From Octopus vulgaris (taxonomy: Eukaryota), in the NCBI GenBank assembly GCA_951406725.2, contig OX597834.1:15934001-15998000 (forward strand): a stretch of DNA of 64,000 nucleotides. Reading direction: 5' to 3'. Below the pieces are notes generated by a model that saw only the letters and a program-made list of their open reading frames with translations, made no database searches and was not told where the DNA came from. The position numbers and the translations under genes were made by a program. Of the stretch, positions 1 through 64,000 are shown one piece after another. The number at the start of each line of letters is the position of its first letter. Position 1 is the stretch's first letter.

Positions 1-136
1 AGCAACAACAGAACACTAAACCGAGACAAATATTTCAATTTATGTGGAAATGTTGGAAAAAGAAAACACACACACTTTTTAAGAACATGACCACTGGCAA
101 TGAATTTTGAAGACTCCCATCCAACCCCTACCTCAC

Positions 137-816
<680 letters not shown>

Positions 817-1247
817 TCCTCTTTTTCTATCTTTCTTTTCGCATTGTTCCAAATAAAAGAAAATTATCAAAGACAACAAATAATATGAAGTGACAACAAG
901 GAAACAAGACAAAGATAAAAAGGAAAAAAAAAATGAACACACCACTATAATGCTGCTGCTGCTACTACTACTACTACTACTACCACTACCACTATTTGAA
1001 GTGATTTTTCCAAAGATAAAAAACGAAAACAAAACAGACAAAGAAACAAGAAAAAAAACACGCGCTCGCTCGCTAAAGTGGATTGAGCCCTTAAGGGCAA
1101 TGAAACGGGGTGTAGAGCAGAGCATACTTATTAGAACTTGAAAAGGGTGGGAGAGAGCAGCGGTGATGATGATGAGGATGATGGTGGTGATGATGATGAT
1201 GATGATGATGATGGTGGTGGTGATGATGATGGTGGTGATGATGATGG

Positions 1248-1278
<31 letters not shown>

Positions 1279-3829
1279 GATGATGATGGTGACGATGACG
1301 GTAGTGATGGTTACAATGATGGCGATGAGGAGAAGTGAAGAAGTTTACAAAAAAATATGGAGGTGTGCGGCAGGAGGCAGGGATAGAAACCGATTTTTTT
1401 CCCAGTAGTTCTTGTGAAACATCTCAAGTGGAATTGAAATTACTTTCCTGGCAATATGAAGACCACTTTCATCTCCTTCTACCCCTCACCTCCACCCACT
1501 CTCTCCCTCCCTCCTTCTTCTACCTTTTTTTTTTTTTTTTTTGCCTGGAAGAAATATCCCCCCTCCTCCTCTGCTTCCGCTTGGAAATCTTCACCTTGAT
1601 AAGAGATTTACTTCATCTTCATATTTGTTTTCTCCAAAGACCTATTGTAGCATCTGGTGAAGTGGCTACGCAGTGGTGGTGGTCGTGGTGGAGGTGGTGG
1701 TGGAGGTGGTGGTGGTGGTGGACTTCTGAGGGCCACAACAGTTGGCTAGCCATTTGTCCTCAGTCAGCAACATCTGCGTTCTGTCTATGTCCACTTGTTT
1801 TCTTTTCTTTGGTCTTTCTTTCTTTTGGAATGAAGGGCCTATGATGAGTTAAGCAGGAGCCTTCACCTGATCACTCATCACCATAATCACTTAACCATCA
1901 TCATTACCACCACCACCAATACCAACTTCATTATCATCACCACCACCAACACCAACTTCATCATCGCTTAATCACCACCACCACCAACAACTTCATCATC
2001 GCTTAATCACCACCACCACCAACTTCATTATCATCACTTAATCAGCATCACCACCACCAACTTCATCATTGCTTAATCACCACCATCACCACCAATTTCA
2101 TCATCATCATCACCACCACCATTACCACCAACTTCATCATCATCATCATCATCACTTAATCATCATCACCTTAATTATCATCACAACCACCATCATCATC
2201 ATCATCACCATCACCTCTAACCCACCACTACCATCATTGTCGTCATTCTCATTTCACCTCTGCTTGCCATGCTGGCAGGAGTTGGATGGATCATTACACT
2301 CCAAGGCAATTCTTATCTAAATCAGAGATACTATATTCCGAGAGGGGATGGCAGGGGAATAAAACACCTGGTGGTTTGCTGTGCTTGAAAAGACCTGCCA
2401 AACTAAGTACAAAGCATGGTTACCCTTGCATACAGGCTCATCCCCTGCAACCCCCTCCAGCTGAACATCCCTAATCTTGGGGGCTTGTAGGTGCCAGAGC
2501 CATGTAAAAAGTACTCATGCTGGTGCTGCATAAAAGTACCCAGTATACTCTCTAAAGTGGTTGGCATTAGGAAAGGCATCCAGATGTAGAAAACATGCCA
2601 AAACAGACGTGGAGCCTGAACAGCCCTTTAACTGGTCAGCTTCTGTCAAACTGTCCAACCCATGCCAGCATGGAAAATGGACATTAAATGATGACAACAT
2701 TGATGATGGATCGACAGATCACGTCACACATATATTCCTCAATTTTGGTTTAGTTTCTATGGCTGGATGCCCTTCTCTTCACCATAACATGCTGGGCAGA
2801 TTTTATCATGGCACCAGCACTGGAGGGGTTGTCATGTCCTCAACAAGATGCAAAGGCCAAGTAAGCAAAATCGCAGATATTTACAGACAAATGGAAGGAT
2901 ACTTTGCAGAAGATGGACATAGACCACTTGTTTGCATCCAGAATATTGCATGTAGGTAAAGTGTGTGGGGAGGGAAGGGAATCACAAGGATTCTGCAGAA
3001 GGTTATACTTTCTACATTGGAATAGAATAAAATAATGTTGTGTACTTAACCCTTTTGCATTCAGATTATTCTACCGAATCTAATGCTTATCATTACCCCC
3101 ACCTTAGCAAAGGTGGCGGTATTGTTTTAGAAGATTTAAGTAAAATTATACAAATGTGTCCAACTGTTTAAATTAATTCTATTTATTTATGCAACTGAGG
3201 ATAGCTCTACATTTAAATTGATGTAATGATTGCATTGCTCAATTAAATGGAGCATGGCACCTTGGGGAAGTGTCTTCTGCTACAGCCTTGGACCGGCAAA
3301 GCCTTGTGAATGGATTTGCTAGTTGATGTTGGTGTGTTTACGTCCCCATAACTTAGCGGTTCAGCAAAAGAAACCGATAGGATTAGTACTAGGCTTACAA
3401 GGAATAAGTCCTGGGGATCAATTTGTTCGACTAAAGGTGATGCTCCAGTATGGCCGCAGCCAAATGACTAAAACAAGGCACGTAAAAAGCACCTACTACA
3501 CTCATGGAGTGGTTGGCGTTAGGAAGGGCATCCAGCCGTAGAAACATTGCCAGATCAGACTGGGCCTGGTGCAGCCTTCTGGTTTCCCAGACCCCAGTTG
3601 GAAATTATGATGATGATGATGATGATGATGTGTGTGTACACACAAGTACATATACACATGATAGTTTTCTTTCAGTTTCTATAATATACCAATATGTAAT
3701 CCACTCACTAGGTTTTAACCAGGCAGAAGGATAGAGAAGATACTTGCTGAAGGTGCCATGCAGTTAGACTGAACCTAAAACCAGACAGTAAAGGAGTGAG
3801 CTTCTTAACTACAACATACAGTCACCATC

Positions 3830-4404
3830 ATTTGGTCATATATCCACAACAGCCTCATTTCTACCGCTCTATGTCACGCTGGTGAGACCCATATTGGAGT
3901 ACGGGATTCAAGTCTCTTCTCTTTATCTCCTCAAAGACATATATCATCTCAAAAGAGTCCAGAATCTGGCTACCCGCATGGTTCTTGGTCTCAAGCATTT
4001 GTCTTATGAAGAAAGGCTGAAGACGCTCGACCTGTATTCTCTAGAAAAACGACAACGCCGTGGTGATCTCATTCTTGCTCACAACATCATAAGCGGAAAG
4101 TGTAACCTCTCGAAAGAACTGTTCTTCACTCCTGCTCCAGAGCGTAGGCTGCGGGGTCACTCCAAAAAGCTCTATCTGCGACGATTTCATCTCAATCGAA
4201 GGAGAGGGGCTTTCTCTGTCCGGGTTGCGAATCCGTGGAATAAGCTGCCAGACGAGATAGTGAAGATGCTGACGACCACTCGGTTCAAAGTCTCTCTTGA
4301 CCAGAAATGGCCTGAACTCTTTGCATGAACACCCCTGTACATAACTCCATGTCCCCCTACATGGCCTTGCTTTTTGCTTTTTGAGCCAAAAAATTAACTT
4401 AACT
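3830..4404 (+). mobile_element. 5'-truncated CR1-clade LINE (ORF2 C-terminus and 3' UTR)
   Basis: RPILEY...RVQNLATRMV.GLKHLSYEERLKTLDLYSLEKR.RRGDLI...LRGH.KKL...FSVRV..WNKLP, followed by a short ttaac repeat tail. Confidence 0.9.
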
Positions 4405-6068
4405 ATACAATGTATCCAACCCACCCTCACTTTTAGTTTTAATATGAGATTTAGAGGGAATATTTGGCTGCTATTTCTTTCTCGCAGATTGAAGATTGAG
4501 AACCCCATCCCCCCACCCGCCAGTTGTAGATGTCCCCCTCGTTGGGGTGGCTCCAAATCAATAATTCAGGGTGGCATAATTGTGATCCGCCTTTGTAAGC
4601 AAAGGCAGTAACGCAGAATTAATGTGAATTTAATTGGCTTGCGAATTTCAGTTTAATTCCTCTGATAGGAACCCTACTACCACCAGGAAAAAAAACAGAA
4701 AAAGCTCCTTTTTTTTTTTTAAAGGAAAAAAAAATGGGCCCTAAACTATAATTAACTCGCATTAAAGAAAGAAATCCTTGAGATTAAGAAAACAGATTAC
4801 CCTTAGCTAATGTTAAAACTATGAAGACCATCAAATTGCAGATTCCTTCTCCCCCTTCACCCCCCCCCCCCCGTACATTTTAAGGTGTAAAATTACCATA
4901 ATTAGTTAACTACAATGTCATCTAAAATATAATGGGACACTATTTTCTGTAATATATTTCCTCTCAGATTTTTTGTTAGTTTTTTTTAATTTTCTTAAGT
5001 TCTAAATTCTATCAAAGGTGCAAGCATGGTCGTGTGGTTAAGGCAGTTCGTTTTGCAGCCATGTGGTTTTCAAGATCAATCCCAGTGTGTGGTAGCTTGG
5101 GCATGCGTTTTTTTTTTATTACGGCCCTGACCAGACCAATAACTTGGGAGTGAATTTGGTAGACTGAAACTGTGTGGAAACCCATCATGTATCTATGCGT
5201 ATGGGTGTGTGTGTATCTATATCTTCATCCTCGTCATCATCCTTTAACGTTCATTTCCCACACTGGTATGGGTTGGACGGTTTGACAAGAGCTGGCCATC
5301 AGGAATGTTGCACCAGATTCCAGTCAGATTTGGCTTAGTATCTGCAGTTGAATGCATTTCCTAATGCCAACCACTTTACAGAGTGTGCTGGGTGCTTTTA
5401 ACACGGCATCGACCCAAGCTCTTTTACATGGCGCCAGCACGAGGGTTTTTTATGTGGTGCCACCATAGGGCTCTTGCACTACAGGCCAATCCTCTTTACC
5501 AGAAGGGGGGGACCTTGACACTTCTGCTGTGGCGAATGGGTCTTCTTGAGTACAGCAAGGCACCAGGTATATCAGTCATGTGTGTGTCTCAGGCCTCACC
5601 CTCCACCATGTGACAACTGGTATTGGTTTGTTTACATATCCTTAACTTAGCACTTTAGTAAAAGAGACTAACAGAATAAGAACCAGACTTTAAAAAAAAA
5701 ATTTTTTTTTACACACTGGTTTCAATTTGTTTAGCTAAAACTCTTGAATGTGATACCCCAGCATGGCCACAGTTCAATGACAGAACCAAGCAAAAGATAA
5801 TGCAAAGTGCTAATTCTGACCCTGATATTGTATATCAGATTCTTCACATAGGGGGCTTTTTTTTTTTTCATTTTCTCTCCCTGATCTCACCCTGTTTTAC
5901 AAGGGGGATGCTGGAAAGTTCCTGGCTTTAAGGGTCTTGTGAAATGCTTGGTTGCAGGCCGAACCTTCTGAGTTTTTTTACAGAGCTTAGACAAACTGAA
6001 GGACTGCTGCAATAAGTGTGTGAATCTGAGAGGAAAATCATAATTAATTTGTGTAAATTACCTAATTC

Positions 6069-6527
6069 AGATTGGTGAATGCAATTGTCTTCCCAATAGC
6101 AACATATGGATGCAAGACCTGGACACTAAAGAAAGCTGACCAGAAGAGAATTAATGCATTCGAGCTTTGGTGTTGGAGAAGACTTTTGCGGATTCCATGG
6201 ACAGCGAGGCTCACCAATGGAGAAGTTCTTAAGCAGATCAGGCCGAAAATGTCGCTAGAAGCTGGGATCACCAAGCATAGATTGGCATATTTCAGTCATA
6301 TTATGTAGAGAAAATCTCTGGAGAAGGACATCATGCTCGGCGGAATGGTCAGTGGCAAAAGAGGAAGAGGCGGACCAAGAACCCGCTGGCTTGACACCAT
6401 CAGGAGTGATACCGGAATGGACATAGCCAATCTGAAAGAAGCGACCCAGGATAGAACTGACTGGAGGACACTGATCCATCGAGTAACCGAGAGTCGACTT
6501 CGACTGAGCGGATAGATAGATAGATAG
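6069..6527 (+). mobile_element. 5'-truncated RTE (BovB-like) LINE
   Basis: VFPIATYGCKTWTLKKADQKRINAFELWCWRRLLRIPWTAR...GKRGRGGPRTRWLD; in-frame stop at 6306; (gata)n tail; 9-bp TSD acctaattc at 6060-6068 and 6528-6536. Confidence 0.9.
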
Positions 6528-6786
6528 ACCTAATTCCCAATGTAAATTACTATGAGAAAAACACTTCATTTCTTATCCTGAACATCACACAATCATATTT
6601 TCTTCCAAGTATACATTTGTGACTGTGAAACTAAGCAAACAACATCAACAAAAATATAATAATAAATAAAAAGGAAAAGAAAATTGTAATATTTCTTTTT
6701 CCACTAAGAAATAAACATCACATAATTTTTATTCACAGCTATCATCACTGCTGCTGCTGCCGCTACTACTACTACTACCATCACCA

Positions 6787-6864
6787 CTAACTTGCCTCCT
6801 GGTAAATCTGAAGAATTGTTGTGTTTGGTGCCCACAAATCACCGTTTCTTAATCTCTTAAGACA
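6787..6864 (-). CDS. Coding exon [23 protein letters not shown], either spliced at a GC donor after 6796 or read through to AS-stop at 6787
   Basis: C/T-rich acceptor cctgtccacctacccag; phase 0 matches the 11488 exon; GAG|gcaagt is a consensus GC donor; in-frame TAG at 6787-6789; minus-strand AATAAA at 6728-6733. Confidence 0.65.
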
Positions 6865-7129
6865 CTGGGTAGGTGGACAGGTAGGTAGGTGGACAGGTGA
6901 GTAGGTGAATTGAATGATAGATAGACAAATAGGTAGATAGATAGACAGATAGATAGATAGATAGACAGATAGATAGATAGATAGACAGATAGATAGGTAG
7001 ATAGATAGATAGACAGATAGATAGACAGATAGATAGATAGACAGACAGATAGGTAGATAGATAGATAGACAGATAGATAGATAGACAGACAGATAGGTAG
7101 ATAGACAGATAGATAGATAGACAGACAGA

Positions 7130-7161
<32 letters not shown>

Positions 7162-7818
7162 TAGATAGATAGACAGAAAGACAAACAGATAGATAGATAG
7201 ATAGATGGATTGGTAGATAGATACATACATAGAAAAAAGAAAAGAAGAAAGATAGATAGATAGAGATATGTGTGTGTATATGTATGGATATATATATATG
7301 CAATGCCCCAGCATGGCCACAGCCTAAGGGCTGAAACAATATGTAATAGAATATATATATATAATGGACAAATAGATGGCTAACTTGTGAGATAAATAGA
7401 CAAACACATGGTTGGTTTGTTAGAGACAGAAAGAGAGACAGAAGCACAAAGAGAGGCAGATGGAGAGAGAGATGGATGGCCAAATAAATAAATAGATAAA
7501 TAAGACGTTTCCTTTATATTCTCCATAACAGACAAAACTAGTAAACAATGCTTTTAGCAAAATGCATTTCCAAGTTGTTATGGTATCTCCGGTTGTGGGT
7601 TTTAACTGTGGTGGTCACCACATAACAGGGTCTTGTTTACAAGTATGGCTACTAGCAATGAATAGCAGGAAATTGCTCAAAATAGGAAATGGGGGTGTTG
7701 AGGAAGGGACAAGGTATGCAGATGTTTCTGGTGGTGGTGGTGGTGGTGGTGGTGGTGGTGGTGGTGGTGGTAGTGGTGGTGGTGTAGAAGTATACCCGTC
7801 ACATGACATCAGGTGATC

Positions 7819-7836
7819 TCAAGCCTGGTTACCAAA
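7819..7836 (-). CDS. Candidate alternative terminal exon coding FGNQA-stop
   Basis: Acceptor tttcctcgcatttttataaacag followed in phase 0 by TTT GGT AAC CAG GCT TGA and unique UTR-like sequence. Confidence 0.4.
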   Translation of the reverse strand, partial: FGNQA

Positions 7837-8372
7837 CTGTTTATAAAAATGCGAGGAAACATAATGAAGTTTCTGTTTTTTAAACATCGAAAACATTCCC
7901 CCCTGCACCCCGCCTCAGTCTCCTCCCACCCCACACCGATATCTTAGATGCTAAGCAAAGATTTAACCCTTCAGAGTTCAAATTACTCTGCCATGTGTAA
8001 AGCTAATTTATTCATATTGTTTTGAATTAATCATGTCTCATAGCTTTGGGATTTGGGTGATGCTACTGTCTATTTACAGAATGGCATTGTAGGGTAGGTG
8101 TGAGAGGTTAGACCTGGTCATTTTGAACATAAAACAGGCAGAATATTTGGGCCACACACATACAGACATGAGAGGCAGTCTTCAATTTCTGTCCACCAAA
8201 TCCATTCACAATGATATGACCAGTCCAGGACTTTAGAAGAGGACACTTTCCCAATGTGTCACTCAGTCCCATTGAGTGACACCAGAAGTGTGTGGGTTGG
8301 GAAGCAAACTTCTTGACCACACAGTTACACACACACACACACACACACACACACGACAGGTAACCCTAACCC

Positions 8373-8755
8373 ATTTAGTAGGTATTTATTATCAGAACGT
8401 CAATTATAATAATAAATTATGGGCTAGGAAAGATACTAGAAACTTTTTTGATATACCTATGGGGGCACCAGATTCTGCTCAGGCTACCGATTTAGTAGGT
8501 ATTTATTTATTATCAGAACTTCAATTATAATAATAAATGGGCTAGGAAAGATACTAGAAACTTTTTTGATATACCTATGGGGGCACCAGATTCTGCTCAG
8601 GCTACCGATTTAGTAGATATTTATTTATTATCAGAACTTCAATTATAATAATAAATGGGCTAGGAAAGATACTAGAAACTTTTTTGATATACCTATGGGG
8701 GCACCAGATTCTGCTCAGGCTACCGATTTAGTAGGTATTTATTTATTATCAGAAC
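8373..8755 (+). repeat. Tandem array (3.25 x 117-118 bp) of a Penelope-like reverse transcriptase fragment
   Basis: Units start at 8373, 8490, 8608 and 8726; they encode WARKDTRNFFDIPMGAPDSAQATDLVGIYLLSELQ, matching the PLE RT motif FDVxMGSxDxAExxxLVGxYLL. Confidence 0.75.
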
Positions 8756-9185
8756 ACATGACAGGATGCCTTCAGTTTCTACACACCAAATCCATTCACA
8801 AAGAGATAACCAGCCTAGGACTTCAGAAGAGGACATGCTCCCAAGGTGTCACTCAGTAGGACTGAACCCAGAGGTATGTGGGTTGGAAAGCAAACTTCTT
8901 GACCACACAGCTACACACACACACACACATAATCATTTTCCTCATTTGTGCTTGCTGCTACTCAGTGAGGTTTCTATAGGCCAACAAGGAAGCCATACAC
9001 CAAAGGGTCCTCCATGTGTCGCAGTCCACTGGTGCACCACAAGAGGATTTAGGTATGTCACATGTGTGCCATGGATTATAAAAATACAATCTTAAGCTTT
9101 AGCAAATCCTTGTTATTGCTCGATCATTTTGAAAAACATAATTCTTCATTTTATTAAACACAAATGTGATTCATAAAATAAAGGT

Positions 9186-9560
9186 TGAGTGGCTGTGTAG
9201 TAAGTAGCTTGCTAACCAACCACATGGTTCCGGGTTCAGTCCCACTGCGTGGCACCTTGGGCAAGTGTCTACTGCTATAGCCTCGGGCCAACCAAAGCCT
9301 TGTGAGTGGATTTGGTAGACGGAAACTGAAAGAAGCCCGTTGTATATATATATATATGTGTGTGTTTGTGTTTGTCCCCCTAGCATTGCTTGACAACCGA
9401 TGCTGGTGTGTTTACGTCCCCGTCACTTAGCAGTTCGGCAAAAAGAGACCGATAGAATAAGTACTGGGCTTACAAAGAATAAGTCCCGGGGTCGATTTGC
9501 TCGACTAAAGGCGGTGCTCCAGCATGGCCGCAGTCAAATGACTGAAACAAGTAAAAGTAA
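9186..9560 (+). mobile_element. tRNA-derived SINE family A (internal TA/TG microsatellite, tail ctgaaacaagtaaaagag)
   Basis: A-box tggctgtgtagtaag and B-box-like ggttcagtccc; many copies in the window. Confidence 0.85.
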
Positions 9561-10972
9561 AAAGAAAAACAGATTTCCATCATTTTTCTAGATTTTCTAG
9601 ATTTTTCCAACAAAAATATTCCTATGTACCAATAGTTTTGGGCTTTCTGTGTGAAATTCACCTTGAATTTTAAATGTTTCTTTGCAAAATATGGCAGTAA
9701 TTAGCTTTCAATGTGAAGCGCATCAGTAATTATTTTTATTGCACTCCAATGCAGTGCACCATAAAGTCAAAAAAGGTGTGAATCACAGTTCTATACAGTA
9801 ACTTGATCTGCTAGAATTAACAGCCAAATCTTCCTCAAATCACGCATCGTTTTATAATGGCTTCAAATTTTGGCAGAAACCCAACAATTTTAAGGGAAGA
9901 TGTAAAGTCAATTACATCATTCCCTGTGCTCAACTGGCACTTATTATATCAGCCCCTGGAAAGTTGAAAGGCAAAGTTGACCATGGCAGGATTTGAACTT
10001 GGAACCCAAGCAACCAGAAAAAAATGCCCCAAAACAATTTTGTCTGATGTACTAAAGATTTAACCACCTTGTCACCTTACACTGTCTTATAATAAAAAGA
10101 ACACATTGGAGAGATGTGAAATTTGTCCCAGATATACTACTAAAACAGAAAGTTTACCAACACACACTCCATTTAATCAGAGAATTATGGCCATGCTGTA
10201 GCAGCACCATTAATACTGAAAATAGCACCAACTTCAGAAGTTATTTTAAAGTCTGGTGCTTACTTTTGCTACCTATTATTTTGTTGTTGCCAAAACTAAG
10301 TTACTGAAAATGGATTTTTTTTTTTTTTGTGTTAACTTAAAGATAGAAAATGAGACAGACATGCAAACACTTCTGAGGGGATTCAGCACATTTTCCACTC
10401 ACCAATGTCAAACTGAAAGTCATTGGTCTGCATATCACTATAAGAGAAGAAACTTACCTAAGATGTTGTGCAGAGAGACCAAGCCCCCCCAGCCCCATCA
10501 TTATTGCAAAGGGATCGTCTTAATAACACAACCAGGCTGACACCTGTGAAATTTATTTTACTCCTCAATCCAGCTATAAGAAACCAGGCCAAAACAGACA
10601 TGGAGCCTGAACAGCCCTTCAACTGGTCAGCTCCTGTCAAACCGTCCAACCCACAACCCATGCCAGCATGGAAAACGGATATTAAATGATGATGATGATG
10701 GTGGTGATGATGATGATGATGATGACGATAGTGATGATGATGATGATGATGAGCATGTCTTCATGATTAGGGTGTTGGACTCATGGTAGTAAGGTTGTGG
10801 TTTCGATTCCTGGATCAGAAAATGTTGTTTTTCTTGAGCAAGACACTTCATTTCCCATTGTTCTAGGCCATTCAGCAGTAACCCTGCAATGGACGGGCAT
10901 CCCATCCAGAGAGGAATATATATACACCAGAGAAACCAGTCCTATGCTCCTTACAGAGTAATGAGGACTAAT

Positions 10973-11468
10973 CATCATCATCATCATCGTTTAACATCCG
11001 CTTTCCGTGCTGGCATGGATTGGACGGTTTGAATGGGGATTGGCTGCACCAGGCTCCAATCTGATCAGGCAAGGTTTCTACAGCTGGATGCCCTTCCTAA
11101 TGCCAACCATTCAGAAAGTGTAGTGGGTGCTTTTTACATGCCACTGGCACAGGAGCCAATCAGGGGGCACTGGCATCGACCACATTTGGCTGGTGCTTTT
11201 TTTAGGTCCCACCAGCACAGGAGCTAGCCAGGGGGCACTGGCATCGACCACATTCAGATGATGCTTTTTTAGGTGCCACTAGCAGAGGAGCTAGTCAGGG
11301 GGCACTGACATCGACCATGTTCGGATGGTGTTTTCTTACATGCCACCAGCAGGGGAGCCAGTTAGGGGGAACTGGTGTCGATCATGATCGGATGGTGCTT
11401 TTTTATGTGCTAGCAGCACGGGAGCCAGTCAGGGGGCACTGGTATCAATCAACTACATTCGGATGGTA
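10973..11468 (-). mobile_element. SINE family C ((GAT)n tail, RTE-5'UTR-like ggcattaggaagggcatccagctgtagaaa) with an internal ~60-bp tandem repeat
   Basis: The same motif occurs at 26622-26822, 31856-32192, 50210-50682, 52377-52635, 52730-53030, 61057-61208 and 62050-62275. Confidence 0.75.
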
Positions 11469-11487
11469 TGTCTATAGTTGAACTTAC

Positions 11488-11534
11488 CTGATGTTGTTGT
11501 TCCAGACGATCAAGCTGCATTAAGTAGGAGTTAC
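11488..11534 (-). CDS. Internal coding exon (47 nt, phase 1-0): SNSYLMQLDRLEQQHQ
   Basis: Strong polypyrimidine acceptor tttttctcttttccag and consensus donor CAG|gtaagt; only the phase-1 frame is open, and it matches the upstream exon. Confidence 0.85.
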
Positions 11535-12843
11535 CTGGAAAAGAGAAAAAAGAAAAAGGGGGGAATAAATAATGGACTTATATTTTCTGAGAGAAAAAAA
11601 AATCACATTTAGAAAGAAAACAGGGTTCTATTCTTGTTCCATGACTGAATGATTATTGAAAGAGAAAGGAGGATTTATCCATCCAACTATGAAGACATTT
11701 TGTTTTAATTAGTATAAAGTACCAAAAAAATGAAGGAATGGAAACAGAGGAATACAGCAGTTGAATAAACAATAATACCAACCAATCTAGCATAGTACAC
11801 ACAGTTACATAATCTGACACCTAATACTCTATAATAGTGATTCCTAACTTGTGGTCCATGGACCCCTGGTGGTCCACAAGGGTAGCACTAGGGGCCTGTG
11901 AACATGTTAGGCTGACAGAACCTTTCAATATCCTGGTATTCGTGGGAAAACCCAATTCAATAAAAGGGGGTCCTTGGTAGTGAAAAGGCTTGTGTTTGTC
12001 CCCCCAACATCACTTGACAACCAATGCTGGTGTGTTTACGTCCCCGTAACTTAGCGGTTCAGCAAAAGAAACTGATAGAATAAGCACTAGGTTTACAAAG
12101 AATAAGTCCTGGGGTCGATTTGCTTGACTAAGGGCAGTGCTCCAGCATGGCCACAGTCAAATGACTGAAACAAGTAAGAGAGTAAAAGAGAGCATAAGAG
12201 TATGACAACAACGTTCACGTTTAAATATCCTTTTTGTAATTTTGTGTAAAGACATTTGCTAAGGTCTGTTCTGAAACAACAACTTAATAACAAACAGGAA
12301 TATTTTAATAAACCCTTACAAATTCAGGATTATTTTAAAACTCAATTCAAACAACCACCGAGTGAATTGCATTAAAAATACAATCACTAACTGGTTAATT
12401 ATCGTTAGAACAACGGTGAATGAATACAAAGCTGAACAGAAGAGAGATGAAATGATAACGAATAACATCAAATCAGCTGCTTACTTAAGGATTATGTCCC
12501 TCATCCATTTGTAAACGGCACAACTAGATTACTACACAGTCATTTCTGTTAAGACATTGATAGGTTACCTGTGAAAATAGACATAGGCACAGGTATGGCT
12601 GTGTGATAAGAGGCCTGGTTCCCAACCATATGGTTCCAAGTTCAGTCCCACTTTGTAGCACCATGAGCATGTGTCTTTTACTATAGCTCTGGGCTGACCA
12701 AAGCCTTGTGAGTGGATTTTGTAGAGAGAAATTGAAAGCCTGTTATGTATGCATATGTAACCTTCTCCAGCTGACCATCCCTTCAGCTGGTCAGCTTCTG
12801 GCAAACCATCCAGCCCATGTCTGCATGGAAAAATGGATGTTAA

Positions 12844-12924
12844 ATGATGATGATGATGATGGTGGTGGTGATGGTGATAGTGATGATGGTGGTGATGATG
12901 ATGATGGTGATAGTAATGATGATG

Positions 12925-12956
<32 letters not shown>

Positions 12957-13066
12957 GATGAAGATGACGACGATGATGGTGATGATGATGATGATGAAGA
13001 CGACGATGATGATGGTGATGATGATAGTGATGATGATGATGAAGACGACGATGATGATGATGATAG

Positions 13067-13097
<31 letters not shown>

Positions 13098-13145
13098 GGC
13101 GATGATGATGATGATGATAGTGATGATGATGATGACAATGATGAA
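12844..13145. repeat. (GAT)n trinucleotide expansion at a family C SINE tail
   Basis: Follows ...ggatgttaaat; another (GAT)n tract lies at 1163-1330. Confidence 0.9.
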
Positions 13146-14220
13146 AGGGTTTCTGTTAACGCTGCTTCAACGTTCACATCCGAATTTGGATAGAACTCTT
13201 AGCATTTTTGTTTTGTTTTAACCTTAAAAAACATTTTATTTTAAGCTCTTGTTGTGATTGCACAATGGGTGCACAAGAGTGTCACTGTTGTAGTTGTTGC
13301 CGGGGTAACTCTAATAAAAGGGGTCACACAAGCATCAAACGATACTTAAAAACATAAACATCATATTCGAAAGGAATGACAGTGGAAATATAACAATAAC
13401 CAACATCTTTCAAACACACACACACACATATACACCTACATCACCGGACACACATATATACATATCCACATATATACACATACGTCCCTTAAACATACAT
13501 ATATATATATATACACATACATCCTTACACACACATATATATACACATACATTCCCCACACACACACATATATATACATACATCCACACACAAAAATATA
13601 TAAACACATACATCTACACACACACACACATATACACATACATCCACATAAACATATATATACACATACATCCAGACACACAAGCACATATACACATACA
13701 TCTACACACACACATATATACACACACACACACATACACATATATATATACACATACATCCCCCCACACATATATATATACATACATCCACACACACATA
13801 TATACACATACATCCACACACACATATACACATACACCACACACACACATATACACATACATCCACATATACACATACGTCCACACACACACACATATAT
13901 ACACATACACCCACACACACATATATATACATACATCCAAACACACACACATATACACATCCACACACACATGCACATATATAAACAAATATACAATACG
14001 CACACACATGCATATACAGAAATGTGCATACACACACACACACATACATACATACATATACATTAATATAAACAGTATACATATAAACACACACCGGTAT
14101 ACACACACACACATATATACATACATATACATTAATATAAACAGCATACATATAAGCACACACACACATACATACATATACATGAATATAAACAGTATAC
14201 ATATAAGCACACACCGGTAT

Positions 14221-14255
<35 letters not shown>

Positions 14256-14660
14256 CATACACGTGCACACAGCCGTGTCAGTTTAAAATGTTCCCACAAT
14301 ACTTGTCAAAATTTCTGGTGTGACATAATGGAGTAGCGAGGCAGAAAAAACAAAACAAAACCAATATTTGGAAGAAATATTTAACTTCAGATTCCACAGA
14401 AGCCACAAAGAATAAGAAAGAATAATGGAGTTCTATAGAGAATGCGAGAAGAGCAGAATACAACAAACAGAATGTATGATGAACTCTGAACCCGAATGAT
14501 GATCAAATTCTGTGTAAACAACTTGGAACAATAGATTAATGATACTAAAAAGTGTTAGAGAATAAGGGAATGCAGAGACGGTTTCTGACAGAATTATTTT
14601 ATAATTCAATTCACATACATGATAGAGGTGGGTGTATAGATCCAAATAAATGGTATATAA

Positions 14661-14893
14661 GGCGGCGAGCTGGCAGAAACGTTAGCACGCCTGGCGAAAT
14701 GCGTAGCGGTATTTCGTCTGCTGTTACGTTCTGAGTTCAAATTCTGCCGAGGTCGACTTTGCCTTTCATCCTTTCGGGGTCGATAAATTAAGTACCAGTT
14801 ACGCACTGGGGGGGTCGATGTAATCAACTTAATACCTTTGTCTGTCCTTGTTTGTACCCTCTGTGTTTAGCCCCTTGTGGGTAATAAAGAAAT
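14661..14893 (+). mobile_element. SINE family B (Meta-domain-like core)
   Basis: tRNA-like head ggcggcgagctggcagaa...gagttcaaattc, then gtcgactttgcctttcatcctttcggggtcgataaattaagtaccag, which resembles the MetaSINE core; other copies at 15637-16042(+), 24205-24435(-), 28973-29197(-), 35728-36150(-). Confidence 0.8.
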
Positions 14894-14955
14894 ACGTATA
14901 TATGCGTTCGGCAGGAGATGCAGAATCGAAATAAGTGTGTTTTGTGGATGTTGCT

Positions 14956-15159
14956 CTTTCAGTCATTTGACTGCGGCCATGCTGGAGCACTGCCTTTAGT
15001 CGAGCAAATCGACCCCCCAGGACTTATTCTTTGTAAGCCTAGTACTGATTCTATCAGTCTCTTTTGCTGAACTGCTAAGTTACGGGGACGTAAACACACC
15101 AGCATCGGTTGTCAAGCGATGTTGTGGGGACAAACACAGCCACAAACACACACACATAC

Positions 15160-15202
<43 letters not shown>

Positions 15203-15366
15203 CACATATATACAACAGGCTTCTTTCAGTTTCCGTCTACTAAATCCACTCACAAGGCTTTATTTGGCCCGAGGCTATAGTAAAAGACACTTGCCCAAGG
15301 TGCTATGGAGTGGGACTGAACCCAGAACCAAGTGGTTGGTAAGCAAGCTGCTTACCACACAGCCAC
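14956..15366 (-). mobile_element. SINE family A
   Basis: Reverse complement of 9186-9560. Confidence 0.85.
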
Positions 15367-16927
15367 GCATGTTTAAAAATTTTTCACATTTTTTTTTTTG
15401 CTAAACTGATAAAACAGACAAACAGACAGACACCCACAAAAGTGTATTAAAACCCTTTTTCTCTCCTCACTCATATATTCTTTTATCTTTTACTTGTTTC
15501 AGTCATTAGACAGCAGCTCATGCCGGGGCGCGCTGGCTTGGAGAATTTTAGTCTTATAACCCCTAAATTCTGAGTGCGATTCCAGGCAGTGACCTGAATA
15601 ATAGTAATAACAACAACATCGAAAGACACTTTTAGAAGGCAGCGAGCTAGCAGAAACATTAGCACGCAGGGCGAAATGCTTAGTGGTATTTCGTCTGCAG
15701 CTACATTCTGAGTTCAAATTTCACCAAGGTCGACTTTGTCTTTCATCCTTTCGGGGTCGATTAAATAAGTACCAGTTACGTACTGGAGTCGATGTAATCG
15801 ACTTAATCCGTTTGTCTGTCCTTGTTTGTCCCCTCTGTGTTTAGCCCCTTGTGGGCAGTAAAGAAATAGGTATTTCATCTGCCGTTACATTCTGAGTTCA
15901 AATTCTGCTGAGGTCGACTTTGCCTTTCATCCTTTCGAGGTTGATTCAATAACTACCAGTTACGCATTGGGGTCGACGTAATTGACTTAATCTGTTTGTT
16001 TGCCCCCTCTGTGTGTAGCCCCTTGTGGGCAGTAAAGAAATAAAAATGTGACAAGGCTGGCCCCTTTGAAATACAGGTAGAAACTCATTTTTACTTGCTG
16101 AATGGAGTAGACCAACATGAAATAAAGTGTCTTGCTCAAGGACAAAATGCACCACTGGATATTGAACTCACAGTTTAACAATTTTGAGCCAGGATACCTA
16201 ACCCACTGAGCCACACGCGCCATACATATGTATGTAAATATGTATATTCGAGTATAATTGCAAACATTATTCACATCTGGTTACTTTGAATAAACATCAA
16301 AAGGACATTTTTTCTTTTGCCTCTTTTCTGTTTTATTTTCTTTTTTGTTTCTTTGCCTTTTTTTTTTTGTGCTTTTTGTCAAAGAATATCTCAAGTGACA
16401 AGTAAGAAAGCAACAACAACAATCAACAAGAATTGCCAACGCTGCCAATGACGATGACGCCGCCACCACCGCTTCCACCAATGATGACGATAAAAGATGT
16501 TGATTGAATGAATGCATAGAAAGAAATCTGCAATTCAAACAACCGCTGTTTTAGTATTCCCAATGTTATCATCAAACTAAGGAAAAAAAAAAAAAAAAAA
16601 AAAAAAATAAGGAAAAAAATTACATAATCTATGGGTAGTTTGATATAATTTACGATTTGTGATTGGTTCGTTGGCTGATCTGTCGGCTGGTTGGTTGGTT
16701 TGGTTTGGTTCAGTTTCGTTCGATATTTTTTTTTTGTAGTTTATGTGTACATAATTTATATACCTATATTGTATATATATTTTTTCGTCACTAAAATAAC
16801 AAAATTTCTAAAGTTTTTATTTTTCCACTTTATACACACACACACATACACACACGCACACGTTACAATCATTCCACTTAAAATCAAATGTCTAAATGTC
16901 TACTTATGTACGCATGTATAAATAATA

Positions 16928-16959
<32 letters not shown>

Positions 16960-17165
16960 GTATTAGTAGTAGTATTTTAACCATCAATATGTTGGTGTAA
17001 TTTTTTTTTTTGGCATCATACTTATGAAAAAGGGTTTTTTAAATGAATAGAGTTTGTATATGTAGTTCTTTTTTTTATAAATATCAATATAAATGTTTAC
17101 AACAAACTGAGAATAACACAAATATGCATTAACCATGTGTGTGTGTGTGTATGCATATACATTTA

Positions 17166-17215
<50 letters not shown>

Positions 17216-17647
17216 AATGTATATGTATATGCATAAACACACACACACATGTATATATGCACACACACATACACACACACACACACACACGTATATATGC
17301 ACACACACACACACACACACACACATACATACATACATACATACATACACACATACATACATACATACATATATATGCAATCATCATCACTATTTAACAT
17401 CCATTTTCCATGCTGGCAATATACAGGTATACATGTATATTTGTGTGCATGTATGCATGTGTGTGTGTGTTTATATATATATATACACACAGACACATAC
17501 ATACATGTGCACATATGCCATGATGTGTGTGTGTATGGTGTTTATACTAATACCAAACAAGATATATCTGTATATTTTTTATGTTTATACAAACAACATG
17601 TATGTCTACACAAACACAGACAGACATGTATTATACCCATGCATGTG

Positions 17648-17681
<34 letters not shown>

Positions 17682-17924
17682 TTATAAATACAAAGTGGTC
17701 AGAAACACCTTAGAAATTGTTATATTTAAAAATTACGTTTAAGTGACTATACAAATGTGTGTGTGTGTGTGTGTGTGTGTCTTTGTTTATGCTAATATGT
17801 TTCGTCATGTATGTATATATGTATGTAAGCATGCATTCCTATATGTATATATATGAGTTTCTACATGTGTTTGTATATTTATGTATGCAAATACGCTTAT
17901 GTGCATGTGTTTATGTAGATGTAG

Positions 17925-17972
<48 letters not shown>

Positions 17973-18113
17973 TTCTCTGTGTTTGTGTATATTTAAGTAA
18001 GTAAATATGTTTGTGTGTGTGTGTGTGTATATAATGTTTAAATGCTGCTATACGTATTATATTGTCTGTGCCTCTGTTTGTGTGTGTGTCTATATCTATC
18101 TATCTATCTCTCT

Positions 18114-18185
<72 letters not shown>

Positions 18186-18214
18186 TACATACACATTAGC
18201 AATATTAATAACTG

Positions 18215-18271
<57 letters not shown>

Positions 18272-18783
18272 GTCCACTCTGTTGTGTGGTTGGTGTTAGG
18301 AAGGGCATCCAGCTGTAAAAATCTTGCCGAAACAGTTAGAGAAGTCTGGGGCAGGCTCCTGCCTGGCCAGCTCCTGACAAACCATCCCACCCATGCCAGC
18401 ATGGAAGGCAGACATGAAATGATGATGATGAGGAGGAGGATGACACAACAATAACTTAACCTAGAATGTGCATGTAAGCATCATGCAAAATACACAAATA
18501 TTCAACTGATATTAGTATAATTTATGTACTTAAGGTTGGAGCATATACACTCCTTGCGTATATGTAATCTGTGTATAGATTTGTGTGCATGTGCATGCGT
18601 ATATGTGTATGTACAAAGCCTTGTGAGTGGATTTGGTAGACGGAAACTGAAAGCCTATCATTTATATCTATATATATATACCGGAGTAAACACATAAATG
18701 TGAAACAAGGTGGAAAAAAGAGTACTCAAATACCAGTGGTAGAGTAATATGCTTTATTTTAAGCAGCAGAAAATTCAACAAAA

Positions 18784-18816
18784 TCTGTTACTCTGAGTTT
18801 CCCGTTGCCATTCGTC

Positions 18817-18819
<3 letters not shown>
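18784..18819 (-). ncRNA. Truncated minimal hammerhead motif in a TA-embedded element (about 18681-18819)
   Basis: CTGACGA atggcaacgg GAAA ctcagag TA acaga; the 5' arm of stem I is lost into (TA)n; a related decayed copy lies at 45342-45379 (+). Confidence 0.45.
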
Positions 18820-18866
<47 letters not shown>

Positions 18867-19094
18867 TTAGAGACAAAACCACTATTTTCAAAACAAACAA
18901 GGAAAGACTTGCAAAATACAAAAATTTTAATAATTTACTTTTTATTAAAATTTTATGTATTGATTAAGTCTTTCCTTGTTTGTTTTGCAAAATAGTAGTT
19001 TTGTCTCTAATTAATATTATATAATATTTTACTATAAAATTGGATTTAATCCTAAATCTGATTTTTTCCCTGTAAATTTGGATTTATTCCCTAA

Positions 19095-19164
<70 letters not shown>

Positions 19165-19901
19165 TATCAATGTGCATGATTCTTTGTGTCCGTGTTTCCC
19201 CAACCGCCATCATTGCCTGACAACCAGTGTTGGTGTGTTTACATCCCCATAACTTAGCGGTATGGCTAAAGAGACCTGTAGAATAAGTACTATGCTTAAA
19301 AAAACAAGTCCTGGGGTTGATCTGTTCAACTAAAAACCTTTCAAGGCAGTGCTCCAGCATGGCCACAGTCAATAAAAGACAATCTGGCTCATGCAAACAT
19401 GGAAAAGTAGACATGAAATGATGATGATGATTGGTGATGAAGAGCATCTCACTGAACAGAGAGCGAAATTGAGAGATGATGGGATGCTTGGTTCATCCTC
19501 TCCCAAGCAGAGGATTCACACACAAACTCAGGCATTACATTTCAATAACATTGCTACCAAAATTCTCTCACTTTCCAGTAACTGAGCACCAAAGACCTCA
19601 AACGCCTCCCATCTTCCAAAACTATATAAATTAATTTACTCTTTCCATCCTTCCATGACTGTCAACACCAACGACATCAACTATAACCGGCTCTCTTGTA
19701 TTTTTGTTCTGTTTTTTTTTTCATTGCTTTCCTTTTCCGTTTTTGTTATCTGTATTTGCTTTTTGCTGTCGATATTTTTCGTTTGGTGCAAAGGCCGCGA
19801 GATGACAGTATCATTAGCATGCCAGGCATTTCGTCCGTCCTTTGCATTCTGAGTTCAAATTCTGCTGAGGTTGACTCTGCCTATCATCCTTCCAGAGTTG
19901 A

Positions 19902-20797
19902 TTAACCTTTATGTTACCAACCCGACTGAAACCGGCCGTGGCTCTGAGTCCAAATGTCTTGTTTTCATAAGTTTTGAATTAAAATCTTCCATGAAACCTT
20001 AGTCACAATTTATGTTCCTAACACTAATGATAACTATGTTCCTAACACTAATAATTATAGCTTAATGATAATTTTACTAAATTCTTTGTTATATTCAAAA
20101 TTAATTGAAAGGAAACACAGAGCATCTCAACAGAAATATGGTAACAAAAGGGTTAAGTTATATAATAGAGAAACAATTCTTAACCCTTTTGATACCAACC
20201 TGCCTGAAACTACCTCTGGCTCTGTAGTACAAATGTCTTGTTTGCATATGTTCTGAATTAAAATATTCCACCAAACCTTAGTCACAATTTATGTTCCTAA
20301 CACTAATGATAACTATGTTCCTAACACTAATAATTATAGCTAAATGATAATTTTACTAAATTCTTTGTTATGTTCAAAATTAATTGAAAGAAACAAAGAG
20401 CATCTCAAAATAAATATGGTAACAAAAGGGTTAAGTTATATAATAGAGAAACAATTCTTAACCCTTTTGATACCAACCTGCCTGAAACTACCTCTGGCTC
20501 TGTAGTACAAATGTCTTGTTTGCATATGTTCTGAATTAAAATATTCCACCAAACCTTAGTCACAATTTATGTTCCTAACACTAATGATAACTAGAAACTA
20601 CCTCTGGCTCTGTAGTACAAATGTCTTGTTTGCATATGTTCTGAATTAAAATATTCCACCAAACCTTAGTCACAATTTATGTCCTTAACACTAGCTGAAT
20701 GATAACTAAATTATTTTATTAAATTCTTTGTTATGTTCAAAATTAATTGAAAGAAACAAAGAGCATCTCAAAATAAATACAGTAACGAAAGGGTTAA
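19902..20797 (+). mobile_element. Tandem array of the TTAA-flanked MITE (3 units plus an internal duplication)
   Basis: Repeated ttaaccc...gggttaa units joined by the spacer tatataatagagaaacaattc. Confidence 0.8.
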
Positions 20798-21665
20798 AAT
20801 AAGAACCAGCTGAGCATTGAGATCAATGTCATCGTCCAGCCCCCTCCCTCAAAACTGCTGGCCTTATGCCAATAGAAGAAAGCAATATTTTTATTTAGTA
20901 AAATAATTTTGTTTAGTACAGAATTGTTAGCCCACCAGGTAAAATGCTCATGATTGTAAGCTTGACGTTCTGAGTTCAAACCACTGAGCCATGACGCCTT
21001 CAACATTTGGGGTCAGAGATGAAGATAAATACCAGTTGAACACTGGGGTCAATGTAATCGACTCACCCCTCCCCTGAAATTACTGGCCTTGAGCCAAAAC
21101 CTGAAATAAATATTTTTGCTTAGAACAAAGGCGGCAAGCTGGCAGAATCGCTATGTTCTAAGTTCAAATTCTGCCGAAGTTGACTTCGCCTTTCATCCTT
21201 CCAGGGTCGATAAAATAAGTAGCAGTTGAATACTGGGGTTGATGTAATCGATTTATACCCTTCCCCAACTTCCCCAACAGCTGAGTGAACTGGAGCAACG
21301 TGAAATAGAGTGTCTTGCTCAAGAACACAACATGCAGCCCGGTCCGGGATTCGAACTCACAACCTCATGATTGTAAGCTTGACGCTCTAACCACTGAGCC
21401 ATGCGCCTTCAACATTTGGGACCAGAGATGAAGATAACTTACACAGCCATTCTCTCTCTCTCTAAGACACACATACAACCACATGTATTCCTATATCTGG
21501 GACAATAAGAAGGCTTCTCAACTAAGTTTTAGCACAATTCAATCAGGTAGTCTCGGTGAAGTTACCTGACTTACTAAAAGTAGCAGCCGAATCTGTTTCA
21601 GATTACAGCCTCAGTTCTTCAAATAAAAACAAAAAAAACATAAAAAAAAAGAAGGAAAGCAACAT

Positions 21666-21831
21666 AGGCGCAGGAGTGTGTGTGGTAAGTAGCTTGCTAA
21701 CCAACCACATGGTTCAGAGTTCAGTACCACTGCATGGCACCTTGGGCAAGTGTCTTCTGCTATAGCCTCTTGGGCCGACCTAAGCCTTGAGTGGATTTGG
21801 TAGACGGAAACTGAAAGAAGCCTGTCATATA

Positions 21832-21902
<71 letters not shown>

Positions 21903-22105
21903 CTGTATTTGTCCCCCTAGCATTGCTTGACAACCGATGCTGGTGTGTTTATGTCCCCGTCACTTAGCAGTTCGGCAAAAGAGACTGATAGAATAAGCAC
22001 TGGGCTTACAAAGAATAACTCCCGGGGTCGATTTGCTCGACTAAAGGTGGTGCTCCAGCATGGCCGCAGTCAAATGACTGAAACAAGTAAAAGAGTAAAA
22101 GAGAG
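21666..22105 (+). mobile_element. SINE family A
   Basis: Full-length match to the other copies. Confidence 0.85.
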
Positions 22106-22299
22106 TAACATTAGACAATGTGGTGCTAGACAAACATGCACCTGTGTCAAAGTGGAAGACAGGTATTACAATCAGATTACAATGCTTTGGATCATGGGTA
22201 GATCTCTTTGAATGAAACAGGTGTTAAAAGATTCATTTTTGTATCTGGTTGACAAGGTTGGAAAAGCAATGAAAATTTTGGAAGAAAAAATATAAATAA

Positions 22300-22695
22300 C
22301 TAGCAGTATCGCCCGGCGTTGCTCGGGTTTGTAAGGGAAATAACTATATAAGCATTTTTAGAGAGTTATAGCCAAAAAATAGCAAAAAATGCATTAAAAA
22401 TGGGGAAAAAATGATGGTAAATTTTTTTTTAAATCGTTGACTCATCGTAGACATTTTTAGAGAGTTACTTCCCTTATATAATAGCGAAAAAATGCATTAA
22501 AATGGAAAAAAATGATGGTAAATTTTTTTTAAATCGTAGACTCATCGTAGACGTGCACTAATACCCAGTAGGGCTCGATATGAATCAAGACTATAAGATA
22601 CCCGGTTTTGGTTAAACTGCACCGCAAAATGTGGGAGTAGTTAGGAATCTAAATCGTAGGAGACAGACACACAACCTCTCTTTTATATATAAAGA
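22300..22695 (-). mobile_element. Non-autonomous Helitron
   Basis: Minus strand starts TC (tctttatatataaaa) and ends with the hairpin cccgagcaacgccggg followed by ctgCTAG; inserted between A and T with no TSD. Confidence 0.8.
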
Positions 22696-23442
22696 TGAAT
22701 GAGTGGAAACTGAACCAGTGTGTGTGTTAAATAATAAGGCATTAAGACAACGTGACTGTCCCCAGACGCAAGAGAAAAGTTAAACAAGAGCACAGAAATT
22801 ACAGACTAGACAAAGACAGACGGACAGACAGACAAATACATGAGTTAATAAATTCATACAAAAACAGAAAAACCGGTGAAATTATTCTAATAAAGGAAAA
22901 CTTTCAGAAAACCAAATTCCCATTGCGGTCGAGTCCACATCCGACCACCCACCACCAGCAGACATCTCGAAATAATGGGAAAGCAAAACAAAAAGAGCAA
23001 ATAACGACAACAACAACAAGAACAACAACGAGCAACAATAATAATAATAATAATAATAATAATGATGAAGATGATGATGTAAAATTCATTGAAGTTGAAT
23101 AAACGTCATCATCGTCGACAACGACGACAACAACAACGTGAACAACAACAAACCAGAAAAGCAGATGGAAAATAAAATAAGATAAACGAAACACCCAGAA
23201 GAAATCAGTGACAGTTTGGAAGTACGACAGAGGCAGAGTTAGAGTCAAGACAGGAATTTAATCATTATGACTTTAAAAGTTCTTTCGAGAACAAATTTAA
23301 TTAATGGCTGCAATTCAGTTCATCATTATCATCATCATCATCATCATCAGTTATGTGCGTACATTATATATATATATATGTAGATATATGTGTATATGTG
23401 CGTGAGTGTGTGTGTACATACGTAGACATACATTATATATAT

Positions 23443-23486
<44 letters not shown>

Positions 23487-24966
23487 GTGTATGTCTACAT
23501 ATATATATATAAAATATATATATCAAATATACATATATATTTATAAATGAAATATACATATATACATAAACACGTATATCCGTATACAAACCTATAGTTG
23601 TATGTGTGGATATGTGTAGATATGCATATATATGTGTGTGTGTGTGTGTACATATATATATATATATATATGTACATATATATATATATGTGTGCTTGTA
23701 CGTGAATGTGTGTGTATACATTCATATATGCAAATGAGTAGACACACATATACACACACTTAAATATGTTAATTCACATGTGTAAATGTATACACACATA
23801 CATACATACATACACATATATTTTCATACTCGTATGTATGTACATTAACAAGTCTAAGAACTATGCGCAGCTAATGTCCAGAGAGTTGTAGAGAGTCTCT
23901 TTAAGAACAAGAAATAGCAGCGTATCTTTAGTATCTCTGGTACAAAGAACACGACACCAGCGCTAAGTTGGTCTTTTATTTCCCATGTCGCGCATACGAG
24001 AAGCTAATAAACAAGAGGAACCCACCAACGCATGATATCTACATATAACAAACTGGTTGTGAGTTCCAGATATCTCAGGAAAAAATCAGAAGCTCTGCCC
24101 TCTCTGTAGGATTTCTGTTGTGAAATTACTGCTTTAGAATACGTCTCTCGGTTGTGTGGTTCAAGAGGTTCAGTTTGTAACCATGTGATTTCGGGTTCAG
24201 CTCCTATTTCTTTACTACCCACAAGGGGCTAAACACAGAGAGGACAAACAAGGACAGACAAACGGATTAAGTCGATTACATCGACCCCAGTGCGTAACTG
24301 GTACTTAATTCATCGACTCCGAAAGGATGAAAGGCAAAGTCGACCTCGGCGGAATTTGAACTCAAGACGTAACGGCAGACGAAATACGGCTACGCATTTC
24401 ATCCGGCGTGCTAACGTTTCTGCCAGCTCGCCGCCATTCGGGTTCAGCTCCACTGTGCGGCACCTTGGGCAAGTGTCTTTTACAGTAGCCCCCCAGGCTG
24501 ACCAAAACCTTGGGAGTGAATTTAATTTGACCCAAGACCATTCTGATAGGAAGTGCAAAAGAAAGAGAGTAGCAGACTATTAAAGTTGTTTGTGAACGGA
24601 CAATATCAAAAATGGGGTTCTATATTTAAGGGTAGAGGAATTATGTACACAATAACCTTCTAAGCAGACTGAGGGTAGATATGGATAACATATGGGAACC
24701 AGTATTAAGGAAGAATAGGAAAATATTAGATTATAAGCCCTAAAAATTCACTCCATAATTGTCCACAGACACATAGTGTAGCGGTTAAGAGTGCGGGCTA
24801 CTAACTCCAAGATTCCGAATTCAATTCCAGACAGTGACCTGAATAATAATTATAATAATGATAATATCGAAAAATACCTTAGGAATGAGAACCCAGGGGG
24901 GTATATCAGCTGAAACGTTGTGTTAACAAGATGAGGACAAATATCTGTCAAATGTATGAAATAATC

Positions 24967-25248
24967 CAATTGCAGCGTGGAAGGTGTTTATAAGCCATTT
25001 AAGAAACACACAAAAGCCGTTCGATTCACTTCAACGTTTAAGTTTAATTTGTCAAAATATTTTCGTCGCTAAAATCCGCGACCTGTTCACTGACAAAAAT
25101 CCATGCAGCACGGATTTTTGTCAGTGAACAGGTCGCGGTCTTAAAGTGACGAAAATATTTTGACAAATTAAACTTAAATGTTGAAGTGAATCAAACGGCT
25201 TTTGTGTGTTTCTTGAATGGCTTATAAACACCTTCCACGCTGCAATTG
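24967..25248. repeat. Near-perfect fold-back (arms about 139 bp) within an insertion at 24966-25309
   Basis: caattgcagcgtggaagg...aaaatcc / ggatttt...ccttccacgctgcaattg; 12-bp direct repeat gtatgaaataat at 24954-24965 and 25310-25321. Confidence 0.9.
25048..25097 (-). ncRNA. Minimal hammerhead ribozyme variant (G3-C8)
   Basis: tttgtca GTGAACA g gtcgc ggatttta gcgac GAAA atat TT tgacaaa; 7-bp stem I, 5-bp stem II; mirror copy on + at 25117-25167. Confidence 0.55.
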
Positions 25249-26050
25249 TTTTCGTTTCAGCACACGATCTCAGATCAAATTACTTGCTATGCGAGTACAT
25301 CTCCGTAAAGTATGAAATAATGTAAATAATCAAAAATGAACTGGAAACCTCAAACGGAGCTGGAGTCTCTGTGGGCAGATCTGTGATGCAGGAAAGGGCA
25401 CCTGGTTGGTGATATTAAAGCTTCTTCCACCTTGTACCTTGAACTTCCTATTTTTTATTTTTACTTGTTTCAGTCATTAGAATGCAGCCATGCTGGAGCA
25501 CTGCCTTGACCATGCTTATATAAGAATTTTATAACCCATTCTTTTTATATGAAATTAATGACATCTAAAAGAAGATGCTTCTCCTTTATATTCGACTTTA
25601 GCGAATGTAATTTCAAACAGGAGGAATTTGATGTCATAAGATTGGGGTCCAATGACCACCGAGTTTCAACCCGAAATAATAACATATTTCCAAAAGTGGG
25701 CTGACAGTGATGGCCAAATCCCTGTTCATCATCTCCCTCTGACTTACAGTTTAACTCTTTTTTCCAGCCCCATATTCAGCAAGAAGCTCTTTCTGCTGTC
25801 TTTCCCATTTTGTGTACAGGTGCCTTTCTCTCGCTTCTTCTTAATCCAAGATGACGAGTTATTTTAAAGTTAAAATAACATCACCGAAATCTCAAAGCCA
25901 TGAGATAAGCCATGATTAATTCAAAATCCGTATGAATAAATAAGCATTACACTTGACAAGGTAATCTAAATGCTAAAGAGCAACGCAGCCTTTAAGGTAA
26001 AGAAAAACCATGTAAACACATACAAATGTGTGTGTGAGTAAGAGAGAGAA

Positions 26051-26092
<42 letters not shown>

Positions 26093-26174
26093 AACAGGTG
26101 TCTTCACAGTTTCTGTTTACTAAATTTCATTTTCAGGTAACACGAGTCAACAAAAAAAACCAACACCCAGTAAT

Positions 26175-26260
26175 TATTAAACTCTACTACAAAACTCAGA
26201 TAAGACCCTCAATAGAGTACTGCTCTCGTATCTGGGATGGTGCTGCTTTCCTAGACTGTA
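26175..26260 (+). mobile_element. CR1/Jockey-like RT C-terminal remnant
   Basis: LYYKTQIRPSIEYCSRIWDGA motif. Confidence 0.5.
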
Positions 26261-26875
26261 TCGCTGCACCACCACCACCACCACCACCACCACCCACAAA
26301 AACGACCACCCAACTGACGAGTATAAAGTCAATGCCAGCAACTCCTCGTTCACGGATACAGTGTCACTCACTATTTCTATATTGTGTTCCACCACCAAGC
26401 CCTACATTAACCCCGTAGCATTGAAACCAGCCACATCCAGCACAAATATTCTACCTGTATTATTATGTTCAAACCAGCCAGATTTGACCTCTCACACCTA
26501 CCCTACAATGCCGCCATTATAAAAATATACAATCGCGTCACTGAAACCTCAAAGCTACGAGACAATGCATGATTAATTCAAAATAATGTGGAATGTTAAT
26601 GGGACAATCCCTTTTCCCAGTCCTTCATCATCATCATCATCGTTTAACGTCTGTTTTCCGCGCTAGCACGGGTTGGACGGTTCGACCGGGGTCTGGGAAG
26701 CCAGGGGCTGCACCAGGCTCCAGTCTGATCTGGCAGAGTTTCTACAGCTGGATACCCTTCCTAACGCCAACCACTCCGCGAGTGTAGTGGGTGCTTTTTA
26801 CGTGCCACCTGCACAGGTGCCATGTCATCCTGCTGGAATTCCTTACCTGCTCAGGTTTATTTTCATTGCAGATGT

Positions 26876-27357
26876 TTAACCTTTTCATTACCAACCCAGC
26901 TGAAACCGGCTCTGGCTCTGAGTACAAATGTCTTGTTTTCATAAGTTTTGAATTAAAATCTTCCACCAAACCTTGGTCACAGTTTATGTTACTAACACTA
27001 GCTGAATGATAACCAAATTATTTTACTAAATTCTTTGTTATATTTAAAATTAATTGAAAGGAAACACAGAGCATCTCAAAATAAATATGGTAACAAAAGG
27101 GTTAAAATATATAATAGAGAAACAATTCTTAATGCTTTTGATACCAAACTGCCTGGAACAGCCTCTGGCTCTGTAGTACAAATGTTTTGTTTTCATAAGT
27201 TTTGAATTAAAATCTTCCACCAAACCTTGATCACAACTTATGTTCCTAATACTAGCTGAATGATAACTAAGTTATTTTACTAAATTCTTTGTCATATTTA
27301 AAGTAATTAAAAGAAACACCGGGCATCTCAAAATAAATACAGTAATGAAAGGGTTAA
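26876..27357 (+). mobile_element. Dimer of the TTAA-flanked MITE
   Basis: Two units with the same spacer as at 20157; another monomer lies on - at 36368-36595. Confidence 0.8.
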
Positions 27358-27459
27358 TAAGAACATCAATCATATCAATCATAATTCTTTACTCCCCAGA
27401 CCACATCCAAGTTGTGTTACAAAATGTTATAAATAGAAAAGGCTGACCATCCTACTCAC

Positions 27460-27642
27460 TGTTTAAACCAATGTTGTCGTAGGATGTGGTGTCCACAACT
27501 GGGAAAGGGTACATCTGTTCGACGTTGGCGGCTGACGGGTGAGACACCATGTCAGATAGGGAGTTGCCATGCTGTAAGGGTTTCACAGGGCTGTTTGACC
27601 GAGACGTTGAAGTAGGGCCTGAAGCTTGACCGTTGATTAAAT
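27460..27642 (-). CDS. Internal coding exon (183 nt, phase 1-1): DLINGQASGPTSTSRSNSPVKPLQHGNSLSDMVSHPSAANVEQMYPFPVVDTTSYDNIGLN
   Basis: Acceptor cttctgtttttcttgtag, donor A|gtgagt, 60 uninterrupted codons, GC content above flanks; G+AT gives Asp when joined to the 44686-44790 exon. Confidence 0.9.
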
Positions 27643-27989
27643 CTACAAGAAAAACAGAAGGGAAAAAAGACAGAAAAAATTAATACATTTTATCTCAAAA
27701 TGTCAATATTGTTGTTTAGCTCCAATTTTATTCTTATCAAACAAACCTATGATCCAAGGCTTTCCAACTAGGACCAACACCCCTTTCCCACTCTTTTATT
27801 TTAACAGGGGCAGTGTATCACATGTGCCCTTACCTTATTTTTTATTTTTTTTTTGGGTAGGTTTTTGTCTGGAAGATCTGACCTGCTATTTCTTGTGGGT
27901 CAAGCAATGTTATAACAATGCTCTACACTTATAATTATAAACCATCACCCTTGTATGGACAATATCTTTTAAATATTTACAGAGGAAAA

Positions 27990-28970
27990 TACTTTGTTGA
28001 TCAACCTATTAAATATTGCTCATGAATTTAGCCAAGGTACCAAAAATGAGTGTGGAATTAGACGAATGTTTTAAAGCTTTTAGAAGAAGGATCAAATTAA
28101 TTAAAACTGGGAATACTGAATGCGATGCAGGGACCAAAATAGGAGAATTAGACAAGAGCCATTCATACAAATATTTAGGAATCGATGAAATTGTTAAGAT
28201 ACAAAACACCTAAAGGAAGGAAAAAATTAGAAATGGGTGCCACAAAAGAGTCAGAATAATATTAAAAATTGAACTGAATTCTAGAAGTAATATGACAGGT
28301 ATGAACTCATTAGCCATTCCAGTTATAAACTACAGTCTCAGTGTAGCGAACACAAAGTGAATTGAAGAGCTTAGGCAGAAAAATTACTAAACTTCTGACA
28401 GTGTTTCAAAGCTAACGCCTTAAAGCTGATAGAGATAGAATGCACAACACAGGAGAAGGACAGCTGTGGTGGAAATAGAAAACTAATACAATGTAAGAGC
28501 AATGAGACTAGGAGAATGCTTTAGAAGTAAGCAAAGGGAAACTTATTAGAATGATAAGGAAACATAAAGAAAACAAATATAAACTTTGGCTCTTGTACCG
28601 AGCAAAATGAAAACTGGAAAACTAGCCATAGTGATGAAAGAGATTTAGATAAGGAAAAAAAAAAAAACCATTAGAAAAGTTTTTAAAAAAATAGAAAACA
28701 AAAGTTATCAAAAGAGAATTTAGAAAATACTGAAGAAAAATTGGAGAGGAAAAAACGCTCCATGGCCAATAAGCAATGAAACTCTTTTGACAAGAAATAC
28801 ATCAGAGTAAAACCCATCAATGGTTATTATGGTTACACTAGACCAATGCCAAGCTGAAATAATTTACAAAAGCAAAATAAAAACAAAGAGAGATGCCAAC
28901 ATCAACTGCAGACCATGAGGTGATTGACCACATCATTTCCAAGTACTCGGTTTTTGCTATATCCAAATAT
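27990..28970 (+). mobile_element. Degenerate R4/Dong-like non-LTR retrotransposon fragment
   Basis: Motifs SYKYLGI, KRVRIILK.ELN, MNSLAIPVINYS, TLHGQ and IDHIIS in collinear order, with stops and frameshifts. Confidence 0.65.
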
Positions 28971-29331
28971 ATGTTTCTTTATTACCCACAAGGGGCTAAA
29001 CATAGAGGGGACAAACAAGGACAGACAAGCAAATTAAGTCGATTACATCGACCCCAGTGCGTAACTGGTACTTAATTTATCGACCTCAAAAAGATGAAGG
29101 GCAAAGTCGACCTCGGCAGAATTTGAGCCCAGAATGTAACTGCAGACGAAATACGGCTACACATTTCGTCCGGCGTGCTAACATTTCTGCCAGCTCACTA
29201 AATCCAAATATATTCTACCAAGTGGCCACAACTGAGAGTCATTCCACCATACAGCACCAGCAACCTTTGCTCCCGTTAGTTTAGGTAGGCTCCTAATTTC
29301 ATTATGTATGTGTATGCATGCCAATAATGTA

Positions 29332-29580
29332 GAGGCGCGTGGCTTAGTGGTTAAGGGTGTCAGCATCATGATCGTAAGATTGTGGTTTCGATTCCTGGAC
29401 CGGGCGATGCATTGTGTTCTTGAGCAAAACACTTCATTTCACGTTGCCCCAGTCCACTCAGCTGGCAAAAATGAGTAACGCTGCAATGGACTGGCGTCCC
29501 GTCCAGCTGGGGAACACATACACCATTGAAACCGGGAAACTGGGCCCATGAGCCTGGCTAGGTTTTAAAAGGGTGCATTT
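29332..29580 (+). mobile_element. tRNA-derived SINE family D
   Basis: gaggcgcgtggcttagtggttaag...ggtttcgattcc head and ttcttgagcaaaacacttcattt core; near-identical inverted copy at 37134-37385; relatives at 38112-38452, 47860-48268 and 51241-51545. Confidence 0.8.
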
Positions 29581-30224
29581 ATTTATTATTTTATGTATGC
29601 CAATAATATCTCTGTCAGTGATAGGCCTTTGCACTCTATTAGGATATAGAAGTCGAGAAGTTACCCAAAATTAACATCTGACATGGCCTGGTGTTCAGGA
29701 CAGTGACAGTGGTCAACAAAAACTGTCCTAAACTGAGCAACAATTGCAAAGATGGGAGGAATACCTCCAGAGATTTTCCCTTTGGTTTTGTGCTCATGCT
29801 ATTAGATGCTTTCAACCTTCATGAGAAGTCTTGTGCAAAGACAATCAAGGTAATCTTGAAATTCTTTGCTAATAGTCTGGGTTTCAGCTCCATAGAGAAG
29901 AATACTCTCTACCCATGTCTTGGAGACAGCTAGCTTTGTTGACACTGAAATACCCAATTGTCAGTTGCAAGGAAGCTTATTACAGACACTCCAGGCTTAT
30001 CCTTAAACACCATCATCATTTAATGCTCATTTTCCATGCTGGCATGGGTTAGATGGCTCGACAGGAGCTGGCAGGGGCAGCACCAGATTCCATAGTCTGT
30101 TTTGGCTTGCTTTCTACAGCTGGATGCCCTCCCTAAGGCTAGCCACTCTACATAGTGTACTGGGTGCTTTTTTACGTGGCACCATTACTAGCAATCTTAT
30201 TGTTAGCAAGATAAGCCCCTAGGC

Positions 30225-30425
30225 CAGTGCTTTTCAAACTTTTTACTGGAGCGGAACCCCAAGGAAACATTCTACTGGCTCAAGGAACCTCTGTGCAATA
30301 ATTTAATAGTCTTATGCACACATATCTGCACAGGAGAATTAAAAATTACTGCCGATTTTAGCAGTTTTGTAACTTCTAGCGGAACCCCTAGACTGTACTG
30401 GCGGAACCCTGGTTGAAAACCACTG
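30225..30425 (+). mobile_element. hAT (Charlie-like) MITE, 201 bp
   Basis: TIRs cagtgcttttcaa / ttgaaaaccactg and exact 8-bp TSD ccctaggc at 30217-30224 and 30426-30433. Confidence 0.85.
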
Positions 30426-30728
30426 CCCTAGGCTCTTAAAGTTACTGACCTCTTTGAAATGTGTGCCATCATTTGGATAAATTGGCAAGTAGCTTTCATC
30501 TTCATTAATTCATTGATCGTTGCAATAATCTAAGAAACAGGTCCACACTGACAACAAAATCAAGAGAAAGCATCCAGATACAATTTGCAAAGACTGGAAT
30601 GAGGATGCTTTTGACCCCCCTTCTGACCAAAACATTACTCAGAAGAATGTGGAAAACGACGAGAGTAAAAAGACAAGGAAACTGAAAGAAGCAGAATGTG
30701 GAACACAAAAGTGAAAACAGTATCAATA

Positions 30729-31096
30729 ACAAGAACATTCAGAGAGCACAAACCTCCGCCAAGGCAACACTAACATCCTCTCAATGATTAGCCAGAGCTG
30801 ATTTTTAAAATGAGAATATCTGAAATAAATTTGACTGCTCTTGCAAATGACGATACTAAAAATGAACCCGACTGCTCTCAAAAATTAAGTAAAAAAAAAA
30901 AACGGAAAAATAATCCAGAATCCTTGTCCGGAATCAGATCAATCCCAAAATCTAATCAGTTTGTGCTGGTCACAGGGCCAAACATCCCTGAAAGTTTCAT
31001 CCAAATCCATCCAGCAGTTCTTGAGATATCTTGTCCATGGACAAACAAACACGACTGAAAACAACATCTCCACCTTCACAAAGGCACAGGCAATAA
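30729..31096 (-). mobile_element. Helentron-associated (HINE/DINE-like) element
   Basis: Subterminal cctccgccaagg motif, short terminal hairpin and gatatctcaagaac...ggatggatttggatgaaacttt core typical of this class. Confidence 0.45.
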
Positions 31097-31421
31097 TTGG
31101 AACACTAGGAATGATAAGAAGGATATATGAGCAAAAACAGACCAGACTAGGACTCCCATATTACACGAAATAAACAAGACAGCTCTGTGAGAGAGAGCCT
31201 ACATTCTATGTAACTCTGCTCACAACTGATTACAATAAAGCCATTCACAGACCCATTCAAGCTCTGGTCTACAAACATGCCCTCCCCAACTCTCTGTCTT
31301 TTCTACAGCTACTGTAATGGCCTCTGCTCCTTTGAGCAGGTCAGGCTCATGCCATCTTTTGTCTAGGTATTCCCAATCCACTTGTCTCCCATCTTCTCAC
31401 CACCCTTATTGTTGAGTTTAA

Positions 31422-31642
31422 CCCTTTCGTTACCAACCCGGCTGAAACCGGCTCTGGTTCTGAGTACAAATGTCTTGTTTTCATTAAGTTTTGAATTAAA
31501 ATCTTCCACCAAACCTTAGTCACAATTTATGTTCCTAACACTAGCTGAATAATAACTAAGTTATTTTATTAAATTCTTTGTTATATTTGAAGTAATAGAA
31601 AGAAACACAAAGCATTTCAAAATAAATACAGTAACGAAAGGG
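31422..31642 (+). mobile_element. piggyBac-type MITE, 221 bp
   Basis: TTAA on both sides; TIR ccctttcgttac / gtaacgaaaggg. Confidence 0.8.
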
Positions 31643-32516
31643 TTAAACCCTACATTAATCACTAGACCCACAGCTTCTTGCCCAAAATGTCAGCTCTCTC
31701 TGCATGAGATTCTTTACCTGCTCATATTTTTCCTTTAGTATTTTTTGGGGACTTTGAAGGCATCCAATGTCTTCAGTCTGAGAACACTTGTAAAAAACCA
31801 CAAGCACATGCCTTTCCTCCAGACGTAGCACAATAATAAAGAAATATATCTTATGACTGGCTTGACTGGCTTCTGTGCCGGTGGCACGTAAAAAGCACCA
31901 TCCAAACGTGGCCGATGCCAGCGCCGCCTTGACTGGCTTCCGTGCCGGTGGCACGTTAAAAGCACCAACCGATCGTGACTGCTGCCAGCCTCTCCTGGCA
32001 CCTGTGCTGGTGAAACGTAAAAAGCACCCACCACACTCACGGAGTGGTTGGCGTTAGGAAGGGAATCCAGCTGTAGAAACACTGCCAGATCAGACTGGAG
32101 CCTGGTGCAGCAGCCTCCTGGCTTCCCAGTCCCCGGTCGAATTCTCCAACCCATGCTAGCACGGAAAACGGACGTTAAACGATGATGATGATACCCTCTA
32201 CAATATTCTGCTAGTAAAATAAAATTCACACATCAATTCTAACGGAATGACTATCAAACATGACAGAAAACATACCTCTATGCAGTCACTACTAAAGAAA
32301 ATAAACGTATATACTCCTGCAGGAGCTGGTGGCTGGTACAACAACACTTGGCAATGTAACACACATGTTCTACAATCACCATCCAACACTGACCATCCAA
32401 CCATGTGACACAACTCACACAGCACATATTCTACATAACAGACTGAACACTAGACTAACACCAGAAACAACAAAACAAACTCCCACAGACAATATATATA
32501 TGTATATATATGCATA

Positions 32517-32570
<54 letters not shown>

Positions 32571-32823
32571 TGAATATATATATGTGTGTGTGTGCGTGTT
32601 TATTTTTTACACTTTGGTTTTTTGCTGAGTTTTTTCTTGAGAACACATTCTTTGTGGAAAATAGCGATTTTGATGTCTATATCTAGCATGTTGACCATCC
32701 ACTTTTAGTGGTCAGTCCTTTAAATTTTGTATGTAAAAAATATTTTAATCTTCAGATTTTTTAAAATAATATGATAGGCCACTGGTTTTGATTGATTAAT
32801 ATCAATTTCTACCCTTATTCAAT

Positions 32824-32919
<96 letters not shown>

Positions 32920-33051
32920 CATATATCTCTTATGATAATATATATATATTGATAAAAATGGTAAGACAACAAAAGAAAGAAAGAAGGACCTCGATATTAT
33001 GTAAATAGAGGAATTTATCTGTAAATGTAATATGTGACAATTATTCGGTAG

Positions 33052-33119
33052 CCATGATAAAACTCTGAGTTTCGGATGCTGAGGTGGAAAATCACGCCGC
33101 CATCTCTTCAGTTATCTGG
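33052..33119 (-). ncRNA. Type I hammerhead ribozyme motif, canonical core
   Basis: Minus strand ccagataa CTGAAGA gatg...catcc GAAA ctcagag TT ttatcatgg; the inverted copy on + at 33161-33228 has a C3U change (TTGAAGA). Confidence 0.65.
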
Positions 33120-33426
33120 TCATTGGAAAAATGCCTCAGTTATCTGGCAATTTCCGATGGCCGGATAATTGAAGAGATGGAGGCATGGATTTCCACCTCG
33201 GCATCCGAAACTCGGAGTTTTATCATGGCTACCGAATAATTGTCACATATTACATTTACATATATATATATATACATATATATATATATCTATATACACA
33301 CAATTTTGCATTCTTGAAAGACAACACTACACACATCTCAGGAACATGGTGGGGCAGTAGAAACTCACATAAAACTACTGAAAACATGGTGGTGGTGGTG
33401 GTGGCGGCGGCGGCGGTGGTGGTAGC

Positions 33427-33472
<46 letters not shown>

Positions 33473-33494
33473 ATAATGATAATAATACGGAATT

Positions 33495-33570
33495 GACAAG
33501 AGAACAGAGCAAGCCCAAAAAAGTGCTCTGCTGGGGACAGCTAGGATTCTGAAATTGGTACTTGGGTGTG
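33495..33570 (+). mobile_element. R4-like LINE C-terminal remnant
   Basis: Translates QAQKSALLGTARILKLVL, matching the QKxxLLGTAxILRxVL end motif of restriction-like-endonuclease LINEs. Confidence 0.55.
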
Positions 33571-34551
33571 TTGAATGTCTTACACAATAATTAACAACCA
33601 ATTATCAAAGCTTATAATGTGCGGAAAGAGACCCTTTGAGACATCTGACGATAGGTTGCTGTACGTTCTCACAGAATCAACCAGAGCAAACAAGACCAAG
33701 AACTCTGAGAATTAAAACAATAATAAATATCTCATGCAACAACAGTCACTGGTTCTCATGGCTTTTGCTCTTAACTGACTGGAAGTGTCATCATGTACAT
33801 TGTTTTGTCTTGGTATAAAAAGAAGGGCTACAGAAAATATTCTGCTCAATACCACACATTTACTTCTCAGTTGTTTGACCGTAACCAGTTGAGCATGTCC
33901 CTTACTGGCTGACAATATGTGCATCACTGATAATGAACAGAAGTAGTGGGGGAACATCATAGTCATGTGTTGAGAGGAATTCTTTGGGGTTTGGATAATT
34001 CACCTCTGGAAGCATGGGTGTTTCGTTCAACATCCTAAAACCTTATTCAGGGACCTTTTGAGCAGGATGGGCTACTCAACTTGAAGAAAATTTTAACTGG
34101 GCTCTACCTGCAAGATCATGTGCTACTTATCTTGATAATGAGATCACCATGCCACACACGTATGGCTGTGATGTATATGCCTGGTGTGCCCTTATCAGAC
34201 AGGTAGTCATGATAGGTATACTGTATATCTGTACTCCAGTGTCACTCTGATGCCATGCACTGCTCTCACACTCAATATTAATAATAATAATAATAATAAT
34301 AATAATGATAATAATAATAATAATTTATAATAATAATGATGGACTCTCCCATCAAAGATGCACCGTATACTACATGACAGGTGTTGAAGTGATCATAGGG
34401 CAACATGAGATGAAGTGTCTTGCTCAAGAACACAACACACTACGCGTCTAGGAATTGAAATCACGATGTGGCATGTGATGACTTACTCTATCTCACTTCA
34501 GAAGAGTAATACATATTCAAATAGTCACGTTTTTTTCTTATTTTTTTTTTT

Positions 34552-34739
34552 TTACTTGTTTCAGTCATGTGACTGAGGCCATGCTGGAGCACCGCCTTTA
34601 GTCGAGGAAATCGACCCCAGGACTTATTCTTTGTAAGCCTAGTACTTATTCTATCAGTCTGTTTTGCCAAACCGCTAAGTCACAGGGGCGTAAACACACC
34701 AGCATCGGTTGTCAAGCGATGTTGGGGGAACAAACATAT

Positions 34740-34794
<55 letters not shown>

Positions 34795-34939
34795 TACGAC
34801 GGGCTTCTTTCACTCACAAGGCTTTGGTTGGTCTGAGGCTATAGTAGAAGACACTTGCCCAAGGTGCCACGCAGTGGGACTGAACCCGGAACCATGTAGT
34901 TGGTAAGCAAGCTACTTACCACACAGCCACTCCTACACC
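34552..34939 (-). mobile_element. SINE family A
   Basis: Reverse-complement match with a small internal deletion. Confidence 0.85.
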
Positions 34940-35529
34940 TATAGCTTTACTGCTGAAATAATCTGTAATATTCTACATTCGTACATGGAAAAAAATATAT
35001 AAGCGTCTACCAAGACACGGTACCAGTTTATCACCGATAATATTCTCAGACAATCTGATACTGCTACCAACTGATTTTTTTTTAACAGAAACAAAGAAGA
35101 ATATAGGCTCAAAAAAAAAAGGAAGAAAAAGGAAAAAATGCAGGTATTAAGTTAGAACTCACAAACTGATTGTTTACTGCTCACCTGTAACTATATCCAC
35201 TCAGCTATTTCAAATTCGGAAAACAAATGTGTAAAATTAATAGAAAATGACTTGTATTTATTACTTTTTCTTGTTCCAGAGAAGTGAGTCTCTGCACTGT
35301 GAACCAAATAAAATTCATATCCGTCTCTATTTAATTCAACATTTCACACACGTTGATGGTCTTTATCTTTCATTGCTTCTAACTACTCGGCTGTGACCGG
35401 GCTCTCTTAAAGTTTTCATTTTCGTTTATTTACCCAACTGTTTGTTGGCCAATGCAAGATATTCTTTGAATCCAAGAAATCAAACTTCACTATCTGTCTA
35501 TTTCTTATTTCTTTACTACCCACAAGGGG

Positions 35530-35592
<63 letters not shown>

Positions 35593-38500
35593 GTAATTAT
35601 ATAAAGTCAAAGTACAGTTAGACAGCATTTTAATCACTACAAATGTTTCGATATATACAAATCCATGTATATATAGGATTTAAAGTTAATTTTGAATTTA
35701 AATGAAATTATGTAACGATTTTCACACAAATACCTATTTCTTTACTACCCACAAGAGGCTAAACATAGAGGGGACAAACAAAGACAGACAAACGGATTAA
35801 GTCGACTATATTGACCCCAGTGCGTAACTGGTACTTATTTAATCGACCCCGAAAGGATGAAAGGCAAAGTCGACCTCGGCGGAATTTGAACTCAGAACGT
35901 AGCGGCTGACAAAATACCTATTTCTTTACTACACACAAGGGGCTAAACATAGAGAGGACAAACAAGGACAAACAAACGGATTAAGTCAATTATATTGACC
36001 CCAGTGCGTAACTGGTACTTATTTAATCGACCCCGAAAGGATAAAAGGCAAAGTCGACCTCGGCGGAATTTGAACTCAGAACGTAACGGCAGACGGAATA
36101 CCGCTAAGCATTTCACCCGGCATGCTAATGTTTCTGCTAGCTTGCCACCTTGTCTATTTCTACTAGCATGAAGGCACTTGGCTTAGTGATTAGGACAATC
36201 AGCATACAATCGTAAGGTTGGGAGTTCAATTCTCGGCGGCACTTTGTGTCCTTGAGCAAGACACTTTATTTCATGTTGCTCCAGCTGGCAAAAACGATTC
36301 GTATCAGTAATTCAATGGGCCAGCCTTGTCGCATTCCGTGTCACACTGAATCTCCCCGAGTACTACATTAACCCTTTTGTTACTGTATTTCTGTTGAGAT
36401 GCTCTGTGTTTCTTTCAATTACTTTAAATATAACAAAGAATTTAGTAAAATAACACAGTCGTCATTCATCTAGTATTAGGAACATAAATTGCGACTAAGA
36501 TTTGGTGGAAGATTTTAATTCAAAACGTATGAAAATAAGACATTTAAACTCAGAGCCAGAGCCAGTTTTGGCCAGGTTGGTAACGAAAGGGTTAAGGGTA
36601 TGCAAGTCTGTGGAGTACTCAGCCACTTGCATATTAATCTCACAAGTAGGCTGTTCCATTGATCAGATCACAGACCACCAGTTATTCTACTTCTGCTTCT
36701 GCCAGCTATGCAAGGACAGCGTACTTCTGGGGCCTTGTTCAACATTATAGCATTGCCCCTTTGCTCTCTCCCTCTCTCTCTCTAGTTTGCCCTAGTACCA
36801 GTGAAGTGACAGTAAGGTATTTTCAGTGCCTTGTTCAAGAATGTAATATAACCCCGAGCTACAGCTTGTTTTGGTGCCAATTAAGTCAGTACCTTGTTCA
36901 AGAATATAATAATAATAAATGCACCCTTTTAAAGCCTTTGCCAGCTGAGTGGACTGGAGCAACGTGAAATAAAGTGTCTTGCTCAAGAACACAACATTTT
37001 ACTGGAATTGAACTCCTGACCTTACAATTGTGAACCACTAAGCAACACGCCTTCACTACTATGCTATACTGCATTGTACTGTACTATCCTACAATCCTGT
37101 GTACTACTGTACTGTTCACTATAATAATAATAATAAATGTGCCCTTTAAAGCCTAGCCAGGCTCATGGGCCCGGTTTCCCGGTTTCTATGGCGTATGTGT
37201 TCCCCAGCTGGACGGGACGCCAGTCCATCGCAGCGTTACTCATTTTTGCCAGCTGAGTGGACTGGAGCAATGTGAAATGAAGTGTTTTGCTCAAGAACAC
37301 AATGCGTCGCCCGGTCCAGGAATCGAAACCACAATCTTATGATCATGATGCTGACACCCTAACCACTAAGCCATGCACCTCCACTGTTCAAGAATATAGT
37401 GAAGCCAAATGAGCTCTAATTTGCTCAGGTGCCAGATATGTGAGGAGCATGGTATCAGTGCCTTGTTAAAGAAAACAGCAGAACCACAGTGATCCAGTAT
37501 GGTCACGTGCCAGATAAGTACAGACATTAGTGCCTTGCACATCAAGAAGATAGTGAAGCCACCTTACTTCAATTTGCTCTTATGCTGTTTAAACTGGCCA
37601 ATATCAGGTCCAAATATTCTACCTGTTATATGTTGGTAATGGCTAGATCCAGCCTCTCACACTTACCCTACAATGTCATTCTAAAAATGAACAGTCACAT
37701 CATTGGAATCTCGAAGCTATGAAGAAATTCATGATTAATTCAAAATAATGTGGATAAATAAGGATTCCATGTGACAGAGGAATCTGAATGCTAAATGGTT
37801 AAGTGAGGACAAGAATCAGGGTTTTATTCAAGAATATAGCAAAACCATTCTGCATTAATTTTCTTTGGGGTCAGTTTAAGGATCCAGCCACTGAGGTCAT
37901 ACAACTCTGCCGTATCATGACTGACTTATAAACAACTAGTACAACTGTTATTGTACAACCCCAGGTCAGCAGTGATGACTGAGAAGGCCTGAAGTCAAAT
38001 GTGGCCCAACTGTGACCGCCACATTTATTTCATTTATATATCTATTTATTTTTTGTTAAATCAAGTAATACATCTAATTTAATATGTCCTTTCTTCATTA
38101 AATGAAAGCACATGGCGCTGTGGTTGGAACATCAGGCTCACAATCGTGAGGTAGTGAGTTCGATTCCTGGACCGAGCTGCATGTTGGGTTCTTGAGCAAG
38201 ACACTTTATTTCACATTGCTCCAGTTCACTCAGCTGTAAAAATGGGTTGCGACATGATTGGTGCCAAGCTGTATCGGCCTTTGCCTTTCCCTTGGATAAC
38301 ATCGGTGGTATAGAGAGGGGAGGCTGGTATGCATGGACAACTGCTAGTCTTCCATAAAACAACCTTACCCGGACTTGTGCCTGGGAGGGTTAACTTTCTA
38401 GGTGCAATCCCATGCTCATTTATGACCAAAAGGGGTCTTTAGCCTTTACCCTTCTTTATTAAGATGATAGGATCACAGCTGTCTTAACAGATTTATATGT

Positions 38501-38960
38501 CACCAGGCAAAGCAATGCACGACAGCCCCCTACAATCACAAGCACAGCATATGTTGATTAGCATTGGGTCACTCAGATCCGTGGAACCCATTGACCTATA
38601 CAGTGTTACAGCAAAGAGAGAGAGATCATGAGCCTCCTTTGCACAAGAGACCAACACATTATGCACTTCCGGCTCAGTAAGACATGACAACAGACAGACT
38701 ACACTAATTAGTTAATAACTGAAACAACAAGAGGCGCAAGGACAGGGTGGTTAAGATGCTCGTCTACTAAACATGATGCTCAACATGCTTAAGACATCGA
38801 CATTACTTCTGGTCTCTTCACAACACAAAAACCGAGAAACCCTCCATCACTTTATCATCAAAGCGAACATGGCCCAGTGGTTAGAGCAGGGAAGCTGATT
38901 ACATTGATCCCAGTGCTGATTTGGTACCTATTTTATCAGCCCCTTAAGGATAGAAGACAT

Positions 38961-39365
38961 AGGCGCAGGAGTGGCTGTGTGGTAAGTAGCTTGCTAACCA
39001 ACCACATGGTTCCGGGTTCAGTCCCACTGCATGGCACCTTGGGCAAGTGTCTTCTGCTATAGCTTCGGGCCGACCAATGCCTTGTGAGTGGATTTGGTAG
39101 ATGGAAACTGAAAGAAGCCTGTTGTATATACATATATATATATATATATGTGTGTATGTGCGTGTCTGTGTTTGTCCCCCTAGCATTGCTTGACAACCGA
39201 TGCTGGTGTGTTTACGTCCCCCGTAACTTAGCGGTTCGGCAAAAGAGACGGATAGAATAAGTACTGGGCTTACAAAAGAATAAGTCCCGGGGTCGAGTTG
39301 CTCGACTAAAGGCAGTGCTCCAGCATGGCCACAGTCAAATGACTGAAACAAGTAAAAGAGAGTAA
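38961..39365 (+). mobile_element. SINE family A
   Basis: Full-length match. Confidence 0.85.
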
Positions 39366-39698
39366 AAAGAGTATAGTCAACCTCAGCAGCATTTGAACTC
39401 AGAATGTAAAGAGCTAGAAGTGTGCTAAGCATTTTTTTGTCAAGTGCAGCATCAACTCATACCAGCTTGCTTGCCTTAATAATAATGTTCTTATAACACA
39501 GCATAATAAACATTACATTCTTGTTATATAATAATTTTTGCGATATTGATTTCTAGCGTCAGCAAAGAGCCATCTATTTCAAGAGAGAGAACAACTGATA
39601 AGATCTTCACCAGTATTTGTCTGGTGTCTTAATTTTGCTTGCCCTGGAAGAATGACAGATAAGGTCAACCTTGGCAAGATTTGAACTCACTACATATA

Positions 39699-40470
39699 AA
39701 ATACCTATTTCTTTACTACCCACAAGGGGCTAAACACAGAGGGGACAAACAAGGACAGACAAACGGATTAAGTTCATTACATCGACCCCAGTGCGTAACT
39801 GGTACTTAATTTATCGACCCCGAAAGGATGAAAGGCAAAGTCGACCTCGGCAGAGTTTGAACTCAGAACGTAACGGCAGATGAAATACCTATTTCTTTAC
39901 TACCCACAAGGGGCTAAACACAGAGGGGACAAACAAGGACAGATTAAGTTCATTACATCGACCCCAGTGCGTAACTGGTACTTAATTTATCGACCCCGAA
40001 AGGATGAAAGGCAAAGTTGACCTCGGCGGAGTTTGAACTCAGAATGTAACGGCAGATGAAATACCTATTTCTTTACTACCCACAAGGGGCTAAACACAGA
40101 GGGGACAAACAAGGACAGATTAAGTTCATTACATCGACCCCAGTGCGTAACTGGTACTTAATTTATCGACCCCGAAAGGATGAAAGGCAAAGTTGACCTC
40201 GGCGGAGTTTGAACTCAGAACGTAACGGCAGATGAAATACCTATTTCTTTACTACCCACAAGGGGCTAAACACAGAGGGGACAAACAAGGACAAACACAT
40301 GGATTAAGTCGATTACATCGACCCCAGTGCGTAACTGGTACTTAATTTATCGACTCCGAAAGGATGAAAGGCAAAGTCGACCTCGGCGGAATTTGAACTC
40401 AGAACGTAGCATCAGATGAAATACGGCTACGCATTTCGCCCGGCATGCTAACGATTCTGCCAGCTCGCCA
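39699..40470 (-). repeat. Head-to-tail tetramer of SINE family B
   Basis: Units start at 39699, 39883, 40059 and 40235 (184/176/176 bp); only the last carries the 5' head. Confidence 0.9.
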
Positions 40471-41286
40471 CCCTATATTAAAATACCATAAATAAATTAT
40501 AGGCGCAGGTGTGGCTGTGTGGTAAGAAGCTTGCTTCCCAACCACATGGTTCTGGGTTCAGTCCCACTGCATGGCACCTTGGGCAAGTATCTTGACCAAA
40601 GCCTTGTGAGGGGATTTGGTAGATGGAAACTGAAAGAAGCCCATCATATATGTGTGTGTTTTGTGTGTTTTGAGTCTATGTTTGTCCCCTTACCATCAAC
40701 TGAAAACTGATGTTGGTGTGTTTATGTCCCCATCACTTAGCAGATCAGCAAAAGAGACCGATCGAGTAAGTACTAGGTTTACAAAGTGTAAGTCCCACGA
40801 TCGATTTCTGTGGCTTAAAAACCCTTTAATGCAATGCTCCAGCATGGCCATGCTCCACCAATTCTACCAATCCCCCAATTCTACCAATGTATGATATTAT
40901 AATACTGTACTGAACTGGCCCTATGGTTATAAATGAAACCTTACAGTAGCTTTGACTATGATTGGCTTTTCCAGAAGGGGCCCCTAAACCTGTTCATCTT
41001 GATTTGTCAGGCTCGCAAAATAAATAAACGAATAAAATAGCAAAATTTCGTTCAGTTTGTGTTTCATACCTGAGTAATTAGTGAGTAATGAGGAAGGTGA
41101 TTCGTACATCAGTAGAACAAACTGTTCCAAGAAAGAAAACCTCATCTGACTCGTATCAAGTTAGGGTTAGAGTAGAAAAAGTTGGAAAAGAACAAACGGA
41201 AAACACTTTTTTTTTAAAAACTTAAGAACAAGAGAGTGTGTGTGTGTGTACATAGAAGAATGTGTGCAAATATGAATATATATATA

Positions 41287-41670
41287 CTAGCAGTATCGCC
41301 CGGCGTTGCTCGGGTTTGTAAGGGAAATAACTATAAAGCATTTTTAGAGAGTTATAGCCAAAAAATAGCAAAAAAATGAGGAAAAAATTATGGTAAATTT
41401 TTTTTTGATAGTTAAAAAGGTCTAGTTGCGTCCCCTAGACCATCTGTGGTTTGTGTTTCTGATTGTCGACCCCATGTCGAATTTATCGATCTATTTCAGA
41501 ACTGGGGAAACTTTTCAAAATTTTCGCTGCGTTAGTTTTGAATTATGACATTGGGCTATGTGTGTGTCAAGTTTCATCAGAATCGGTTGAAAGCCGTGGT
41601 CAGAGTGAGGGTACGAGAAAACAGACACACAGAAAACGCACAGACAAACTGCCGTTTATATAGAGAGAGA
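41287..41670 (-). mobile_element. Non-autonomous Helitron sharing its 3' end with 22300-22695
   Basis: Identical ctagcagtatcgcccggcgttgctcgggtttgtaagggaaataactata terminus; TC start; A|T insertion site. Confidence 0.8.
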
Positions 41671-41671
41671 T

Positions 41672-41985
41672 ATACCAATTAAGGACTGAACACGAAAAGT
41701 GAACAGTCAACATGCTAGATATAGACGTCAAATCGCAATTCTCCACAAAAGATTATGTTCTCAAATCAAACTTTATTGCTTTGGTTTTGTGCTGAGTTTG
41801 ATTTGAGAACATAATCTTTTGTGGAGAATGGCGATTTGATGTCTATATCTAGCATGTTGACTGTCCACTTTTCATGTTCAGTCCTTAATTGGTATATATA
41901 AATATTTTAATCTTCGGATTCTTTTTTAAAATGCTGGACCACTGGTTTTAATTGATAAATATCAATTTCTACCCTTAATTAATTT

Positions 41986-41990
<5 letters not shown>
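41672..41990. mobile_element. TA-embedded fold-back element (about 105-bp arms plus unique tail)
   Basis: Arms at about 41672-41772 and 41795-41897; the right arm plus tail match a single-arm copy at about 32610-32830. Confidence 0.75.
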
Positions 41991-42027
<37 letters not shown>

Positions 42028-42161
42028 TTTTAAAATAGAAAATTACCCTTTAACAGGTAATTTTCACATGCTAGAAAAAACAGGCAACACGGCCAAAACC
42101 ACAATTTAATAGTAAATTTCGAAGTAAATGAAAAATAAAAACTTTTACCTTAATATTTAAT

Positions 42162-42270
42162 GGTTATACCATGGTTTCAAATTACTTTAGCAAATAATAT
42201 TACTTGCCATCCTTTAATAGGTAATTTAGCAAGACAACATTATCCACCAGGCGAACTCTCATCAGTAACC
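42162..42270 (-). ncRNA. Type I hammerhead ribozyme motif, canonical core, long stem II
   Basis: Minus strand reads ggtta CTGATGA gagtt...(about 80 nt)...aattt GAAA ccatgg TA taacc: stem I ggtta/taacc, palindromic stem III, GUA cleavage triplet. Confidence 0.7.
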
Positions 42271-42801
42271 CGCCTCAATAACTAACTTATAATTCATAGA
42301 CAAGATAACACGTGTCCCATCATTATATGTTATAATTTTTCAAAATACCGTGTGCAGGCACATTTACAGTCAGCAATAAGTACAATGCCGAACTGAATCT
42401 TCGAGAATGCTAAGAACATATTCATAAGATACATATATAGGATGGCGAATATTCGTTATAAATATCACCACCAGTGGCCCAGCATATATAAATAGTCAAT
42501 AGACAACATATTCATATTTTAAAATAGAAAATTACCCTTTAACAGGTAATTTTTACATGCTAGAAATAGCAGCCAACACAGCCGGCCGTGTATCTTATGT
42601 ATATATATATATATATTTATATATGGGTGAAAAGGAACACACGAGTTGATATATATGAAAAAACAAGTCAAGATAGAAAATGCTAAAATAATTTTATAAA
42701 GAACATTTCAGTACCAGTTTCGGTCATTTTGAGACCTTTTCAAATATTCCTTTAAAAAAACTTTTCTTTTAATTTTTCTAAATTTAATTATTTAATCGTT
42801 A

Positions 42802-42839
42802 CAGTTGAAAAGGTCTCAAAATGACTGAAACCGGTACTG
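42802..42839 (+). ncRNA. Minimal hammerhead ribozyme variant (U3-A8)
   Basis: cag TTGAAAA ggtc tcaaaat gact GAAA ccgg TA ctg; the mirror copy on - at 42709-42743 has a perfect ggtc/gacc stem II. Confidence 0.5.
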
Positions 42840-42938
42840 AAATGTTCTTTATAAAATTATTTTAGCATTTTCTATCTTGACTTGTTTTTTCATATACATA
42901 TATATATATATATATATATATCATCATCATCATCATAA

Positions 42939-42970
<32 letters not shown>

Positions 42971-44043
42971 AAATGAGAAAATTTTCTGTAAATACACAAA
43001 TGACAACTAAAAAATGTAAAACATGTATTGAGTGCACAATGGATGAAAGACAAACATAAAAGGTTCTGGGCCCTTTTGTATCTGTCTTCTATATTGTTTG
43101 TCTTCTGTATTTACATTGCCTTTTCTCATTTATTGAGTGATGGAACGCAACATACCCTGGCTTCAATTAGCACTAAGTTGTGTGTGTGTGTGTGTGTAAA
43201 AGATTTTTACACATAGGCACACAAATAAATACATACTTGTTCATATATACACAAAATAGTTATTAACTTGTAGACGAGTATGACCACCACCAACAAATTA
43301 TCTGATCCTAGATGTTAAAGAAACTGGCTATTAACAGCGCCAGATCCGAAATGTAACCCTTTAGCATTGGCCCAAAGATGCTACTTCTTTTTACATCCAC
43401 ACTGGTCTGTTCTGGCCTCTCACACCAACCTACAATGTCATCCTAAAAGCAAACAATCATATCTTTGAAGTTTCAAAGATACACGAGGCAAAAATGCATG
43501 AGTCATTCAAAACAATGTCAATAAATAAATATTAAATTTCAGAGAGAGATCTGAATGCCAAAGGGTTAGGGTTATTAACAGCTTGCACAAAATCACTAAG
43601 GCCCTCACTTAAAAGTCAAATACTCCAGAAACAAAACAAGAGCAAAATCTCCAACTTTGCAACGAGGTGGGTGTCACTTCAAAGAATATTCCCTTCCTAA
43701 TGAGACGTCCAAGCAAAGACTGGGGTATCTCTAACTCTAAGCTGTTGGATGGCCATTCACTGCTCATCTGGGTTCATCTGCCCTTTGATGAGATTTTCTT
43801 TCCAGCGAAAACCACCCACCTTACAAAGCAGATTTTGTAGGGTTGTCAGTTTAGTTGCCTACAGCACTCAGCCATGCAACAGGTTGTACTAGGCCAAATG
43901 CTACCAATAGTACTATACGTGACCTGACACACACATACATATATCTACCTATACAGAATATATATAGATTGTACATAAACACACACACACACACATTTAT
44001 CCTTTCTCAGACATAGCATCAGGGTTTTATTTATTCATTTATT

Positions 44044-44080
<37 letters not shown>

Positions 44081-44505
44081 ACACACATCCAAACTGGTGA
44101 TAGGTACCAACACTTCCATGTGACATGCCTCAACAATTGTGATGACCTCTTCACATGACACCATTGGTAACCATTTTAACTCAAAAAGTATATGTGCATC
44201 TGTGTGTGTGTGTGTGTGTGTACATATATGTATGTATGTATGTATATATGTATTGTATATACATATATGTATACTGTATATACATATATATACATGCAAA
44301 CATGCTATATATTATATATATACACATACATTTTATACATATACACACATACTATATTATATATACACACATACTTACATATGTTGTATTATATATATAT
44401 ATATTTATACACACACGCACACACACATTATACATAAATACACACCCACACACACATTTGGTGCCCCAGCATAGTCACAGTGTTTGAATTGAAACCAGTA
44501 AAAGA

Positions 44506-44547
<42 letters not shown>

Positions 44548-44685
44548 CTCAATCAATGCTTCTTTAGGAAAATGAATGGTAATAGCAATAAACTATGGGT
44601 ATATTTTCTTTGGAATGTGAAAAATAAAGGTGGGGGGGGGAGGAAAAAGCAAATTGAAATATGCTTATATATTAATGATTCTCAC

Positions 44686-44790
44686 CTGTGTAAGGTAACA
44701 TATTAACACTTGTGCTTCTGAAGAGACTGTCGTAGTTGTTCCGAATAGGAATGTTGTTACCATAGGAACCAGACCGTCGATGGCCTAGGG
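44686..44790 (-). CDS. Internal coding exon (105 nt, phase 1-1) of an unidentified minus-strand gene: xLGHRRSGSYGNNIPIRNNYDSLFRSTSVNMLPYT
   Basis: Acceptor cttcctttcctctgtgttctttgacatattgctacag with an upstream ctaac branch-like motif; donor CAG|gtgaga; open frame; unique, balanced-composition sequence; phase matches the next exon. Confidence 0.85.
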
Positions 44791-45089
44791 CTGTAGCAAT
44801 ATGTCAAAGAACACAGAGGAAAGGAAGCCAGGTTAGTCGACATGCATAGCCTAGAACTGAAGCTCTATTGTCCAACATAGAGAATACGTAAAGAGAAAAA
44901 ACAAAACATACACACACACACATATATATGTATATGTATACACAAACACACACATGAGCACATGCGATAAATACATCCAGTATGTGAAAGCTACAAAAAA
45001 AACAAAAAACATAAATAAAACATAACAAATTGATAACATTAAATGAAGAACAAACTCCAATTAGTATGAAATTTAAGTCTGTGAATGCA

Positions 45090-45129
<40 letters not shown>

Positions 45130-45224
45130 TATACACACATACACACAAATGAGTAAGCAGAAATGCGAAATAAGATGGGAAAAAAAAATAGTACTCAAAT
45201 ACCGGACAAGGAGTAATATTTTAA

Positions 45225-45260
<36 letters not shown>

Positions 45261-45408
45261 GAGCTGCAAGAACATCACAAAAATCTACAACTCAAAGAGT
45301 TTCATGTTTCCATTGCAATTTTATTCCGTTCTTGATCACAACTGCCCAAGAAACGGAAACGTGAAACTCTGAGTAGCAGATTTTTGTGATGCTCTTGTTG
45401 CAGATTTA

Positions 45409-45476
<68 letters not shown>

Positions 45477-45495
45477 CAATATATATAGGTGTGCA

Positions 45496-45553
<58 letters not shown>

Positions 45554-45596
45554 CCCTTTTGTCTCCATAAAAAGAGGCAAAAATTATTTCTTCTCT

Positions 45597-45628
<32 letters not shown>

Positions 45629-45662
45629 CTGATACATACACATACATACATTTCTCACCCTA

Positions 45663-45717
<55 letters not shown>

Positions 45718-46641
45718 GTGTGCGTGTGTATGTATGTATATATTTGCTTAGTGTCAGTTGTTGCTGCCATAAGATGGTTTCATAGACCTTTGTGTTTTAC
45801 GTCCAGATGTTTCACACAAACCGATCTTCGGTAATCTTTAGACAGACTATTGTAAAAGTTGACGCAGCAAAAGACAAGCTAGTGACCAATGGACTTCGGT
45901 ACATACAAGTGCATCATCAATGAATATGAAACCAGCAATAATGAGGAACACACAAGAATAACTCAACTTTTGTAAATGACCGAAACACGTGTAGGTGGTA
46001 ATCTTCAATATTGTCTGGGCAGACAAGATTACCATTCATATATTTCTCTTCCAAATATTTTTTTTTTACTGTTAGAAATAACTTGTACATTCCAACAGTG
46101 ACAATTTCTTTTATTTTTTTAAAAAATTAAATGATTTTTTGGGGGAAATGAAAGTAGTCAACCATAACCTCATGGCATTCCAAAATAGAACAACTTCATA
46201 AAAATAATAACAATGGTTTCCAAATTAGGAGAGAAAGGATAAGTCAATTACATCGACACCAGTGCTCAGCTGGTACTTATTTTATTGACCCCAAAGGGAT
46301 GAAAGTCGAAGTTAACCTCAGTGGAATTTGAACTCAGAACATAAGGATGATTAAAATGCCACAAAGCATTTTGCCCGGTACGCTAATGATTCTGCCAGCT
46401 CGCCACCTTATATAATAATAATAATAATAATAATAATCCTTTCTACTATAGGCACAAGGCCTGAAATCGTAGGGGAGGGGACTAGTTTATTAGTCCATGG
46501 TCCAGGCAAAATTCACCGAGGTATCATTAGTGTTTAATTTATCAACCCCAAACAGATAAGAGGCAAAGAATTTGGATGAGCCACAAGATGTGCTGCTAAG
46601 CATTTTGCCTGGTCTGCTAATGATTTTTCCACCTCGTCGCC

Positions 46642-46673
<32 letters not shown>

Positions 46674-46969
46674 TAAGAGGAAGAAGAAGAAGAAGAAGCA
46701 TATACATTTTTCAGCACTTATTCGTTTGGATAACCTTTGGGATAACCAAGTTATTTTTTGCATGTTCCTCATTACAGTTGATTTCATTCTAGACGCCACA
46801 ATTGTTCCGAAATTTGAAGATTACAGACAAGCTTGCCTTCTGTTTCACCAACTTACAACAAAAGTCCCCTCAGTACGATTGTGCTCAAACATCTAGATGA
46901 AGCTAGCTGTCAGTCAAACCAGTATACAAAAGCAGAAACAGACAATAAGCATACATACATCCACATATA

Positions 46970-47005
<36 letters not shown>

Positions 47006-48829
47006 CATATACAAACAATACACTATGAAACTCCCTGTAAGTACATAGAATATTTCAATGATTCACATGAGAAAAAGAACAGCATCCAACCAATCTCTTT
47101 ACACCCTATTTCCTTTTTAATAAGGTTTATCCAAGACTTCATAGGGTGGTGTATGTGTTTTGTGATAGGCCTTCTGAGTGTAATGGCTTCATAGGATAAT
47201 GTTTGTGGGTCACCACAGGCCCTCTGAGATTGGTGACCTTGATACGGTTGGATGGTCAGAACATTTAGAGAAAAAGAAGAAAAAGAAAGCATATCTGGGA
47301 ATGAGATCCCAATGGAGAGACATTCTGAAGAATGCTCGTTAGTGTGGGTCCAGGTAAGGTTGGGGAGAGGAGAGGTGACGTGATATAGGTGACAAGGAGG
47401 AGGAAGAGGGATGGTGGGCGTTGATGGAGGCGGTGTGCAGAAGCTGTTTAGTTTGTTACAGATTAAGCAGTGTGAGTGTAGTGTGCCTTTGTAGGTCAAA
47501 GGTTAACGTGAGAGCTTTTTTTTAAAATTTATTTTTTTAATATTTTAGTCAATAGAGAATGAAGTGCCTATGGACTCTTGAGCCTTTATGGAGCCCTTCA
47601 AGACAGATGGGGAGAATGGAGAAAGGCATGCTCAAACCGGAGAGTCAGGCCCAAGAATGATAACAGAGTGAATATGGATAAAGGCATCCAATATATTGAA
47701 CCAGACAAGAGATTCACCCTTCGATACCAACCTGCCTGGGACTGCCCTTGGTTGTACAACACAAACTCTTGTTTTAAAGAGATCTAAATGAAAAACCCTC
47801 CATCGAAATTTGGAACACTTTATGTTCCAAACTACCAGAAACTAGCCATAGGCAAGGTTGTGTGGTGGGGGGAAGCACTCCGTCAGTTACAACGACGAGG
47901 GTTCCGGTTGATCCGAATCAACGGAACAGCCTGCTCGTGAAATTAACGTGCAAGTGGCTGAGCACTCCACATACACGTGTACCCTTAACGTAGTTCTCGG
48001 GGATATTCAGCGTGACACAGAGAGTGACAAGGCCGGCCCTTTGAAATACAGGTACAACAGAAACAGGAAGTAAGAGTGAGAGAAAGTTGTGGTGAAAGAG
48101 TACAGCAGGGATCACCACCATCCCCTGCTGGAGCCTCGTGGAGCTTTAGGTGTTTTCGCTCAATAAACACTCACAACGCCCGGTCTGGGAATCGAAACCG
48201 CGATCCTATGACCGCGATCCTATGACCGCGAGTCCACTGCCCTAACCACTGGGCCATTGCGCCTCCACTGGTTGTGTGGTAAGAAGCTTACTACCCAACC
48301 ACATGGTTCTGGGTTCAGTCTCACTGCACAGCACCTTGGGCAAGTGTTTCGGGACGACCAAAGCCTTGTGAGTGAAACAAGTAGCAGAATAACAGCATAC
48401 TAATGAGAAAGTTATTTAATAAAATTATTAATTAATTGAAATAAGGGAAGTGTATTTCAACAGAAGTATGGTGAGAAAAGGGCTTTGGGATCAGTCCCAC
48501 CGCACAGTGCCTTGGGCAAGTGCCTTCCATTATAGCCACGGGCTGATCAAGGCCTTGTGAGTGGATGCGATAGATGAAAACTGAAAGAAACCTGTCTTAT
48601 AAATGTGCGTGCATGTATGAGCCTGCCTTTTACTAGACCTTATGAGATTGTTGCCAATGAGCATCATCATCATCATCATCATACAAGGGAGGGTACACAT
48701 GTCTGTGGAGTACTCAGCCACTTGCACATGAATTTCATGAGCTGGCTGTTCTGTTGACTGGATCAACAGGAGAACTCATCATCATAACCAACAGAGTGCT
48801 ATCTGTCTGTCTGTCTGTCCATCCGTCCA

Positions 48830-48860
<31 letters not shown>

Positions 48861-48929
48861 GACTGTCTGTCTATCTATCTATCTATCTGTCTATCTATCT
48901 ATCTGTCTGTCTGACTGTCTATCTATATA

Positions 48930-48982
<53 letters not shown>

Positions 48983-50006
48983 ATATCTGTCTGTCTGTCT
49001 GTCTGTCTATATATCTGTCTGTCTGTCTGTCTGTCTGTGCACCTAGAAAGTTACCCTCCGAAGCACAAACCCAGGCAACGTTGTTTATGGAAGACCAGCA
49101 GTTACCCATGCATGCCAGTCTCCCCTCTCCATTCCACCAATTTCGTCCAAGGGAAAAGGCAAAGGCCAATACAGCTTGGCACCAGTGACGTCTACAGGTG
49201 AGTGAACAGGGGCAACGGGAAATAAAATGTCTCCTTAAAAAACAGCTCACAACACATCCCTATCTGGAAATTGAACTTACAACCTCACAACTGTAAGCCT
49301 GACACTCTAACCACTCAGCCATGAACCTTCACATATGATATAACACTGCAGTACTTAAATTCACAAATGAACTTGGCATATCTATTTGAACTATTTTCAT
49401 TGCGATATAAATATCAGAGGTTTAGGCCACAGACGATTTACTATACGTGAAAGACATCTATCAATAAATGTGAGTATCGTTTTAACCGAAATAGCAAAAT
49501 GTCATGGTAGATAAAAAAGAAATCGTTATTGAAAAGCTATATTTTAAATAGATAGAAACGAATCAAATTCTCATTCATAACGAAGATACTCTAACGAGAT
49601 TAGTTGACAATTACATAGCAGAAAATATAAAACGAGATATTTAAGGATGAAAACCAAAATGAAATAGATGCAGACTATTATTATTAAAAATGGAAAATAA
49701 AAAAATTTTTTAAAAATAAAAATAAAAATGAAAAGAAATTATCCCAGAACTTGAGGTGTATTTTCAGCAGTGTTACTAAGACAAATAACTGTTCCACAAA
49801 TAAATTATATGAATATGTATGCTATATACACACATACTCACATTTAAGTATATATTAATAAATATATTTTATATATACACACACACACACACATATATGC
49901 ATATAAAGTTAATCCAAACAAGAAAGCACAAAAAAAACACAACAACGCGAGGACGTGGAACAAATATAGTATTATTGGACGCTCAGGAAAGAAGGAAAGG
50001 AGGAGG

Positions 50007-50041
50007 GTTTAACGTTTCAAGCGGAGCTCTTCGTCGGAAAC
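50007..50041 (-). ncRNA. Minimal hammerhead-like motif (U4C variant) in a TA-flanked element at about 49905-50120
   Basis: gttt CCGACGA agagc tcc gctt GAAA cg TT aaac. Confidence 0.45.
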
Positions 50042-50130
50042 ATAGGAGAAGGAAAGATCCAGAGAAGGGAAGACAGAGGAAAAAAATCGCCAACTGTACA
50101 CACGAGGTCACATTTTGCATATATGTATAC

Positions 50131-50173
<43 letters not shown>

Positions 50174-51197
50174 AAAGTGTGTCCCTTTTTGTGTATGTAT
50201 ATATGTGGCCAATGACAGTACTGCCTGAATGGCACTTGTGCCAATGGAACGTTAAAAGCACATCTGAGCGTGACCGTTGCTAGGGCCATGGATCGGCTTC
50301 TGTGTCGGTGCCACATAAAAAGCACCATTCGATCATGATCATTGCCAGTATCGCCTTACCAGCGCATGTGCTGGTGGCATGTGAAAAACAACATTCAAGC
50401 GTGGTCGTTGCAGTGCTGCTGGACTGGCTCCCGTGCAGGTAGCACGTAAAAAAACATCTTTTGAGCATGGTCGCTGCCAGAACTGCCTGACTGGCCCTCA
50501 TGCCGGTGTCATGTAAAAGCATCCACTACACTCTCAGAGTGGTTGGCGTTAGGAAAGGCATTCAGCTGTAGAAACTTTGCCAGATCAGATTGAGCCCGGA
50601 GCAGCTTTCAGGCTTACCAGTCCTTAGTCAAACCGTCCAACCCATGCCAGCATGGAAAGCGGACGTTAAACAACGATGATGATCATCATCAATCAACATC
50701 TGCTTTCCATGCTGGCATGGGTTGGACGGTTTGACAGGAGCTGATCAGCTGAAGAGCTGTCCAGGAACCATGTTTCTGCTGGCATGGTTTCTATGGCTGG
50801 ATGCCCTTCCTAACGCCAACCATTTTATAGAGTGTAGTGGGTGCTTTTATGCAGCACCAGCATGGGTGCTTTTTACATGGCACCAGCACCAATGAGCCCT
50901 CAAGATTAGGGATGCTCAGTTGCAGGGGACGCGCCTGTATGCAAGAGCAACCACACTTCTATTTAGCATATGTCTTTTCAAGCACAGCAAGCCACCACGA
51001 ATCTCGGTACATACACAAACACACACACACACAACACACATACACACATATATACACACACTGCTTCCCAACTACATGGTTTTGAGTTCAATCCCATTGC
51101 ACAGAACCTTGAGCAAGTATTTTCTACAATAACATTGGGCTGAGCAAAGACATATGAGAGAATATGGAAGATAGTGATAAAAGAAGTCGGTCATACA

Positions 51198-51241
<44 letters not shown>

Positions 51242-51610
51242 GAGGCGCAATGGCCCAGTGGTTAGGGCAGCGGACTCGCGGTCGGAGGATCGCGGTTTTG
51301 ATTCCCAGCCCGGGCGTTGTGTGTGTTTATTGAGTGAAAACATCTAAAAGCTCCACGAGGCTCCGGCAGGGGGTGGTGATCTCTGCTGTACTCTTTCACC
51401 ACTCTTTCTCCCACTCTTTCTTCTGTTGGCCTGCTCGCTTAGCCAGCGGGATGGCGTCATTCAAAGGCTAAAACAATGCGAACGCATTGTGACCAGTGAT
51501 GTGTAACAACATCTGATGGTCTGGTCGGTCATGTGATCACGTGATATATATATATATATGTGTATGAGTATGTGTACGCATGTGTATACATACAAGTGTG
51601 TGTGTGTATG

Positions 51611-51645
<35 letters not shown>

Positions 51646-53689
51646 TTTATGAGAGGTAATGGTGTCATTGAGACTCAAGGGTGTCAGGTAATGCTGAATA
51701 AGTGTTATAGACAGACCATAGCTAAGTTCCAGGTTTGGTGATTATACAAATAAGGGGTTCAATGTTGGTCCTATGTCAGTGTGTGTATATAAAAATGTTG
51801 TTTTGTAATGAGATAAAAACACCAAGGCTGTATAGATTTTAGAAAACATTTATAGATAGAAGACCTTCTATCTATAAATATTCTAAAACCTACACAGCCT
51901 TGGTTTTTTTATCTCATTACGAAAAAATTTTTTTATACATATATATATATATATATATATACTCACATATGCGCACACATATATACATATATTGTGAAGG
52001 TGTATAGCCTATTGGCTTGGTTGTTGCATTCATGATCCCTAGATCATGGGTTAAATTCAACCAAGCGGTGCATCCTGTTCTTGAGCAAAACATTTCATTT
52101 CACATTGCTCTGCAATCATTTTCACATCTGACATGTGGCACACTTGCGCACTTTTACAGGCAATGTTGATTTAATGGAGCAAGTGAGCTAATGTGCAGCA
52201 CATGCGTTCAATCACTATAAACAAATCTTTGATGGATGTCTTTCGTCAAAAAGCTGAAACTCTAATACATCATGTTTGACAGGCAAATCCATCATGTATA
52301 CTACACCCTTAGGTTAACCAACAGTTCGCAAATAAAATCTGATGGAAACTATGTAAAGAGCTCATCATACATATAGCATCATCATCATCATCATTTAACG
52401 TTCGTTTTCCATGCTAGCATGGGTTGGACGGTTCAACCAGGGGCTGGTAGGCTATGGAGGTTGCACTAGGCTCCAGTCTGGTTTAGCAGTGTTTCTACAG
52501 CTGGATGCCCTTCCTAATGCCAACCACTTCATGAGTGTAGTGGGTGTTTTTTACATGCCACCGGCACAGGGGTCAGATGAGGCTGGCAAACGGCCACAAT
52601 CGGTTGGTGCTTTTACGTGTCACCGACACGGACGCCATGTGTGTGTGTGTGTGTGTGTGATCGTGCGTTTGTCTGTGATGCACCAGTTTGTATCTATAAC
52701 TTATTTGATTCAAGAAACAGATCAATAACATCATCATCATCATCAACATTTTCATTTAATGTCCGCTTTCCATGCTGGCATGGGTTGGAAGGTTTGACCG
52801 AGGGCTGGCAAGCCAGAAGTCTGCACCAGGCTCCAGTCTGATCTGGCAAAGTTTCTACAGCTGGATGCCCTTCCTAACACCAACCACTCTGAGAGTGTAG
52901 AGGATGCTTTTTATGTGCCACCGGCACAAGGGCCAGTCAGGCAGTACTTAGCAACAAACACACTTGAACAGTGCTTTTTATGTGCCACCAGCATGGGAGC
53001 CAGTCAGGTGGAACTGGCAACGGCCAACAACAATAAATATCAAACTGGAATAATATACGATCAACTAAAATCCATGAAGGTAGAGCTGCAGATTGCTACA
53101 GTCCAGTGACTCAACACCATTGTAGACTATGGTCGAACAAAAGGTACAACAGAAATGCAGTCAGGTTCAGAATTGCAAGACAGGAAACTTTAGTTGTAGC
53201 AGATGCACAGGAGTATATATTAGTTAGAGTGGCCCAAAAATATGTTGTTTACATAATGGAAAATACCTAATTAGTGGCTCATGGTGGGGTAGGGGGGAGG
53301 TCCGTAAGGTCCCTGAGAGCCCATGTAAGATTTTTAGGGGTCCACGTAACAAAACAGTAAATTAGGGATCTACAATAGTATTTTAAAGGCCCTTGAAAAA
53401 GATTTCGTTTTGATGTATGCATTGCAAGAAACAGCTGGGTTTCTTTCTCTAACATTTTACATAGTTCAACCAACATGAGGTGTGTGAAAAATTAAAAAAA
53501 ACAGGAGTTTTGAAAGAAGTTTCTATAAAATGAATCTTTAAACTTCAAATGGTTATGAGGGTTGACCAGAATAAAATAGTAATCAAAGATCAAAGGGGTC
53601 CATAGATAAAATATGGTTGAGAACTCCTGCTCAAGAAAAAACTGACAGCTTTTGTTTACATTAACCTCATTTGCCATAAAGGTGGGCAC

Positions 53690-54065
53690 TTTAAATAAAT
53701 ATAAAGTGGCCAAAGAGAAAGATCAAAGAAGAGGAAATGTTCAGGAAGCGCCAAAAGGATTCTCTGACCACGTGAAGGACCAGATTGTATAATATTTGTG
53801 TAGAAAGTGCTCTCCTTCATCAGAAATGAGGCAAGCCTGATGTACTGGATGTGTAATGTTAGTACAGAGCCCGCAAATGAAATGCAATGTTGCACACAAA
53901 GTGAAACACAGAGGAGGCACTAAGACAGGTGAGAAATGAAGGAAGATGCTCTGCAGAATGTGCAACATCAGTACAGATGCATGAGTGAACATAAAGGGGG
54001 GGATAAAAACACTGGGGACAAGAAGAATAAGACATAGTGTGGAAAGGAATAGAATGCTGTAGTGG
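53690..54065 (+). mobile_element. Highly decayed RTE-like LINE remnant
   Basis: EASLMYWMCNVS resembles the ExxMLRWMCxV motif of RTE ORFs; many indels. Confidence 0.35.
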
Positions 54066-55317
54066 ATTTATGATGCATTTGGATGCTGCACTGGTACTCC
54101 GTCAGTCAAGAAAACAAGGGTTTCTGTTGATCTGATCAATGGAAGAACCTGCTTGTGAAAGGAATGTACATGAGGCTGAGCACTCCATAGATCCACAGGC
54201 ATGTGTACACTTAATGTAGTTCTCAGGGTGATTCAGCCAGACACAGAGTGTGACAAGGCTGGCAATTTGAAATACATGTACTGTGCATTTTTGCCAGCTG
54301 AGTGGACTAGAGCAACGTGGAATAAAATGTCTTGCTCAACGACACAATGCATTGTTGGGTATTGAACTCACAACCTCACAATCATGAGTTGGATACGCTA
54401 ACCACTAAGGTTCGTGCCTTCACATATGGATGCTGATATTTTTTTGGTTTATATGTGGAAACAGGTTCAAGAGGAAGGAAACTTCAGATGAAGAAGACAA
54501 AAAAAGACTCAAATAAGAGAGTGAGAGATGATCCCAGGAGGCTGAGCGTCACAAAGGATAGGAGACGAGGGAGCACAATAGGGGGTGGGACACAGAGCTG
54601 GGAAAGCAACATAAGGACCTTGTGTGTGTGTGTGTGGCATTAATATGCTACATGTAAAATGGTTTTAGAATGAGCATACCCTGTTATGGCATGGTGCAGT
54701 GAGGTATCTTAAAGGATGGGCGCCAGAAACAGCATCAGGTGGTAAAATACTGCCAGTGTCTCAGAAAACCCATCCAATTCATGCCAGTGCAGAAAAGCAG
54801 ACATAAATGAGGATGATGATGACGTTGCATAATTTACCATATTTACTTCTAAGTGAGACTTCCAATTTAGTGTTAAATCTTGGTAGCAAATTTTTTCTCG
54901 CCACAGTTTTTGCATTCCTTCATGTATATATGTAATAAGCCACAATCAATTTTCATCGTTAAAAATCAAGTGTAAAATAGTATGATATACACACCAGTAA
55001 ATACAGTGTATATAAAAACATACAAACACAGACATCTCTCTCTCTATATATATATACATATACATATATAAAAACATATGTATATATGTATATAAATATA
55101 CATATATATGTGTGTGTGTGCATGCATAAATATATATATATATAATATGTAATGCATGTTTGAAAATATATATATATATACTTATATATGTAAACGTTTG
55201 TATGTGTGTATATATATATGTGTATACATACATAAGTACATATATATAAACATGTGTGTGTATATATATATATACACACACACATATACATATGTATATG
55301 CAAACACATACATATAT

Positions 55318-55350
<33 letters not shown>

Positions 55351-55654
55351 CATGCACACCACGCCATACGCATACGGAGAAACAAAGACCACAAAAGACG
55401 TTTCTCCTATTTCCACTTGTTAATATTAAAAGAGAAAGAAAGGTTTAATTGAAACTTCAAAGCCAGAAGTATTTTTGTAAAGGGTGTGAAGGGGGTTGAC
55501 GGGGCTGTTGTAGAGTTGAGCATGGGAACTAAAACAGGAATGGCAAAGCATTGAAAGAAGAAAATGAGTTTGGAACAGATAGACTCTTCAATTTTACTCT
55601 TATCAAATATATACACATATATATACATATATATATATATATACATATATATAT

Positions 55655-55705
<51 letters not shown>

Positions 55706-55711
55706 TATACA

Positions 55712-55743
<32 letters not shown>

Positions 55744-55810
55744 CATATATACATATATACACATATACATACACACACATATACATACATATATATGCAC
55801 ACACATACGC

Positions 55811-55857
<47 letters not shown>

Positions 55858-56499
55858 TATATACATATATATATATGCACACACATATATACATATATAT
55901 ATGCACACACACACATACACATATATATACACACATATATATATATATATATATACATATATATACACATATCTATATACATATCTATATACATATATAT
56001 ACAAACATATATATATACATATATATACAAACATATATACATATATATACACACATATATATATACACACATATCCATATACATATATATATACACATAT
56101 ACATGCACACACATATATACATATATATACACACAGATACACACACACACACACACACATATATATACACACACATATACACACACACATACAAACATAC
56201 ACATATATATATACTCACACACGCAGACACACATATATATCTATAATTAAATAAATAAATAAATAAATTTGTTAATTGCCTTCCTTCAAATATTCTAAAT
56301 GAATTCCTTTTAATTTTATAAAACAAGGCAAGATTTTTGTTGTTGTTGTTGTTTCTGCTGATGTTTTCAAAAATTTGATTTAAAAATTAAAAATTTTTTT
56401 TCATTTATCTAATTTTTATTTATTTATTTTTTCTTAAGAAAATACATCAAGGGACCATAGATGTTTGGTACTATTACCATCTACTATGATTAGTGCAAT

Positions 56500-56516
56500 C
56501 ATCATCATCATCAACA

Positions 56517-56577
<61 letters not shown>

Positions 56578-56898
56578 CATTATTGTTATTATTATCAATA
56601 TTATATTTATTCTATCATCATTATCCTCATTATAATTATAATTATTATTATTTTTATTACATCACTCACCATTATCATAATAATCACCATAATTATAATA
56701 ATAATAACAATAATAATAATAATAATAATAATAATTATTATTATTATTATTATTAATTAGTACTATCATCATCTTCATAATTATTAATATTTTTATCATA
56801 TTCATTATCTTCATCATCATCATCATTTAGTGCTATCATTATCATTATTATTATTTAGTACTATCATCATTATATTATCATTATTATCATCATTATTA

Positions 56899-56938
<40 letters not shown>

Positions 56939-56970
56939 CATTATTATCATTATTATTATCATTATTATTA

Positions 56971-57006
<36 letters not shown>

Positions 57007-57142
57007 CATTATTATCATTATTATTATTATTATTATTATTGTATGTCCTTTAATGCTTTATTATTTAGTATTGTCATCATCATCATCATCATTATTATTA
57101 TTATTATTATCATTATTATTATCATTATTATTATCATTATTA

Positions 57143-57201
<59 letters not shown>

Positions 57202-57252
57202 GTATGTCCTTTAATGCTTTATTATTTAGTATTGTCATCATCATCATCATCA

Positions 57253-57286
<34 letters not shown>

Positions 57287-57302
57287 GATTATTATTATTA
57301 TT
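56500..57302. repeat. (ATT)n/(ATC)n tract
   Basis: Seen directly; includes a duplicated tgtatgtcctttaatgctttattatttagtattgtc segment. Confidence 0.9.
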
Positions 57303-57454
57303 ACGAATATAGAACATGGAGCAGACCATTCAGAATAATTAAAGAGACAGACAGTAACAAAAAAAAAGCCAGTACAGTTTCCTATAAATTTTGTTTTGGT
57401 GTGTTTAAAGAAATTTCCTCTGTTTCGGTATGTTTGGGATATTGCCTTAATGTA

Positions 57455-58310
57455 AGGTGGTGGTGGTGGTGGTGGTGGTGGTGGTGGTGGTGGTGGTAAT
57501 AGTTGAAGTAGTAGAGGTGGTAATAGTAATGGTGGTGGTGGTAGTGGTGGTATTAGTTGTGATGATAATGCTGGTAGTAATGGTGGTGCTGGTAACGGCA
57601 GTGATGCTGGTGGTGGTAGTAGTAGTAGTGGTGGTGGTGGTGGTGGTGGTAGAGGTAGTGGAGGTTGTAGTAATAGTTGAAGTAGTAGAGGTGGTAGTAG
57701 TAGCAGTAGTAATGGTGGTGGTGGTGGTGGTGGTGGTATTAGCAGTGATGATAATAATGCTGGTAGTAATGGTGGTACTGGTAACGGTGGTAATAGTCAA
57801 AGTAGTAGAGGTAGAGGTGGTGGTGGTAGTTGTAATAGTAGTAGTAATGGTGGTGGTTCTGGCGATGGTGGTGGTAGTAGTAGCAGTAGTTGTAGTAGTG
57901 GTGGTGGTGGTGGTGGTGGTGGTATTAATTGAAGTAGTAGAGGTGGTAGTAGTAGTAATTATGGTGGTGGTTCTGGCAGTGGTGGTAGTAGTAGCAGTAG
58001 TGGTGGTGGTGGTGGTGGTGGTGGTGGTATTAGCAGTGATAATAATGCTGGTAGTAATGGTCGTACTGGCAGTGGTGGTGGTAGTAGTAGTAGTAATGGT
58101 GGTGGTTCTGGCGATGGTGGTGGTAGTAGTAGCAGTAGTAGTAATGGTGTGGTGGTGGCAGTGGTGCTGGTGGTACTAGCAGTGATGGTAATGATGCTAG
58201 TAGTAATGGTAGTGGTGGTGCTGGCGGTGGTAGCGGTGCTGGTGACATTGGTGGTAATAGTAGTAGTACTAGTAGTAGCAGCAGCAGAAGTAGTTGTTGC
58301 TGTTGTTGCA
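57455..58310. repeat. Cryptic (GTG/GTA)n low-complexity tract with higher-order duplications
   Basis: Recurrent ttgaagtagtagaggtgg and ggtggttctggc anchors. Confidence 0.85.
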
Positions 58311-58521
58311 TGTACTCTATTAGCGAATGTACTTTTGCATAGAGAAGATAAAAAGGGGGAAAAAAAAATTTTAATGCATAACATTTAACGAAATGAAATA
58401 GAAATAAAATAAAATGAAATTAGATAAAATATGAATTTAAAGAACGAGAATTTAGCGTTGGCCGAAACAGCAACAGAAGAAGAAGAAGAAGAAGAAGAAA
58501 AAGAGAGAGAAAAGAAATTGA

Positions 58522-59370
58522 AGGCGCAGGAGCGGCTGTGTGGTAAGTAGCTTGCTTACCAACCACATGGTCCCGGGTTCAGTCCCACTGCGTGGCACCT
58601 TGGGCAAGTGTCTTCTACTATAGCCTCGAGCCGACCAAAGCCTTGTGAGTGGATTTGGTAGACGGACACTGAAAGAAGCTCATCGTATATAGGTATGTAT
58701 ATATATATGTCACTTAGTGGTTCGGCAAAAGAGACCGATAGAATAAGTACTGGGCTTACAAAGAATAAGTCCCGGGGTCGATTTGCTCAACTACAGGCGG
58801 TGCTCCAGCATGGCCACAGTCAAATGACTGAAACAAGTAAAAGATTGAAAAGAAAGATTTTATATATATATATAAACATAAGGGGGATCAGCCATCTGAA
58901 TGTGGCTGATCCCCCTTACGTTGTCGAGCAGTTACTGTTTATATCTCGTTCAGAGATTTATTATTGTTATATATATATATATATATATATACGGAGTGGT
59001 TGGCATTAGGAAGGGCATCCAGCCGTAGAAACACTGCCAGATCTGACTGGCCTGGTGCAGCCTTCGGGCTTCCCAGACCCCAGTTGAACCGTCCAACCCA
59101 TGCTAGCATGGAAAGCGGACGTTAAACGATGATGATGATGATGATATGTATGTGTGAGTGTATATGTCTGTGTGTCTGTGTTTGTCTCCCCAGCATCGCT
59201 TGACAACCGATGCTGGTTTGTTTACATCTCCGAAACTTCGCGGCTCGGCAAAAGAGACCGATAGAATAAGTACTAAGCTTTACAAAGAATAAGTCCTGGG
59301 GTCGATTTGCTCGACTAAAGGCGGTGCTCCAGCATGGCCGCAGTCACATGACTGAAACAAGTAAAGAATA
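58522..59370 (+). mobile_element. Cluster of SINE family A pieces with an intervening family C 3' end and a mini-hairpin element
   Basis: Family A at 58522-58842 and 59145-59370; family C at 58990-59145. Confidence 0.75.
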
Positions 59371-59529
59371 AGAAAAAAGAAGTATCACTTGTTGAGATAG
59401 AAAGAAGGACAACATCCATATTTGGAAGATTTCTTGTATTGGAATGGTTTGTAAGGAATACAATTTGGGAAAAGGAGAAAACTGTGGAATGAAGAAATAA
59501 GATGGAAAATGTTTGGCAACGGCAGAGGT

Positions 59530-59531
59530 AG

Positions 59532-59563
<32 letters not shown>

Positions 59564-60490
59564 TCATTATCATCAACATGTTTGTTATACTCAAATTTCA
59601 AGATTATCATCACCATCATCACCATCATCATCATTATTATTATGATCAGTGGCTGTGGTATTATTCACAACCATCACCACCATCATCATCATCAGGATTA
59701 GCAGCAGTAATTATCTTTCCCCCATCACCATCATTAGCATCATCATCATCATCATCAACATCATCAACATGAACATCATCACCATCATCATGATCATGTT
59801 TATTATACTCAAGACTATAGTCACTATCATCATCATCCTAATCATCATCATTTTTATCAGCAGCAGTGGTATCATTCACCACCACTGCCACCATCATCAC
59901 CATTGGCATCATCGTCATCATCATCATCATCAACATCATCATGACCAGCAGCAGCAGTAATGATCATTCCCACATCATCATCATCATCATCATCATCAAC
60001 ATAAGCTGCATAATCATCATCATCATCAGTATGAACAGCATGATTATCCAAGAGCAGCAGCAGCAGCAGCATAACCATTGTCATCATCATGAATAGTGTA
60101 ATCATCATCATCATCATGACATCATGACCAGAAGCTGCAGTATCATTCACCACCACCACCACCATTAGCATCATCTTAATCATGAACAGTATAACCATCA
60201 TCATCATCATCATCATCATCAATACTCTAAAAAAAATCCATCACCACCATCACCAGTAGTACCATTCCCCACCACAACCACCACTGCCATCATCATCACC
60301 GCCCAAATTATCATTATGCTCAACATCATTACATCCAACACCATAACCTTCCCTATTAGCATCACCTTAGTTATAAACAACATCATCATCATCATCATCA
60401 TCATAATAATCATCATCATCATCATACTCTCCAACATTAATGCCATCATCATCATCATCCGCAACATCAAAGCCATCATCATTAGCATTC
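59530..60490. repeat. Cryptic (CAT)n low-complexity tract
   Basis: Seen directly. Confidence 0.85.
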
Positions 60491-60809
60491 ATTTTGCTCC
60501 AAACACCTTTCTTTCTTTCTTTCTTTATATATTTATTTATTTATATATTTATATATTTATTTATTCATTAACTATTTCATCAATCATCAGGGAAACATCA
60601 AAATAGCAAACGAAACACTCGGCCATTTTTCTTTTCTATTTTCTTTGCAGTCACGTTTATTTTCTGAGTTCAATTTCCTCTCAAGTCGACTTAGCCCTGA
60701 GCCTTCCCAGGGAGAGGAAATGGGGGAACCGCCCCCCCCCCCCACCACTACCACCAACACCCACGCGACAAAAATCAATACTCGAAACATATCGACTGCA
60801 CTCATTCAC

Positions 60810-60842
60810 CGTAAATCTCAAGTCCGTGCGTCCCAGGCGTGA
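60810..60842 (-). CDS. Candidate 33-nt exon (phase 1-1): xTPGTHGLEIY
   Basis: Acceptor ctgttcttataactgcacag, donor G|gtgaat, frame-preserving and phase-compatible with 44686-44790. The acceptor abuts a SINE head, so it is uncertain. Confidence 0.35.
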
Positions 60843-61214
60843 CTGTGCAGTTATAAGAACAGGCACTGCTGCGTGGTAAGCAAGCTGGCTTTGTAAGCAC
60901 ATGGTATCGAGTTCCATCACACCGCATGACACCTTGGTCAAATGCCTTCTACTGCAGCTCTCGGCCGAATAATGCTTTACGAGTGAATTTGGCAATGGAA
61001 ACTGTGTGGAAGCCTGTCATGTGTATGCACATATATGTGTATACATATATATATATATCATCATCATCGTTCAACGTCTGTTCTCCATGCTAGCATGGGT
61101 TGGACGGTTCGACCAGGGATCTGGGAAGCCAGAAGGCTGTACCAGGCTCCAGTCTGATCTGGCAGTGTTTATACAGCTGGATGGCCTTCCTAACGCCAAC
61201 CACTCCGTGATACT

Positions 61215-61612
61215 ATCTCCCTCATTGTGAATAGAAGGAGACTCCGGCAGAAACCAAGGCTGCAATTTAAGGACTGTGTCAAGTCCTCATTAAAGGCCTT
61301 TGATATGCAGGACAGTGACTGGGAGAACAATGCCTGTCATCGCCACAGATGGAGGTAGCAGGTTAAGGAGGGGATCGACACTTTTGAGAGAGCACGTATC
61401 CAGCATGAAGAACTTAAGCGAGCTGCGTGAAAGCACACGGCTCGTATAGTGAATGGGGAAAGCTTGGTCTGCAATGTTTGCAGTTGTGTATGCTTGTCAA
61501 GAGCAGGGCTCATTAGCCACCAACGGAGCCGCAAATGCAAAATATAAGTTAGTCCTAGAGCGCACAATGTTCCCGAAGGTCGGCAATGGTCTTCCTCGGT
61601 CACGAGTGGACG

Positions 61613-61620
<8 letters not shown>
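61215..61620 (+). mobile_element. RTE-clade LINE 3' fragment with C-terminal CxxC zinc finger
   Basis: KPRLQFKDCVKSSLKAF...W...A..R.RWR...LVCNVC..VCLSRAGLISHQR, with internal stops. Confidence 0.75.
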
Positions 61621-61658
<38 letters not shown>

Positions 61659-62271
61659 TATCTCCCCCATTTCACATCCGCTTTCCCTGCTGGCATAGGT
61701 TGAACAGTTTGGCAAGAGCTGGCAAGTCGAGGGCCACACCAGGTTCTGTAGCCTGTTTTGCTCTCATTTCTACAGCCCAATGCCCTTCTTAAAACCAAGC
61801 ACTTTACAGAGTGTACTGGGTGCTTTTTATGTGGCCCAGCACCGGCCCTTTTTTTAAACAGCACACCAGCACCAGTATTTCACTAGTACTTAACTTATCA
61901 ACCCTGAAAGGATGAAAGGCAAAGTTAACCTTGGCAGAACTTGAACTCAGAAAAATAAGGATGGATGAAATGCTACAAAACATTTTGCCCAATGCACTAA
62001 CGATTCTGTCAGCTTGCCACCTTAATAATAATAATAATAATGATAATAATCATCATCATCAGTTAACGTCCGTTTTCCATGCTAGCATGGGTTGGACGGT
62101 TGACTGAGGGCTGGCAACCAGATGGCTGCACCAGGCTCCAGTCTTGATCTGGCAGAGTTTCTACAGCTGGATGCCCTTCCTAACGCCAACCACTCCAAGA
62201 CTGTAGTGGGGGTGCTTTTTACGTGCCACCTGCATGGGGGCTAGTCAGGCGGTACTAGCAATGACCTCGCT

Positions 62272-62315
<44 letters not shown>

Positions 62316-62958
62316 CCTTTCTACTACAAGCACAAATCATTATTATTTAATTTATATATATATACATCAGGCTTCTTTCAGTTTCTATCTACCAAATCCA
62401 GTCACGAGACTTTGGTCGACCTGAGGCTTTAGTAGAAGACACTTGCCCAAGGTGCCACACAGAAAGATTGAACCCAGAACCATATGGTTGGGAAGCAAGC
62501 TACTTACCACACAGCCGTGTGTGTGCCTATATATATATATATATATATCTGTATAATTCTTATTGTCAGAGGAGTGAGGTCAGTAGAGTATCAAAATCAA
62601 TAAAGTGATAGACAGAAGAAATGCCTTGCAGTATTTCGTTGCTTCTCTCTGTGTTGAGAGTTCAAATCGCACCAAGGTTGATTTTTGCCTTTTCTCTTTC
62701 CAGAATCTCGAGGTATATAAGTGACAGTGAAGCACTGGGGTAGATTTCAATGGCAGTACTTAAAATTAGTTGCATTGTGCAATAGTGAAAAACACTATTA
62801 TTATCATTATTATTATTATTATTATTATTACTATTATTATTGTTGTTGTTGTTGTTAAAAGTAGTAGAAGCTGCAGTGAGAAGTATATAGTGTGATAGTG
62901 AGAAAAGAGTCAGAAAATGCTGCAATGTTATATATATATATGTGTGTATATATATGTG

Positions 62959-63103
<145 letters not shown>

Positions 63104-63345
63104 CCTCTAACTTCTCTGAGTTGAGTCCTTCAAATATTCGTTGTTTTTGCCGTTAGAAAAAGTATTAAACATCAAAACTGCTTTCCACCTCTAAAAATCT
63201 TCACAGACTCTACATACATACATACATACATACACACATCTGAGTTCTGTCATTATGTAAATGTGTATATATATATATATGCTTGTTCATTGTGTATGCA
63301 TGTATATCTATTTGTATGTGTGTATACACACACACATATATGTAG

Positions 63346-63388
<43 letters not shown>

Positions 63389-63594
63389 CATACGTACACA
63401 CTAATATATGTGTATGAGTATATATATACATACACATATATATAAAACACTAGTATATACACATGCATGTGAATATATATATATATATATTATATATATA
63501 CACACACATATATATATACATATATATGTATATATATACATATATATATCATGTGTAAATATATATATATATAAATATATTATATGTATGTGTG

Positions 63595-63648
<54 letters not shown>

Positions 63649-64000
63649 CACATATATACGTAATGTATGTGTACGGATGTATGTGTGTGTATGAGCAAAT
63701 ATAGAATTGGAAAATAGAAATCAAAGGCTAAAAACTGCATCAAAAAGAAAATTTCTCCCTGCCCCCCACTCCCCCCATAAAAAATTTAGCAACTGGGGGA
63801 GGGAGGGGTAATACGGAGGGGATGATTTCAGAAGAAAGGGAGATGGAGAAGTGATGAGGAGCTGGGGTGGGGGGCAGGAGTAGATTTAAAACTGAAAAAT
63901 GTTCTTCCTCAACTGAATAACCTGTTCTTCTGTACAGTTTAGTTACAAGAACAAATTTATTGGAAACGCCAGCAGGTGAGAGGGGGGGAGGAAAAAGGAG

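What the first reader, a model, noticed from the sequence alone, without database searches (positions are those of the whole stretch)
42025..42585. Retrozyme-like monomer: about 490-bp unit with terminal direct repeat and one canonical hammerhead with an unusually long stem II
Seen: a ~70-bp direct repeat (atattttaaaatagaaaattaccctttaacaggtaattt...catgctagaaa) at about 42025 and 42515, (TA)n on both sides, and a canonical CUGAUGA...GAAA/GUA hammerhead at 42162-42270 on the gene's sense strand. A more-than-unit-length insertion is what reverse transcription of a circular RNA would give (inference from the retrozyme model).
Basis: partly seen in the sequence, partly recalled or inferred. Interest (0 to 1): 0.7.

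Follow-up and report, generated by a model that had tools for sequence, protein, structure and literature searches.

The report
Hammerhead retrozyme-like repeat, Penelope-type insertion
This is one worn copy of a scattered, non-coding ~490-base repeat family that carries a predicted self-cutting RNA motif and lands in TA repeats with the end pattern of Penelope-like jumping genes, so it is likely a small hitch-hiking retroelement of a known kind; the long stem is an internal duplication, and neither cutting nor an RNA circle has been shown.

Summary
Two 70-bp direct repeats (5 differences) lie 489 bp apart between (TA)n tracts. One type I hammerhead (42162-42270, minus strand) sits in sense orientation in an intron of a kinase gene. 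The unit belongs to a dispersed family of at least several hundred copies (units about 465, 490 and 512 bp). Stems I and II covary across subfamilies and stem III stays a palindrome (dimer type). Copies are not freely permuted. 3' ends fall at two fixed sites joined to (TA)n, and 5' ends vary. A third of loci carry a back-to-back inverted arm, with one end at each site in 23 of 24 classifiable pairs; this window's 15-nt stub fits. That is the Penelope-like (PLE) insertion signature, so the 'terminal repeat' is a pseudo-LTR overrun. The 80-nt domain II is a derived duplication of a 40-nt form plus a captured 16-nt piece. No locus reaches two full units, and no autonomous parent was found. A circular template is plausible but not shown. 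With one hammerhead, this copy cannot release a monomer, and it folds poorly. The scan noted such elements before on other octopus DNA. New member of a known kind.

The parts
42025..42598 (-). Whole insertion: 1.14 units of the hammerhead repeat on the minus strand plus an inverted stub
42025..42094 (-). 3' copy of the direct repeat; ends at priming site I (about 141 nt after the cut), joined to (TA)n
42514..42583 (-). 5' copy of the direct repeat (overrun into the previous unit, pseudo-LTR); 5 of 70 differences from the 3' copy
42095..42583 (-). One full 489-nt non-coding unit; folds better than shuffles (42090-42578 folded, z -3.65)
42162..42270 (-). Type I hammerhead motif, complete core, predicted cut after GUA (42167/42166)
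42179..42258 (-). 80-nt domain II: basal stem, internal loop and long distal hairpin; duplicated 23-24-nt segments at 42248-42225 and 42208-42186 around a 16-nt piece (42224-42209) copied from the unit's own downstream hairpin
   Evidence: (D6)
42168..42175 (-). Self-complementary 8-nt stem III; no hairpin alone, -11.2 kcal/mol as a self-duplex, so predicted to work as a dimer
42584..42598 (+). Inverted stub: fold-back at the 5' end of the main arm, then a short piece ending at priming site III, joined to (TA)n
41986..42024 (.). (TA)n target tract, left
42599..42622 (.). (TA)n target tract, right
44696..44791 (-). Host kinase exon upstream of the element (MAP3K7/TAK1-like; name recalled from the sequence, Pfam gives only Ser/Thr/Tyr kinase)
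27458..27643 (-). Next matched host exon downstream; the element lies in the intron between the two

Best explanation
It is a decayed copy of a dispersed, non-coding hammerhead repeat family that is likely copied into (TA)n microsatellites by the reverse transcriptase/endonuclease of a Penelope-like element, that is, a non-autonomous PLE passenger of the non-LTR retrozyme kind. Shown: the family, its two fixed 3' ends, variable 5' ends, inverted arms, (TA)n junctions and compensatory changes in the ribozyme stems. Inferred mechanism: the PLE enzyme nicks both strands of a TA tract and primes internally on the RNA at two AT-rich sites, about 130-185 nt and 225-265 nt past the cut site. It copies back through the intact ribozyme junction and stops at random. 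One arm here ran 1.14 units, giving the direct repeat, and the other left a 15-nt stub. The template is likely a ligated circle released from rare two-hammerhead copies by dimeric cleavage (about even odds against an uncut linear tandem RNA). The long stem II likely arose once, by a template jump out to a nearby hairpin and back, and was tolerated because it extends the helix beyond the internal loop. This locus is a dead end: it has one hammerhead and is predicted to misfold.
For: Family: 76 matches from 40 of 1507 candidates scored; 103 and 204 exact hits for two short motifs, 0 for the reversed controls. 3' ends: 89 of 108 join a TA run of 8 nt or more (one anchor is a false hit) against 6.4% of random flank positions; none within 20 nt of the cut. 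Back-to-back arms at 67 of 193 loci; where both ends could be classed, 23 of 24 have one end at each site, and III+III never occurs in 69 pairs. These match the inverted 5'-truncated copy, one-sided tail and (TA)n bias of PLEs (10.1101/2021.04.23.441226 and PMC8557442, passages) and the two internal RT start sites of a Poseidon element in vitro (PMC11167929, parts 1-2 of 4). Covariation in 61 short-form motifs: 38 cells changed on both sides against 13.7 shuffled, for example U-A to C-G in 16 rows of stem I. Stem III variants stay palindromic in three versions. Repeats within a locus are closer than the median between loci in 13 of 13 direct and 24 of 25 inverted pairs. Long forms nest inside short-form diversity: 54 of 58 in one clade, support 0.95, mean divergence 13.8% against 21.3%. 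PLEs with open RT and GIY-YIG frames, ending in (TA)n, exist in this genome.
Against: No autonomous PLE with this unit as its pseudo-LTR among 110 PLE-protein loci from a few families. No locus reaches two full units (maximum 806 nt), and only 2 loci (L005, L014) hold two complete tandem hammerheads, so the tandem-array hallmark of retrozymes is not met. 5' ends do not pile up at the cut (1 of 87 within 3 nt), so the DNA gives no sign of cleavage in vivo. Even the best copies need 4 kcal/mol or more to reach the hammerhead fold as monomers. The covariation counts sequences, not events, and the motifs were picked on the core, so core invariance is by construction. In the PLE tested in vitro, cleavage was not needed for insertion (PMC11167929); 8 of 9 Xenopus retrozyme dimers did not cleave (10.64898/2026.07.22.740005).
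Confidence: 0.8

Rival explanations
1. Linear-template PLE passenger: same enzyme and targets, but the template is an uncut linear tandem or read-through RNA, and overruns come from template jumps. No circle is involved.
For: Autonomous PLEs make partial tandems without known circles, and unprocessed RNA was the dominant substrate in vitro (PMC11167929). Longest locus 806 nt, no multimers. A PLE RT fragment is fused directly to an inverted arm at L083, as a template switch would give.
Against: The steep fall in arm length (10 of 87 reach 300 nt upstream of the cut) makes two-unit copies rare even from a circle, so their absence is weak evidence. Stems have been kept by compensatory change through several subfamilies, which implies that cutting matters. 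No long genomic arrays exist to supply multimeric RNA.
Confidence: 0.4
2. Solo pseudo-LTR: the unit is the end of a longer autonomous PLE, and the copies are its 5'-truncated insertions.
For: Type I hammerheads sit in pLTRs, and most PLE copies are truncated (PMC4209133, passages; preprint).
Against: Copies that run past one unit continue into the same unit, not into an ORF. Among long open frames in 114 loci, the only PLE-type frames abutting a unit were at L083, in a chimeric junction, and that PLE family's own 3' ends lack the unit.
Confidence: 0.1
3. A host-useful intronic ribozyme that cuts the kinase pre-mRNA.
For: Sense orientation in an intron of a conserved kinase gene, with an intact core.
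Against: It is an ordinary family member, 7.5-9.5% from its nearest relatives. It has lost the sixth stem I pair, ranks 29th of 32 long motifs in folding cost (12.9 against a median of 7.3 kcal/mol), and has a dimer-type stem III with no partner nearby. Sense orientation is a coin toss.
Confidence: 0.04

Closest known systems
Metazoan non-LTR retrozymes (Cervera and de la Pena 2020, PMC7229834, passages and Discussion read; Li, Clavereau and Pollet 2026, 10.64898/2026.07.22.740005, parts 1-3 of 5 read)
   Same: Non-coding AT-rich unit with one type I hammerhead, short palindromic stem III, dispersed monomers, PLE proposed as the mobiliser.
   Different: No tandem arrays here (0 of 193 loci with two full units). 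The unit of 463-514 nt is above the 170-400 nt of the first paper but within the 51-972 nt of the second. Expression and circles are not shown.
EN+ Penelope-like elements (Neptune, Hydra, Naiad; Craig et al. 2021, PMC8557442 and its preprint, passages read) and Poseidon PAc (Frangieh et al. 2024, PMC11167929, parts 1-2 of 4 read)
   Same: Partial tandem pseudo-LTR, inverted 5'-truncated arm, tail at one end only, two internal start sites, (TA)n targets, hammerhead.
   Different: No ORF. The two start sites are about 90 nt apart rather than 30-40. No sequence link to an autonomous family was found.
Dimer-type type I hammerheads of newts and PLEs (Cervera and de la Pena 2014, PMC4209133, passages read)
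   Same: Conserved core, 5-6-bp stem I, 1-2-bp stem III with palindromic loop.
   Different: Domain II is 40 or 80 nt with an internal loop and a long distal hairpin, against 4-8 bp in that paper.

Membership tests
Type I hammerhead ribozyme | CUGANGA, GAAA and NUH core with stems I-III in type I order | tested here: met
   the 10.1-11.1 pair is G.U in this copy, as in most short-form copies
Type I hammerhead ribozyme | Compensatory changes in the stems | tested here: met
   8 pairs with two-sided changes, 38 cells against 13.7 shuffled; the pair count alone is not above the shuffles (90 of 500 reach it)
Type I hammerhead ribozyme | Self-cleavage | not testable with these tools
   bench assay needed; folding cost of this copy 12.9 kcal/mol
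Non-LTR retrozyme | Short non-coding unit with a type I hammerhead, many genomic copies | tested here: met
Non-LTR retrozyme | Tandem organisation (dimers to multimers, two or more consecutive hammerhead units) | tested here: not met
   window has 1.14 units; 0 of 193 loci reach two full units; two loci hold two complete tandem hammerheads
Non-LTR retrozyme | Expressed as unit-length linear and circular RNA | not testable with these tools
   only contigs of runs guessed to be RNA were available
Non-autonomous Penelope-like element | Fixed 3' ends, variable 5' truncation, partial tandem pseudo-LTR | tested here: met
Non-autonomous Penelope-like element | Inverted 5'-truncated arm and a tail at one end only | tested here: met
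   67 of 193 loci; 23 of 24 classifiable pairs end at two different sites
Non-autonomous Penelope-like element | Insertion into (TA)n | tested here: met
   89 of 108 ends against 6.4% background
Non-autonomous Penelope-like element | Sequence shared with the pLTR of an autonomous PLE | tested here: inconclusive
   none among 110 PLE-protein loci, but these cover few families and only the top-scoring candidates of thousands
LTR retrozyme (plants) | Type III hammerhead in each of two LTRs, 4-bp target duplication | tested here: not met
   type I motif lying outside the repeats; (TA)n junctions

The most novel reading that the evidence does not exclude
An array-free retrozyme life cycle. The family keeps no tandem master arrays and persists only through RNA circles cut from the roughly 1% of insertions that span two hammerheads, gated by a dimer-only stem III. 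A PLE enzyme re-inserts it by priming both target strands at two fixed RNA sites. Template jumps on that RNA remodel the ribozyme itself (40 to 80 nt domain II) without stopping the lineage. It would be a compact natural substrate for testing how PLE enzymes choose templates and whether the hammerhead is needed.
Probability: 0.35. Interest if true: 0.5.

Novelty: new member of a known kind. Interest (0 to 1): 0.3.

Why it matters
Modestly. It adds DNA-level support, in a mollusc-type genome, to the proposal that animal retrozymes are moved by Penelope-like enzymes: the insertions carry the PLE end signature, including a one-end-at-each-site rule. It also shows a natural subfamily series in which hammerhead stems covary and domain II doubled, which could be used to test how much distal stem II a dimer-type hammerhead tolerates. 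The locus itself is an old, likely inactive copy. Three searches (listings only) showed no paper on octopus retrozymes, and one none on domains II of this length. The library lacks most subscription journals, and supplements were not opened, including those of PMC8557442 and PMC7229834 that may list cephalopod families.

Tried and rejected
Rfam at gathering and E-value thresholds: no hammerhead hit. A PLE thumb-domain family was not in the Pfam copy. Search for an autonomous parent by GIY-YIG, by the L083 RT DNA and by the L069 endonuclease: none found. The idea that 5' ends pile up at the cut, prompted by fold-backs at the cut in L025 and L302, was rejected (1 of 87). My early reading that G.U at 10.1-11.1 was private decay was withdrawn, since it is the rule in short forms. 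Sequencing runs: no RNA holder listed. Contigs of four runs guessed to be RNA show family-like pieces but nothing on strand, ends or circles. A read-based exon map was not obtained. Pfam scans of 287 window ORFs found nothing; the gene came from splice scoring and a protein search. First end-mapping attempts were distorted by a 21-nt subfamily insert and by TA tails in the references and were redone (where four ends are mis-binned). A regex count of arm pairs (27 of 40 mixed) was noisy from internal TA runs and was replaced, where 45 of 69 pairs had an end that could not be classed. The tree used 107 of 135 motifs; 4 long-form outliers lie on long branches. The folding test kept 45 of 137 motifs, those with all forced pairs possible. 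No earlier finding matched by sequence or place.

Full report
Observation. The window holds two 70-bp direct repeats, 42025-42094 and 42514-42583, with 5 differences and 489 bp apart, between (TA)n tracts. On the minus strand lies a complete type I hammerhead: 5-bp stem I, CUGAUGA, 80-nt domain II, GAAA, an 8-nt palindromic stem III and GUA, with the cut predicted between 42167 and 42166. A strict descriptor gives 1 hit in the window and 0 in 200 shuffles. Rfam does not score it. Minus-strand exons at 44696-44791, 27458-27643 and 11488-11535 match one kinase protein in order (MAP3K7/TAK1-like by recall), so the element is intronic and in sense. The genome is animal, 2.8 Gb, and earlier notes on it call it octopus-like.

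Family. The unit has many dispersed relatives. There were 76 matches from only 40 of 1507 candidates scored, 103 exact hits of an 18-nt hammerhead motif and 204 of a 28-nt motif just after the cut, with none for the reversed controls. I analysed 193 non-redundant loci. Repeat spacings within loci are 463-466, 485-494 and 510-514 nt, with one at 537. The window copy is 7.5-9.5% from its nearest relatives.

Insertion anatomy. Of 108 mapped 3' ends, 89 join a TA run of 8 nt or more, against 6.4% of random flank positions. They cluster about 128-185 nt (site I) and 224-263 nt (site III) after the cut, and none lies within 20 nt of it. 5' ends are scattered: of 87 copies picked on the segment after the cut, 79 read through the cut site and 1 starts within 3 nt of it. 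Back-to-back inverted arms occur at 67 of 193 loci. In the 24 of 69 pairs with both ends classed, 23 have one end at site I and one at site III, and III+III never occurs. The window copy follows the rule: its main arm ends at site I, and a 15-nt inverted stub at 42584-42598, attached through a fold-back, ends at site III. 37 loci exceed 520 nt (sample enriched for long matches), the longest is 806 nt, and none reaches two units. L005 and L014 hold two complete tandem hammerheads. So the 'terminal direct repeat' is a variable overrun. Inverted 5'-truncated arms, a one-sided tail and (TA)n targets are described for PLEs, and two internal start sites were measured for a Poseidon enzyme.

The ribozyme. 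In 61 short-form motifs, 38 cells show two-sided changes against 13.7 in shuffles, and slid controls pair at 23-46% against 90%. These are few independent events, and the core was used to pick the motifs. Stem III occurs as two 8-nt palindromes and one 10-nt palindrome in different subfamilies. The 8-mers form no hairpin alone but a self-duplex of about -11 kcal/mol, the dimer-type design described for metazoan type I motifs. The window copy is a poor example. Its best fold pairs the stem I arm with domain II, and forcing the hammerhead costs 12.9 kcal/mol, 29th of 32 long motifs (median 7.3). With one hammerhead, the locus cannot release a monomer.

The long stem II. Domain II comes in two main sizes: 28 motifs of 39-40 nt and 83 of 71-84 nt, with 13 unresolved among 124 (biased to the long type). 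The set chosen after the cut is mostly short. The long form is a duplication of a 23-nt segment around 16 nt copied from the unit's own downstream hairpin; intermediates such as L082 show this nearly letter for letter (D6). Long forms form one clade nested in the more diverse short forms (54 of 58, support 0.95). The basal stem and internal loop are unchanged and only the distal hairpin grows. Unrelated hammerhead families in the fetched flanks have domains II of 49-59 nt, and one loose candidate has 93 nt, so long domains II are not rare in this genome.

Mobiliser. PLEs with open RT and GIY-YIG frames that end in (TA)n are present (Neptune-type by the recalled CxxC linker). None of 110 PLE-protein loci had the unit as its pseudo-LTR. 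At L083 a PLE RT fragment is fused to an inverted arm, a single suggestive chimera. The partner is therefore inferred from the end pattern and is not identified.

Circle or not. Read-through of the cut site and overruns fit a ligated circle, as shown for coral, mussel and axolotl retrozymes. They fit uncut linear RNA with template jumps equally well. The lack of multimers does not decide it, since arm lengths fall steeply (10 of 87 reach 300 nt upstream of the cut). Read data were contigs only. I put the circle at about even odds.

Verdict. Real and correctly described, and a new member of a known kind. It works like a non-LTR retrozyme and meets the tested structural features of a non-autonomous PLE, but it fails the tandem-array feature, so I do not file it as a retrozyme proper. 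Earlier notes of this scan describe similar elements on other octopus DNA; I tested the two-ended rule here myself. Interest 0.3.

Noticed in passing
window 41670-41897 and 42649-42899: Two long near-perfect inverted repeats (103 and 112 nt arms) flank the element, each next to TA runs; the first shares a short motif with the unit's 3' module (D5). They may be fold-back stubs of other TA-targeted families or MITEs.
   Followed up: no
window 42272-42276 and 42249-42252 (minus strand): AGGC upstream of stem I is complementary to GCCU in the domain II internal loop; 4 or more such pairs in 71 of 137 motifs. Candidate loop 1-loop 2 contact, no control run.
   Followed up: partly
L083:2674-4380: PLE RT fragment (about 95% to a separate family) fused directly to an inverted arm of the unit; possible template switch between PLE RNA and the passenger.
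   Followed up: partly
L124 (minus strand, near 2571 from its end): A distinct hammerhead unit with a 39-nt domain II, another palindromic stem III, terminal direct repeat and TA ends, weakly similar to this unit's 3' module (E 0.05): a sister family.
   Followed up: no
L214, L219, L224, L228: Further unrelated type I hammerhead families with long domains II (49-59 nt, one candidate 93 nt).
   Followed up: partly
L141-L146: Young, abundant PLE family with a 771-781-codon RT plus GIY-YIG frame ending in (TA)n; my descriptor found no canonical hammerhead in its pseudo-LTR.
   Followed up: partly
L116 and L068: Short domain II copies that fall inside the long-form clade; possible loss of the duplication or recombination between subfamilies.
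   Followed up: no
L245, L256, L312: Subfamily with N7 = A, a compensated G-C base of stem II and a 10-nt stem III palindrome that could fold as a monomer.
   Followed up: partly
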